From: a virus
Lineage: Duplodnaviria; Caudoviricetes
DNA length: 64,000 nucleotides
Virus record (IMG/VR): IMGVR_UViG_3300034073_002120
Strand: one strand, 5' to 3'
The notes under the pieces: generated by a model
Told to the model about the DNA's origin: nothing
Databases searched by the model: none
Seen by the model: only the letters and a program-made list of their open reading frames with translations
Translations under genes and position numbers: made by a program
Shown here: piece by piece, positions 1-64,000 of the stretch
Position numbering within the stretch: the stretch's first letter is position 1
How the letters are laid out: every line of letters starts with the position of its first letter

Positions 1-658
1 ATGTTGCTGATGGGTTCAACCAACCTTCCAATACATTTTTCAATTCTGCATAAGATAATTCTTGATACAATTCAGTAATTTCAGTTTGATTCTCTAAGAA
101 TTTTGCAATATCACCACCTTCTGCTAATGGTGTTTGATTTGGTTTTACTCTAAGAGTAGTTGTTGGATATGAAGTTCCAGCATCTTCTGCTGAAATATAT
201 TCAACGGTCAAATCTCTACCTGCCATTGGGTCAGTAATATCACCATAATCGGGGTCAGCAATGTACCCTAAGATTTCTTGATAAACTGTCTTACCGAATC
301 CCCAAAATTTAACACCTTCGTTTTCTTGACCACGAACGATTACAGGAACAAAGGTTCTCAACTTAGGCTCCATTGCCTTTGCTGCTTTCCAATCTTCCTT
401 ATCGCCCATTCTTTTAAGTTTATCTGCAAACTCAACAATTGGGTCAGGTCTACCGAATGATGCCGGAGATAGATAAGTTTTGTTATTTACGTTGTAATGA
501 AAATACAATTCAATGAACGGATTGTCTTTATTGAATTTGTAAGGTACGATACGGACTTGTGATTTACCAGGAGTTGGTTTCCATAATGCATCCGTTTTCT
601 TTTGTGTGTTTTGTAGTTTGTTTAGTCTACCTCTAATTGCGTTAATGTCTAATGCCAT
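1..658 (-). CDS. T4 gp32-like single-stranded DNA-binding protein (3' end runs off window; absent from ORF track)
   Basis: Hand translation from ATG at 658: MALDINAIRGRLNKLQNTQKKTDALWKPTPGKSQVRIVPYKFNKDNPFIELYFHY...GVKFWGFGKTVYQEI. The WKP..G...RI.P and FWGFG motifs are typical of phage gp32-like SSBs. Frame is open to base 1. Confidence 0.85.
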   Translation of the reverse strand, partial: MALDINAIRGRLNKLQNTQKKTDALWKPTPGKSQVRIVPYKFNKDNPFIELYFHYNVNNKTYLSPASFGRPDPIVEFADKLKRMGDKEDWKAAKAMEPKLRTFVPVIVRGQENEGVKFWGFGKTVYQEILGYIADPDYGDITDPMAGRDLTVEYISAEDAGTSYPTTTLRVKPNQTPLAEGGDIAKFLENQTEITELYQELSYAELKNVLEGWLNPSAT

Positions 659-778
659 TGTTTTTTCCTTTTAAGTTTAATAATTAATTTGTTTTATGGT
701 TTTATTTACGAGTCTTTCCTACTCGCGGTGTGTAAGTATAAATATACGAATTTCCGATTTTCGTATATTAATTTTTTA

Positions 779-1240
779 TTATTTTGCCCACTTTCCGTTG
801 GAAACAATTTGAGCTATAATGCCATATACTGATAGGTCTTGAAACGTATCTTCTACTGCTTCACCAACATTATCTTCTTTACCTAAAACTACCAATTGTT
901 TTAATCTCTGAATTTTATCATTAATTCTAAACCACAAACCTGTTAGGGATAATTTCTTATCATCATCAGTTTCTAATGATGTTCCTACTGCAATGTTTCC
1001 TGGTCCATAATTGGATTGTTTTAGACAGAATAATTCATATTGAGTAAACATAATACGTTTGAACTCATCAGTCATTTCTGGGTATTGTTTTTCGATTTCT
1101 TCTACGATTTTAGGATTATCGTATTTGATGAACGCAACCTCATCTTCGGTTTGTTCTATTTTGGGAGCAATATTGAGTTCTAATTTGTTCTTAGCCTCTT
1201 GCTTAATGATACGAGGAGTTTGTGTTGTGCTCTTTGACAT
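779..1240 (-). CDS. DUF1599-like (nucleotide-modification-associated) protein
   Basis: KQSNYGPGNI...RINDKIQRLKQL...EDTFQDLSVYGII matches the K..DYG / R..DK..RL / EDT..DL..Y pattern of this family, recognised by eye. Confidence 0.6.
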   Translation of the reverse strand: MSKSTTQTPRIIKQEAKNKLELNIAPKIEQTEDEVAFIKYDNPKIVEEIEKQYPEMTDEFKRIMFTQYELFCLKQSNYGPGNIAVGTSLETDDDKKLSLTGLWFRINDKIQRLKQLVVLGKEDNVGEAVEDTFQDLSVYGIIAQIVSNGKWAK

Positions 1241-1268
1241 ATAACCTTTATTATTTTTACTTTACAAA

Positions 1269-1300
1269 TATACGAAATATATCTGATAATACCAAATATA
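1269..1300 (-). promoter_or_regulatory. Bacteroidota-type sigma70 promoter
   Basis: Minus strand reads TTTG-gtattatcagatatatttcg(20 nt)-TATATTTG upstream of the 1240 start; matches the -33 TTTG / -7 TAnnTTTG consensus. Confidence 0.75.
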
Positions 1301-1325
1301 AAGGGGTGATAAAATACCACCCCCT
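1301..1325 (-). terminator. Intrinsic terminator after the small lipoprotein
   Basis: Minus strand GGGGTG-gtattttat-CACCCC followed by ttt. Confidence 0.6.
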
Positions 1326-1333
1326 ATATAATT

Positions 1334-1498
1334 TTACTTTACTTCTGCAGAATCTACTTTTACTGCTGCTGAATCAGATGCAACTACTGCTGTGTCTACT
1401 GCCACTACTGTTGAATCTGATGCTACTTCTGATTGTGATTTTGAACCACATGATGTAATCGTTAAAGCGATTACTGCTACTGCGAATAATTTTTTCAT
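1334..1498 (-). CDS. Small lipoprotein (54 aa) with four D-(S/T)-(T/A) motifs; missed by ORF track
   Basis: Hand translation MKKLFAVAVIALTITSCGSKSQSEVASDSTVVAVDTAVVASDSAAVKVDSAEVK: basic N-terminus, hydrophobic core, lipobox Cys17. Has its own promoter and terminator. Confidence 0.85.
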   Translation of the reverse strand: MKKLFAVAVIALTITSCGSKSQSEVASDSTVVAVDTAVVASDSAAVKVDSAEVK

Positions 1499-1534
1499 TT
1501 GTTTGTGTTTTTTTATTTATTAATTTATTGAATA

Positions 1535-1566
1535 CAAATATACGAAAAAAATCCGAACTTTCCAAA
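1535..1566 (-). promoter_or_regulatory. Bacteroidota-type sigma70 promoter
   Basis: Minus strand TTTG-gaaagttcggatttttttcg(20 nt)-TATATTTG upstream of the lipoprotein. Confidence 0.75.
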
Positions 1567-1567
1567 T

Positions 1568-1969
1568 TTATTTTTGAGAATATTCAATTACTTCAAAAAT
1601 TCTTGTACTAATCTTCTTAGTTCCTTCGGTATTTGTAACAATTATAGTGTTACGGAACTTATCCCAATCTACCATAAAGTCCTTATCGGCTTTACCACCA
1701 TTTTCCTCTTTAACCAATTCGTTTAATGCATTGATTGTATAAAGAGTATTCGATTGTTTCTTTCTATGAACCAAAATAGTATCCTTTAATGGAATAGTTG
1801 GTTTGTATTGAGTATCTATATTATATGTAATATATAATTCTTCCAAATTAGCCTTATTTTGTAAGACGTAAATATAGTTATAAACAATATAATATGTTTG
1901 TTTTATTTGTTCTAATGTAGTTTGTAACTCATCTTTTGTTGTAAATGTGCACAATAGTTGTGTCTGCAT
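1568..1969 (-). CDS. Conserved phage hypothetical protein
   Basis: 133 aa ORF (MQTQLLCTFT...) with GAGGAG at 1975-1980 and a TACTTAT motif upstream. Confidence 0.7.
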   Translation of the reverse strand: MQTQLLCTFTTKDELQTTLEQIKQTYYIVYNYIYVLQNKANLEELYITYNIDTQYKPTIPLKDTILVHRKKQSNTLYTINALNELVKEENGGKADKDFMVDWDKFRNTIIVTNTEGTKKISTRIFEVIEYSQK

Positions 1970-2033
1970 TCTTTCTCCTCTTATTTTATACCTAATAATA
2001 AGTATAAAAAATGAAATCGAAAGACTTATTTTA

Positions 2034-4274
2034 CTAATCTACGGATTCACCTGTTTCAGAATCATACGAATTACCCGAATCATCTAACTCATAATCTGGA
2101 ATATCACCATCATCAGAAAATGAATATTGTGGACCACCACCTGCACGACCAGGTGTTCTTTTTGTTCTATATGTAATGGAATATGAGTTAGGGTCATTAT
2201 TTCCTTTGACAGTTACAAATTGTGGGTCTCCCTTAGTATCGTAATATTGTTTATTATGTGATAATCCAAATCCATCGGATGTTCTGATACTATTGGCATC
2301 ATTTATCATACATAACGCAACTTCTACTGGTACATTTCCAGTTCTACTACTTTTTGCATTACCAACATTATTTTTACCAATTAATGCTGTAATCTTATCT
2401 TCCGTCATAATCTTACCCATTTTTGCTGAGTAATCTTTTTCAGATTGTGCTAAACGTTTATTGAACTCTTCCCAATATTTTGCCTGATTTGGAAAATTAA
2501 CAGATTTTAATTCTTCTTTAAGATTTTGGATTATTTCAGTATATTCTGCTACTAATGTAGAATATTCATTCAACTCAGCAGTAGTAAATACATTAGTCAA
2601 TTCAATTTCAGTCAATGAACGTAATACAAATTCTTTAGTTTTAGCAATTGTTTCTTCCTTAGTAGTACCTTTGTATAAATCATCTTTCAATACTAATAAA
2701 TGGTCTTTCTCACCCAAATATTGACCAGTCATTTCTCTTTTATTCGGGTCAGGATGAATTGATTGGATTGCTTTTGCATTTGCAGGACATCCATATGTTC
2801 TACCTGATTTACCAAATTTAACACTAATTAATGATACACCAGTAGTATTTCCTCTATGAATTACATCACCTGCAGGGAATGAACCATTTGATGGTAAATA
2901 AACTTCTTCACCTCTAGCCAACATAGTTTCATATAATCTATTTTCGGCAAGTTGTTTCATTACTGCCCCTGCTGCATCTGAATCTGCTATATGTAAATCG
3001 GTCATCATTTTATTATATGATTCATCGATTTCTTTAGCTAATTCTTCATTAGGTGCTGTATATTTTTCTATAAGGTCTCTTTGTCTTTTTTGGTGTTCTT
3101 CTAACGCACTTACAAATTTAGGGTCTAATTCACCATTCTTCACCAATTCCTTGCTAGTTTCGATTGTTCTATTTAACGCAGGATTATTAAAACTTTGTTG
3201 TAAATATTCTTGTGAATATTCATTTGATGGCATTTTTGGATTACCATTCTCATCCATTACAGCAAAAAATCCCCACATCGATTCCTTAACTCTACTAAGG
3301 ATTGGATTTTTTTGGAAAAATTCTTTTACCTTTGGATGTTTTTTTGGACTAGCTTCATTCTCTTTACCTAAATCAGGTTTTGCTGCTGCAGCTAATTTAT
3401 CTTTAATACCCTTTGCATTAAATTCTTTTACTTCACCATATTGTTTAATCTTATTAACCAAATTTTCAGAACTATTTGTACCTTGTGTTCCAGAAATAAT
3501 TTTTCTATTGCCACCTAATACGTTAAAATATGCTTTTCTGCCATTTTCATTAGTAGAGAATTTCATATTATCAATAATCCATTGTGCAGATTCTGCTCTT
3601 AATTCTTCCGATGAATTTTCATCATATAAATCTCTAATGTGGTCTAACGCATCAGATACTAATTGATATTGTTCTGGTGTTAAAAATTCTTGTGTTTCTG
3701 CTACCTTAGTTTCAAAACTACTAATAACTTTTTTATCTTCCTTCGAATATGTTCTATTCTCTTCTCTATTTATTTTATCTACAGCTTCTTTTTCTTTTTT
3801 ATATCTTTCTTGAGTTTCAGGTGTTTGTAATGATGTTCCCTTTGGTGGTTCTTGTTGAGGTTGTCCACCACCTACTCCACTTTGTTCTCCATCTTGTGGA
3901 GTATCTTGTTTAGGTTTTGCGTTTGGATTATTAGTTGGACCTCCCTCTTCACCTGCTTTGGCCTTTTGTTTTTCGTACTCATCTTGTGATACTACATTAT
4001 ATTTACCAGAATCATCTTTGGTAAATTTTTGTGCATCTTCTTTTTCTTCTTCACCTTTTTTAACATAATAACCCTGACCAACGTGAGTATATTTCTCATC
4101 ATCAGGTCCTTCTGTTAAATTTTTTAGTAATTCCGTTTGAATTTCACTTAACCCCCATTCGGTAAGAATATCTGAAATTATTTGAATATGTTCTTTCTTA
4201 GACAAGATAGGATAGCCCTCTTTACTTCGATAAGAAAGTTCTCTCAATAATTTGTTAATAAATCTCTTTTGCAT
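2034..4274 (-). CDS. Large modular protein: N-terminal YxHVG...KDDSGKY module, Q/G-rich linker, C-terminal possible PD-(D/E)XK-like domain
   Basis: 746 aa ORF. The module is shared with 59825..64000. FPAGDVI...LISVK resembles a restriction-like active site (inference). Confidence 0.7.
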   Translation of the reverse strand: MQKRFINKLLRELSYRSKEGYPILSKKEHIQIISDILTEWGLSEIQTELLKNLTEGPDDEKYTHVGQGYYVKKGEEEKEDAQKFTKDDSGKYNVVSQDEYEKQKAKAGEEGGPTNNPNAKPKQDTPQDGEQSGVGGGQPQQEPPKGTSLQTPETQERYKKEKEAVDKINREENRTYSKEDKKVISSFETKVAETQEFLTPEQYQLVSDALDHIRDLYDENSSEELRAESAQWIIDNMKFSTNENGRKAYFNVLGGNRKIISGTQGTNSSENLVNKIKQYGEVKEFNAKGIKDKLAAAAKPDLGKENEASPKKHPKVKEFFQKNPILSRVKESMWGFFAVMDENGNPKMPSNEYSQEYLQQSFNNPALNRTIETSKELVKNGELDPKFVSALEEHQKRQRDLIEKYTAPNEELAKEIDESYNKMMTDLHIADSDAAGAVMKQLAENRLYETMLARGEEVYLPSNGSFPAGDVIHRGNTTGVSLISVKFGKSGRTYGCPANAKAIQSIHPDPNKREMTGQYLGEKDHLLVLKDDLYKGTTKEETIAKTKEFVLRSLTEIELTNVFTTAELNEYSTLVAEYTEIIQNLKEELKSVNFPNQAKYWEEFNKRLAQSEKDYSAKMGKIMTEDKITALIGKNNVGNAKSSRTGNVPVEVALCMINDANSIRTSDGFGLSHNKQYYDTKGDPQFVTVKGNNDPNSYSITYRTKRTPGRAGGGPQYSFSDDGDIPDYELDDSGNSYDSETGESVD

Positions 4275-4295
4275 TTCTTTACTAATTTATGTTTT

Positions 4296-4327
4296 ACAAA
4301 TATACGAAATATATTTGAATTATCCAA
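4296..4327 (-). promoter_or_regulatory. Bacteroidota-type sigma70 promoter
   Basis: Minus strand TTTG-gataattcaaatatatttcg(20 nt)-TATATTTG upstream of 4274. Confidence 0.7.
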
Positions 4328-4349
4328 ATTTTAACAAAACTATTTCTGA

Positions 4350-4988
4350 TTAATGGCCGTGATTTTGAGTTCTTTGAATAAAGAATATCACATTTGCTAT
4401 ACTGACAGTATTCCCAAATGCTTCAACATTCCATCGGTTTCCATTTGTTATAAAATCTTCATCGGCATAATACTGAAATACTTCATGGAATTCATGCCAT
4501 ACATCATTTCCTTTTCCGAAAAATAAATCTTTACCAACTCTTTCATATGGAGTTCCGGTTGTATTATCTAACTGAATTCTCATAGATGTTCCGTTTGTAT
4601 TTGCAGTTTTTGCATCAAATACGACCGTGCACATATAAACATCTCCCTCATTTTCTACTTGAATTTTATTAGAACTACTATCATAGAATGAAATTGAAGA
4701 ATGTAAATGAGTTTCTATTGTATTACCGGCATTGTTAGGTAAAGGTTGTTCTCCTGCTGCAACTGTTACAGTAAATACCGATGCGGTTGTGTATTGAGTA
4801 TCATCGTATCTTGCCCAACCTAATCCACTTCCACCCAAACCAGGAGGAATTGAACCCGTTACATTATTTATCAAATTACCATATGTAACTTTTTTAGTAG
4901 TTTCTTCACTAATATCTACACATACAAACACATCATCGTTTGATAAGGTTTCTAAGTTTGGTAATTCGGTTATAGTTTTATCTGCCAT
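4350..4988 (-). CDS. Putative virion fibre/decoration protein
   Basis: N-terminus MADKTITELP...DDVFVCVD resembles MADKRISQL...DILVIV of 5977..7551; beta-rich C-terminus. Confidence 0.55.
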   Translation of the reverse strand: MADKTITELPNLETLSNDDVFVCVDISEETTKKVTYGNLINNVTGSIPPGLGGSGLGWARYDDTQYTTASVFTVTVAAGEQPLPNNAGNTIETHLHSSISFYDSSSNKIQVENEGDVYMCTVVFDAKTANTNGTSMRIQLDNTTGTPYERVGKDLFFGKGNDVWHEFHEVFQYYADEDFITNGNRWNVEAFGNTVSIANVIFFIQRTQNHGH

Positions 4989-5197
4989 ACTAATCTAAAT
5001 CCATTTTGTTGTAAAATATCGTTTCTATCTTGTTGAAGTATATATCTTGTTTCGCTTCCTAATTTTCTTAAACAATATTCGTATTGTTCGTAAGTTTCGT
5101 ATTGATAGATAAAACAATTGTAATCAGATGTAATCTCATTCAAAGGTTTTTTATCCTTCCATTTACTATACCAATCTTGCCAACTTATATACTGCAT
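4970..5197 (-). CDS. Small hypothetical protein ending in a YILQQ...LQQNG motif
   Basis: 75 aa ORF. C-terminal motif resembles the end of 39721..40167 (MIQENGDRI). Confidence 0.55.
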   Translation of the reverse strand: MQYISWQDWYSKWKDKKPLNEITSDYNCFIYQYETYEQYEYCLRKLGSETRYILQQDRNDILQQNGFRLVWQIKL

Positions 5198-5210
5198 ATG
5201 TATAAATATC

Positions 5211-5975
5211 TTATTTTATATAAACTGCTAATGTGTTAAAGTTTGATGTTACTGCATTTTGAAGTGTTGTTACATTTGCTAAACCATATACAGTATTATT
5301 TAATCGGTTTGTCCAACCTCCAGTTCCCAATGCGTTTCCACTTCTACCATAAGGTGTATCTGGATAAGCATTTGTAGGACCGTTTGTAGTCCACCAGTTT
5401 GCAGTATCATATAACCAATCACACGGTGCTGCAACAGGCAATGAACCTGTCATAGATGTATATCCTTTTAATGCAGTCCAACTACCTGTTAGGGGTGCTG
5501 AAAGTTTTAAGATTTGTGTTGCTCTCGTATCAATATCCAAAGCATTCGGATTGTTATACACTGTCTGATGTGCAATACTACAATTTGATAAATGGGGTTG
5601 AACCGATGCAGTTGATGCCATTCTCATTACTGAATTACATTGTGCAGAACCAGATGTTGAATACCAAAGATTTTCTGCATTTCTATAATGTTTTATGAAT
5701 GATGGAGTTGATAAACTACCACTATCTGCATTTGGATATGGGTAGCCCAATTGAGTTGAACCAGATGGATTATATGAAACTAACATCCAACCACCACCAT
5801 TATCGGTTTGATTACAATAAACTTGTACCGAACCTGTCATCATTCCAGTCTTTATCCAATACCAACCATTTGTTCTAACTCCAGCATTGTATAATTGAAC
5901 GGCAGAAAGGGCAGGATTTGAGATTGTTCCCAAATTTGCACCAATAGTTACTCCGTTTCTAAATTCTATTGCCAT
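5211..5975 (-). CDS. Fibrinogen C-terminal-like domain virion protein
   Basis: NGWYWIK...QVYCNQTDNGGGWMLV matches the G.Y.I...VYC.....GGW.LV fibrinogen-related subdomain. Confidence 0.7.
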   Translation of the reverse strand: MAIEFRNGVTIGANLGTISNPALSAVQLYNAGVRTNGWYWIKTGMMTGSVQVYCNQTDNGGGWMLVSYNPSGSTQLGYPYPNADSGSLSTPSFIKHYRNAENLWYSTSGSAQCNSVMRMASTASVQPHLSNCSIAHQTVYNNPNALDIDTRATQILKLSAPLTGSWTALKGYTSMTGSLPVAAPCDWLYDTANWWTTNGPTNAYPDTPYGRSGNALGTGGWTNRLNNTVYGLANVTTLQNAVTSNFNTLAVYIK

Positions 5976-5976
5976 A

Positions 5977-7551
5977 TTAGTATAATCTCTCTATTGAAAT
6001 GAAGTTACTGATGTATGATACACCTATCATTAATGTGATACGATAAAATCTATTATTCGTTTTATCTCGCATCTGATATATCGCAGTATCACCATGTGCT
6101 GCAAAGTTCCAACCAAATGCAGAAGTAGATGCAGTTGTAGTATATGTAATATTATTAGTTGAACCACCACCAGTTGCTCCAGGAACAGAATATACTCCAC
6201 TTATATCTGCTTCAAACGATGTTGATACTGCAGCTATACTCAAACCTCTATTACCACTGGCAGTAACTGTACATTTAAGATTATCTAAAGTTACGAATGT
6301 TCCTACTGCTACCATTCCACTTGATTTCCATATCAATTCACCACCATTTAAATTTGTAGAACCACTAATTACTAATGAACCTGTAATTTCTACTATTCCA
6401 TTATTTTGAACATATAAGTTACTTCCACTTGTCAAATAAAGTGATGAAGTGTTTGCAAGTATTTGAGAACCAATAAATGAACCAGTTGTTATTATCAACG
6501 AACCTGTAATTGTTTGTGTTCCGTTGAATGAGTTTGAACCCGTTGTTATAGTTTGTGCTGATGCGGTAAATGCATTGAATGATGAAGTTGTTGTATAACT
6601 ACCACTAACAAATCCAAATGCACTTATTTGTGCAGAACCACTAATAGTTCCAGCAGGAGTTGTTCCATTTACTACACTACCACTTAATGTATAACGAGTA
6701 TCGTATGAAGATGTTAATTGTGATGAACCGGATACAATACCATTACCCTTTGTTTCATATGAAGATGTTACACTTTCTAATGAACTGATTCGAGCATTGG
6801 ATGATGTGTAGTATGTTGCAAATGCAGTATCATTTGTTAAATCTACTGAATTAATTAAACTAACGATTTCAGCGAATGAATCTTTATCCGCAGTTGATGC
6901 TGATAATATTGCATCTATCCTTCCTTTTTCGGTTGTAATTCTACTATCAAACGATGAACTATCGGTAAAATAAGATGCAGTAAATGAGTTTAAAGATGAT
7001 ATATCAGTAGATTGTGAAACTAACCCAATCGGTTTCCCACTAATATTATCCCAAGTTGTTTGTGTAATAGAACCACTTAAAACGTATCTACTATCATATG
7101 AACTTGTTAATTGTGATGAACCACTAATTGCTCCATTCAACGATGTTAAATAAGAACCTGTATGACTTTCTAAATCATCTAATCTATCTACTAAACTTGC
7201 AGTTGAAATACTTGCAGTATATTCATTGAAAGATGAGGTAGAAACCAAACCTGTATTTTGGGAAACTATACCAATTGTTGCTGCTACTGAACTACTTACA
7301 ATTGAAACTTGTAAATCTGTTGCGAATGTAGAATCTAATGATGAACTCCAACTTTCTAAATTATCGACTCTGGTATCGATACTTTCGGTAAATATATTTA
7401 GGGCACTAATATTAGGTTGAGACCCTGTGATTGCAGAACTTAAATCAGCATAAGTAATCTTTTTAGTTTCGTTATTATTTACGATTACTAAAATATCACT
7501 TCCACTTGGTGATGTATGTGAGTTAAGTTGGGAAATTCTTTTATCCGCCAT
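5977..7551 (-). CDS. Ser/Gly/Thr-rich tail fibre-like protein
   Basis: MADKRISQL start; ISGSSQLTSSYD repeats shared with the 29-38 kb fibres. Confidence 0.7.
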   Translation of the reverse strand: MADKRISQLNSHTSPSGSDILVIVNNNETKKITYADLSSAITGSQPNISALNIFTESIDTRVDNLESWSSSLDSTFATDLQVSIVSSSVAATIGIVSQNTGLVSTSSFNEYTASISTASLVDRLDDLESHTGSYLTSLNGAISGSSQLTSSYDSRYVLSGSITQTTWDNISGKPIGLVSQSTDISSLNSFTASYFTDSSSFDSRITTEKGRIDAILSASTADKDSFAEIVSLINSVDLTNDTAFATYYTSSNARISSLESVTSSYETKGNGIVSGSSQLTSSYDTRYTLSGSVVNGTTPAGTISGSAQISAFGFVSGSYTTTSSFNAFTASAQTITTGSNSFNGTQTITGSLIITTGSFIGSQILANTSSLYLTSGSNLYVQNNGIVEITGSLVISGSTNLNGGELIWKSSGMVAVGTFVTLDNLKCTVTASGNRGLSIAAVSTSFEADISGVYSVPGATGGGSTNNITYTTTASTSAFGWNFAAHGDTAIYQMRDKTNNRFYRITLMIGVSYISNFISIERLY

Positions 7552-7568
7552 AATATTATCCTTCGAAA

Positions 7569-8210
7569 TTATTTAAATTTCAATCCTGTTAATTTTTCAA
7601 TATCCGAAACTAATACTTTGTTATTGTTTATTCCATCTGGTTTAGATAAATCATTCTGAAATAAATACGCGAACCATTCTTTTGTTTTTACTATATAAAC
7701 CACTTTCCAGCATTGTGTCGGAACTGCAACTTTATTTACACCTATTGTTTTAGCAACTCCAATATTTCCAGCCCAGATATGAACTGAATCTTGTTTCACT
7801 GCCCAATTTCGTGTAAGTGTTTCTAATGATTTCCAATCTCCGGCATTTAATCTATGATATTGTGCAGCCATATTAGAATAATAGAAACACTCATCTTGTA
7901 CCGCAGGAGTTTGACATTGATTTGATTTTGCAGGCATTAAATGACCTCTATCCGTTCCACTATTTACATAATCTGCACCAATATTTGTTTCTTTTGGTAA
8001 TAAAGGGTCGGGCTTGAATTTATCTTTACGAGGTAAAGGATTTGGACACCCAACTTTTGCTTTGGTTTCCCACCATTCTACCAATACCGGATATTTTTTT
8101 GATTTTGAAAAGTGTGATGTGTAATTTGTATGTTTTAGAACTACCACATCTTGTGCCTTAAGACCTAAGGCGAAACATAACACTAAAATTAGTGTAAAAA
8201 ATTTTTTCAT
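7569..8210 (-). CDS. Secreted DNA/RNA non-specific endonuclease (NUC / beta-beta-alpha-metal family)
   Basis: DRGHLMPA active-site motif, YYSNMAAQ...LNAGDWKSLE; N-terminal signal peptide MKKFFTLILVLCFALGLKA followed by Q. Confidence 0.85.
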   Translation of the reverse strand: MKKFFTLILVLCFALGLKAQDVVVLKHTNYTSHFSKSKKYPVLVEWWETKAKVGCPNPLPRKDKFKPDPLLPKETNIGADYVNSGTDRGHLMPAKSNQCQTPAVQDECFYYSNMAAQYHRLNAGDWKSLETLTRNWAVKQDSVHIWAGNIGVAKTIGVNKVAVPTQCWKVVYIVKTKEWFAYLFQNDLSKPDGINNNKVLVSDIEKLTGLKFK

Positions 8211-8241
8211 ATACTAAATCCTCTCGTTTAGTATATAAATA

Positions 8242-9519
8242 TTAAATTTTTGAGTAATCCATACCCCAACTTGCCTTAATTGGAAATCCAAAACTTTCGA
8301 GCACGGATTTAATCTCCTTTGCCCTCTCCATATCCCAGCTCAAATGGTATTCAAATAAAAATGAATCGTAGGTATACAAGATTGGCAACTCCATCCCACT
8401 TCCTTTTAACTTTTTCAGAACTTCCATATTGAACTCCGTTTCTGTCGCTTGTAAAAGATAGTTGAACACCTTTTGGGGATTCTCACCTTCAATCCAACTT
8501 AGAGGTATTTTTCTTCCCTTTGGGGTTAGGATGTATCCTCTTTGTTGGGATTCGGTATAGACCCGTTGTATGAACTCATCAACCTCCTTAAAGAACGGAA
8601 TTTCTTTATCTTCATCACTCACACCACCATAAAGGATTCGGAATGTTCTTCCTTTAGATTCATCATAAGGACATCCGTATTGGTCTGCTAGCCATTGGTG
8701 TACGGAGGTCTTCGGTAAATCATATCCAATCAACTTACCGATAATACGAACGTGGTATGCATCATAATCGAATTGTAAGAACATCGTACCATCTCGAGGA
8801 ATGAATACTTCTCTCGAACCATCCTTTTTATTCAATGCACCAAAGTTGATACCGCCATGGCGATTGGAGGGACGTGATGTAAGGGTATATGGGTTATACT
8901 CTGTCCAAATAATATCGTTGTGTAGGTGTTTGGAGTTGTGTGGCCATCTATCAAAAAATTTTTCGGTGTCGACGTGGAGGCCCTTTCGTTCCATTTCTGA
9001 AAGGATAGGAATCATCGTTTCATCAATCCACTCCATTTTACCACTTTTCTCTAATAATGGTAAAAATGAGTATTTCTTAATAATACCATTTAATACCTCA
9101 ATCCACTTCATTATAGGGAGTGATTTACCTAAATTATCTCGTAACCCCAAACGAGTATAAAAGTTCGTTATGGGTTCAATTTCGGTGTTTAAATCGATTA
9201 AAGTATTGTATATAAAGAATGATTCCGCTTGTATATCTCTAACGGATTGTAATCCTAAGTTTGTTTGTAAAATTCCTTTTTTATTCCATACCCATTTTGT
9301 TTGTGTAGATTGGGAAAGGTCTATTTGAATGTTCTCGCAATCATTATGGTCAAATGGGATAATATAATCACCATCTTTGAAATGGACATAGAGAAATGAT
9401 AAATGAGTATTCATCGGATGTAAATCCAAATCAGCCCAAATAGGAATGACCATTGAGGATTGATTACCCCAACGGTCTATAAAATCATTTATCTCTTTTT
9501 GAGATTCTACTATAATCAT
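8242..9519 (-). CDS. Compact family A DNA polymerase-like protein
   Basis: Motif A DYDAYHVRI, motif B KGRTFRILYG, motif C YTYDSFLFE; 425 aa. Confidence 0.8.
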   Translation of the reverse strand: MIIVESQKEINDFIDRWGNQSSMVIPIWADLDLHPMNTHLSFLYVHFKDGDYIIPFDHNDCENIQIDLSQSTQTKWVWNKKGILQTNLGLQSVRDIQAESFFIYNTLIDLNTEIEPITNFYTRLGLRDNLGKSLPIMKWIEVLNGIIKKYSFLPLLEKSGKMEWIDETMIPILSEMERKGLHVDTEKFFDRWPHNSKHLHNDIIWTEYNPYTLTSRPSNRHGGINFGALNKKDGSREVFIPRDGTMFLQFDYDAYHVRIIGKLIGYDLPKTSVHQWLADQYGCPYDESKGRTFRILYGGVSDEDKEIPFFKEVDEFIQRVYTESQQRGYILTPKGRKIPLSWIEGENPQKVFNYLLQATETEFNMEVLKKLKGSGMELPILYTYDSFLFEYHLSWDMERAKEIKSVLESFGFPIKASWGMDYSKI

Positions 9520-9523
9520 TCTA

Positions 9524-9555
9524 CAAAGATACGAAATTTATTTTGTATTTCCAAA
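9524..9555 (-). promoter_or_regulatory. Bacteroidota-type promoter abutting the PolA start codon
   Basis: TTTG-gaaatacaaaataaatttcg(20 nt)-TATCTTTG, then only taga before the ATG. Confidence 0.7.
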
Positions 9556-9936
9556 TTAAAATTGAGCACTACCCGATAAGATATTAGTCTTAATTGAATG
9601 TAATAACTCTACTTCATTTTGAAAGACGGTTTCTTCGAATTCGTTTCGATTTTTTTCAATCGATTCTTCTACCATTTTTAATAACATTTGATGATAGGTG
9701 GTAGTAAATGAATTACTAAGAGTAAATTTGTGATTTGTAATTGTTACTCCAAATTCATCTAAACGAACCCAATACAATAATCTCTTATTTACCATAAAGT
9801 ATTTATGACTAAGAGGTGCAACTTTTAAATCAGTATCTTCTTGTGCACATAAGTTTTTTACAACATCATAGATAAGTTGTTCTTTCTCATTCATCTCATA
9901 CTCTGGAAAGAATTTCTTTTTAATTGCTTTGAACAT
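9556..9936 (-). CDS. Hypothetical protein
   Basis: 126 aa ORF in a co-directional gene run. Confidence 0.7.
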   Translation of the reverse strand: MFKAIKKKFFPEYEMNEKEQLIYDVVKNLCAQEDTDLKVAPLSHKYFMVNKRLLYWVRLDEFGVTITNHKFTLSNSFTTTYHQMLLKMVEESIEKNRNEFEETVFQNEVELLHSIKTNILSGSAQF

Positions 9937-10099
9937 TTTCGTCTTGTTTATCGTTTATCACTAAATATTTATATCCTTTTTCAGTTTCTTTAATTGTACC
10001 CGAATCAATTAGTTTTTGAACTTCCATCACAGCATCTTCTCCTTTCTCCATTGCTTGATGAAACATTAATCCAATTGTATGTTCTATGTAAATTACCAT
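9920..10099 (-). CDS. Small hypothetical protein (59 aa; not in ORF track)
   Basis: MVIYIEHTIGLMFHQAMEKGEDAVMEVQKLIDSG...VQSN; fills the gap and overlaps both neighbours in translational-coupling fashion. Confidence 0.6.
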   Translation of the reverse strand: MVIYIEHTIGLMFHQAMEKGEDAVMEVQKLIDSGTIKETEKGYKYLVINDKQDENVQSN

Positions 10100-10572
10100 A
10101 TTTCAAATCCTCCACAATTTCGTAAGAATTCAATAAATTGTTTGATTCTACCAACTGATGTGGAATGTGATGATTCAACTAACATACCACTTTCAGTTAC
10201 GATTGGTGTATAGTGAATACTTCCATATTCATATTGTTGGTTTAAACTCATATCAACTTCACTACTAATCATTTTACCAGTTCCTGCTTCACACCAACTA
10301 CCTAAACATAGATACACTCTATCATCATCTTGTTTTGCATCAATTTCATTACCTAACAATTCTTCTAATGCATCAGCAAGATTATTACATTCTTCTGCGG
10401 TTTCTAATCCTTTACCATCATTAGACCCCCAATAATCAGTATTGTAATCTAATTTAGAATCGTAGATTGCCATTTGACAAAGATGGTTAATAGGTCTCCA
10501 TCCCCACCAATTAGAACCGAAATAATCACCTGTTTCATTTATTGGGTTTTTACCCGAAATATCTACTCCCAT
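10093..10572 (-). CDS. Conserved phage hypothetical protein
   Basis: 159 aa; NWWGWRP...F.EFLRNCGGFEIW. Confidence 0.75.
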   Translation of the reverse strand: MGVDISGKNPINETGDYFGSNWWGWRPINHLCQMAIYDSKLDYNTDYWGSNDGKGLETAEECNNLADALEELLGNEIDAKQDDDRVYLCLGSWCEAGTGKMISSEVDMSLNQQYEYGSIHYTPIVTESGMLVESSHSTSVGRIKQFIEFLRNCGGFEIW

Positions 10573-10820
10573 TATTGTATAATTTTATTGGTGATTCGTA
10601 AAATTGTTGCTTCATCTTCTTTGGATAATCTCCAACTATTTCCTAATAATTTTCTAACTTCATCATCAAAATCAGAACCATTACCTTCATCTCCATAACG
10701 AGAATCTTTTTTAGCTACAATTCCTTCATCATAAAGGTCATCTACTAATTCTTGTTTTTCATAATCGGACATTCCCCATAGAATATCTTCAATGTCTACA
10801 TCAACTGAAATACTACTCAT
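10572..10820 (-). CDS. Acidic hypothetical protein
   Basis: 82 aa ORF, TAATG-coupled to the next gene. Confidence 0.7.
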   Translation of the reverse strand: MSSISVDVDIEDILWGMSDYEKQELVDDLYDEGIVAKKDSRYGDEGNGSDFDDEVRKLLGNSWRLSKEDEATILRITNKIIQ

Positions 10821-10825
10821 AATTT

Positions 10826-11179
10826 TTAATTTTTAGTTTTTAATTCTTTTATATGTTTACAATCTTTTCCTCTACTAAATCCGTATGCCGGACATGAACA
10901 ACTCCATCTACCATTTATATTCGTTACTTCATAAATCTTACCTTTACTACCTTCTACTGAAAAGGTTTGTTTTTCTGATTTTATTGGTAGTGATACTACT
11001 ACTTCTTCGGTTTTTTTAAACTTAGTAATAGTTTTTGTCCACATTTTTTCTAACTCAGCCCAACTATATTTTCTATCTACTTTAACCCAACCTAATTTAG
11101 GGTCGGTTGTTACAATATACCATTGACCGGATATTACTGATTGAAACGATGTTGGTGGTAAAAGTGATTCAATTTTCAT
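10826..11179 (-). CDS. SWIM zinc-finger protein
   Basis: VEGSKGKIYEV...WSCSCPAY...CKHI = CxC-xn-CxH. Confidence 0.8.
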   Translation of the reverse strand: MKIESLLPPTSFQSVISGQWYIVTTDPKLGWVKVDRKYSWAELEKMWTKTITKFKKTEEVVVSLPIKSEKQTFSVEGSKGKIYEVTNINGRWSCSCPAYGFSRGKDCKHIKELKTKN

Positions 11180-11181
11180 AA

Positions 11182-11553
11182 TTATACCATTTGAAACCCA
11201 ACTACTGAATTTGTTGTTGAACGAAAGGGTTTAGATGCCTGAGCAAATCTACCATAACTTCGAACCATTTGTGAAGGTGAAGTGATTGAATCCCAAGCAG
11301 ATTCCCATTTATCAGGTATCTTACCATCTTTGAGTACCAATAACCCAATTGCGTTAAAATACTCCTCAATATCACTATATTTTATCTTAAAGAAGGTATT
11401 TACCCTATTAGGTTTATCAACGTGAATAAAGAGAACTGAGCGGGGTTTAACCTTACATATTTTAAGGTTACGGGTCTTAACCTTTCCGTTAAGTGAAACG
11501 GTCACATCTAAGAACGAACCCGCGGGGAGATTATCAAAAATTGAAGAATTCAT
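11182..11553 (-). CDS. Hypothetical protein
   Basis: 123 aa ORF downstream of a promoter repeat. Confidence 0.7.
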   Translation of the reverse strand: MNSSIFDNLPAGSFLDVTVSLNGKVKTRNLKICKVKPRSVLFIHVDKPNRVNTFFKIKYSDIEEYFNAIGLLVLKDGKIPDKWESAWDSITSPSQMVRSYGRFAQASKPFRSTTNSVVGFQMV

Positions 11554-11574
11554 ATCGTTTATAGTTTAATCATT

Positions 11575-11625
11575 TATTATACAGCTAATATAGGAAATAT
11601 TTTTCACATTTCCAAATTTTATCGG
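11575..11625 (-). promoter_or_regulatory. Repeated early-type promoter element (class II)
   Basis: gataaaaTTTGgaaatgtgaaaaatatttccTATATTAGCTGTA. Confidence 0.65.
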
Positions 11626-11831
11626 TATAAAGTTACAAAATCTCCGAAATAAGTATCAAAGGTCTGAACCAAATGTTCGTAATCACCTTCTTTCATTTTC
11701 CCACAAACCTCTTCGGAATTTAATCCCAATTGTCTTGCAAGATTCACTGCAGTTCCCAATAAAAAGAATGCGTTACCTTGTGGACCGGTTAAATCAATTT
11801 CAATACCTGTATTTTTCTTAGTCTTTATCAT
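11619..11831 (-). CDS. Conserved small phage hypothetical protein
   Basis: IDLTGPQGNAFFLLG...M..GDYEHLVQ.FD.YFG. Confidence 0.75.
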   Translation of the reverse strand: MIKTKKNTGIEIDLTGPQGNAFFLLGTAVNLARQLGLNSEEVCGKMKEGDYEHLVQTFDTYFGDFVTLYR

Positions 11832-11848
11832 ATCTTTTATATTTTAAA

Positions 11849-12208
11849 TTAAAGTCCTTGTTCTCTACGCAAATCATAATCTTCTTTATCAATCTCCGAA
11901 TACTCAACCACTTTTAAATAAGGTTTGAAATCGGTTTGATAATAACCTCTAAGATTAGCAATATCAATCATCGTATCAATAAATGATTTACGAACATACG
12001 TCATATCTGAACTACCAAACCCCTGGTCTTCTGGCCAATCTGAATAATATTCAGCAACCTCATCTAATGCATCGTAAACTGCATCCATATAAGTAATAAC
12101 TCGTTTTACATACTTACCCTCAACTGGAAAAGCGTTTTTAATAACATCATAACCTTCGATTAACGAAGCGGAAGCAAGAACTGAATTAACATTAAATGGT
12201 AAGCTCAT
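11849..12208 (-). CDS. Hypothetical protein (start revised to MSLPF at 12208)
   Basis: The track start at 12241 lies within the promoter/leader repeat; an A-rich leader precedes the ATG at 12208. Confidence 0.7.
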   Translation of the reverse strand: MSLPFNVNSVLASASLIEGYDVIKNAFPVEGKYVKRVITYMDAVYDALDEVAEYYSDWPEDQGFGSSDMTYVRKSFIDTMIDIANLRGYYQTDFKPYLKVVEYSEIDKEDYDLRREQGL

Positions 12209-12231
12209 AATTTTATATTTTAAAGGTTTAT

Positions 12232-12287
12232 TATCTCTCAATCTTATACAGCTAATATAGGTCTTTTTATTGGATTTTCCAAATTTT
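12232..12287 (-). promoter_or_regulatory. Repeated early-type promoter element (class II)
   Basis: aaaaTTTGgaaaatccaataaaaagaccTATATTAGCTGTAtaagattgagagataa. Confidence 0.65.
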
Positions 12288-12292
12288 TTAAC

Positions 12293-12583
12293 TTATATTT
12301 TTGGATATTTTTCAACTATTTTTACTACCGATTCTAATCGGCCGGATAACTCTGAATTTAGGAGTTTTTTACCCAAAACTAACAAATCATCGTATAAATA
12401 CCCATCGTATAACCCATATAACTCATTTATTAGGTTAAATCCATCTTCGGAACGTCTATCTACACCATCATCACCATTTGGACCAAATTGAACCATATCG
12501 ATAAGAGAACCAATTTCTCTTAGAGTTTCACCACTCATATTTTGGTGGCGATTAAAATTTGAATAACCTAACATATTTTCCAT
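12293..12583 (-). CDS. Hypothetical protein (start revised to MENML at 12583)
   Basis: The track uses an upstream TTG; the first ATG is at 12583, after a 21-codon mini-ORF. Confidence 0.65.
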   Translation of the reverse strand: MENMLGYSNFNRHQNMSGETLREIGSLIDMVQFGPNGDDGVDRRSEDGFNLINELYGLYDGYLYDDLLVLGKKLLNSELSGRLESVVKIVEKYPKI

Positions 12584-12594
12584 ATTTTTAAAGT

Positions 12595-12660
12595 TTAATA
12601 TCCTAATACTTTTAAGACCCTCATTCCGAACCAAATAATCTCTATAATGTTTAATTTCAT
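12595..12660 (-). CDS. Possible 21-aa hydrophobic micro-ORF (MKLNIIEIIWFGMRVLKVLGY)
   Basis: First ATG after the class II promoter at ~12675-12712; its size is at chance level. Confidence 0.3.
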   Translation of the reverse strand: MKLNIIEIIWFGMRVLKVLGY

Positions 12661-12735
12661 ATCTCTCTCAATTACAAAGCTAACATACGAAGAATTTTCC
12701 ACATTTCCAAACATTTTATCAATTATTTTTTGACA
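12661..12735 (-). promoter_or_regulatory. Repeated early-type promoter element (class II)
   Basis: caaaaaataattgataaaatgTTTGgaaatgtggaaaattcttcgTATGTTAGCTTTGtaattgagagagat. Confidence 0.65.
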
Positions 12736-12767
12736 AAAAAATAACCCGTTGGGTTTTAACGGGTTAT
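12735..12767 (-). terminator. Intrinsic terminator after the PhyH gene
   Basis: ATAACCCGTT-aaaaccc-AACGGGTTAT followed by a T run on the minus strand. Confidence 0.85.
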
Positions 12768-12788
12768 AAAATATTGATTTTTAATGGG

Positions 12789-13562
12789 TTATTCTCCCCA
12801 ATATTTATTTCTTAAATCATATAATTCAATCGCTTCTCTCTTCATTTGATTACCTGGATGAAAATATGCTCCTTTTTTCAAATATCCACCTAAGAAATTT
12901 CTTCTCATTCTATTAGGGTCTCTATTTGGTTCTGAACCATGTACAACGTGTGAGTGTAAAAGTGCAACTTGTCCTTTTTTCAAATATCCCTCTACCTTAC
13001 GGAAATCATGGCCATCTGGCATTACACAACTTTTACCTCTTTCGCTTCTCCAGTTATCGGTATTAGTTGCTTTTCTTTCTTCATTATCTTCGATTGGTAA
13101 TACAGGTAATCTATGTGAACCTTCGTAGTTCCACACCGCTCCGTTTTCAGGGTCGTGATTATCTAATGCTAATGCAGTATTGATAATTTCATTATGTCCA
13201 CAACCGGTGTAGAATGCATTTTGATGTTGGTCACGTCCTAATTCACCTTTTGGTTTGTAGTATCCCCAAGTTTGTAAACCAACCACATCACCTTCCATAA
13301 GGAACTCACATGCTTCTAAAATTTTTGGATGGACAAATAATTTTTCAATTAATTCTGATTCTCTATGTGGATACATAATTGGTTCGAATTCTTGCCATTT
13401 TCCTGGTTCTTTTTCGTTTCGTTCTAAACGCAATCTATCTAATTCTGCGTTTACTTTATCAACTTCTTCTTCGGTAAGTAATTCTAATACAGTGAATCCG
13501 CGGTATCTCCAATCAAATGACATTTGTTGAAGTTCTTCTTGTGTAAGATGTTTGTAAGCCAT
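12789..13562 (-). CDS. PhyH-family Fe(II)/2-oxoglutarate dioxygenase
   Basis: GFTVLELLTEEEV, HQN, IALALDNH.PENGAVWNYEGSH, LLHSHVVHGSEPN...R. Confidence 0.8.
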   Translation of the reverse strand: MAYKHLTQEELQQMSFDWRYRGFTVLELLTEEEVDKVNAELDRLRLERNEKEPGKWQEFEPIMYPHRESELIEKLFVHPKILEACEFLMEGDVVGLQTWGYYKPKGELGRDQHQNAFYTGCGHNEIINTALALDNHDPENGAVWNYEGSHRLPVLPIEDNEERKATNTDNWRSERGKSCVMPDGHDFRKVEGYLKKGQVALLHSHVVHGSEPNRDPNRMRRNFLGGYLKKGAYFHPGNQMKREAIELYDLRNKYWGE

Positions 13563-13592
13563 AACTTTTTGTTTGTTTTATATAAATATATA

Positions 13593-13982
13593 TTATTTGT
13601 AAAATTGTAAAAGATTTGGTAAATATAATTTTAGATTTGGTATTTTATCATAATGCAATAAAATAGCTCTTCGATTTGACTCCGATACACTCATATCTAA
13701 TAATTGTCCATCTTCTCTATATTGAGTTTCTTTTGGACCAGTTATTCTCCATTTTATAGATACTGAAACAAATATTGCATTATTTTGTAATCTAGTGAAT
13801 GTGTTTGCATTTATCTCATATATAGGTGATGTTGAATCATTTACCTGTTGTGTAAAATATCTAGCAATATACCCTCTTTTATAATCCAAATCAGTTGGAG
13901 TAGGTATATGTGTAGATATTGACGAATATGGTATTACATTCGATGACATCAATTTATTATATGAATCTAATATACTACTCAT
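13593..13982 (-). CDS. Hypothetical protein at the end of the baseplate operon
   Basis: 129 aa, TAATG-coupled to the upstream baseplate gene. Confidence 0.7.
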   Translation of the reverse strand: MSSILDSYNKLMSSNVIPYSSISTHIPTPTDLDYKRGYIARYFTQQVNDSTSPIYEINANTFTRLQNNAIFVSVSIKWRITGPKETQYREDGQLLDMSVSESNRRAILLHYDKIPNLKLYLPNLLQFYK

Positions 13983-16456
13983 TATTTTTCATTTCCTATT
14001 ATTCGTAATTCACCTTTAACATCAGTAAACCAATTCATACCTTCAATCGAATGGTCAACTTTAACTATTTGAAAGAAATTTGGTGCACCGAATTTACCCG
14101 GTAACCCATCAATTCTAAATTTATCACCAACCTTAAAACCACTAACACCATGTACTCTAAAATTAAATGATGCTAATCCAAATGGTGGATTTTGTTTATT
14201 ATTTTCAGCACGAGATTGCGAACCTTTTACTGTTTTTATAAGACCTTTATCAATTAAAAATACTTGTCTTAATGCAGAAGTATCATTCCATGCACCCACC
14301 ATTAATAATGACTCAAGCGTTCCATCATTTGATTTATTAAAATCAAGAAATGTTTTTGTTATATCCAATTTACCATTTCTATCTTGTACTTTCGGTAATA
14401 CTGCACCAGTTTTTGTATAATATTCAAAATTTAAAGCTCTAGCTTCTTGTTCTAATTCATCAGCAGATTTTTTAGATTCTACTGGTTGATTATTATCCGT
14501 AGGTTGCTCTGTTTTCTTTTCTGTTTCTTCTAATGTTTTAAGTCCTTGTAAGTAGGTCCCAACTACATCTTCATTTCTACTAAATACATTTCCCAACATT
14601 GGGCGTGGGTTTAATTCAGGACTATGTTCTATATTAGAATTAAGTTTTTTCTGTACTTGAGATGAAATCATTGCACCTGGAGTATCTACACTAAAATCAC
14701 AACTTATAAAAGGAGAATCAACTCCTCTTGCTTGAAATGAAAATATATCTGTAACATCAACTTGACCTGAAAAATTTAAATCCACTACTGAAACTTGTAA
14801 ATCACCAGTTTTTGGATTTATTGTTTCCATAATTTGAAAACGCCAAATAGAATTACACGCAGATGACATACCATTTAACATTTCATACATTACATCTCTA
14901 ACAACAAAATTTGGTTTAGATATACATTCAACGAAAAAATCAAAATTTATATATAGATTTTTTAAATGACCCCAAAACCCAGCTTTTTCTTTTATAGTTT
15001 TAAAAGATTTATCAACATTAGCAAATTCCATCTCTAAATTATATCTAGCAGGAAATGCATATGGAACTGGTCTGGTTGGCCCGTTTGGAAAATCTTGGCT
15101 TGAATTATTCGATGTATCTGCAGGAGTTTCTGGCCCTCCAATTGGATGTAAATTAGCTAAATTGGCCGGTTGATTTAGTTCATTAAATGTAATAAAATTA
15201 GTAACTTCACTTGTAGAAGATAATGCGGTTACTAAATTAAAATTAGGTGCAGTAGTATTTGGTATAAATAATTTAGTTTTATCGGTTGAAAACATATGTG
15301 GAAATCCCGAACATATTGTATTTTCAATTTGTATTCGTTGGTCTCTAGATTGTTTACCACATAATTTATTATCTTGTGGTTTCAAATCTACAGGATAACT
15401 ATTTATAATTTGCCAAGCCAATTCAAAACGAATATATCTATCAGTTGTAATGATAGGAATATCTTTTGGAATTTTAGCAGTTTTACTAGAATCTTCCGAT
15501 TTCAATTCTGCACCATCACTCATAGCATCAGCAAGAGATTCTCTAACCACCTTATCCATATTTACAAAATTAGCCGCATCTGCCCATTTTGTATCATATG
15601 CCATATTCTTAACTTTATCTGTTCTTTTTTGACCAGGAAGTTCATTGAACATTTGCATAAAAAGTGCTTTTCCCAATTCTTTTGCCTCTGCAGCTGCATC
15701 AATTTGATTTGCATTAAATGTATTACTTGAATCCTTTATTGCACTATCCGTTTTATTAGCATCTCTATGTGTTTGCATGTATTCTGCAACATTACCAACA
15801 CCTGTTAATTTTACTTCTAATTCATATGTTTCATTATCACCAAATGTCATTCCACCACCAACTACAATTCCTAATACAGCATCATAAGTGTAACCAGAGT
15901 TTTCTCTTTTTTGTTTTATGTTTGTCCATTTATCATACTCAGCCATTGCACATGCTGTTACCTTACCATTTTTATCTCCACATTTTTGTGCTATTGATTT
16001 TTGCACATTCCAACCCCATTCACATAATATATGAAATCCTGGTTCTAAAAAATATGATGCTAATAAATTTGCTTGTTCAGATGTAAATGCTGTAATTTTC
16101 ACAGTGGTAATTCTAGAACCACCTTCAGCAGTTTCATCAACACTTACACTTGTTATAACAGGTGATGGTCTTAAACCTCTACCACCGACTTGAAGAGGTG
16201 TATTATCAAAAGTATAACCAACTACACCTGATTTAGAATCTCCTCCATAATTTGTATTAAAATCACCTGATGGTTTTCCGATTGTTTGTAATATAAAACC
16301 ATCCTTTACACTTTTAACTCCGCTAATCATTCTAAACCACACACTAAGTCCACTCACTCCACCTTGTTGGATTGGACGATTATTACCTGCTCTACTTTTT
16401 ATAAGTTTAGCTAATTCAGGATATATTTGTGAATATTGTGGAAAAGAACCTGGCAT
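13982..16456 (-). CDS. Putative baseplate hub / tail-associated structural protein
   Basis: 824 aa following the LysM wedge gene; EWGW motif and C-terminal GVSGFKVGDKFRIDGLP...FFQIVKVDHSI, typical of hub proteins; synteny. Confidence 0.55.
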   Translation of the reverse strand: MPGSFPQYSQIYPELAKLIKSRAGNNRPIQQGGVSGLSVWFRMISGVKSVKDGFILQTIGKPSGDFNTNYGGDSKSGVVGYTFDNTPLQVGGRGLRPSPVITSVSVDETAEGGSRITTVKITAFTSEQANLLASYFLEPGFHILCEWGWNVQKSIAQKCGDKNGKVTACAMAEYDKWTNIKQKRENSGYTYDAVLGIVVGGGMTFGDNETYELEVKLTGVGNVAEYMQTHRDANKTDSAIKDSSNTFNANQIDAAAEAKELGKALFMQMFNELPGQKRTDKVKNMAYDTKWADAANFVNMDKVVRESLADAMSDGAELKSEDSSKTAKIPKDIPIITTDRYIRFELAWQIINSYPVDLKPQDNKLCGKQSRDQRIQIENTICSGFPHMFSTDKTKLFIPNTTAPNFNLVTALSSTSEVTNFITFNELNQPANLANLHPIGGPETPADTSNNSSQDFPNGPTRPVPYAFPARYNLEMEFANVDKSFKTIKEKAGFWGHLKNLYINFDFFVECISKPNFVVRDVMYEMLNGMSSACNSIWRFQIMETINPKTGDLQVSVVDLNFSGQVDVTDIFSFQARGVDSPFISCDFSVDTPGAMISSQVQKKLNSNIEHSPELNPRPMLGNVFSRNEDVVGTYLQGLKTLEETEKKTEQPTDNNQPVESKKSADELEQEARALNFEYYTKTGAVLPKVQDRNGKLDITKTFLDFNKSNDGTLESLLMVGAWNDTSALRQVFLIDKGLIKTVKGSQSRAENNKQNPPFGLASFNFRVHGVSGFKVGDKFRIDGLPGKFGAPNFFQIVKVDHSIEGMNWFTDVKGELRIIGNEK

Positions 16457-16459
16457 TTG

Positions 16460-16750
16460 TTATTGTATAAATTTATTTACGATTTCAGTATAGTTTTGTG
16501 GAATTCTTAAAATTGTTCCATCCGCAATTGCAAATGGTGCATCGTGAATGTTATTAGCAGTTGCTATAATCCACCATAACGATGCATCTCCAAAGAATTG
16601 ATATGCAAGTGTATCCAATCTATCACCCGTCTGAGTCACTGCATAAATATCATTATCCGAAAGTGGTATATTTGGGTATATTTTTGTTCTATATACCTCT
16701 CTACCATCTTTCAGTTTTTGAGTTTTATTGTTTGTATATCTACTTGTCAT
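16460..16750 (-). CDS. LysM-like baseplate wedge protein (gp53 / tail X-like)
   Basis: GDRLDTLAYQFFGDASLWWIIATANNI...G..LRIP. Confidence 0.8.
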   Translation of the reverse strand: MTSRYTNNKTQKLKDGREVYRTKIYPNIPLSDNDIYAVTQTGDRLDTLAYQFFGDASLWWIIATANNIHDAPFAIADGTILRIPQNYTEIVNKFIQ

Positions 16751-16773
16751 ACTATATTAAATATCTAAATTTA

Positions 16774-19131
16774 TTAAAATGGTGTTGCGGTTTGTAATTT
16801 ACCACTTGATGAATTTGTTTTAAAAAATTTATTCATCGGGTCTTTACCATCATGCTTAGTAACCCACTTCTCATAACTCATTAAACTAACTGCATTTCCG
16901 TTTTTATAATGAACTTGTTCATAAAGTCCATCATCTTCATACTCTTTATCCATATAATATGCATTTTCATCTATTTTTGTAATATTAGATATTTTAGTTC
17001 CTGATGCTTCATTATTAGCTAAAACACTACATAACCAATCTGGATATCCCTTTCCAACATATTTCTTCTCTGCTTTTTCTTTATCCTCTGCGAATTTAGT
17101 TTGTGAAGATATAGCAATTGCAGTTAATGTTGCAGGGTCACTAGCTTGTTTAGGTGTTTCTGCAGGTTTTCCCGTATCTAATGATTTAGGTGCGGTTGTT
17201 TGTGTTGGTTGAGTTGGTGGTGTAGTTTGTTCTACTCCCTTACTATCAATCTTAACTACTGGTGTAGATGGTGTGGTTGCAGGCGTTGTTGTATTTGATG
17301 TAGTTGCTGTTGCAGGTGTTGTTACTGGGTCTTGACTTACCATTTGTGTAGAACCTGCACGTTTATTATTTATTGCTTTAGTTGCTTCTTTAGAAAGGTT
17401 TTCACCATATAATTTATCTTCATTACCAACCCACTCTACTATTTTAAATTCAAGTTGAACATCTACAATTTTAGGTAACCAGTGATTAGCTGCAGTTTCC
17501 CATGTAATATCATCTGCAATGGTATAACTTAATGAATTGATAAATCCAACTTTATCTTGATAAATGCTACCTAATGTTAATTTTATAAATGGAGCATTTA
17601 CTAATCTATTTGCACTAATTGTTGGGTATGCTTTTTTACTTAACCAATTTATTTTTTTCCACATTATATCTAATTCAGCAACATTCATGCAATAAAATTT
17701 TAAACTAAAATTTGCACTTCGTTCCACTCCACTATATGTGTAATAGTTATATGGATTACCTACAAATTTAGAACCATCCCAAGAAGGTGAAATTGTTTCA
17801 GTAAATCCTGTCATTATTGCTCTAAAAGCAACCCATTCCGATGTTTTATCACTTATACCTTTCATCTGAATTGGTATGAGGTCTCTATTTTTAGTATTAG
17901 GTCCTGCATCAAATATACCATTTACACTATCACCTTTATTAGATGTTAAACCATATTTATTTTCCAACGTTCCAAACGAACGATTAGATGTGTATGTTCT
18001 AGTAGGGTCGTTTGGCATTACTGCACCTGTTGGATTTTTTACATCAAAAAATGCATATTCTGATTTACCAAATACACCCTTTGTTTCTTTTCTATCAATT
18101 CCTTTAATTGGTGATACGAGAGATAAATCAATACGTTCGGTTACATCTTCGGTTCTATATCCATCTAATTTCTCACTATATGTAGATGCAGTTGCAGTTG
18201 TTTTCTTTGTTTTAGATTCAACAACTTTATCAATCTCAGCAGTAGATTCAGTTCCTTTTAAATTCTTTTTTAATAACGCAGTTGCATTCGATGCTGCTTG
18301 ACCTAATTTCTTTTTAGCATCTAATTGAACTTGCGTTATTTTTTTAGTAATATTAGTAGATGCACTTTCTTCAATTCCATTTACCGTCTTACTATTAAAT
18401 TTAACATTACTAATTTGTTTTGAATATGGTAAGGTAGAACTATATTCCCATGTAACACTAGCTTGTGCACCATTAGCACCTAATGAATTAGGATTACCAA
18501 AAAGTGTAGTTCTTAATTTATCTTTAACTAATGATATACCTTGTCCTAATATTTGAGTTCCCAAAGTTTTAGGATTACCACCACCAGTTTGTTTTAGGAA
18601 TTTACCAACTAATGTTCCCTTATTATCATTTTTGATTTTACTAAGGGTAATCATCGTATCTGGTTCTAATCCTTTTTGTAAATCACCAGTATTATATACG
18701 TTTGTTGGTATTAAATTAGGTGGAATACCCAATCTACTATTTACACCATCTCTTGCCTGATTTAATGACGTTACTTTACCACCAAATACAAATTTACCAA
18801 ATTTACCTTCGGTTATTTTTCCTAATCCCTTACCAATCAATCCACCATCTCCAGCAGAACCACCAGTTGCATCTTTCATCTTTTCAACTGATGATGTTGA
18901 ACGTGTTGCAATACGAATTGCTTGATTACCATATATTAAAGGATTATTAAGTTCAACTCCACTACGGAAACGAACACCCTTAAACTCTTGTTCTACCTTA
19001 GATAATTGGTCTGATTTTACACTCTTTTCTTGCGTAGAACCTTTGAATTTATCTTCAACAGGAGTTTGGTCCAATATCTTTGGATTTATATCTTTGTTTG
19101 AACCTTTAAATAATTCTAATATTGTTGGCAT
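16774..19131 (-). CDS. Putative baseplate / tube-initiator protein with T/P-rich linker
   Basis: Central FRA..TGFTETISPSW...GNPYNYYTYSGVER domain; follows the tape measure gene. Confidence 0.55.
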   Translation of the reverse strand: MPTILELFKGSNKDINPKILDQTPVEDKFKGSTQEKSVKSDQLSKVEQEFKGVRFRSGVELNNPLIYGNQAIRIATRSTSSVEKMKDATGGSAGDGGLIGKGLGKITEGKFGKFVFGGKVTSLNQARDGVNSRLGIPPNLIPTNVYNTGDLQKGLEPDTMITLSKIKNDNKGTLVGKFLKQTGGGNPKTLGTQILGQGISLVKDKLRTTLFGNPNSLGANGAQASVTWEYSSTLPYSKQISNVKFNSKTVNGIEESASTNITKKITQVQLDAKKKLGQAASNATALLKKNLKGTESTAEIDKVVESKTKKTTATASTYSEKLDGYRTEDVTERIDLSLVSPIKGIDRKETKGVFGKSEYAFFDVKNPTGAVMPNDPTRTYTSNRSFGTLENKYGLTSNKGDSVNGIFDAGPNTKNRDLIPIQMKGISDKTSEWVAFRAIMTGFTETISPSWDGSKFVGNPYNYYTYSGVERSANFSLKFYCMNVAELDIMWKKINWLSKKAYPTISANRLVNAPFIKLTLGSIYQDKVGFINSLSYTIADDITWETAANHWLPKIVDVQLEFKIVEWVGNEDKLYGENLSKEATKAINNKRAGSTQMVSQDPVTTPATATTSNTTTPATTPSTPVVKIDSKGVEQTTPPTQPTQTTAPKSLDTGKPAETPKQASDPATLTAIAISSQTKFAEDKEKAEKKYVGKGYPDWLCSVLANNEASGTKISNITKIDENAYYMDKEYEDDGLYEQVHYKNGNAVSLMSYEKWVTKHDGKDPMNKFFKTNSSSGKLQTATPF

Positions 19132-19133
19132 AT

Positions 19134-21623
19134 TTACGCTCCTAATAATCCAAATCTATTTTGTGAACTTTTTTCTGATGTTTTTACTACTGCAGATGAA
19201 ACTTTTTCTCTATCCATATATACATCTCTATTTTGAGATACTGCCTGTATCATTTCATCCATTTTATTTACTAATGCAGAAATATCAATTCCACCACCAC
19301 CTCCTACTGCATTTGCTAATCCTTGAGGGTTTTTAGTTGCTATTAAATAATCTTCGGGTGATGTAGAAATTACACTACCATTTTGCATTACACCATCGTT
19401 TACACTTTGGGTAGGAGTTTGACCTGCTGATTCCGGTGCACCTCCACCGAAAATTGAACCAACACTTTGAATGACACTACCAATTCCACCTACAAAATTA
19501 TTTATAGGGTCTATTAAATTTTCATGCATCCATTGACCTAAACTTTCAAATATAGTAAAGAATCCTTCTACATAATCCATTATGGTATTAAACATTGCTA
19601 CAAATGGTTTATACATAAATGATAATATACCATCACCTATTTGTGTTAATCCACCTATAAAATCACCTTTAAATAATTTTACAACTCCACCAATTATATC
19701 AAAAACTCCACTAAGTGCGGCAACAACTGTTTCTATTGCAAGAACTACTGGACCATAAAATAATGATGTAATAAATCCAATTACCTCACCAATCTGTTCA
19801 AATATATCAAATAATCCAGTAGATGGGCCCATCAATTTAGATATTGGTGCGAATGCTTTAGATATATGGTCAAATATACTATTTATGATTGTCATAAATG
19901 GTTTTAAGAATCCAACAATTAATCCACCAACTATTTGCATAATTGGTCCTAATGCTTTCATTATTGTCATTCCAATTGGCATGAAAGACATTAATATATC
20001 ATTTCCAATAGCTGCAAGTTGATTACCTGCATTATCGAATTCTGATTGCATTTCTTTTTGTTTTGCTAATTTTTCAGTTTGTACTGCTAAATCTGCGGAA
20101 TTCATTTTACTTATATCACCACCGGTCTTAAGCACTTCCATTGCAGTTGCCAATTCCTTTTCAGATAATTTACCAAATCGTTCTCTAATTCTTTGTTGAT
20201 TTACCAAATCATCATATGACATACCTGTTGCTTTTGCAAGTGCTTCTTGCTCATAGGTATTTAATTTAGATATATCACCAATTGCTGCAACTTCATCTAA
20301 AACTGCTTGCTGTGATTCCAATATCTTTCCATTGGCTGCTAAATAACGTGCCTGACCTAAATTAATATTAGTTCCTAATAATGCACTTGCTTCTAATTCT
20401 GCAGTAATACTATTTTGAAAATCTAATAACCCATCTGCAACTTTACCAGCTTGACCAATTGATGTTCCTAATTTTGCTGCTTGAACTGCTGCTTTAGCAA
20501 GTGCTTCAGGCGAACCATTAAAGTATTTATATGCATATTCGGAATTTTCCGCCATATCTTTAATAACTTGTTGTGGTGCAACATTAGCAAGTTTTGCCAT
20601 TGATACTGTCTGACCAACTAAGTATTGAGATTGTTCTGCGGATAACCCACCTATATTTTGAAATATTTTATTTAATTTAGCACCTTCTTGAACACCTATA
20701 CCAAAGTTTTTATTCAGAGTCATCATAGATGTCAATACTTCATCTGAAGCCATCTCTATACCACCGAATTCATTAGTGAATGTTGCTGCACTTTTTGAAA
20801 TATCTTCTAATGATGCACCCAATGCAGAAGTTTTACCCAACACACTAACCATTTGTTTATCTAATCCAGCAGTTTGTGAATTTAATAAACCAGTTTCTTC
20901 TCTAAATGCTTTTGCTGCTGAGGCTACTTTGTAAAAAGCAAGAACTCCTACTGCTGCTACTGCTGCTATAGCAATTGCTGCTGCTGTATATGGGTTTGAT
21001 AATAATGGACCTAATGTTTTTGATAATTGACCAAATCCGGCAGTCATACCAGATGAAAATGATTTTATAAACCCTTTTTTTTGTTGTAAATTTCTAGTAA
21101 ACATTACACTAAATCCACGTGTAAAATCATTACCCATTTTAGTAATACCACCTTTTATACTATCGTATGGTATTAAACTATCAAATACTTTACCTAATAC
21201 TGGTATTTCCGAAATAGATGATTTTAATGAATCTATAGCATCATTAATACCTTCGGTTACATTTTCTGCAGATGCTGCTACTTGTTTCACAATATCACGT
21301 CTACGCATTTCTATTTGTAGAGCTTGTTGTGCAAATTTATTTTGTTCTAATAATTCTTGTTTTATATCAGAATTAATTCCCCAATTCTGTTTTAATATAG
21401 TACCTTCTCTATTTTTAAGTTTATTTAACGCACCTTGAATATCACCAGTTTCTTCGGTAGTCTTTAAAATAGCAGTTGTTAAATCAACTTCTTTATTTAA
21501 TGCATCAAAATGTCTTTCAGATTGGAGTGCAATAGTATCCATAGCCTTACCAATTGATTTGGTAAGGTATTCCATTTCTTTTAACTCTTGGTTCTGAATT
21601 GAAAATTCTGGTCTTTTTGCCAT
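19134..21623 (-). CDS. Tape measure protein
   Basis: 829 aa helical, Ala/Gly-rich; IEAE.EAS.LLG.NINL.QAR-type motif; hydrophobic periodic C-terminal half; position after tube and chaperone. Confidence 0.8.
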   Translation of the reverse strand: MAKRPEFSIQNQELKEMEYLTKSIGKAMDTIALQSERHFDALNKEVDLTTAILKTTEETGDIQGALNKLKNREGTILKQNWGINSDIKQELLEQNKFAQQALQIEMRRRDIVKQVAASAENVTEGINDAIDSLKSSISEIPVLGKVFDSLIPYDSIKGGITKMGNDFTRGFSVMFTRNLQQKKGFIKSFSSGMTAGFGQLSKTLGPLLSNPYTAAAIAIAAVAAVGVLAFYKVASAAKAFREETGLLNSQTAGLDKQMVSVLGKTSALGASLEDISKSAATFTNEFGGIEMASDEVLTSMMTLNKNFGIGVQEGAKLNKIFQNIGGLSAEQSQYLVGQTVSMAKLANVAPQQVIKDMAENSEYAYKYFNGSPEALAKAAVQAAKLGTSIGQAGKVADGLLDFQNSITAELEASALLGTNINLGQARYLAANGKILESQQAVLDEVAAIGDISKLNTYEQEALAKATGMSYDDLVNQQRIRERFGKLSEKELATAMEVLKTGGDISKMNSADLAVQTEKLAKQKEMQSEFDNAGNQLAAIGNDILMSFMPIGMTIMKALGPIMQIVGGLIVGFLKPFMTIINSIFDHISKAFAPISKLMGPSTGLFDIFEQIGEVIGFITSLFYGPVVLAIETVVAALSGVFDIIGGVVKLFKGDFIGGLTQIGDGILSFMYKPFVAMFNTIMDYVEGFFTIFESLGQWMHENLIDPINNFVGGIGSVIQSVGSIFGGGAPESAGQTPTQSVNDGVMQNGSVISTSPEDYLIATKNPQGLANAVGGGGGIDISALVNKMDEMIQAVSQNRDVYMDREKVSSAVVKTSEKSSQNRFGLLGA

Positions 21624-21626
21624 TTA

Positions 21627-21869
21627 TTATAAATACCTCTTTAAATATTGCGGAACTTCAACACCTCGTTCTTCTGCTTTTTTTGCAAAATCTCGAATCT
21701 TATCTAACTCAACATCGGCTGATTTTAAAGCACTTAATAAATTAGTATTATTACTTAATTTATTTTTTAATATTTTTTTAAAAATTGTAGCTAAAAATCC
21801 AACTTCTACTAACTTATGTTTTTTTTGAATTTCTTTAAATAATTTTTTACTATTTTCGGTTATTTTCAT
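21627..21869 (-). CDS. Small hypothetical protein (start revised to MKITEN at 21869)
   Basis: GGAGA 5 nt before the ATG; the track start overlaps the TATTTATA motif. Confidence 0.6.
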   Translation of the reverse strand: MKITENSKKLFKEIQKKHKLVEVGFLATIFKKILKNKLSNNTNLLSALKSADVELDKIRDFAKKAEERGVEVPQYLKRYL

Positions 21870-21905
21870 GTATTCTCCAATTATACTACTATAAATATAG
21901 AGCAT

Positions 21906-21933
21906 AAAAAAAGTGAGGAAATTATTTCCTCAC
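21906..21933 (-). terminator. Intrinsic terminator
   Basis: GTGAGGAAAT-a-ATTTCCTCAC followed by a T run on the minus strand. Confidence 0.75.
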
Positions 21934-22119
21934 ATTTATATTTGGTCCTCTTGCTTGAGTTGTAGGTTTTTGTGCTTTTTTATTATTTTCTACTTCTTTC
22001 TTTTTGGCCTCTATTAACTCATTATAATAAAAGTTTCTTAAATGAACTGGTAATCTATATACATCCATTTGTGTAAATCCATTGCCATAATAACATAATT
22101 CAAAAATTTGTTTATGCAA
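21922..22119 (-). CDS. Probable C-terminal extension of the tail assembly chaperone (gp51-like), likely made by frameshift
   Basis: Only a TTG start; frame stays open back through the T7 run of the upstream gene (GFFGLPSNYSVILHKQIF). Confidence 0.7.
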   Translation of the reverse strand: MHKQIFELCYYGNGFTQMDVYRLPVHLRNFYYNELIEAKKKEVENNKKAQKPTTQARGPNINVRK

Positions 22120-22132
22120 GATGACGGAGTAA

Positions 22133-22891
22133 TTACTCGGCAGGCCAAAAAAACCCTACACCCATCGTAATTGGGCGTACCTCCGTTTCTCCCGTTATTG
22201 GGTTTTCATAATCAAATTCCATCTTAACATCAGGAGTTAAATCTTTTAAATATTCTCTAAAAGCCTTAGTATCTCTAGTTAAGAAACGATTGTTGATAAA
22301 ATCTACAATAGTACGAGAATCAGATTTACCATCTACTGATGTAATCATATAACGATAACGAGTAGTCAATTCAGATGAACCTGCATTTTTATTTAGACGT
22401 TGCATTGCTTTAACATCTGCATCAATTGCTTTCTCATCACCATGTGTAAGTATTTTGAATTCAATTTCCGTATTTGTAGTTGGTGTTTTAAACTTATAAC
22501 GATTATCTCTATTTAATTTATTTACATCAACTTCCTTCGTTTGAACTTTTGATAAATCTACTGAAATTTCTTCGGTTTCACCATCATCGGTTGTAAGTTC
22601 AAATTTATATTGTGAACCATATCCTAAAATACGTGTTGCTAACATAATAGCGTTTTTATCACCTAAAATAATATCATCTACATTAATTGATTTATCAACT
22701 ATGATAGATTCAAATAATTTATCTAATACAATACCTTTTTTAATCAAATTTTGTGAAGTAAGGATTTCTTCTTCCTTAGCTGTCATATATTTGATTTCAA
22801 TTGTACCTTTTGATAATGGATTTGATTCTGGATAGCATTTACCTTCCGATGGTAATGTTATAACTTCTGTTGGAAATGTATTTTCACTCAT
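22133..22891 (-). CDS. Tail assembly chaperone / T4 gp26-like baseplate hub assembly protein
   Basis: LPSEG..Y...IKYMTAKEEEILT...GD.NA..LATRI.GYG; lies between tube and tape measure; ends GFFWPAE. Confidence 0.75.
   Translation of the reverse strand: MSENTFPTEVITLPSEGKCYPESNPLSKGTIEIKYMTAKEEEILTSQNLIKKGIVLDKLFESIIVDKSINVDDIILGDKNAIMLATRILGYGSQYKFELTTDDGETEEISVDLSKVQTKEVDVNKLNRDNRYKFKTPTTNTEIEFKILTHGDEKAIDADVKAMQRLNKNAGSSELTTRYRYMITSVDGKSDSRTIVDFINNRFLTRDTKAFREYLKDLTPDVKMEFDYENPITGETEVRPITMGVGFFWPAE
22147..22156 (-). other. Putative programmed frameshift site GGG TTT TTT T
   Basis: Seven Ts; a +1 (or -2) shift joins 22133..22891 to 21922..22119 without a stop. Confidence 0.7.
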
Positions 22892-22947
22892 ATTATTAAC
22901 CTTTATTTTGTTATTTGTATATAAATATATAATTTACAAAAAGTTAT

Positions 22948-22976
22948 AAAAAAAGGAGATATTTCTATCTCCTTTC
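22948..22976 (-). terminator. Intrinsic terminator after tail tube
   Basis: AAAGGAGAT-agaaat-ATCTCCTTT followed by Ts. Confidence 0.8.
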
Positions 22977-22999
22977 TTATTTTTATTCTTAACTTTATA

Positions 23000-23491
23000 T
23001 TAGAATTCTAAGATTGCATAATCATATGCCAACGTTAATGTAATATCAGCAGGGTCTGTTGCATTTGACCAATCTAAATCGTTGAAAGTTGCGTTTAAGA
23101 TAAATGCACCTTTGATTTTCCATTGCTCAATTTTATCACCTACTGGTCCTAACATATAGATGTCAACATCTTTTTTGTAGAAATCGGCATATCCATCACG
23201 ACCTGTTAAAGATTCATGTGATAAACGAACCCACTCCATCACCGCTTGTGCACCAGATGGAACAATTGGGTCAAATAAAGTGATTTCAATATCTTGCCAA
23301 GTCCCTTTTCCTTTTAACTTTCTTTTTACGTTAATATGGTTTAATTCAACTGCTTCGAATTGAATTGAAGGTCTATTTGCTGTTTTGATAAGATATGAAG
23401 GAATACCATCGATTTCCATGATGAAACGATGTTTCATCTTTGGTTCGAAATTGGTGTAGAACATCTCGTTAAATTCTAATACTTCTGCCAT
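23000..23491 (-). CDS. Tail tube protein (gp19-like)
   Basis: EPKMKHRFIMEIDGIP...W.DIEITLFDPIVPSGAQAVMEW...LTLAYDYA; follows the sheath. Confidence 0.9.
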   Translation of the reverse strand: MAEVLEFNEMFYTNFEPKMKHRFIMEIDGIPSYLIKTANRPSIQFEAVELNHINVKRKLKGKGTWQDIEITLFDPIVPSGAQAVMEWVRLSHESLTGRDGYADFYKKDVDIYMLGPVGDKIEQWKIKGAFILNATFNDLDWSNATDPADITLTLAYDYAILEF

Positions 23492-23547
23492 TTTTATTTT
23501 TCTCCTATTATACTAATAAATATAATGTTTCTCTTTTTTTTAATTTT

Positions 23548-25914
23548 TTACGCTGAGAATGATGCTCCTGTTGGTAAGATGTTGAAATCTAATACGATAA
23601 ATTCAGCTGTTTTAGTAGGTTGTAAGAAAATTTGACCTGCTAAGATGTTTCTATCGATTACATCAGGAGTGTTGTTTGATTCATCCATCACTACTCTAAA
23701 TGCATATAAACCTTGTCTTTGTTGGATTCCCTCCAAATATGGATTTACAGTATTTAAGAATCTTGAACGTGTTGTTGCTGTATTTTGTTCGAACACTAAG
23801 TATCTTGATGTAGAAGCGATATACTTCTTAACTTTGATAAGTAATCTTCTTACGTTAATTCTATCTAATGCAGATGATTTTTCTTGTAAGGTTTTCTGTC
23901 CGAATGCCACAATACCCTCACCAGGGAAAGAAGCGATTGGATTTACTTTACCTTCATATAATTCATCTCTTTCAGAATGTGTTAATCTATTCAATACTGA
24001 AACTGCTCCAACGATTCCACCTCTATTCAAACCTGCTGGTGCGAACCATTCTGCTGCAACTGCATCGTTTGCTGCGTATATACCTGGCATCAATACTGAT
24101 GGTGGTACTGCAGTTAATTTATTGGTGTTTCTATCGATTGTTTTAACCCACGGGTAGTAAGTACCAACATAGTTAGAATCAACGTTTCCTGCCTGCTCTA
24201 CTGCCTGAGAAATAGTATCGTTTACTGATGTTACATCACCGATGAAGAATACATCTTCTCTATTCTCACACATTTCAGAAATATAATCGAATACATAAGA
24301 GTGTAATCTACGAACTACACCAGGTGCTGCGATTAAGTTAATATCGAAATCATCTGGATTAGAAATAGCATCGATTGCTTTTTTGTATGCAACTGAACCA
24401 CTTGCGATTGAAGTAGCTAAATCAAATCCTTGTGAGTTTCCTTCACTTAAATCAGTTCCTTTGTCAATTGTTCTTGTTGGAGTTACACCATCAAATCCAC
24501 CTTGAAAACCTACTATAAATTGTCTTTTAGCGATATCAGTTGAGCTTGAACCAGTCAATTCATATCCTAAGTTAATTGTAGATACTGAACCACTTACTAT
24601 TGCAGTTACTGCTGCATCAAATGCGAAGATACTATCTGCAGATGCGTTAGCAGGAATTGGTTTTAAGTATTGGTTGTTGTTTATCTTAATTGTTGTAGAT
24701 TCTAAATCAATACCAGAAAACTTAGTTGTAGATGAAGAAGTATTTACTGCAGAACCAGTTGAATAAATCACTGCAGGGATATTTGAACCTTCAATTGGTG
24801 TATCATATCCAGCGTGACCAAATGGACCAGCGATGATTGGGAATGAACCTTCTTCTTTTACTTCTACTCTAATGAACTTAGAACGATTTGCATAATCACC
24901 AGTTTCGTTTTGTTTACCATTTGCATCTATTGTTACATCTCTATCACCAATTACTTTAGCGATATAGTTTGGAGATGCCGGGTCTAAGTTTACATTATTA
25001 TATGTTTCTAATACCGTCTTCTTCTTATCAGTATCTGCAAAACCACGAACTGTCACAGTAAATGTAGCGTAATCAGTTGCTGCAGATTCACCTGCTGCTT
25101 TTACGTTTGAAATACCGATTTTGTATTCAGTATTGTATGGGTTACCATCACCTAATGTGTGGAAACGGAATAAATCATGTCTTTCACCACTAATCAATTG
25201 AGATTTGATGAATGGAGTAGATGCATACGATGGGCCATCAGTAGCAGAGAATTCTTGTGTATTCAATTGAACTAATGATAAAGATGCAGAACCTGCACTT
25301 AAATAAGCCGCTAAATCCGTTGCTGTTTTCTCAAAGTATGTGTAAGTGTATGCTTTTTTAGTTCCGAATGGTGATTCACCAAATACATCACTAATATCAT
25401 TACCATCTGCAGGTGCAATAGAAACCGAACCACTATATGCGATTGATGAACCACTAATAGTGAATAATGAATCTGTACCACTTCCTTCGGTGAATACTAA
25501 TGATGCCGTTGCAAATCCAATATCGATTGAACCAGATTTTGTAGCATGTAAAGTAGCAATTAAGTGTGAACTACCACTAGCGTATATTCCAGATGCTGAA
25601 CCTGATATTAAAGTTGCTTTAATACCAATCGGTGCAACTTGAGAATATCCACCAACGTGTCCAACACGAACAATAGTCACTGTCCCTGCTTCTCTTAAAT
25701 AATTTTGAACTGCATATCCTGTATAGTATGTTCCATCAGGTGTGCCGAATATTTCCTCAAATTCTGATTGTGTATTAACCACAGTTGGTAAGAACGCCGG
25801 TCCTTTAGCAAAAGGTCCTACTATTGCTGCTCCTATTTCTCCAATTCCCTGTGCTAAGAATGAAAGGTCATTTTCTCTTGTGAATACACCAGGTGATACA
25901 ATCTTTTCTGCCAT
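23548..25914 (-). CDS. Tail sheath protein (gp18-like)
   Basis: SPGVFTRENDLS, WFAPAGLNRG, ALDRINVRRLLI, IFLQPTKTAEFIVLDF. Confidence 0.95.
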   Translation of the reverse strand: MAEKIVSPGVFTRENDLSFLAQGIGEIGAAIVGPFAKGPAFLPTVVNTQSEFEEIFGTPDGTYYTGYAVQNYLREAGTVTIVRVGHVGGYSQVAPIGIKATLISGSASGIYASGSSHLIATLHATKSGSIDIGFATASLVFTEGSGTDSLFTISGSSIAYSGSVSIAPADGNDISDVFGESPFGTKKAYTYTYFEKTATDLAAYLSAGSASLSLVQLNTQEFSATDGPSYASTPFIKSQLISGERHDLFRFHTLGDGNPYNTEYKIGISNVKAAGESAATDYATFTVTVRGFADTDKKKTVLETYNNVNLDPASPNYIAKVIGDRDVTIDANGKQNETGDYANRSKFIRVEVKEEGSFPIIAGPFGHAGYDTPIEGSNIPAVIYSTGSAVNTSSSTTKFSGIDLESTTIKINNNQYLKPIPANASADSIFAFDAAVTAIVSGSVSTINLGYELTGSSSTDIAKRQFIVGFQGGFDGVTPTRTIDKGTDLSEGNSQGFDLATSIASGSVAYKKAIDAISNPDDFDINLIAAPGVVRRLHSYVFDYISEMCENREDVFFIGDVTSVNDTISQAVEQAGNVDSNYVGTYYPWVKTIDRNTNKLTAVPPSVLMPGIYAANDAVAAEWFAPAGLNRGGIVGAVSVLNRLTHSERDELYEGKVNPIASFPGEGIVAFGQKTLQEKSSALDRINVRRLLIKVKKYIASTSRYLVFEQNTATTRSRFLNTVNPYLEGIQQRQGLYAFRVVMDESNNTPDVIDRNILAGQIFLQPTKTAEFIVLDFNILPTGASFSA

Positions 25915-26009
25915 TTTATTTACTCCTAATTAAAGTTTTGTAATGATACACATATAAGTATAAATTACTTTTTGTAAAGTGTTATTTTTTAATACGCGTA
26001 ACTATGATA

Positions 26010-26279
26010 TTATTTTTGAATTGGGGTGAATATTCCAGTATTTGGGTCATAATCACCATCTCCATATTTTTCGTTTAACCCTTTGAATAGGGAATCTTCT
26101 TTTGCAACTAATTCAGTATATTTGTTTAATAAGTCAGTTTCGTTTTGTTCTAACTCTTCTAAACGTTTCTTTTTTTCAATCTGAATTTGTCCTAATTGAG
26201 TGAAAACTGAACCAACTTCAAATCTTAAATTGTTGATTTCTTTGATTTCCTCTTCCGTAAACTTAATTTGTTCTTCCAT
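26010..26279 (-). CDS. Small coiled-coil protein (fibre chaperone-like)
   Basis: 89 aa helical; KYGDGDYDPNTGIFTP end. Confidence 0.65.
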   Translation of the reverse strand: MEEQIKFTEEEIKEINNLRFEVGSVFTQLGQIQIEKKKRLEELEQNETDLLNKYTELVAKEDSLFKGLNEKYGDGDYDPNTGIFTPIQK

Positions 26280-26348
26280 TTTGATATATTATTTTGATTT
26301 TAATAATTGTATATATAAATATATCAAAAGTTCGGAAACGTAATTTTA

Positions 26349-27617
26349 TTATCTAGTAAATGTTAAACTTGCCCATGTACCTTTAAGACCTTGGTCAATT
26401 GCTCTTACTCTAATATACCATGTACCAGCAGATAATAATGTGTTTACTTCAATATTAGCTTCACTCCATTCAGTATAATCATAAGTAGGAGAACTAAAAT
26501 CAGAATTATTATCTATTTGTATATCGTAAGCAGTAATACCACCAGTTCCTACCGATGATGGTGCAACCCAAGTCACAAACGGAGTTGAATATGTTAAAGA
26601 TGTAGGTGCACCAGGTGCTGCTAAATCAGTATGAGAGTTTCCTCCTTTATTGTGAGTTACATACCCATTTACTAAATAAGTATCTTCTTCTTCAACGTCT
26701 ATCGATATAATTTCAGTTGTTTTAACAATCATTTCATTACTAATAACATCTTTTTCTACCAATACACCACTTTCTTCTCTAATTAATTTATCGTCAGTAG
26801 TAATTCTAAAAATTTCTTTGAATTTATATAACCCATCTTCACCATCTTTTACTAATAATGGGTGTTCTGATGTTGCTGTTATTTCTCCATCGTTTATATC
26901 ATAATATTTAGACGAGAATGAATATATAATATTTTTTATAGTTACATCTTTTTCAGATGCTGATAAAGTTTCGGTATTCCAATTATAAAAATTACCATCA
27001 GAATCCGTAGATAATCCATTTAATGAATATCCTTTTAAAACATCACCTTCATTCAAATCACCTGCTTCAACAATTGTTCCATCTGCTAAAATTACAGGCG
27101 AATCAATTGTCAGACACAATGCAGTAGAGTTTCCATCATATGAATCTACTGAATAAACTGTCTTATCTTTATTTGTATTATATCCTGTTGCATGGTCATT
27201 AAATCCATCATTAAATACAACACGTAATGTATGTGATTGAGCTGCCATTAAAGATGTTTGTGCTGATGGAGATTGTGGATTCATCGTTCCTACTGAAAAA
27301 GTACAACTAATACCACTATTTGTTCCTAATGTAATATATGAACCTGCTGCTACACTCCATGTAAAGTTTGCTGCTCTACTACTAATTCTACCAAAGTTAG
27401 CACCATCTCCACTAAATCCTAATGTATATGTTTCAGTTGTACCCTCTACTGCGTAAGTATAACCACTAATTGAACCAACCGAATCAATAGCAAATGATGA
27501 CATTGCGATTGGACCAGTTGTATTACCTTTTGCTGCAGAAAGAGATTTGGTAGATTGACCAGTAGCAGATGCTAATGAATTTAAACTTAATGTATTTCCG
27601 GATGTTAGTGTTGCCAT
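26349..27617 (-). CDS. Virion protein with Hint (intein-like) domain and C-terminal FN3-like domain
   Basis: CLTIDSPV...ITATSEHPLL...DVEEEDTYLVNGYVTHN then APGAPTSLT...W...Y.IRVRA. Confidence 0.85.
   Translation of the reverse strand: MATLTSGNTLSLNSLASATGQSTKSLSAAKGNTTGPIAMSSFAIDSVGSISGYTYAVEGTTETYTLGFSGDGANFGRISSRAANFTWSVAAGSYITLGTNSGISCTFSVGTMNPQSPSAQTSLMAAQSHTLRVVFNDGFNDHATGYNTNKDKTVYSVDSYDGNSTALCLTIDSPVILADGTIVEAGDLNEGDVLKGYSLNGLSTDSDGNFYNWNTETLSASEKDVTIKNIIYSFSSKYYDINDGEITATSEHPLLVKDGEDGLYKFKEIFRITTDDKLIREESGVLVEKDVISNEMIVKTTEIISIDVEEEDTYLVNGYVTHNKGGNSHTDLAAPGAPTSLTYSTPFVTWVAPSSVGTGGITAYDIQIDNNSDFSSPTYDYTEWSEANIEVNTLLSAGTWYIRVRAIDQGLKGTWASLTFTR
26649..27116 (-). other. Hint domain (156 aa), no endonuclease, +1 residue Lys
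   Basis: Cys1 codon at 27114-27116, TxxH block B, terminal His-Asn ending at 26649, followed by K. Confidence 0.8.
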
Positions 27618-27626
27618 ATTTTTTTC

Positions 27627-28625
27627 CTATATGTTATAAATATCTAATAAAGATTTAATCCATTTATCTTTATCAGTATAACATTCTTTCATATATTCTT
27701 TTATCTTATTAAACCAAAATAATTTTGTTTCGTAAGATTGCGTTATAATCTCACTATAAATATCATTAAATTCCTTTTTAGATGATACACGATATGGATA
27801 TTCTAAATTAGGACACCAATCTATGTGTATTATAGGTAATTTACCCCTATCTACTGCTTCAAATATAGAATACCCAAATGGTTCTGCTGTAAATGCAGAA
27901 TGTGATATTCCCCAATCCATATCATAAAATTTATCTTTAAATTCTGAATTATAATGATACATCTTAGATTTAGATAAATCTATTTTTACTCCGTTTTTCC
28001 ATAAAATATTAAATTCAAACGAATTTGTAAAAATATATGAAGGCAATTTATCTAAATAATGTGGATTTTTTCTACCTTCACTTCTAGCTGCAAATCCGAT
28101 ACGATTCGATTCTGAAAGTGGTTTGTTATAACAAAATTCATAAAAATTTGGTATATTGGTAGTGGTATATGGAATATTATATAATCCAACCCATATATTA
28201 TAATTAGTCCATTCAGTAACTTGCTGTTCCCATTCAGAACTCATCCACGGATGCCAACCAACCGGAACATCACTCAATACTTGCGATGTTAAAACTCTAT
28301 CTACGGAATTATGAAGTACGTTAGAATGGATTTTATTACTATTATCCACAATTGGTTTCATAGGTGTATAATGACCATGTAAAATGTTAATTCTACGAGC
28401 ACCATTACATAATTCTTCAAATTTTTGAATATCATCACCATGCCAATAAGTTTCAATTGGAAATTGGTAATCTTCGTGGCCTTTTGGTTTGTTTCTATGA
28501 ATTAAAAGAATTGGTTTGACCTCTAATTTAGGTGCAATCAATTCCATCCATAAATTTACCCACATATCAGAACCTGCATTTACCCAAGGTCCACCACCAG
28601 TGGTGTAATAAACATCATAAACCAT
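27627..28625 (-). CDS. GT-B (GT4-like) glycosyltransferase
   Basis: EPFGYSIFEAVDRGKLPI (EX7E motif); N-terminal TTGGG; GFAARSEGRKN. Confidence 0.75.
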   Translation of the reverse strand: MVYDVYYTTGGGPWVNAGSDMWVNLWMELIAPKLEVKPILLIHRNKPKGHEDYQFPIETYWHGDDIQKFEELCNGARRINILHGHYTPMKPIVDNSNKIHSNVLHNSVDRVLTSQVLSDVPVGWHPWMSSEWEQQVTEWTNYNIWVGLYNIPYTTTNIPNFYEFCYNKPLSESNRIGFAARSEGRKNPHYLDKLPSYIFTNSFEFNILWKNGVKIDLSKSKMYHYNSEFKDKFYDMDWGISHSAFTAEPFGYSIFEAVDRGKLPIIHIDWCPNLEYPYRVSSKKEFNDIYSEIITQSYETKLFWFNKIKEYMKECYTDKDKWIKSLLDIYNI

Positions 28626-28630
28626 TTATT

Positions 28631-29365
28631 TTATTTTTTAACTATAATTTGTCCTGTAAAGTTTGTAGAAAATGTTACTGATAATACATTTACCGATGTA
28701 GATTCTATTATCGATGGTAATTCTTGTCTTTTATTTGTAGTGTTCCATGCTTGAACTAATGGATATTCTTCATTTAAGTTATGAGTAATTGTATATACCG
28801 AATTACCAGTCACTGTCGTTTTATATGTGGTTAGTTCTACAATTTTTTCTTCTAATCCACTAATATTATTTGAATCTACTGAACCACTAACTATATGACC
28901 ACCTTTTGCTACAACTACATATCCACTATGTGTAGATGCTAAACCGATTGTTGCAGTATTATTGTCAGTAAGTGTTATTGATGATGGTATAATTTGTGAA
29001 TCATTCGAACCATACACCGAAACTATTACATTTTTTGTTGCGAAATTATGAGATACTGAAATTGATGATTGATTGTCAAACGAAGCAGTAACTGTTGCTA
29101 TTTGTGAAACGTTAGCTTGAACGTTTGTAATTTGTGAACCATCACCTTTGAAATATGAAGCTGTTACGGCACCGAATAAATTAATCGAACCAGTTATTAA
29201 GGCATCAGTAACTACTACTGATTGGATTGATGGTGTTCCATTATCTTTCTCAAAAAATATTCGACCATCATAAGTATTTACCGCCAACTCACCTAATTCT
29301 AATGAGCTGGTTGTAGGTACTTTACCTTGAACTGCGGTTCTTTTTAACTTTACTACTTGTGCCAT
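28631..29365 (-). CDS. Short fibre-associated protein, Mtd-N-like start plus two HNL/HNF beta modules
   Basis: MAQVVKLKRT...GELAVNTYDGRIFF; ISVSHNF...V.VY and ITHNLNEEYPLVQ modules. Confidence 0.7.
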   Translation of the reverse strand: MAQVVKLKRTAVQGKVPTTSSLELGELAVNTYDGRIFFEKDNGTPSIQSVVVTDALITGSINLFGAVTASYFKGDGSQITNVQANVSQIATVTASFDNQSSISVSHNFATKNVIVSVYGSNDSQIIPSSITLTDNNTATIGLASTHSGYVVVAKGGHIVSGSVDSNNISGLEEKIVELTTYKTTVTGNSVYTITHNLNEEYPLVQAWNTTNKRQELPSIIESTSVNVLSVTFSTNFTGQIIVKK

Positions 29366-29409
29366 ATGTATGACTTATCGATTTCATTATATAATTACTT
29401 AAATTAGAA

Positions 29410-29427
29410 ACTCCTTATATAAGGAGT
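29410..29427. repeat. Perfect 18 bp intergenic palindrome / terminator-like hairpin
   Basis: actccttatataaggagt. Confidence 0.7.
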
Positions 29428-29433
29428 GTTGGA

Positions 29434-31038
29434 TTATAATCCGTTTTCTAATTTATTAATTCTGTTTGTTAATTCTTCTATTTGTGATTGTTGTTCTTTT
29501 ATACCTTCAATCAATAAAGCAACTAACTTATCATATTTAACTGCTTTATATCCACTCTCACGAGTTTGAACTAATTGTGGAAGAACCTCTTCGATTTCCT
29601 GAGCAATTACACCTACATCATTTCCTTCATATCCGTGCTCAATTTTATTTTCTTCTTTCCAATCATATGTGTAACCACCAATTTTAGTAATTTTATTTAA
29701 TGGTGATTCAATTGGTTTGATATTATCTTTAAATCTTCTATCAGATGATGAGTATGCAACGATGTCGTTTGTAGCATCAATTCTACCAGATGTACCACTT
29801 GCAGCCATTCCAATTCCTAATGAACCAAATTGTACGTTTGCTGATGTACCACCACCAGTTGTAGATGATAATACCACTTGAGATGAACCACTAATTGTAC
29901 CAGATGGTAAAATAGCAGTTACACTACCAGCAGTGACTGTTCCTATTGTTGTAATCGAATCATCACCACTATATGTTCCACCTGCAACTGCAGCTAATGT
30001 AGAGTTGTATGCTTGAACGTTAGTACCGATAGCAAGACCTAAATTAGTTCTAGCTGCTGATACATCAGTTAAATCTGATAAATTAGATGCTTTTGATAAT
30101 TTACCATCAACTAATGTAGTTAATGTAGAATCACCACTTGCAAGTGAAGCTGAAATTTCTAATAAAGTATCAAACGCAGCACTAGCACCACCAATCAAAT
30201 CAGTTAATTCTTGTTGAACGTATGCAGTTGTTGCAATTTGTGTTGAATTCGTATTTGCAGTTGCGGTTGGTGCAGTTGGTGTTCCTGTCAACTCAGCATT
30301 GGTAAACATAGTTGCCTTACTCTCATTTGTAACATTACCTAAACCTACTTGAGTAGCAGTTACAGAGTGTGGGTTTGATGTGTTAGAAATGTGAGAAGAT
30401 ATTGTTGAATAATTTGTAGTTGCAGTTACATCAATTTGTGATGAACCAGAAACTACACCTAATGAATTATTGTATGCTAAAACATTCAAGTCAAAGTTTG
30501 TAATAGTATCTGCGTTTACTTGAGTAGAACCACTAATTACACCTAATGAGTTGTTATATGCTAAAACGTTAGAATCAAAATTAGTAATTGAATCTGCGTT
30601 TATTTGTGATGAACCCGAAACAATACCACTACCATTTGTAATCGTTGCTAATGTAATAGAACCACCTAATGAGGTAGATGTTCCTGCGATTGTTATTGAT
30701 TTATTAGTAATTGCAGTTCCGTCTACTTGTGACGAACCACTAATAGTTCCGATTGGTAAAAGAGATGTTACTTGTGCAGAAGATGATACAATACCATCAC
30801 CACCAGTATTTAAGTATCTAGCATCAAAATCGGTTGTAAGTTGAGATGAACCTGAGATAATTCCAGTTCCACCAAATGTCAATCCACTACCATTACCACT
30901 AAATGTTCCACCTGTAAATGATGCACCTTGATATGAACCACTAAATGACCCACTATATACACTACCTTGTGGTAAAGTAATTGTTGCACCATTTGCGAAC
31001 GTTAGTGAACCTGAAACTATTGGACTATGTATTATCAT
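29434..31038 (-). CDS. Tail fibre with C-terminal intramolecular chaperone (peptidase S74-like)
   Basis: SGSSQ repeats; SSDRRFKDNIKPI...GVIAQEIEEVLPQLV...VKYDKLVALLIEGIKE. Confidence 0.85.
   Translation of the reverse strand: MIIHSPIVSGSLTFANGATITLPQGSVYSGSFSGSYQGASFTGGTFSGNGSGLTFGGTGIISGSSQLTTDFDARYLNTGGDGIVSSSAQVTSLLPIGTISGSSQVDGTAITNKSITIAGTSTSLGGSITLATITNGSGIVSGSSQINADSITNFDSNVLAYNNSLGVISGSTQVNADTITNFDLNVLAYNNSLGVVSGSSQIDVTATTNYSTISSHISNTSNPHSVTATQVGLGNVTNESKATMFTNAELTGTPTAPTATANTNSTQIATTAYVQQELTDLIGGASAAFDTLLEISASLASGDSTLTTLVDGKLSKASNLSDLTDVSAARTNLGLAIGTNVQAYNSTLAAVAGGTYSGDDSITTIGTVTAGSVTAILPSGTISGSSQVVLSSTTGGGTSANVQFGSLGIGMAASGTSGRIDATNDIVAYSSSDRRFKDNIKPIESPLNKITKIGGYTYDWKEENKIEHGYEGNDVGVIAQEIEEVLPQLVQTRESGYKAVKYDKLVALLIEGIKEQQSQIEELTNRINKLENGL
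29711..29829. repeat. 119 bp exact repeat, copy 1 (copy 2 at 32000..32118)
   Basis: Base-by-base comparison shows identity across the fibre/chaperone junction. Confidence 0.9.
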
Positions 31039-31083
31039 CTCTTTTTTCCTTAATTATTTTAACTTATAATAAATATATATTTT

Positions 31084-31722
31084 TTAAATAGAACCTCCGT
31101 CTATTTGTGTTATTGTTGTTGCGTTTGCAGTTCCTGTCACATCACCATTTAATGTAATTTGTGCAGAACCACTAAATACTCCTAAAACATTCACTTGATT
31201 TGTTACAGCAGTATCTAATCCACTAATGTTATTTGAATCAATTGAACCACTAACTATATGACCACCTTTTGCTACAACTACATATCCACTTTGAGCAGAT
31301 GATAATGTAATTGTTATGGTATTATCATCAGTATGTCTTAGTGATGTTGGAATAATTTGATACCCGTCTGAATCATAAACTTGTGCAATTGCGTTTGGAG
31401 TATCTAAATTATGATTTACAACCCATGTAGATGAATTGGTAAATGAACGTTGAACTGTTGCATTTTGAGATACTGATATACCAGTCAATCTACTACCATC
31501 ACCTACAAATGCAGATGCAGTAATAGCACCACTTAAATTTATCGAACCAGTTATTGGATTAGAGGTGTTAGTTGCAACTAATTCTTGTATAGTATCGTTT
31601 CCTTTTTTGAAAAAAACTTTACCATCAGTAACGTTCATAGCAATTTCACCATATTCCAACGAACCAGTAGCGGGAACTGCCCCACTTGTAGTGGAACGTT
31701 TAAATTTAATGATTTGTGCCAT
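31084..31722 (-). CDS. Short fibre-associated protein, paralog of 28631..29365
   Basis: MAQIIKFKRS...GEIAMNVTDGKVFF; shares SGYVVVAKGGHIVSGS.DSNNISGL. Confidence 0.7.
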   Translation of the reverse strand: MAQIIKFKRSTTSGAVPATGSLEYGEIAMNVTDGKVFFKKGNDTIQELVATNTSNPITGSINLSGAITASAFVGDGSRLTGISVSQNATVQRSFTNSSTWVVNHNLDTPNAIAQVYDSDGYQIIPTSLRHTDDNTITITLSSAQSGYVVVAKGGHIVSGSIDSNNISGLDTAVTNQVNVLGVFSGSAQITLNGDVTGTANATTITQIDGGSI

Positions 31723-31746
31723 AATCTATGTGTTTACTATAAGTAT

Positions 31747-34700
31747 TTATTTGTTTTCCAATTCACTTACTTTTGCAGAAAGTTCTTTTACAGCTTGAAT
31801 TAATACTGAAACTAACTTATCATATTTAACTGCTTTATACCCATTCTCACGAGTTTGAACTAATTCGGGTGCGATTGCTTCAATTTCTTGTGCGATTACT
31901 CCTAAATCATGTCCTTCGTATCCATGTTCAATTTTATTTTCTTCTTTCCAATCAAATTCATATCCACCGATTTGATTAATCTTATCTAATGCATTTTCGA
32001 TTGGTTTGATATTATCTTTAAATCTTCTATCAGATGATGAGTATGCAACGATGTCGTTTGTAGCATCAATTCTACCAGATGTACCACTTGCAGCCATTCC
32101 AATTCCTAATGAACCAAACTGAACATTGTCAGAAGTTCCACCACCAGTTGTAGATGATAATGTTATTTGCGATGAACCCGATACTAATGGTGTACCTGTA
32201 GCAAGAAGTGTACCATTTACAACTGAATCAGAACCTAATGTAATTAAAGTTCCTGTATCAGAAATGTTAGAATCATTTAAGTGATGATTATCAACTGCTT
32301 TAGGAATTTTATTAGTTGTTAAGTAAGTAGGTGAACCTTTCGTAGTGTATTCAGGTCCAAATATTGTTACTGCATAATCAATTCCTGCAGATGATGAATA
32401 TTCATATCCCCAATCATTTGTTTCACCATCATAATAAAATGATGCAGTGGATGCTGTAGAACCCGAATCATAAACTGATAATCCTGCGTATCTTGATGTT
32501 GGTGTGTTTGTATTCAATATTATAAATGAATCACCAATAATTTTTGCACTACCTGAAACTGATTGAATATATGCAAATGAACCTGTTCCATTTACAATAA
32601 TATCATTAAATGTTTTTGTACCATTTATAGTTTGGTCACCATCTAATGTTACATACCTCACATCATAAGAAGCAGTTAATTGAGATGACCCACTAATTAC
32701 ACCTTCGGTATTTAATTTAGTTTTAATTGTTGTATCAATTGATGAACTGAATGTTTCATAATTATCAATTCTACTTTCGTGGTTAGAAGCAGTTGAATAT
32801 AATTCGGTTAATTGTATATTTACTGAACCTGTATATGATGCTAATGTAATGTTTTTAGTTTCTTCTGATGCAGAAAACGAATTCAAATTTGTTAAATTTA
32901 TTTCAGCTGAAGCTGTAAAAGCTTCAATTGCATCTAATCTAACATCTTGAGAACCAGTATCACTTTCTAATGCATCCAATCTATAATCAACTGATGCTGA
33001 AAATACGTTAAATCCATTTACACTACCAATTATAACTTGTGATGAACCGGATACTACACCTTCAACATTTAATTTAGTTTTAATTGTTGTATCAATTGAT
33101 GAACTGAATGTTTCATAATTATCAATTCTATCTTCATGATTTGATGCAGATGAATATAATTCGGTTAATTGAGAATCAACAGAACCTGTATAAGATGCAA
33201 GAGTTGAATCTTTTGTTTCTTGTGATGCACTAAATGTGTTTAATGGAGTTAATATACTAACAATTTGAGATGAACCACTAACTACACCTTCGGTATTCAA
33301 CTTAGTTTTAATACCATCTGTGAAGTGTGTAGAACCAGTATCTAATGACATTGTTACATCGCCACTTACTCCACCACCACTAATACCATCACCTGCAGTA
33401 ACCGATGTAATATCAGCTACGGCAATTGCAGTTAAAATTTCGTCAGTTCTCCAGTCAATATATTTTTTAGTTGCACCAGCAGTAAGTAAGTGATTATTAT
33501 TGTAGTTAATACTACCACTTACTAATACTATATCAGCTGATGATGTTACACTATAAAATGCTGCATCTCTAATTGAACCTTGAGTTCCATAATTCCATTC
33601 ACCAACTAAATTATGGAATGATGCTGAATTTGCATATATTAAATCGTATGATGCAGTTAATTGTGATGAACCACTAACAACTGAATCTCCATTTATTTCT
33701 AAATAACGATTATCATATGATGATGTTAATTGTGATGAACCACTAATTACACCATCTACGTTTAATTTATCTTTAACATTAGTATCAAAATTCGTAATAG
33801 TGTCGGCATTTACTTGTGATGAACCACTAATTACACCTTCAATATCTAATTTATCCTTAACGTTTGTATCAAAGTTAGTAATGGTATCAGCATTTACTTG
33901 TGATGAACCACTAAATACTCCTTCAATATCTAATCTACTCTTAATACCACTTACATAGTTTGTAGTTTGTGTTAAATCAATTTGAGATGAACCAGAAACA
34001 ACATCATCTCCATCTATTTCTAAGAAAGTAAATTTAAGGGCATCTACTACTTGTGCAGAACCAGAAACTACACCATCTCCGCCTGCAAGTAATAATTTAC
34101 TTTCACTTCCTAATTTTCCACCCTTCCAATAATCATTTGTGGCATCCCATAATAAAGAACCACTTATAGTTGAAACACCAGTAGCATCTTTTGTTATAAT
34201 ACCAGCAGTTGTTGCCGAACCACCATAATTTAATTCTAATATATTTTCACCAATATTAACTTGTGTAGAGTTAATTTGAGTTGTTGTTCCTAATACTGAA
34301 AGGTCACCATTAATTGTTACATTTGTTCCGTTTACACCGATTGCAGTTCTTAATGATGATGTGTAATCTTGTATACCATCAATTCTAGTTTCATGATTAG
34401 AAGCAGTAGAATATAATTCCGTTAATTGTAAATCTACCGAACCTGTATATGTTCCTAATGTAGAATCTTTTGTTTCCTGTGATGCACTAAATGTATTCAA
34501 TAATGATATTGAATTATTTACACTACCACTATTAGTTTCTAATTGGTCTAATCTATCATCTACTGATTGAGAGAATTGTAAAGTATTACTAATACCATAA
34601 ATTGAACCAGAAAATAATGGTGCAGATATTTGATATGATGATGTAATTGGACTATAAATTTCTAAACTTGCAGTAGAATTACCTATTTTTATACTTTCGC

Positions 34701-35649
34701 CATTATACAAACCAATTTCAATAACATCTGCATATAATTTAGCTGCAGATTTACCATTCTTAAGGTCTTCAACTGAAATATTTGCTAAACTTATATCAGT
34801 TGAACCAGATGGTTGAATTTGTAAATGTGAACGATATGGACCTACTAATACTTCTGACCCATATGATAAATCTGGAGCAAACATGTAAGTAGAAATAGCA
34901 TTATGATATGTACCCGGAGCATCTTCAAAATGTTCTAATGCTATAGCAGCATATTCATAAGTTCTACCATCTAATGTAAACCCATTAGTTTTTACAATAT
35001 GTTGTTCTGCCGGTGCTGTTGGCCATTGAACGTTAAATTCAACTAATGACCCACTTGTTACTAATGAACCGGTGATTGTTTGGTTTCCAATAAAGATATT
35101 AGAACCAGTTGTTGCATATGAACCAGTTACATTTATTAAATTTGTTAATTTAGAATCAATCGAACCTGTATAAGTTCCTAATGTTGTAAATTTATTATTA
35201 ATTGATTCGGTAAAATTTAATATGTTTATATCAGTAATACTACCATTTAAGTTGTTAGCATATACATTATTCCATTTTTTCGTAGTTGAACCTAAATCAA
35301 AGGTTGATGCAGACGGTATTAACGAACCACTAAATTGTGCATTTACATTAATATTATCTTGAGGAACATCACCTAAAACAATTTGACCATCTAAACGAAC
35401 ATCACCTCTAAAATATGCATTTGATGCAGTAATATCGTTGTTAAGAGTTAAATACGAACCTGATATAGTTCCTACTATTTGTAAATTACCAGTATTTGTT
35501 TCGGTTAGTTTTACTAATGTAATATTATCGTTGGTTGCACTACTTTTACCAACTTGTAATGTTGCCAACGCACTATTATAGAATAATTCAGATTGTTCCA
35601 ACGAAGTTGGGGTAGTAGACCCTCTTCTTAATTTTAATATTGCAGCCAT
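31747..35649 (-). CDS. Long tail fibre with internal repeats and C-terminal S74-like chaperone
   Basis: MAAILKLRRG start; repeated coiled-coil and SGSSQ units; SDRRFKDNIKPIE tail. Confidence 0.85.
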   Translation of the reverse strand: MAAILKLRRGSTTPTSLEQSELFYNSALATLQVGKSSATNDNITLVKLTETNTGNLQIVGTISGSYLTLNNDITASNAYFRGDVRLDGQIVLGDVPQDNINVNAQFSGSLIPSASTFDLGSTTKKWNNVYANNLNGSITDINILNFTESINNKFTTLGTYTGSIDSKLTNLINVTGSYATTGSNIFIGNQTITGSLVTSGSLVEFNVQWPTAPAEQHIVKTNGFTLDGRTYEYAAIALEHFEDAPGTYHNAISTYMFAPDLSYGSEVLVGPYRSHLQIQPSGSTDISLANISVEDLKNGKSAAKLYADVIEIGLYNGESIKIGNSTASLEIYSPITSSYQISAPLFSGSIYGISNTLQFSQSVDDRLDQLETNSGSVNNSISLLNTFSASQETKDSTLGTYTGSVDLQLTELYSTASNHETRIDGIQDYTSSLRTAIGVNGTNVTINGDLSVLGTTTQINSTQVNIGENILELNYGGSATTAGIITKDATGVSTISGSLLWDATNDYWKGGKLGSESKLLLAGGDGVVSGSAQVVDALKFTFLEIDGDDVVSGSSQIDLTQTTNYVSGIKSRLDIEGVFSGSSQVNADTITNFDTNVKDKLDIEGVISGSSQVNADTITNFDTNVKDKLNVDGVISGSSQLTSSYDNRYLEINGDSVVSGSSQLTASYDLIYANSASFHNLVGEWNYGTQGSIRDAAFYSVTSSADIVLVSGSINYNNNHLLTAGATKKYIDWRTDEILTAIAVADITSVTAGDGISGGGVSGDVTMSLDTGSTHFTDGIKTKLNTEGVVSGSSQIVSILTPLNTFSASQETKDSTLASYTGSVDSQLTELYSSASNHEDRIDNYETFSSSIDTTIKTKLNVEGVVSGSSQVIIGSVNGFNVFSASVDYRLDALESDTGSQDVRLDAIEAFTASAEINLTNLNSFSASEETKNITLASYTGSVNIQLTELYSTASNHESRIDNYETFSSSIDTTIKTKLNTEGVISGSSQLTASYDVRYVTLDGDQTINGTKTFNDIIVNGTGSFAYIQSVSGSAKIIGDSFIILNTNTPTSRYAGLSVYDSGSTASTASFYYDGETNDWGYEYSSSAGIDYAVTIFGPEYTTKGSPTYLTTNKIPKAVDNHHLNDSNISDTGTLITLGSDSVVNGTLLATGTPLVSGSSQITLSSTTGGGTSDNVQFGSLGIGMAASGTSGRIDATNDIVAYSSSDRRFKDNIKPIENALDKINQIGGYEFDWKEENKIEHGYEGHDLGVIAQEIEAIAPELVQTRENGYKAVKYDKLVSVLIQAVKELSAKVSELENK
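32000..32118. repeat. 119 bp exact repeat, copy 2
   Basis: Identical to 29711..29829. Confidence 0.9.
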
Positions 35650-35755
35650 TTATTGTGATTTCCTATTTTATTTCATATAAATATAAATAATTGGTAAATT
35701 TACCCTATGCATAATGCCATTTACACTTATATAAGTATTGTAAAACCAAAAGTTA

Positions 35756-35786
35756 AAAAAAAATCCCCCACTATTGTGAGGGATTC
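35756..35786 (-). terminator. Intrinsic terminator
   Basis: AATCCCTCAC-aata-GTGGGGGATT followed by a T run. Confidence 0.8.
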
Positions 35787-35807
35787 TTATTTTTTTATAT
35801 TCTACAA

Positions 35808-38552
35808 TTAGAAAGTTCCACCATCAATTTCGTTTGAAGCAACGAATGATGAACCATTCCACTGTATTAAATCACCTGCGTTTGATGGAGTTACTGAAAT
35901 TAATTTCTTACTACCATTTGATACTACAAATGAATTAGCAGTTAAACCATTTATTACTAAATCACTTGTGATAGTAACATTAGAACCTGCATCCGTAATA
36001 TGTGAATCAACTAATAAACCACTTGCACCGATTACTTGAACTGAACCTGAAGTTGGAGTAGCATTTAATCTTGCAAATTGTTTTTCAGAACCTAATACTC
36101 CACCTTTCCAATAATCATTAGTTGTATCCCATAATAATGAACCAGATGTAGTTGAACTTGCAGTTACATCTCTTACTAATAAACCACCATTTGTTGCACC
36201 TGTTCCATTTAATTCGATAATATTATCACCGATTTGGACAGTTGTTGAATCAATAGTAGTTGTAGTCCCTTGAACATATAAGTTACCAGTTACACTAACA
36301 TTTCCACCAACTGATAAATTGTTTCCAATTGATGCAGTAGCGATTGTTACTTCATCCGGTAAACCGATTGTTACAGTGCCACCATTACCTAATGTTACTG
36401 AACCTCCACTTACGGAAATTTCATTTGATGTACCTTGAACTGTCAACGAAGTATTACCCTCTACTGCAGTTCCTGCAGTTGAACCATAATCAACTTCGAT
36501 TGAATTATCAACACCATTTAATGAAATACCAGTTCCGGCAACACCTGCTGCTAAATTAGCTGCGGTTACACCACCACTTTTGATTGATACGTTACCAGAT
36601 GAAACTGCAAAGTTAGTAGCTGAGAATGAAGCAACACCTTTTGTGGTTGTTGATGCATCTACGCCACTAATAGTGATTGTATTGTTAGTTATTGCAGTAG
36701 AAACACCAGTTGAACCTGTCACTAATAATGTATCACTTAATAATGATAATGTATCGTTGCCCGTTGAACCGCTAATTCTTAAATCAGTTGCAATACCTGT
36801 TAATTGAGAACCATCACCTTTAAATGAACCACTAAATGAACCACTTAATTCACCAGATGTTACTCTTAATGCATTAATTGTAGTTGAATTTAATTGAGAT
36901 GAACCACTAATTACACCTAATGAATTGTTGTATGCTAAAACATTTGTATCAAAATTAGTAATTGAATCTGCGTTTACTTGAGATGAACCTGAAATTACAC
37001 CTTCGGTATTCAATTTAGTTTTAATCGTTGTGTTGATTGAAGAACTAAATGAATTTAAGTTAGTTAATGTAGTATCAACTGAACCAGTATAAGTTGCAAG
37101 AGTTGAGAATTTAGTTACTACTGAACCTGTAAATGTTGCTAATGTAGAATCTTTTGTTTCTTGAGAACCACTAAAAGTTTCTAACGATGTTACTCTAGCA
37201 CCAATTGAACCACCACCACCTAACGATGCTTCAACTACATCAATTCTACCTTCATGGTCAGATGCAGATGCAAATAATTCAGTATCTTTAGCTGTTAAAG
37301 AAGAACTAAATGTAGAATATCCAGTTGTTGATGAAATTGTAATTTGTGAAGAACCACTAACTACACTATCACCACCTGCTAATAATACTTTTGATTCAGA
37401 ATCTTTAACACCTGCTTTCCAATAGTCATTTGTTGAATCCCAAACGATTGAACCAGTGTTTGTATTTGGAGAATCCACATCTTTAACCCACAATCCACCA
37501 TTTGCTGCACCACTACCATTTAATTCGATAATATTATCACCGATTTGGACAGTTGTTGAATTTACCACAGTTTGTGTTCCAGCTACGGTCAAATTACCAG
37601 GAATAGTTACATCACCACTAAATATTACATCAGTTCCACTTGCAGTAATTGCAGTTCTTAACGATGCAGTATAATCTTGTATTCCATCAATTCTAGTTTC
37701 ATGATTAGAAGCGGATGCGAACAATTCAGTTAAATCACCATCAACTGAAGCAGTATAAGTTGCAATTGTTGAGAATTTAGTATCAATCGAACTTGTGTAA
37801 GTTCCTAATGTTGTGAATTTAGTATTAACTGACCCACTATATGTAGCAAGAGTAGAATTTTTTGCTTCTTCTGATGCAGTGAATGTATGTAATGCGGATA
37901 AATCTGATGTTACTGATGCAGTATAAGTTGCTAATGTAGAATCTTTTGTTTCTTGAGAACCACTAAAAGTTTCTAAATTAGTTACTCTTGTTGCTAAAGC
38001 ACCACCACCACCAATAGATGATTCAATCGAATCAATTCTACTTTCGTGGTCAGAAGCAGTTGTATAAAGTTCCGTTACATTTGTACTAGCAGTTACTAAT
38101 CTACTATTTAATGATGAACTAAAATCAGTATATCCAGTTGTTGAAGAAATAGTAATTTGAGATGAACCAGAAACTGTTGCAGTTGGTAATAATGGAGTTA
38201 TTTGAGATGAACCCGAAACAATACCCGTACCACCTGTGTTTGCAGTTGTTTTAATTTCAACATTCCCACCTTTATTTAAGATGTATAATTTTTGGTCATC
38301 GGTGTCATAAAATGGAATACCATTTATCGATGTATCATATGAAGCTCCAGTTAAATCTGGAAGTGATGTACCTTGTAATATTTTGTTTGCTGGTGTTACT
38401 GTCGAACCATCAATACCTACGAATAAGATAGAGTTACCATTAGTTGCCGTAATTCCTGACGAACCCGTTACAACTAACAATTCACCGGCTCTTTTAGTAG
38501 CACTTGCAACGGATTCCAGCGAACCACGTCTATGTTTGATTATTTGTGCCAT
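35808..38552 (-). CDS. Long fibre protein, paralogous segments with neighbours
   Basis: MAQIIKHRRGS start; two IGDNIIELNG...LLWD.TNDYWK modules; C-terminal IDGGTF. Confidence 0.8.
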   Translation of the reverse strand: MAQIIKHRRGSLESVASATKRAGELLVVTGSSGITATNGNSILFVGIDGSTVTPANKILQGTSLPDLTGASYDTSINGIPFYDTDDQKLYILNKGGNVEIKTTANTGGTGIVSGSSQITPLLPTATVSGSSQITISSTTGYTDFSSSLNSRLVTASTNVTELYTTASDHESRIDSIESSIGGGGALATRVTNLETFSGSQETKDSTLATYTASVTSDLSALHTFTASEEAKNSTLATYSGSVNTKFTTLGTYTSSIDTKFSTIATYTASVDGDLTELFASASNHETRIDGIQDYTASLRTAITASGTDVIFSGDVTIPGNLTVAGTQTVVNSTTVQIGDNIIELNGSGAANGGLWVKDVDSPNTNTGSIVWDSTNDYWKAGVKDSESKVLLAGGDSVVSGSSQITISSTTGYSTFSSSLTAKDTELFASASDHEGRIDVVEASLGGGGSIGARVTSLETFSGSQETKDSTLATFTGSVVTKFSTLATYTGSVDTTLTNLNSFSSSINTTIKTKLNTEGVISGSSQVNADSITNFDTNVLAYNNSLGVISGSSQLNSTTINALRVTSGELSGSFSGSFKGDGSQLTGIATDLRISGSTGNDTLSLLSDTLLVTGSTGVSTAITNNTITISGVDASTTTKGVASFSATNFAVSSGNVSIKSGGVTAANLAAGVAGTGISLNGVDNSIEVDYGSTAGTAVEGNTSLTVQGTSNEISVSGGSVTLGNGGTVTIGLPDEVTIATASIGNNLSVGGNVSVTGNLYVQGTTTTIDSTTVQIGDNIIELNGTGATNGGLLVRDVTASSTTSGSLLWDTTNDYWKGGVLGSEKQFARLNATPTSGSVQVIGASGLLVDSHITDAGSNVTITSDLVINGLTANSFVVSNGSKKLISVTPSNAGDLIQWNGSSFVASNEIDGGTF

Positions 38553-38680
38553 TTAAATTTCCTTTTTAGTTTTTTGTTAATTATATAACCTTTTTTTTTG
38601 AGTTTGTAAGGACATATGCCTAATGATAAAACACTATTTAGTGTCGATTTATGTATAAATATAAAAATATTTAGGATTGA

Positions 38681-39352
38681 TTAAATCGTACCGGCATCAA
38701 TCATATAAGAACCAGATGATATGATGTATTCTACTGCATTTGTAAAGTGTACAGAACCAGTATTTAATGATATAGTTGTTATTCCACTTGAAACTGATTT
38801 AGATAATCCATTTCCTGCGTTTACTGATGAATCACCGATAGCAAAAGTATAAGTGTTCCAAGTTATTGAATCAGTAAAGGTGGTTACAAAATCTGCATAA
38901 GTAATATCTGCTTGATAAAGTGTGTTTGTATCTTTTATATACACAATTTGGCCATCCGTAAAATAACTTACCGATGATGAGGTTAAAGTTGCGTAATTTT
39001 CATATATTCTAAATAAACCACCAACTTCATATGGTGATTTAATATCAATTGATGCAGTATTTGAGTTTATTATAGTTATGGGTGCACCACTGCCTGATAT
39101 TCTTACTTCGGTTACAACTGCATCTACCGAACCACTTAGTACGTTAATACCAGTTCCTTCTGCAACTACACCTGTTAATCTACTACCATCTCCAACAAAT
39201 TGTGAAGCTTGGACAATGTTAGATGCGGTAATATCACCATCTACAAATAATGAACCAGTCAATACTTGTGAACCAGATACTACAAAAACCCCATCAATTA
39301 CCGATGCGGTTACAACGCCTTCTATTTGTTTACTTTGAATAAGTGTAGCCAT
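38681..39352 (-). CDS. Putative virion structural protein
   Basis: LIQSKQI start, SGS motifs, IDAGTI end resembling IDGGTF/IDGGSI of neighbours. Confidence 0.6.
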   Translation of the reverse strand: MATLIQSKQIEGVVTASVIDGVFVVSGSQVLTGSLFVDGDITASNIVQASQFVGDGSRLTGVVAEGTGINVLSGSVDAVVTEVRISGSGAPITIINSNTASIDIKSPYEVGGLFRIYENYATLTSSSVSYFTDGQIVYIKDTNTLYQADITYADFVTTFTDSITWNTYTFAIGDSSVNAGNGLSKSVSSGITTISLNTGSVHFTNAVEYIISSGSYMIDAGTI

Positions 39353-39355
39353 ATC

Positions 39356-39721
39356 TTAAATACTCACTATCTTTCCTTTTACTAAAAAATCATTTTTTGT
39401 TAATTCATTTTGATTATAACCCAATGTATCACCAAATGTTATTACGATATTTTCGCCATTTATACCAATATCATATATATTACTACTTTGTTTAATACCT
39501 TGTAAATAAATATCAGTATAATCTTTCGGAACACTTACTTTCATTTCTTCTACCAAAAATTTCTTATCCCACAAAACTAAAGTAATCAATCCATCAATTA
39601 TTACAAGTTGGTCTGGTGTATGTGGGTATAGATTTACATCTTCAATTACATTATTGATTAAAGTTTTTAATCTACCCCTATTATCGTAGGGCATTTTTGG
39701 TATATTTGGTTTTTGTCTCAT
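39356..39721 (-). CDS. Hypothetical protein (neck/fibre operon)
   Basis: 121 aa, coupled ORF. Confidence 0.65.
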   Translation of the reverse strand: MRQKPNIPKMPYDNRGRLKTLINNVIEDVNLYPHTPDQLVIIDGLITLVLWDKKFLVEEMKVSVPKDYTDIYLQGIKQSSNIYDIGINGENIVITFGDTLGYNQNELTKNDFLVKGKIVSI

Positions 39722-40167
39722 TATATCAAAAATATTCTATCTCCATTTTCTTGTATCATATTCGTATCATCTTCATTTGAAATATATCTTAATGCAGATG
39801 GGATTGATAGTTCATTAATTCTTTCAGCTGTTTCAGTTAAGTGAAAATCTCCACTCATTTTAATACTATCAGTTCTTTCCAAATCATATTGGAAATTACT
39901 TCTTTTAAATTTTACTATTATATCCCCACCCATTTGTTCCACTATGTAATCTTTTGGACCAATAAATTGTCCATTTATAAACACGTCAAATCTTGCATGT
40001 TCTTTTATATTTTTTCGTAAATGAATTGGTAAATCATTAATTACAGAATTTCGTAATATCCAAATCCAATAAAGTGAATGCAATAAATCATACGGAGCCA
40101 AATGATACTCATCTGGTTCATGCATTTGTTTTAATAAACGATTTATATCACCTAATGGAGTAATCAT
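39721..40167 (-). CDS. Hypothetical protein (neck/fibre operon)
   Basis: 148 aa; FDVFINGQFI resembles the C-terminal domain of 40164..41279 (FRVYINGVLI). Confidence 0.65.
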   Translation of the reverse strand: MITPLGDINRLLKQMHEPDEYHLAPYDLLHSLYWIWILRNSVINDLPIHLRKNIKEHARFDVFINGQFIGPKDYIVEQMGGDIIVKFKRSNFQYDLERTDSIKMSGDFHLTETAERINELSIPSALRYISNEDDTNMIQENGDRIFLI

Positions 40168-41279
40168 AATTCTATAAATTTACCAGTTACATAAAATTCA
40201 TCCGTATTTTCTAAAACATAACCTAATTGTGTATTAGAAGCAGGACTATTAGTATTGAATGTAAATGTTACACTATTGGTATTCACATTATATGTGTAAG
40301 TGTATATTGCAGGTTTAATAAGTACACCATTAATATAAACTCTAAACCAGTTTGTATCATCAAATGAACTTCTCAATTCTGGCGGGCATTCGGGGATTCT
40401 TACGTTTTCTAACGTAATTGTATCACTACTTACAAAAGTACCCTCATATGAACCCCTAATAGTGATAAAATCTAATATATCTGAATACTCATTATACACC
40501 ACTTCGTTTTTAGCAGAATAATTTGTATAAGTATTACCAGTTAAATCAGTTTCTAACCCCCAAACCACTTTTTTTGGAGTTAATGTTTTCTTAGTAGTAG
40601 ATTGATTATCAAATTTTTCAGGTAATAAATACGCATTTACCGTCATACTAAATGTACTTCTTACTACTCTTTGTGAATTGTCACCAACTTCTTGTTGATT
40701 ATCAAATGAATCAATTTTTACTGCAAATTTGAATCCATTTTTATCACCCCAATATTCATCGGTTGCATATTGAAATGCTTCCAATATTTTATTCATATGT
40801 TCCGTAAAATCAGTCCAAACATTTACCTCATATGTAATAGTTACATAATCGGGCATTGTAATATTGTACTGCTCAACCGGTCTTTTTACACCAGTCATTT
40901 GGGAAAATCTATCGTACTTATGTTTCTTAGAATATTTGATTACGGATGGATAAATCAAATGTCTATTCATTGCACTAGCCATAGAATCATTTCTAGCAAT
41001 TGAATTACGTTTGAATACAATCATCGGTAATTGAATTTGACCATTTTTATCTCTTAGAAATCCATCTTTCTTAATATTCTTCCATCTCTCCGGATTTCCG
41101 TATAATACCGGCACTTTAACCTTTTCACCTAATACTTCAACGGTTGGGACAACCACATCCATCATGTGTTCAGCAATTGCTAAATCCACATCATATAACT
41201 TAACCCCTTTATGATTTTGAGGTTCAGTTTTAAGTTGTTCTGCCCTACTGAAAGGTTTTTTTAATGGGTCTATTGACAT
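40164..41279 (-). CDS. Tail terminator / completion protein (gp15-like) with C-terminal extension
   Basis: VPVLYGNPERW...LPMI.F.R...MPDYVTITYE..VWTDF.EHMNKILE; follows the neck genes. Confidence 0.75.
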   Translation of the reverse strand: MSIDPLKKPFSRAEQLKTEPQNHKGVKLYDVDLAIAEHMMDVVVPTVEVLGEKVKVPVLYGNPERWKNIKKDGFLRDKNGQIQLPMIVFKRNSIARNDSMASAMNRHLIYPSVIKYSKKHKYDRFSQMTGVKRPVEQYNITMPDYVTITYEVNVWTDFTEHMNKILEAFQYATDEYWGDKNGFKFAVKIDSFDNQQEVGDNSQRVVRSTFSMTVNAYLLPEKFDNQSTTKKTLTPKKVVWGLETDLTGNTYTNYSAKNEVVYNEYSDILDFITIRGSYEGTFVSSDTITLENVRIPECPPELRSSFDDTNWFRVYINGVLIKPAIYTYTYNVNTNSVTFTFNTNSPASNTQLGYVLENTDEFYVTGKFIEL

Positions 41280-41833
41280 TAGTATGTTCTCTCCTCAATT
41301 TGTATTTGTGAACGTCTTACTAAGAAACCAGTAGCTATTAATTGCATTCTAGCATCTTCAAATGTGTTAGTTTCGGGGTCATAAATCTTTGGTGAACCAC
41401 CTACTAATACACTTTCTTCTATATTATTCAACTCATAATAATATCCATCAAATAAAATTACATCACCAATTTCTGGGTAACCATATGTTGTATTTTGAAT
41501 TGCATCTGCAGATATTTCCGTTCCATTAACTGTGGTTATTTTTGGTATTTCATGAGTTCTTAAACGATGCCTCATAAAACGAAACTCAATAGTGTTTGTA
41601 CTATCAGGTCCGTATTCATCGTAATTTTGTGTTACTTGTTCTCTTTGTATAATACACATTAAGTTTGCAGGTTGATGATATACTTTACCAATTGATTCAC
41701 CATACAAATTTGTTTTTGATTCACCAACTGAAACTTTGAATAATGTAATAGATTGTTGCACTACATAATCAACCACTTCTTCAGCAATTGTTTTAATAAA
41801 ATCTAAATCTCTGCTATGAAAAAATTTTGGCAT
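41279..41833 (-). CDS. Neck / head-closure protein (gp14-like)
   Basis: Synteny; NLYGES, YPEIGDVILF..YYE. Confidence 0.7.
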   Translation of the reverse strand: MPKFFHSRDLDFIKTIAEEVVDYVVQQSITLFKVSVGESKTNLYGESIGKVYHQPANLMCIIQREQVTQNYDEYGPDSTNTIEFRFMRHRLRTHEIPKITTVNGTEISADAIQNTTYGYPEIGDVILFDGYYYELNNIEESVLVGGSPKIYDPETNTFEDARMQLIATGFLVRRSQIQIEERTY

Positions 41834-41838
41834 ATAAA

Positions 41839-42990
41839 TTATCCTATGTATATCGCAAGTGGAACTTTATTTAATATTTTTTGTTGATGGTCTATGATAT
41901 TTGATTCATTTTCCATTCTTTGTTTTTTACTAACCTCTTCTAAGTTTTCTCTTAATTGAGTCATCAATCCTTCTTTTTCTGTTTGTGCTTCTGCTCTTAA
42001 TGCTGCACCATCTAAAGAAACATCAGAACCAGGAATTGGAATAGTTGAATATTTTTCTCTAATTGCACCTAATAATTCTTTTGCAAGTGCAAGTGTATAT
42101 TTTCTAATCCATTGCTTACCAACATCGTTTATTGTAGAATATGTTTTAAAATTATATCCAACATTTGAGTAATCACTAACTACATTCGGTCTTACTACTG
42201 TTGCACCTTCTCTAAAATCTTTCTTTACAATATATTCAAACCAAAGTTTACTATCAGTTGTTGGTATTGGGAATATTTGTAATTTATTATTAGTAATATT
42301 AAATGTATGTGCAGATTTTCTAATTTGGTCATTAAATTCAATTGCTTGAATTCTTAACATATCTTCATACATTGGCATTAATACGAATTGTGCGGCTGGT
42401 GAGAACGAACCAAATCCGAATTCATCAATTAAGTTTAATGTACCTTGTCCACTTACTGAATAAGGGTCAAAGAATCTATTAATTGCAGGGGTTGGTTCGT
42501 GGAATACTCTTGTTATATCAATTCTTTCACCACTTTCACTTGTATCACCCCAAAGAGCCTGTAAATCATAATCTTGTCTACCACTTGTCATATCGATAGA
42601 ACCGCTTTTCACATCAATATTACCACCTACTCCTGCAAGTGTTCCGTATGAATCTGCAATGGTGATTACATTATGCAATTCACTACCTAAAACTGATGCA
42701 GATGAAAAATCTTTACTTAATTGTTGTCCTTCTAATGCACCTAAGTTTTGTCTTATGTTAAATTGATTGACTTGTGCAGAATATTCACTTACCGCTTCTT
42801 CAAAAACAGCAAAGAAACTACTTGATAATAGTTCAATATCAACAATTGGGTATCCTAAACGTTGTGCACACCATACTGCAACCTTTGGTGCATCAGATGT
42901 GAATTCCGAATCATTATCATATATACCGAATGGGGTTGAACTACCTGATGTAAATGTTGCTACACCTGTCCATACTCTTGATTGAGACAT
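41839..42990 (-). CDS. Neck / head-tail adaptor (gp13-like)
   Basis: RLGYPIVDIEL...QWIRKYTLALAKELLG.IREKY..IP.PG..VSLDG. Confidence 0.85.
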   Translation of the reverse strand: MSQSRVWTGVATFTSGSSTPFGIYDNDSEFTSDAPKVAVWCAQRLGYPIVDIELLSSSFFAVFEEAVSEYSAQVNQFNIRQNLGALEGQQLSKDFSSASVLGSELHNVITIADSYGTLAGVGGNIDVKSGSIDMTSGRQDYDLQALWGDTSESGERIDITRVFHEPTPAINRFFDPYSVSGQGTLNLIDEFGFGSFSPAAQFVLMPMYEDMLRIQAIEFNDQIRKSAHTFNITNNKLQIFPIPTTDSKLWFEYIVKKDFREGATVVRPNVVSDYSNVGYNFKTYSTINDVGKQWIRKYTLALAKELLGAIREKYSTIPIPGSDVSLDGAALRAEAQTEKEGLMTQLRENLEEVSKKQRMENESNIIDHQQKILNKVPLAIYIG

Positions 42991-43037
42991 AATTTACTCT
43001 CCTTAATACAATTATTCACATATAAATATAAAATAAC

Positions 43038-43068
43038 AAAAAAGGGAGTGAATTGCTCCACTCCCTTC
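43038..43068 (-). terminator. Intrinsic terminator
   Basis: AAGGGAGTG-gagcaatt-CACTCCCTT followed by Ts. Confidence 0.8.
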
Positions 43069-43089
43069 TAATAATCCGTTTATATTTTA

Positions 43090-43461
43090 CTATCCCAAAT
43101 TTACCAATTTATATTTTGTAGTATATAGTAGTTTAGCGATATTATCTAATTCATTTTGAATCCAACTATCTTTTAATTGTTCAGATTGACGTTCAGTTTC
43201 TAAGAATTTAATTAATTTATCAAAATATGCGATTATATTTTCCTTTGATGAGTCAGTATCAAGTCCGTTTACTGGTTTAAATGTTATAATTCCGTATTTA
43301 CCCTGATAAGCTTCTAATAATTCATCCATTAAATCTAGTATACTATCATAGTATTTATTTAACGCTTTATGCATTGAATATGAACCAGGACCGGTTACTC
43401 CTAAATGGAATACGTGGGTTTGTGTTCTACTATGAAAGAATATTGATGCTAATTTTTCCAT
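43090..43461 (-). CDS. Ferritin/Dps-like four-helix protein (DUF5856-like)
   Basis: HSRTQTHVFHL...HKALNKYYDSI..LMDELLEAYQGKYG...IQNELDNI..L...KYKL. Confidence 0.65.
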   Translation of the reverse strand: MEKLASIFFHSRTQTHVFHLGVTGPGSYSMHKALNKYYDSILDLMDELLEAYQGKYGIITFKPVNGLDTDSSKENIIAYFDKLIKFLETERQSEQLKDSWIQNELDNIAKLLYTTKYKLVNLG

Positions 43462-43500
43462 TTATTTTTTCCTTTTTTATATAAATAAGTATAAATCAAA

Positions 43501-44244
43501 CTAAAAAAGAATGTTTTTTATTTTTTGTGATGAAAAAATACTATTTAAAACATCATTTCCAATTTCAGATTCCCATTTTATTGATATTCTTTGCATTTGT
43601 GGGTGATAAAATTCTGATAGGTGAGTTTTTACAAAATCATGATTACACATAATGGTTGGATGACCATCTTGTTGACCATTTAAAAGGATATATGATGTTG
43701 GATTATATGTTTGTGAAAATTTATGTAATTTTTCAATAGTATAAACTGATTTTGAATAATCATCTAATAAGGTTAAAATATTCTCATCTACATTTAACAC
43801 ATTTCCCTCATCAGTATTCAATAATCCAAACGCTTCTACTATTTTATATTTACAACCAATATTATTTAAAATAGATTCAATTGTTTTAACACTAAACCAA
43901 GTGTTATAAATCGAATGTATATCATTCCACACTTCCCTTACAAATGTTTTACCAAAAATATGTTCTGAATTATAAATGTTTCCATTTAAGTTAAATTTAT
44001 TAATACGAGAATCGTAAATATCTAAACGATTTGCACTACTTAACATGATTATTACATCATCATCCTTTGTAAGATTATATTTTAAATGTGTTTCATATAA
44101 TTTTAAGGCTATATAATAGTTTCCTGCACCTGCGTGACCTAAATTATGAAATTCTTTATAATTTGTACCTATAATATCGGCCCATGTAGGCCATTTGTAT
44201 TTTGTAAAACTACATCCAAATGTGAATAACCTTTTATTTTCCAT
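43501..44244 (-). CDS. SGNH hydrolase-like protein
   Basis: LFTFGCSFT...W, NLGHAGAGN, DGHP near the C-terminus. Confidence 0.65.
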   Translation of the reverse strand: MENKRLFTFGCSFTKYKWPTWADIIGTNYKEFHNLGHAGAGNYYIALKLYETHLKYNLTKDDDVIIMLSSANRLDIYDSRINKFNLNGNIYNSEHIFGKTFVREVWNDIHSIYNTWFSVKTIESILNNIGCKYKIVEAFGLLNTDEGNVLNVDENILTLLDDYSKSVYTIEKLHKFSQTYNPTSYILLNGQQDGHPTIMCNHDFVKTHLSEFYHPQMQRISIKWESEIGNDVLNSIFSSQKIKNILF

Positions 44245-44256
44245 ATTATTAAATAT

Positions 44257-44282
44257 AAAAAAAGGGAGATTTCTCTCCCTCT
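44257..44282 (-). terminator. Intrinsic terminator
   Basis: AGGGAGA-gaaa-TCTCCCT followed by a T run. Confidence 0.85.
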
Positions 44283-44319
44283 AAATCTAAAATATATGAA
44301 AAACAAAAAACAACTAATC

Positions 44320-44586
44320 TTAATATTCAATCATCGAAACCGGAACGTTGTATGAAGCAAATCCACCAATTACTCTTAGATTGGCTTTTGTTCGGTTGAT
44401 TTTAGTAACCTCTAACTCTCTACCCATCAACTTAGGGTGATTTACTTTTACTTTCATACCAATCTGCAATCCCATTTTCTTTTCTAAGGATTGAATTGTA
44501 CGTTTTGATTTAATCAACTCAATAACCATTTGGTTGATGTTTCTTAATTCTTCTACTGATAATTTTGATAATTCTGAATAATTCAT
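44320..44586 (-). CDS. Small protein with SH3/KOW-like C-terminus
   Basis: LQIGMKVKVN...LEVTKINRTKA...YNVPVSMIE. Confidence 0.65.
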   Translation of the reverse strand: MNYSELSKLSVEELRNINQMVIELIKSKRTIQSLEKKMGLQIGMKVKVNHPKLMGRELEVTKINRTKANLRVIGGFASYNVPVSMIEY

Positions 44587-44604
44587 GTCTTTTATGTTTT
44601 AAAG

Positions 44605-44660
44605 GTTAATCTCTTATTACAAAGCTAATATAGGTAATTTATTTGATATTTCCAAATTAT
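44605..44660 (-). promoter_or_regulatory. Repeated early-type promoter element (class II)
   Basis: ataaTTTGgaaatatcaaataaattaccTATATTAGCTTTGtaataagaga. Confidence 0.65.
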
Positions 44661-44672
44661 TTACCATTTTTT

Positions 44673-44963
44673 TTACAAATATTCTGGTCCTGTCCATTTA
44701 TATTTTGCAGTTCCATCAAATATATTTCCTCTACTATGTTTGGCAGGGGCTCTCCAACTTGCTGGTTTCATTAAATCTCCTTTTTTGATTGGAATACCTT
44801 GAAACTCACCATCAAACATCGAAACAAACCCCCAAACGTGACTCCCATTTTGTATTTTCATAAACTTAGAGCCTTTTTTAGCAACTAAGGGTGACCAACT
44901 ATATACTTTACCCTCAAACTCCTTATTAACACCATCTAACCAAATTTCAAATTGCGTTTTCAT
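44673..44963 (-). CDS. Conserved phage hypothetical protein
   Basis: KFMKI...VWGFV...GDLMKPASWRAPAKHSRGNIF. Confidence 0.75.
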   Translation of the reverse strand: MKTQFEIWLDGVNKEFEGKVYSWSPLVAKKGSKFMKIQNGSHVWGFVSMFDGEFQGIPIKKGDLMKPASWRAPAKHSRGNIFDGTAKYKWTGPEYL

Positions 44964-44975
44964 ATCTTTTATATT

Positions 44976-45203
44976 TTATTTTAACCATAAATTGTAAACA
45001 TAATCATAACTTACCTCCATACTCTCAGCAAGTTTCTCAAACAATCGTTCTCTGATGATACTATCACCAACACCAATATATCGGTAAACATCACCACCGA
45101 TAATCAATTGATTTAATAGACCAGGAAAGGTTGGAGTTTCGTTAAGTTCTAATCCCAATTCATCAGTTGGGTAGTTTTCTAAATAAAATTCTTTAAGTTT
45201 CAT
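44976..45203 (-). CDS. Small hypothetical protein
   Basis: 75 aa; FYLENYPTDELG...YIGVGDSIIRERLF. Confidence 0.7.
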   Translation of the reverse strand: MKLKEFYLENYPTDELGLELNETPTFPGLLNQLIIGGDVYRYIGVGDSIIRERLFEKLAESMEVSYDYVYNLWLK

Positions 45204-45231
45204 ATTTTATGTTTTAAAGGGTAGTTGTAAT

Positions 45232-45402
45232 TTATAAATTATTTACTTTTCTGATTCTTGCTATTAGTTTTTTCTCTCTTAGTGTAGCATTATAATATTG
45301 TTCAACTAATTCTAATTGTTCATTTGTCAATGGGTATTTAAATACTATAAATTTAACCCATGTTAAGAATATCTGAATGTTGTAGATGATGAATCGTTTC
45401 AT
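45232..45402 (-). CDS. Small hypothetical protein (56 aa; not in ORF track)
   Basis: MKRFIIYNIQIFLTWVKFIVFKYPLTNEQL...RKVNNL; same taaaacataaaat leader as 45203. Confidence 0.6.
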   Translation of the reverse strand: MKRFIIYNIQIFLTWVKFIVFKYPLTNEQLELVEQYYNATLREKKLIARIRKVNNL

Positions 45403-45420
45403 ATTTTATGTTTTAATTGT

Positions 45421-45505
45421 TTATCTCTCAATCTTACATAGCTAAACTACACATTTTTTACCAATTTTCCAAATATTTTATCACTTTTTTTTCAATTATT
45501 TTTGG
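45421..45505 (-). promoter_or_regulatory. Repeated early-type promoter element (class II)
   Basis: caaaaataattga...gataaaataTTTGgaaaattggtaaaaaatgtgTAGTTTAGCTATGtaagattgagagataa. Confidence 0.65.
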
Positions 45506-45548
45506 CCATTGATAATCAACTAGTTATGGGCATAAAAAAGAGGTAAAA

Positions 45549-55300: not shown

Positions 55301-57037
55301 TTAAATGAATTTTTCCGTATCATCGATAATATTAGTCTCATCTAACATATCTTTTGTTTCGTGTAGATATTTACGTTTTGATGAAATCCCATTGATAAAA
55401 CTTTTAGCTTTATGTTCTGATGTTCGACTACGTTTTCCTGTTCTTTCATTATCACCTAATGGGTCTCTTCCATAAGGATGTTTATCTTTACCATATGTAT
55501 TACCTTCTCGTGGTCTTCCCACTTTAGCACTAAGTTCAGTTTTTAAATTTTCTAAACTTTCTTCAACATCGGTTTGTTGTGGTGGGTTTGCAGGGTCATT
55601 ACCATCATTTTCAATTGAATTATAACGGAATGTATCTTTTAAATCTTCTACAATCTTACCACGTTGTTCTGTTTGTTCCGTTTCAGACATTTTGAAAATA
55701 TTATCGTAAATCCAATCTTTTGACAACATTTTTAAAGATTGCATATCAGTAGCCAAACGAATCTTTTCAGACCATAAGTTTACTTTTTCTTGCTCATAAA
55801 TTGTTGAAGGATTTACTAATTGAATTTCAAAATTAGCCATTTCTGAATCCTGTATTCCATTACCATATAAATGTATTACACCGATTCTTGATAATTCTGA
55901 TATAATTGTTCTTTGTATTCTTTCGATTGTTCTAGCGAAACGAACGTCTTCTGCTGCAAGGGTTGCTTTACCATTTACATTTTCTTCATATCCCAAATAT
56001 GCTTTTGGAATTTTTAATGCAGCAAATAATTTACCCTTTAAGTATTCAATATCTTCGGTTGCCGTGTACTCTAAACCACTTAGGTTTTCGATGTTAGTTC
56101 CACTATCACCACCTCTTACCGGTAGATAAAAATCTTCCGTTAAGTTTTGCATATTATATTTTAAGTTATAATCACCAGTATCCTTATTTACAAAAGGAAC
56201 TTTTTTCATCTTACTGATGATTTTTTGCATGTAGTTGTCAACTTCGGTAGGATTGATATTACCTATATCGATTTTAAACACTCTTTTTTCTGGTGCTCTC
56301 ATAATACGATGGATTAACATCGCATCTTCCATTAAACTCAATTGTTTCCATAATCTTCTACCATTCTCAACCATAGATTTACCATAAGGTAACCAGTTAG
56401 TATCTGATAATAGACGGAAGTGAGCCATTTCAAAATTATCATAATCTACTTTACCAATAGCATCATCCATTACTCTGAATTTAACCATATGTGGATTGGT
56501 TGGGTCATGTCCCTCAATTCGTTCGGTATTATATTGTGAATATGGAGTAACATTTACAATACCCTTACCCTCTGCTATTTCTAATCCCAAAAAGAAATCA
56601 CCATACTTACACATATTGCGAACCCATGGCCAAAGAGTAAATTCGATATTTAAAATATCATAGTATAAGTTTTCTAATAATTCTTGAACACGTGGATTAT
56701 CAGAACGAATAATCAACATTTCACCGAATTCATTTTTTAATGTAGATTCATCAGCGTAAATATCTAATGCAGATGCAATAATTGGGTCTTGGTCCATTGC
56801 ATCATAATCTCTAAATACTTCTCTACGAACTTGTTGATACGCCATTGATTGTGCACCACCAGCTTGTTCGTAAAAAGATTTTTGTAGTTTTGTGTATCTA
56901 TCTCTTAATGATGATAGGTTAGTTTCTTGTCTTTCATCAAAATCAAAAACTTTTCTTTTACCATCGGGCGTAACAGTAACGATAGCCTTTTGGGAAAAGA
57001 GTTTTCTTAACCTACCAAAAAATGAAGTATCTGCCAT
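55301..57037 (-). CDS. Portal protein (gp20-like)
   Basis: QLSLMEDAMLIHRIMRAPEKRVFKIDIGN, EDFYLPVRGG, LFAALKIP. Confidence 0.95.
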   Translation of the reverse strand: MADTSFFGRLRKLFSQKAIVTVTPDGKRKVFDFDERQETNLSSLRDRYTKLQKSFYEQAGGAQSMAYQQVRREVFRDYDAMDQDPIIASALDIYADESTLKNEFGEMLIIRSDNPRVQELLENLYYDILNIEFTLWPWVRNMCKYGDFFLGLEIAEGKGIVNVTPYSQYNTERIEGHDPTNPHMVKFRVMDDAIGKVDYDNFEMAHFRLLSDTNWLPYGKSMVENGRRLWKQLSLMEDAMLIHRIMRAPEKRVFKIDIGNINPTEVDNYMQKIISKMKKVPFVNKDTGDYNLKYNMQNLTEDFYLPVRGGDSGTNIENLSGLEYTATEDIEYLKGKLFAALKIPKAYLGYEENVNGKATLAAEDVRFARTIERIQRTIISELSRIGVIHLYGNGIQDSEMANFEIQLVNPSTIYEQEKVNLWSEKIRLATDMQSLKMLSKDWIYDNIFKMSETEQTEQRGKIVEDLKDTFRYNSIENDGNDPANPPQQTDVEESLENLKTELSAKVGRPREGNTYGKDKHPYGRDPLGDNERTGKRSRTSEHKAKSFINGISSKRKYLHETKDMLDETNIIDDTEKFI

Positions 57038-57048
57038 ATTTTATTATT

Positions 57049-57471
57049 TTACCATTTTCTGCAAGACCAATATCTAGCTTTTGTTCTTGGACCTGGTTGG
57101 TCACAATTATGTCTTGCTCTAAAAGATTTTCTTCTTTCAGGATTATTTTTCTTAATGTTCATTCCCGGTTGACCGAAATTTACTTTAACTACTTTTCCTG
57201 TCTTTGGGTTTTTAACATAAACTTTAAACTTCTTAACATCACCTTGCATTGGTTTACCCAATTTCACTTCTCTACCTTGATATTCCGCTTCGTAAACACA
57301 ATTACAATTTGCTTCTTGTAATTCGGTTGTGTAAGATTTTAGAAAATTTAAAAAATCTTCTTCATCTTCATCTTCCACATCTAATTCATCGTAATCCAAA
57401 AAATTGTGTTCTGGTTGGTCAAATGGATAATCTTCCACTTCCTCTTTGATTATGTTTTTTAACTTTATCAT
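57049..57471 (-). CDS. Conserved protein: acidic N-half, basic Cys-containing C-half
   Basis: MIKLKNIIKE start; EAEYQGREVKLGKP...RRKSFRARHNCD...ARYWSCRKW. Confidence 0.8.
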   Translation of the reverse strand: MIKLKNIIKEEVEDYPFDQPEHNFLDYDELDVEDEDEEDFLNFLKSYTTELQEANCNCVYEAEYQGREVKLGKPMQGDVKKFKVYVKNPKTGKVVKVNFGQPGMNIKKNNPERRKSFRARHNCDQPGPRTKARYWSCRKW

Positions 57472-57518
57472 GATATATTTCTCCTATACACTATAAATAT
57501 ATACATTTTTTTATTTGA

Positions 57519-59105
57519 TTATTTTATTAACCACGATAAATCTTCTGTTCCACTACCAACTCTCATTTGCCATGGATTTTCATCAAATGAACTATTACCA
57601 CCAAACCCACCAATATCGGTTACACTTTGATTTATACCACCCAAAGCCTGTTTAGTTAAATCTATACCTTCTTGTCTTAATCTTAATGCAGTATCTCTAA
57701 CCCATAAACCAATTGAAAGAGACATTACCAAGTCATCATTATATCCTTTCATTGCTTCAGCACGATTACCATTCCATATAAATGTAAATAACTCATCTAT
57801 CAACCTTGTAGAACGGATTGTAAAGGATTTCTCTCTTAGGTAATCATCTAACTTAGAAATAATTAATGGACGGGTTTTAGAGGTAGTAGAGAACCCAGCA
57901 ACCATACCTCTTTCTTCTGCTCGGAACTTATTTGTCATTTGATGAGCAACATCTACATATTTTAAATCCTTACTCATATAAAATAAGTTTCCATATCCTC
58001 TATCAATTACTTGTTGGATAACCGCCCAACCAATATTTGCGTTCTCCACAACTAATAATGCGTTGTTGTAATCAGTTGATAATGAAACTAAGAAGTTTCC
58101 AAAATCTTTTGTATCTAATTTACCTTTATACTCAGCAACTTGCGTTGAATTCACTACATCAAATACTTGTGCAGTAGAATAATCGGCTCCATCGCCACGA
58201 GCAACGTCGGCAACTACCATATATGATTGATTGTAATCTGGATATTCCCATTTCCAAAGATTTCCATCGAACCCGGTCTTCTCTAAAGGTTCTTGACAAT
58301 ACGTTTCTCTATAAAATTGTAATAATGCAGGGTCAATGACAGTATCACCGGAACTTACAAAGTCACAATCACACTCTTGTGCAGCACCTTTAGGTCCTAA
58401 TAACCTTTCTTGTTCATCTCTCCATGCTTGTCCACGCTCAGGGTGAACTGACCAGTGTAAACGAATTGTATTGAAACCATTTCTACCTTCTTCTGCACCT
58501 ACCCACGTTCTATGAAAGAAATTACCCACACCATTAGGTGTAGAAAGGATAATTGCATTACCACCCGTTGATAAAGTAGATTGTGCAGAAATCCAAATCT
58601 CTTCAATACTATCGATGAACGCAGCCTCGTCAAATACTAAGAGTGATAAGGCTTCAGAACGACCCGCATCTCCTGCTGCAGAAGTTGCTTTTGCCTGTGA
58701 ACCATTTGAATATCGTAATGAAAGTTTATTATCTTCAACTGTTGTTTGTTTTAACCAACTTGGTAAGTATTGGTTCATTACCCTAATCTTTGTGATAAGG
58801 TTTTTAGCAACTTCTTGTTTAGTTGCAATTACCAATACGTTAAAATCTTGATTAAACAACATCTTCCATAATGAGAACCCCGCAACTAAGGTTGATATAC
58901 CTGTCTGACGGGATTTAAGAACGATGTTGTAACGATTATCCTTAAAATCAGTAAGAGTATCCTCTTGGAAAGGATATAAGTGAAATGGAATCTTACCTCG
59001 TACCGGATGTTGAATCATACAATACTTACGCATGAAATAAATCGGGTCACCAGCACATTTCTGATACTCAATCTTTATAATATCTTTTAATGATGCACCT
59101 GCCAT
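57519..59105 (-). CDS. terL: Terminase large subunit (gp17-like)
   Basis: KSRQTGIST Walker A, LLVFDEAAF Walker B, STPNG, ADVARGDGADYS, NDDLVMS nuclease motifs. Confidence 0.97.
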   Translation of the reverse strand: MAGASLKDIIKIEYQKCAGDPIYFMRKYCMIQHPVRGKIPFHLYPFQEDTLTDFKDNRYNIVLKSRQTGISTLVAGFSLWKMLFNQDFNVLVIATKQEVAKNLITKIRVMNQYLPSWLKQTTVEDNKLSLRYSNGSQAKATSAAGDAGRSEALSLLVFDEAAFIDSIEEIWISAQSTLSTGGNAIILSTPNGVGNFFHRTWVGAEEGRNGFNTIRLHWSVHPERGQAWRDEQERLLGPKGAAQECDCDFVSSGDTVIDPALLQFYRETYCQEPLEKTGFDGNLWKWEYPDYNQSYMVVADVARGDGADYSTAQVFDVVNSTQVAEYKGKLDTKDFGNFLVSLSTDYNNALLVVENANIGWAVIQQVIDRGYGNLFYMSKDLKYVDVAHQMTNKFRAEERGMVAGFSTTSKTRPLIISKLDDYLREKSFTIRSTRLIDELFTFIWNGNRAEAMKGYNDDLVMSLSIGLWVRDTALRLRQEGIDLTKQALGGINQSVTDIGGFGGNSSFDENPWQMRVGSGTEDLSWLIK

Positions 59106-59106
59106 A

Positions 59107-59766
59107 TTACAAATAATGTTCCAATTTGTTTTCTTTTAAAATTTCAAATGCTTTATTACGAAATTCTTCTACTTTAATAAGTTCTTCTTTACCGAACTCA
59201 ATCATTTCCATCAAATCCGCTTTAACTTCATCTACTGATTGTGGTAATTCCCATTTTTCAGTAGTTCCATCTTCATTCACATATTCGTAAAATGGTTTTA
59301 CATCACTATATGCTTGTTGAAGTTCTTCTAATTTAATTTTACCATCAATCAACATACGAGTATATATTTTATAATCCTCATATTGTTCCCAAAATCCTAA
59401 TGCACGAATTTTAGTTTCGATTTCTGCTAAACAATTAGCACAATAACCTGTTTTTTTGATTAGAGTTTTGTGAGTAGGTGTAAATTTGATTGTTTTACAA
59501 TTTGGACTTTTGCATTGAGATTGCTCATCTCGCCATTTACGAAGTTCTTCAAATGCTTCTGAATTTTTAGAAGTCTTTAAAGTAAATCCTTCTTTCTTTT
59601 CATATCTATGATGTTCGTCTTCCCAAACATCACCAACTTTACGTTCAATCTTATCGGCGTTCCATCCTAATGTGGTATTAGTTTCATAATCAGAACCATG
59701 TAACACCATATCAACCAACTTTCTACGAGTTGGATGCATATATTTCTTTTTAAACTCTTTCGCCAT
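59107..59766 (-). CDS. Hypothetical protein with CxxxxC/CxxC pairs
   Basis: CKSPNC and CANC; immediately upstream of terminase. Confidence 0.7.
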   Translation of the reverse strand: MAKEFKKKYMHPTRRKLVDMVLHGSDYETNTTLGWNADKIERKVGDVWEDEHHRYEKKEGFTLKTSKNSEAFEELRKWRDEQSQCKSPNCKTIKFTPTHKTLIKKTGYCANCLAEIETKIRALGFWEQYEDYKIYTRMLIDGKIKLEELQQAYSDVKPFYEYVNEDGTTEKWELPQSVDEVKADLMEMIEFGKEELIKVEEFRNKAFEILKENKLEHYL

Positions 59767-59824
59767 TATTATTATATATTAGGTTTTTATTTTAATATAG
59801 ATAAATATGGCGAAAGAGTTATTT

Positions 59825-62800
59825 TTAGTAAAAAATACCCAAAAGTTGATTTAATGATGCGAACGCACCAGTTAGTTTGAACGTTTGTCCGTTGTATATG
59901 AATACAATACCTTCAATTGGAACTATTTTAGATGGTCCACCGATTGCATTCAATCTTTTTAATTCTAATTTTAATTTTTCTATTTTTTTAGGGTCACCAC
60001 TTGCTTCTACATCTTTGATAGTTTGGTCTAATCTCTTTTTCATATCTCTAACAGCCTTGTCAGGATTTACTGTCAATACTGATGATGTGAATTGTAGAAC
60101 TTCTGCACCTACTCCTAAGAAAATATCTTCGAATTTCATTAGATTATCTTTTGCAATTCCTTTTTGGTCTTCCTTATCCATCTTAGTTGCCCAAGCAAGT
60201 GTTTTCTCATCCACAATTGTATTCTTATCAATACGGAATCCTTTATCACCGAATGCCCATCTCTTTACCAATCCAATTTTAGTGGTATTATCTAATGTTG
60301 ATGGTGATTTTTTATCTACATAGTTTTCCCACCACGCTTGATGATATTCAGCAACACCGGCAGTATCACCTAATCCAAATTCTTTTTGTAATTTAGATAT
60401 TTTAGCAAGATACTTTGGTTTCTTAGATGAAAGGTCTTGTGATTTCGGTAATTTTAATACAGGTGGTCCTTGTAAAGTGTAATTATCTTGTACATTCTGT
60501 TCGATTTGTTTAATCATACCACCCAATACTCTACCTGCTTCTGCAGATTCACCTACTGCGTTACCACTTTCATCATACTCCATAGTTCCGTGAAATACTA
60601 ATAAAGGTTGACCATATGGTATAACGTTTACCGATGTTGGGTATATCACCTCAATATTCATAAAACATGCACCATTCTTAAAAATCTTTTCTTTTTGTTT
60701 ATCTGATAGTGATGATATAGCCTTTGTTAAATCTTTCATTGCAAAGTTATATGCTTTTTCTAATTCACCTCTTCCAGCAAACTTAGTAGCAACACCACTA
60801 ATATCTAATGCATTTGCACCTCTATTTGCTAAGTGTGATTTATTACGAGCTGCAACTAACTTACCATTTACCCAACTGATTGCTAATGCCTGTCCATCGG
60901 TCTTCTCTCTAGCTAATTCTAAATTACCTTCTAATGCACGATTTACAATATCTTTTAATTGACCAAATGTTAAATTGATTTCAGTATCAAATGGATGATT
61001 CATATGTCCATATGCACCACCTTCATTTATTATTACTTCTTTTACTGGTTCATATCCTCTATCTTCATCATCTTTTGTATCAGTTTGATGACCAGGTTGT
61101 TTTTTTCTTTTATCATCAAAATCAATTGTATCTAATTCTGCAGGATGTCCATAATCCGGTGCATATGTAGAGGTTTTGTGATGATGCATAAAATTATGCT
61201 CAACATCAGTTTCTGCTTTATGATTTTTTGAATTTATTGATTCAAATGCTTTAGGTGTTTTTACTTTATACCAACCACCACCAGGAGTTCTAAATATTCT
61301 AGCAGGTATTTCTAATACCCCGTTTGCAGGTAATTTAGAACGATATTTACTATCTATATGAACTACTTTAGTTATGAATACTTTTGTTTTATTATTTGAA
61401 CCCAATAATTCAACTTCTATTTTAACCGGTTGACCACCAATTTTTATAGTTCCTGCAAATATTTCACCCTTAGTAAGTTCATTTATATCATCATCTTCTA
61501 AATCTGGTTGTCCTGAATCTTTTGTTGGGAAATTGGTTTTACCTCTATATTTGTTTGGATTAGTTCCGATTGCAGTATGGTAATCCCAACCAGTTCCATA
61601 GTTAAAACTTTGTGGAACTCTACCTTCTTCAATTGATGCTAGGTTTGTATAATATTTTGGGTCTTCAAAAAGATGGTCTAACGCTATTTCCTTTGCAACA
61701 TCACTATCAGTTGTATGTTCTCTTTCAACTTTATATCCTTTTTTGAACTCATCGGTTATATCTTCAATTGATACATTATGTTTTGTAGCAATATCACTTA
61801 AAGATAATCCTTTTGCCAATCCGCCAGGTATTTTATCCACTTGAACTGCAATTTCAACGGAAAGAGTTGGGTTAGATGTTTTGAAATCATCCTTTCTCAT
61901 TACTGTTTTTGCAATAATTTGATTTGCTTGTTTAACAAATGGAATGTTTATATCATATCTCTTGTCTTTAACAACAATTTGATTATACTTTTCTAAAAAC
62001 TCTTTAAATTCTTTTTTATGACGTGCTAATCTCTTAAAAAATCCTGTCAATTCTGGTTCTGATATTTCTTTACCATTACGAGTATCATTTACTCTATCAA
62101 AGAAGTGTTTAGTAAATTCAATATCTTCTGGTGATAGTTGTTTCTCTGCATATTTCTCAATTTGATTTAATTGAGAATGACTCATTTCGGATACATTTTG
62201 TTTTTCGTTGTACGAATCTATTGCTTTCTCCATTACATCTGCAGGAATTTCCATATTTTCTAAACCATCTGCTATTTTATCTGAAAATAACATAAGTAAT
62301 CGTTCTTCTTCATTTACATCTGCAAATAATGCTGCTTTTCCTGCTCCCATTGCTAATGTTTCTGCAATAATATGAGGAACAAACTCTACTGCCAAATGTT
62401 GTGCAAATGGTAAAACTCCATGTGATAATCCACCGGTTGCGATTCCAAAAATTGCTGTGGTGACTATTTTTTTACCAACATCAACTAATGCTTTTTTCTC
62501 ATCTTCCGATACACCTTTACCACTTACAAAATTAGCAACACCTTTACCTGCTGTTTTAAATAAATGTGCTTCATGTTTAAGTCCATGAACAATAGCATTT
62601 CTAGCACCCTTTGTTTTATCTCTTAATGCCTCACCCCAACTTCTACGTTCATCCGATTTTGGTTTATCCTGATGTTTTGTAAAGAATTCTTTTTCTTTTT
62701 CTGCCCAACCACTAATCTTTCTTTTTAAATTCTTTACACTATACTTTGAAACATCAGCACCACCATCTTCTGGTTCCGAACCTTTATTAAATACACCATC

Positions 62801-64000
62801 ATAATCCATTACTTTCACCGGTAATTTCTTACCATACGCAGTAAATGACATTAAACGAGTATTTCCTGCAACTAAATGTAAATCACCATTTTTATCTCTT
62901 AAAGCAATTGGTGGTGGAACGTTATTTCCTTTTTGAATACCTTTTTCTAATCTATTCCAATCCTTACCATATTCATCTGCAAGTTCTTTACCTCTTGCTT
63001 TCATAGCATTAGAACCACCTTCTTCACTTGCAGAAAGAATTTCACCAACATCGGTATTACTCATATTCTGCATATCTTCGGATGATAAGTAAATAGGTTT
63101 TGCTGCTTTCATTTTCTGAATCATATCTGTTTCATCTTTGAAAGCATTTGGTGCAACGTTTTTAGTTACATCATTTTCAAAATATTCACCAGTCTCACCT
63201 TGATATTCTTCATCACTATAATCTCTAATATTTTTTACCTTTGCACGGTCATCATCTAAGATTTCCCAACCATCTTTCCCACTTGTCCAATCTTCTTTTG
63301 GTTTAGCAGGTTGTTGTTTAACACTTTTGTCGTGTTTAAACATATCTGCACCTTGTATTGCTTGACCAGTTGGTTTTGTTTTTTGTGTAGAAGGTTTATC
63401 TGATTTTAATTCAATATATTTACCACTATCATCTTTTTCAAATGTAGGTGCGTTTTGGTCTTTCTCCTTACCTTTCTCTTTATACTTTCCATACCCAACG
63501 TGCACGTATTTATCATCGTCATTTCCTTCCAATAAATCTAATAATTGAGAATACTCACTAATTAGTTCTTCTACTATATCTTTCTTTTTAGCTTTTTGTT
63601 TTTTCACTTTTATTTTCTCTACTGGTTTTGTTACATCAATATCAGATGGTGCATATGGATATGTTGTTGCTTCAAAATCCGCTCTTGCGTTGTTTTTTGA
63701 TTTAATTTTAAATGTGAATTGGTCTTCATCATCTTTAGCAAATATTGCATCTGCTTTTGGAAAATCAGTTTGAGTATATCCGCCTCTTACAAACCACTCA
63801 TCACTACTATTTACACCATCATCTGCACCTAATTTACGTTTTTTACCTTTTGGTAAATAACCACCATCTGGTTGCGAATCTTCACCACCACTTGCTATAG
63901 CAGTTTCGTTAAAAATATTTTGTTTTGGTATTATTCTGAATGTGGTTGCTTTTTTACCATTTATAGTTGGCATTCCATGTTCATCTTTACCGATTGATTT
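59825..64000 (-). CDS. Giant multi-module protein, 5'-truncated by window edge (ParB-like domain, EHT/DHL module, C-terminal KxDG ligase-like domain)
   Basis: Frame is open from 64000 (KSIGKDEHG-MPT...). PPIALRD..GDLHLVAGNTRL; VEREHT...IALDHL.EDPKYY; GGAYGHM.HP...EKTDG. Confidence 0.8.
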   Translation of the reverse strand, partial: KSIGKDEHGMPTINGKKATTFRIIPKQNIFNETAIASGGEDSQPDGGYLPKGKKRKLGADDGVNSSDEWFVRGGYTQTDFPKADAIFAKDDEDQFTFKIKSKNNARADFEATTYPYAPSDIDVTKPVEKIKVKKQKAKKKDIVEELISEYSQLLDLLEGNDDDKYVHVGYGKYKEKGKEKDQNAPTFEKDDSGKYIELKSDKPSTQKTKPTGQAIQGADMFKHDKSVKQQPAKPKEDWTSGKDGWEILDDDRAKVKNIRDYSDEEYQGETGEYFENDVTKNVAPNAFKDETDMIQKMKAAKPIYLSSEDMQNMSNTDVGEILSASEEGGSNAMKARGKELADEYGKDWNRLEKGIQKGNNVPPPIALRDKNGDLHLVAGNTRLMSFTAYGKKLPVKVMDYDGVFNKGSEPEDGGADVSKYSVKNLKRKISGWAEKEKEFFTKHQDKPKSDERRSWGEALRDKTKGARNAIVHGLKHEAHLFKTAGKGVANFVSGKGVSEDEKKALVDVGKKIVTTAIFGIATGGLSHGVLPFAQHLAVEFVPHIIAETLAMGAGKAALFADVNEEERLLMLFSDKIADGLENMEIPADVMEKAIDSYNEKQNVSEMSHSQLNQIEKYAEKQLSPEDIEFTKHFFDRVNDTRNGKEISEPELTGFFKRLARHKKEFKEFLEKYNQIVVKDKRYDINIPFVKQANQIIAKTVMRKDDFKTSNPTLSVEIAVQVDKIPGGLAKGLSLSDIATKHNVSIEDITDEFKKGYKVEREHTTDSDVAKEIALDHLFEDPKYYTNLASIEEGRVPQSFNYGTGWDYHTAIGTNPNKYRGKTNFPTKDSGQPDLEDDDINELTKGEIFAGTIKIGGQPVKIEVELLGSNNKTKVFITKVVHIDSKYRSKLPANGVLEIPARIFRTPGGGWYKVKTPKAFESINSKNHKAETDVEHNFMHHHKTSTYAPDYGHPAELDTIDFDDKRKKQPGHQTDTKDDEDRGYEPVKEVIINEGGAYGHMNHPFDTEINLTFGQLKDIVNRALEGNLELAREKTDGQALAISWVNGKLVAARNKSHLANRGANALDISGVATKFAGRGELEKAYNFAMKDLTKAISSLSDKQKEKIFKNGACFMNIEVIYPTSVNVIPYGQPLLVFHGTMEYDESGNAVGESAEAGRVLGGMIKQIEQNVQDNYTLQGPPVLKLPKSQDLSSKKPKYLAKISKLQKEFGLGDTAGVAEYHQAWWENYVDKKSPSTLDNTTKIGLVKRWAFGDKGFRIDKNTIVDEKTLAWATKMDKEDQKGIAKDNLMKFEDIFLGVGAEVLQFTSSVLTVNPDKAVRDMKKRLDQTIKDVEASGDPKKIEKLKLELKRLNAIGGPSKIVPIEGIVFIYNGQTFKLTGAFASLNQLLGIFY

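Follow-up and report, generated by a model that had tools for sequence, protein, structure and literature searches.

In the window, the whole stretch of 64,000 nucleotides that was analysed, the genes follow one another in the order sheath, tube, ORF1/ORF2, a 92-residue ORF and a gene for an 829-residue protein. The tail tube gene (23000..23491, minus strand) is of the T4 gp19 family (PF06841, E = 2.3e-10; phrog_4542, E = 4e-28) and is the immediate upstream neighbour of ORF1. ORF1 (22891..22133, minus strand) encodes a short product of 252 amino acids with the C-terminal end ...MGVGFFWPAE*, and its final codons on the minus strand are GGG TTT TTT TGG CCT GCC GAG TAA. The T7 run in these codons (U7 in the mRNA; 22153..22147, minus strand), read in frame 0 as UUU UUU U(GG), is the proposed shift site. 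ORF2 (22146..21922, minus strand) is the +1-frame extension, of 74 codons and a stop; it begins GLPSNYSVILHKQIFELCYYGNGFTQMDVYRLPVHLRNFYYNELIEAKKKE and continues to a basic tail. A TAG in the +1 frame stands immediately 5' of GGT TTT TTT GGC in the window, and 77 open codons follow it before the stop at 21924..21922. The beginning of ORF2 has no ATG, the sole start-like codon nearby being the TTG at 22119, and the +1 conceptual fusion of ORF1 and ORF2 is 322 amino acids long. The initial annotation had described this end to ORF1, a start-less +1 frame opening at T7 and a fusion of ~322 residues, all of which was borne out. A metagenome contig obtained independently in another study carries the same T7 run and shows zero differences across 22087..22924. 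The 92-residue ORF (21905..21627, minus strand) lies between ORF2 and the 829-residue gene (19134..21623, minus strand); the latter encodes a putative tape measure protein, an assignment based on its position and on the syntenic gene of Flavobacterium phage immuto, which is annotated as a tail tape measure protein, and family profile searches with the 829-residue protein gave no match.

ORF1 is a member of the T4 gp26/gp51 family of baseplate-hub assembly chaperones. It matches the 'baseplate hub' profile phrog_150 with an E-value of 1.1e-11 over profile positions 12-233 of 282, and the same profile finds T4 gp26 (E = 7e-71) and T4 gp51 (E = 3e-84). The window ORF1 has no Pfam match at E <=0.1; its 87%-identical homologue P0005 scores 32.2 bits against PF12322 (T4_baseplate), for which the cut-off is 24.5. 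An AlphaFold2 (AF2) model of the fusion has a pLDDT of 86, with the ORF1 part mostly >90 and means over ten-residue blocks of 91-98 for ORF1 residues 11-240. A fold search of BFVD with this model returned 58 matches at E <=1e-3 (best 3.9e-19), with hit-normalised TM-scores of up to 0.86; the matches are named as baseplate hub subunit, assembly protein or chaperone, and include 'baseplate hub assembly protein, T4-like'. The same fold search found no match in the PDB or in AFDB Swiss-Prot, the latter being a set without viral proteins. The paired cysteines known from T4 gp26/gp51 are absent from the window protein, in which TTDDGETE takes the place of CPNCEKE or CPACGEE in relatives, and ENPITGETE that of CSACEY or CDSCGH. 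The Cys motif is outside any formal family definition and was therefore counted as a difference and not as an exclusion. Neither ORF1, ORF2 nor the fusion matched the known tail-assembly-chaperone families in Pfam or PHROG, and single ORF2 homologues reached E = 0.1 at best against phrog_313 and phrog_32580. As ORF1 falls in the gp26/gp51 hub-chaperone family and outside the known chaperone families, the name 'tail assembly chaperone' given in the initial annotation holds by position and analogy only.

The comparison set consisted of 85 loci: viral relatives (47-87% identical), four phage records and the window. The +1 frame is open for 60-110 codons beyond the ORF1 stop at 84 of these loci, and at the 85th (L029) it is open for 17 codons, where the locus ends. 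ORF2 homologues are detectable at 76 loci, and the offset is +1 in 76 out of 76. Going by these sequences, a +1 frame open across 85 loci is far beyond chance; the compared sequences are kin, so the counts overstate their independence. Of >7000 related protein matches, the best 120 all stop near residue 250, and none of these 120 is an in-frame fusion of the T6 type. T7 runs are classic sites of indel errors, and the break between the two frames could be read as a homopolymer error in sequencing or assembly, or as a decaying pseudogene. This reading is already refuted by the same frame architecture at 85/85 loci from many samples, by the ends of the best 120 protein matches and by the identical independent contig; both ORFs are, moreover, under clear constraint at the protein level.

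A run of U7 or longer is found at 70 of the 85 loci. The other 15 have interrupted runs (TTTCTTT, TTTCTAT, TTCTTTT or TTCTTTC) and retain the +1 ORF2. The open frames limit the shift to 17 nt around the run, and every one of the 85 loci has UUU followed by a pyrimidine (U or C) inside this permitted window; the run is 4-8 codons ahead of the ORF1 stop throughout. The U run is the most conserved stretch near the site, at 1.3-2.0 bits per position. Synonymous third positions within it carry 1.8-1.9 bits, compared with <=0.4 bits at the five preceding third positions, and the Phe slip codons are TTT in 132 of 134 cases, compared with 74% TTT among the other Phe codons of ORF1. Conservation of the slippery site and of the frame offset among relatives had been set as a test of the programmed shift into the +1 frame at T7; both are conserved, and the comparative evidence from the 85 loci supports the shift. 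The A-site codons across the loci are UGG, UAC, UUC, CUU, CUA or CGU; UGG and UAC after the slip are not obviously slow. There is no Shine-Dalgarno-like element upstream of the site at the 3-nt spacing of prfB.

The initial annotation had described the shift as '+1/-2', the frame arithmetic of the two being equal. In a -2 ribosomal frameshift the P-site tRNA-Phe on the second UUU would move back two bases, giving GFFFGL with an extra Phe. Re-pairing after such a move would be perfect within U7, and near-cognate re-pairing is conceivable for CUU in TTTCTTT, but it is impossible in TTTCTAT, TTCTTTT and TTCTTTC. The natural in-frame long forms described below have two residues at FF and align without a gap to the +1 product, and an upstream hairpin would hinder backward movement (PMC6321510). 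A -2 shift is thus highly improbable. The +1 shift is favoured because the variant sites fit only +1 slippage on UUU_Y and because the natural long forms have the length of FFGL; as far as pairing can be read from the sites themselves, only tRNA-Phe slipping by +1 at UUU_Y would account for both T7 and all of the variants.

The protein sequence of ORF2 is conserved starting at the first codon past the run, and an ORF2 profile search found 1266 protein clusters. A model of ORF2 made with a deep alignment has three helices and a pLDDT of 89; a fold search of BFVD with ORF2 alone gave no significant match. One could suppose that ORF2 is a separate gene, translated unfused from its own non-canonical or internal start (for example TTG 22119) or by termination-reinitiation. 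Gene callers routinely give stand-alone ORFs of 50-130 amino acids here, and at the distant locus L088 the +1 frame could begin at a GTG that is preceded by GGAG at a distance of 9 nt. Against this, no start-like codon between the run and ORF2 codon 16 is conserved among the compared loci, the commonest ATGs fall within the conserved domain, and the residues GL-P/T-x-x-Y are conserved ahead of any possible start. TTG 22119, named at the outset as a possible independent start, is not conserved as a start codon, which favours the frameshift. Natural fused proteins, in addition, place the domain on an ORF1 body, and we regard a separate ORF2 as improbable.

These natural proteins are P0246 and its relatives, in which the ORF2 domain is joined in frame to an ORF1-like body. 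Such single-ORF proteins of 308-313 amino acids align with the conceptual fusion, and the junction is free of gaps. The fusion (P0001) and the natural 309-residue P0246 are collinear, with 34% identity and an E-value of 1e-62, and read GVGFFGL and GDVFFNL, respectively, across the junction. In two uncultured phages (L086 and L087) the long form directly follows a short paralogue, and that of L086 ends ...GVNFLWPD, at the same point as ORF1; short and long forms as two genes are thus found in T4 and in these two phages. Five complete or near-complete relatives have just one phrog_150 gene each.

Upstream of the run the window can form the hairpin UACGCCCA-AUUACGA-UGGGUGUA (22157..22179, minus strand), with 8 bp and its end 3 nt 5' of the U run. 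The 45-nt upstream stretch of the window folds with -11.2 kcal/mol and the 36 nt upstream with -10.7 kcal/mol (z = -2.55 relative to third-position permutations). In relatives, the 36 nt 5' of the run average -8.2 kcal/mol, compared with -2.4 to -3.6 kcal/mol for windows further upstream; in 82-93% of 72 sequences their stability exceeds that of synonymous nulls, an excess that shrinks against nulls with the same local composition (median z = -0.79). The stem ends 0-7 nt 5' of the run in 67 of 72 relatives, and upstream stability is equal in interrupted-run and T7 loci, Streptococcus phage GXN1 being the sole interrupted-run locus without an equally stable upstream hairpin. The idea of one hairpin conserved throughout the relatives was rejected, as RNAalifold found none; the pairing scheme of the window is 60% paired over 28 relatives and a version slid by +1 is equally good. 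According to these predictions, the propensity to fold is conserved upstream of the run and the pairing register is not.

The initial annotation had also pointed to a palindrome, GAGTAATTACTC, 8 nt past the run. It is present (22138..22127, minus strand) and includes the frame-0 stop, but it has no significance as a structure: the 4-bp stem has -3.4 kcal/mol and z = +0.43 relative to shuffled sequence, and it is probably not a stimulator. A downstream stimulator as a general element was likewise rejected, the 42 nt past the run having a median z of 0.04 in 78 relatives with no conserved downstream structure. Two subclades (L053/L056/L059 and L055/L058/L074) have strong downstream GC hairpins with compensatory changes.

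The hairpin followed by the U run has the look of an intrinsic terminator and was flagged as such by a terminator scan. For the T7 lineages this makes hairpin-stimulated transcriptional slippage the main rival to a ribosomal shift: with the hairpin beside a 10-nt GGGU7 hybrid, the polymerase would realign forward on A7 and yield U6 mRNAs that encode the same GFFGL fusion. The geometry is right, with the stem end 0-7 nt before the run in nearly all of the relatives, and conservation of the whole U7, beyond a bare UUU_U, would suit slippage; the window and the other T7/T8 loci (70/85) have a run of the type that it needs. There is also a precedent in a Roseiflexus IS, whose RNA loses one nucleotide in a programmed way because of a 5'-adjacent stem-loop (Penno et al. 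2015, per PMC5009743). That element resembles the present site in having the stem-loop beside a slippage-prone run and in its outcome, a one-nucleotide deletion that opens the +1 frame; it differs in its motif, U5C5 with the hairpin directly adjacent, whereas the window has U7 after a 3-nt GGG spacer, and in that 15/85 relatives of the window have runs on which the polymerase could not realign. The interrupted runs would need rC:dA or terminal mismatches, yet these loci retain the +1 ORF2 and, save GXN1, an equally stable hairpin. RNA sequencing runs, analysed as assembled contigs, cover small shares of the region, and stretches of the gene that lack RNA carry no evidential weight. A metatranscriptome contig of one relative spans the site free of indels, which is weak evidence because contigs drop rare variants. 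We consider transcriptional slippage unlikely.

We therefore favour, with a probability of about 60%, a ribosomal origin of the shift, in which one gene of this large freshwater phage would give two hub/tail-tube assembly chaperone products, a short and a long one, because some ribosomes slip one base forward at U7. The majority of ribosomes would stop at the end of ORF1 and release the 252-residue short form. On the others, the P-site tRNA-Phe on UUU_U within U7 would slip by +1 and re-pair perfectly with the next UUU; reading on through GGC CUG would then append the 74-residue three-helix domain with its basic tail, giving a long form of 322 residues with the junction ...GVGFF-GLPSNY. In vitro, 70S ribosomes shift by +1 more often when a stable hairpin adjoins the E site (PMC6321510), and a hairpin re-forming behind the ribosome, about one codon 5' of the run, probably favours the forward slip here. 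By analogy with T4 gp26/gp51 and lambda G/GT, both products would bind the hub or tape-measure complex through their common body, the long form would gain a second contact with its extension and the efficiency of the shift would fix the ratio of the products. The two frames and how well they are conserved, the protein family and the fused and duplicated forms that occur in nature are direct observations; from them we infer that the shift is ribosomal, what part the hairpin plays, how efficient the shift is and what both products do.

We found no report in the literature of a frameshift in genes of the gp26/gp51 family. This one family appears to have taken three routes to a short and long pair, namely two genes, a -1 shift (in a sister clade described below) and a +1 shift, and it is therefore a natural test case for what makes a frameshift go forward or backward. 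The candidate 5' hairpin stimulator is amenable to simple synonymous mutations. Members of the family abound in phage metagenomes from fresh and marine waters (>7000 ORF1 matches and 1266 ORF2 clusters). In public records ORF2 is a separate hypothetical gene or is unannotated, and annotation pipelines therefore miss the long product.

The closest known proteins are T4 gp26 and gp51 (PF12322, phrog_150), which share family and fold with the window protein. They are paralogues of 208 and 249 amino acids, respectively, gp51 being longer at the C-terminus: the short gp26 ends just past its FF motif (...GLKEFFELL) and the long gp51 has ~45 additional C-terminal residues. Both are active in hub assembly and are listed as chaperones, and gp51 is an assembly factor for the hub/tape-measure complex that is absent from the virion (PMC3004832). 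Downstream of gene 51 come genes 27, 28 and 29, of which gene 29 encodes the tape measure. In T4 the two forms come from diverged paralogous genes, one on each strand, without a frameshift, whereas the window lineage uses one gene; the window protein has, moreover, lost the CxxC-type Cys pairs that are present in T4 gp26/gp51, P0246 and the L086 short paralogue. The initial annotation had seen a gp26-like body with a gp51-like tail, and the comparative evidence supports this arrangement. Homology between ORF2 and the C-terminal extension of gp51 is only suggestive at the sequence level. Two of 32 ORF2s match phrog_634 (E = 0.003) and the phrog_150 match of P0179 reaches profile position 277 of 282; an hhalign comparison of the ORF2 alignment with gp51 gave nothing, one of the full long forms with the gp51 alignment joined the N-terminal bodies only and with low probability, an HMM of T4-type gp51 C-termini had no significant match (E >=0.1) and six-frame searches of five relatives with phrog_634 found nothing.

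A short and a long product with a common N-terminal body are also known from lambda gpG/gpGT and P2 E/E+E', a conserved tail assembly chaperone frameshift (Xu, Hendrix and Duda 2004; PMC5009743). Like lambda G/GT, the window has two overlapping ORFs between tube and tape measure, the second start-less, with a conserved slippery run near the end of the first, and the comparative evidence upholds the G/GT-like logic that the initial annotation had proposed for this position. Unlike lambda G/GT, the shift is +1 and not -1 on an X_XXY_YYZ heptamer, the body is much larger (252 amino acids), the proteins have no sequence or profile similarity to the known chaperone families and a 92-residue ORF precedes the tape measure gene. 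If the likeness is true, the two T4 proteins would form a chaperone pair of the lambda G/GT type, with gp26 as the short and gp51 as the long member.

A sister clade (LR756511 and IMG/VR loci L091-L098) has the same gene, GFF position and ORF2-type domain (DEQFFFLYH...YPINERKYxIxKFIEQKEKE), and there the shift is -1, at U_UUU_UUC, with ORF2 in the -1 frame behind a canonical X_XXY_YYZ heptamer, whereas it is +1 in the window lineage; the arrangement is retained in 9/9 loci. The 36 nt upstream fold with -2.1 to -3.1 kcal/mol in six of nine sister-clade loci (4/7 distinct sequences) and with -5.8 to -9.9 kcal/mol in L090, L095 and L098, to be set against the +1-lineage mean of -8.2 kcal/mol in a comparison that has just 7 distinct sequences. 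We suggest tentatively that the shift at the shared GFF codons may have changed direction between the sister clades, that the window lineage may be the first case of a natural hairpin adjacent to the E site driving +1 and that T4 gp26/gp51 may be a duplicated equivalent of G/GT; the three taken together are possible, with the balance somewhat against them.

The site itself resembles bacterial UUU-pyrimidine sites, YopN-TyeA, PA-X and prfB in that the P-site tRNA would re-pair one base forward. UUU_UGG of the window is the sequence proposed for Yersinia YopN-TyeA, a site that is itself unconfirmed by mutagenesis (PMC3789692); UUU_CGU of Streptococcus phage GXN1 is the influenza A PA-X site, and CUU_UGG of the immuto clade resembles CUU_U of prfB (PMC5009743). 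Unlike prfB, the window has neither an A-site stop codon nor a Shine-Dalgarno sequence three nucleotides upstream, and unlike both prfB and the other UUU_Y sites its proposed stimulator is an upstream hairpin. In this it is like an engineered system (Cho et al. 2013, PMC3639245; Huang et al. 2018, PMC6321510) in which +1 frameshifting at a prone site is promoted by a stable upstream hairpin that refolds right beside the E site, an effect that is seen with 70S ribosomes and depends on how stable and how near the hairpin is. The engineered constructs used synthetic 12-bp GC-rich stems and CUUUGA without RF2, whereas the candidate stems here are natural, of 5-10 bp and within a coding region; if it has this role, the hairpin that precedes the run in the +1 lineage would be a natural equivalent of the engineered stimulator.

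On the minus strand, the tail sheath (25914..23548) and tail tube (23491..23000) genes are followed by ORF1 (22891..22133, 252 aa), a start-less open frame (the ORF2 frame; 22155..21922), a 92-aa ORF (21905..21627) and the gene for an 829-aa protein (21623..19134) in the position that the annotated tape measure has in Flavobacterium phage immuto. ORF1 ends with GGG TTT TTT TGG CCT GCC GAG TAA, which contains the seven-T run (22153..22147) proposed as a shift site. The second frame lies at +1 with respect to ORF1. A TAG stands immediately 5' of its GGT TTT TTT GGC, from which the frame reads GFFGLPSNYSVILHKQIF... and remains open for 77 codons. Re-reading the frames from the window sequence showed that the coordinates, sequence and frame arithmetic of the initial annotation were all correct, as was its fusion of about 322 aa: the conceptual +1 product has 322 residues. 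The overlapping +1 frame at the run is confirmed, and the interpretation of ORF1 and ORF2 as a programmed shift is supported. A terminator-like 9-bp hairpin, GTGAGGAAA-TAA-TTTCCTCAC followed by T7, lies at 21913-21933 (minus), with the ORF2 stop codon in its loop, immediately 5' of the 92-aa ORF and the tape measure gene. The interval from the stop of the tube gene to the start of ORF1 contains a second such hairpin with a T run (22949-22978, minus), and the chaperone gene is therefore bracketed by such sites; the terminator scan found seven in 2.1 kb, against 0.4 expected.

A tblastn search of cultured-phage records gave four relatives (Flavobacterium phage immuto, Microcystis phage Mel-JY01, an uncultured 484-kb phage and Streptococcus phage GXN1), and the homologous downstream frame, judged by eye, is at +1 in all four. 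An IMG/VR scan matched 597 relatives, from which 80 loci with 47-87% identity were kept; together with the four phage records and the window they make a set of 85 loci that was scored by script. The +1 frame is open for 60-110 codons past the ORF1 stop in 84 of these, and in the remaining one (L029) for 17 codons up to the locus edge. No other alternative frame is conserved across the 85 loci. The site is TTTTTTT followed by GG in 49 loci and by AC in 20, T8 in one, TTTCTTT in 11, TTTCTAT in two (L003 and L076), TTCTTTT in one (L042) and TTCTTTC in one (GXN1). The initial annotation had proposed conservation of the slippery site and of the frame offset among relatives as a check, and both are found: the offset is +1 in 76 of the 76 ORF2 homologues detectable by tblastn in the set, and the per-position information is highest on the run (1.3-2.0 bits). 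Synonymous third positions carry 1.8-1.9 bits within the run and ≤0.4 bits at the five preceding third positions. The nearest upstream +1-frame stop and the earliest downstream frame-0 stop confine the shift to a 17-nt window that holds the run.

Sequencing error was excluded because a metagenome contig that another study obtained independently has the same sequence as the window across the site, and because the best 120 of >7000 related proteins from a 5.8-billion-protein collection all end at about 250 aa, with no in-frame T6 variant among these 120. A more distant +1-offset relative (L088:2494-2553) has UUC UUC UGG at the FF position, without UUU. It also has ACC UUU CGU 17 codons before that position, a GTG with a preceding GGAG in the +1 frame, and an FFG motif within ORF2, 3' of the ORF1 stop; its shift site or expression mode may differ from those of the other +1 loci.

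The frame arithmetic admits a +1 or a -2 shift, and on U7 tRNA-Phe can re-pair perfectly for either. The variant sites discriminate between the two. UUU_CUA_U (L003, L076) would permit only a UUU to UUC slip at the first codon, and UUC_UUU_U (L042) and UUC_UUU_C (GXN1) only a UUU to UUY slip at the second; UUU_CUU_U would permit either a UUU to UUC slip or a prfB-like CUU to UUU slip. No -2 re-pairing is possible in three variant site types. Of the +1/-2 shift originally proposed, the shift into the +1 frame is supported by the offset of the homologues, and a +1 slip is favoured over -2.

The palindrome noted earlier 8 nt downstream of the run (22138..22127) forms a 4-bp hairpin that does not exceed shuffled sequence in stability, and folding found no conserved structure downstream of the run in the relatives. 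Strong GC hairpins of 6-7 bp occur in two subclades (L053/L056/L059 and L055/L058/L074), about 5 nt past the U run; their loops have the frame-0 stop at the 3' end, and their stems show compensatory changes that alter the encoded amino acids (e.g. GCCGCC/GGCGGC versus GCCGGU/ACCGGC). Upstream, the terminator scan found an 8-bp hairpin (22179..22157) that ends 3 nt 5' of the run. We compared the 36 nt 5' of the run in 72 distinct relatives with control windows further upstream: the mean folding energy is -8.2 kcal/mol, versus -2.4 to -3.6 kcal/mol in the controls. Against synonymous-codon resamples these 36 nt are stabler, with a median z of -1.40, 93% of the sequences below zero and 40% at empirical p ≤0.05 (controls have a median z near 0 and 4-12% at p ≤0.05), and they are still stabler than permutations that preserve local composition (median z -0.79, 82% below zero versus 43-53% in controls). 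The last paired base is 0-7 nt from the run in 67 of the 72, and some clades (e.g. L068, L055) keep a stem despite a changed peptide motif. Since the pairing register varies from clade to clade, it is not possible to draw one structure conserved in all. A GGAGG lies just before the hairpin (22180-22184, minus), 26-30 nt 5' of the run, which is too far for a prfB-type effect; GGAGG occurs at -40 to -18 in 48 of the 72 relatives, although in the rest of ORF1 GAG accounts for only 23% of the codons for Glu.

On bacterial ribosomes in vitro, a stable hairpin adjoining the E site stimulates +1 and attenuates -1 frameshifting (PMC6321510), and the geometry in the window fits such stimulation. The same geometry of hairpin and run also suits transcriptional slippage deleting one nucleotide, a hairpin-stimulated form of which is described in PMC5009743 from Penno et al. 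(2015); in the U7 lineages this may occur and would give an identical protein. Against slippage as the general mechanism, 15 loci with interrupted runs retain ORF2 at +1, and taken together they match the T7 loci in the stability of the upstream segment (-8.0 versus -8.2 kcal/mol). GXN1, which has an interrupted run, is without the upstream stem. RNA evidence is confined to one assembled contig of a relative, which crosses the site without an indel.

Protein conservation in ORF2 begins at the first codon after the run and follows the pattern G/T-L-P/T-x-x-Y-x-x-x-L-H-x-Q-I-F-E...G-N-G-F...V-Y-x-M-P-x-x-L-R-x-F-Y...K-K-K-E, then a basic tail. No start-like codon is conserved near the junction among 79 distinct sequences. 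The TTG at 22119 has a start-like counterpart in only seven of the 79, and the ATGs that occur most often are 16 and 31-33 codons into ORF2, within the conserved domain. ORF2 is confidently modelled as three helices (pLDDT 89; 148-sequence alignment). Public records carry it as a separate hypothetical gene or leave it unannotated, and its profile matched 1266 clusters among 1.84 billion representative proteins, nearly all short stand-alone calls. A few matches are proteins of 308-313 aa with the domain at the C-terminus. One natural long form of 309 aa (P0246) aligns over its full length with the conceptual fusion (34% identity, E 1e-62), without a gap at the junction (MGVGFFGLPSNYSVILHKQIF versus LGDVFFNLDEYYRLNLHEEIF); the fused architecture therefore occurs in nature. 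The length of this form speaks for the +1 product (FFGL) rather than the -2 product (FFFGL).

The initial annotation had seen a gp26-like/gp51-like pair. Its ORF1 part holds: ORF1 matches phrog_150 ('baseplate hub'), close homologues exceed the cut-off of Pfam PF12322 (T4_baseplate), and in BFVD its AF2 model has many matches that are named baseplate hub subunit or baseplate hub assembly protein. The family also includes T4 gp26 (208 aa) and gp51 (249 aa), the latter extending further at the C-terminus. ORF2 and the gp51 extension have corresponding positions and weak profile hints in common, which suggest a homology between them that direct profile tests did not support. In two loci (L086, L087) a natural long-form gene lies directly 3' of a short paralogue, 282 or 272 aa in length; in L086 this paralogue (42% identity to ORF1) ends in ...IPIGVNFLWPD, at the same point as ORF1 (...MGVGFFWPAE) and with a nearly identical tail. 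A single phrog_150 gene is present in each of five relatives of the window that are complete or nearly so. On the simplest reading, both a short and a long form are required in this family; two genes would supply them in some phages, including T4, and recoding of one gene would do so in the window lineage. ORF1 (22133-22891) is without both cysteine pairs (CPxC...CxxC) kept in P0246, L086:3150-3995 and T4 gp26/gp51, and this putative zinc-ribbon-like element appears to be dispensable in the window lineage. Precomputed annotations give T4-type gp51 homologues a second Pfam family, PF28602, not reported for T4 gp51 in the Pfam search.

In a sister clade (LR756511 and eight IMG/VR relatives) the ORF2-type domain is in the -1 frame in all nine loci, with a xxU_UUU_UUC site at the same GFF position as in the +1 lineage; the family therefore has -1, +1 and two-gene solutions. 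In six of the nine, which represent four of the seven distinct sequences, the 36 nt upstream fold to no more than -2.1 to -3.1 kcal/mol; the values for L090, L095 and L098 are -5.8 to -9.9 kcal/mol. The contrast in flanking structure between the clades is suggestive, with few -1 sequences (seven distinct ones) behind it.

It is a known principle that recoding can supply a tail-assembly chaperone in a short and a long form, and from the frames, the conservation and the family we infer that this operates here. No publication on recoding in gp26/gp51-family genes was found in the literature; the new aspects are a family without earlier reports of recoding, the forward direction, which is less common, and a candidate upstream stimulator. 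UUU_Y is known as a +1-prone tetranucleotide of bacteria, even when no stop adjoins it, and comparable sites are UUU_UGG, proposed for Yersinia YopN-TyeA, and UUU_CGU of influenza PA-X (PMC5009743, PMC3789692).
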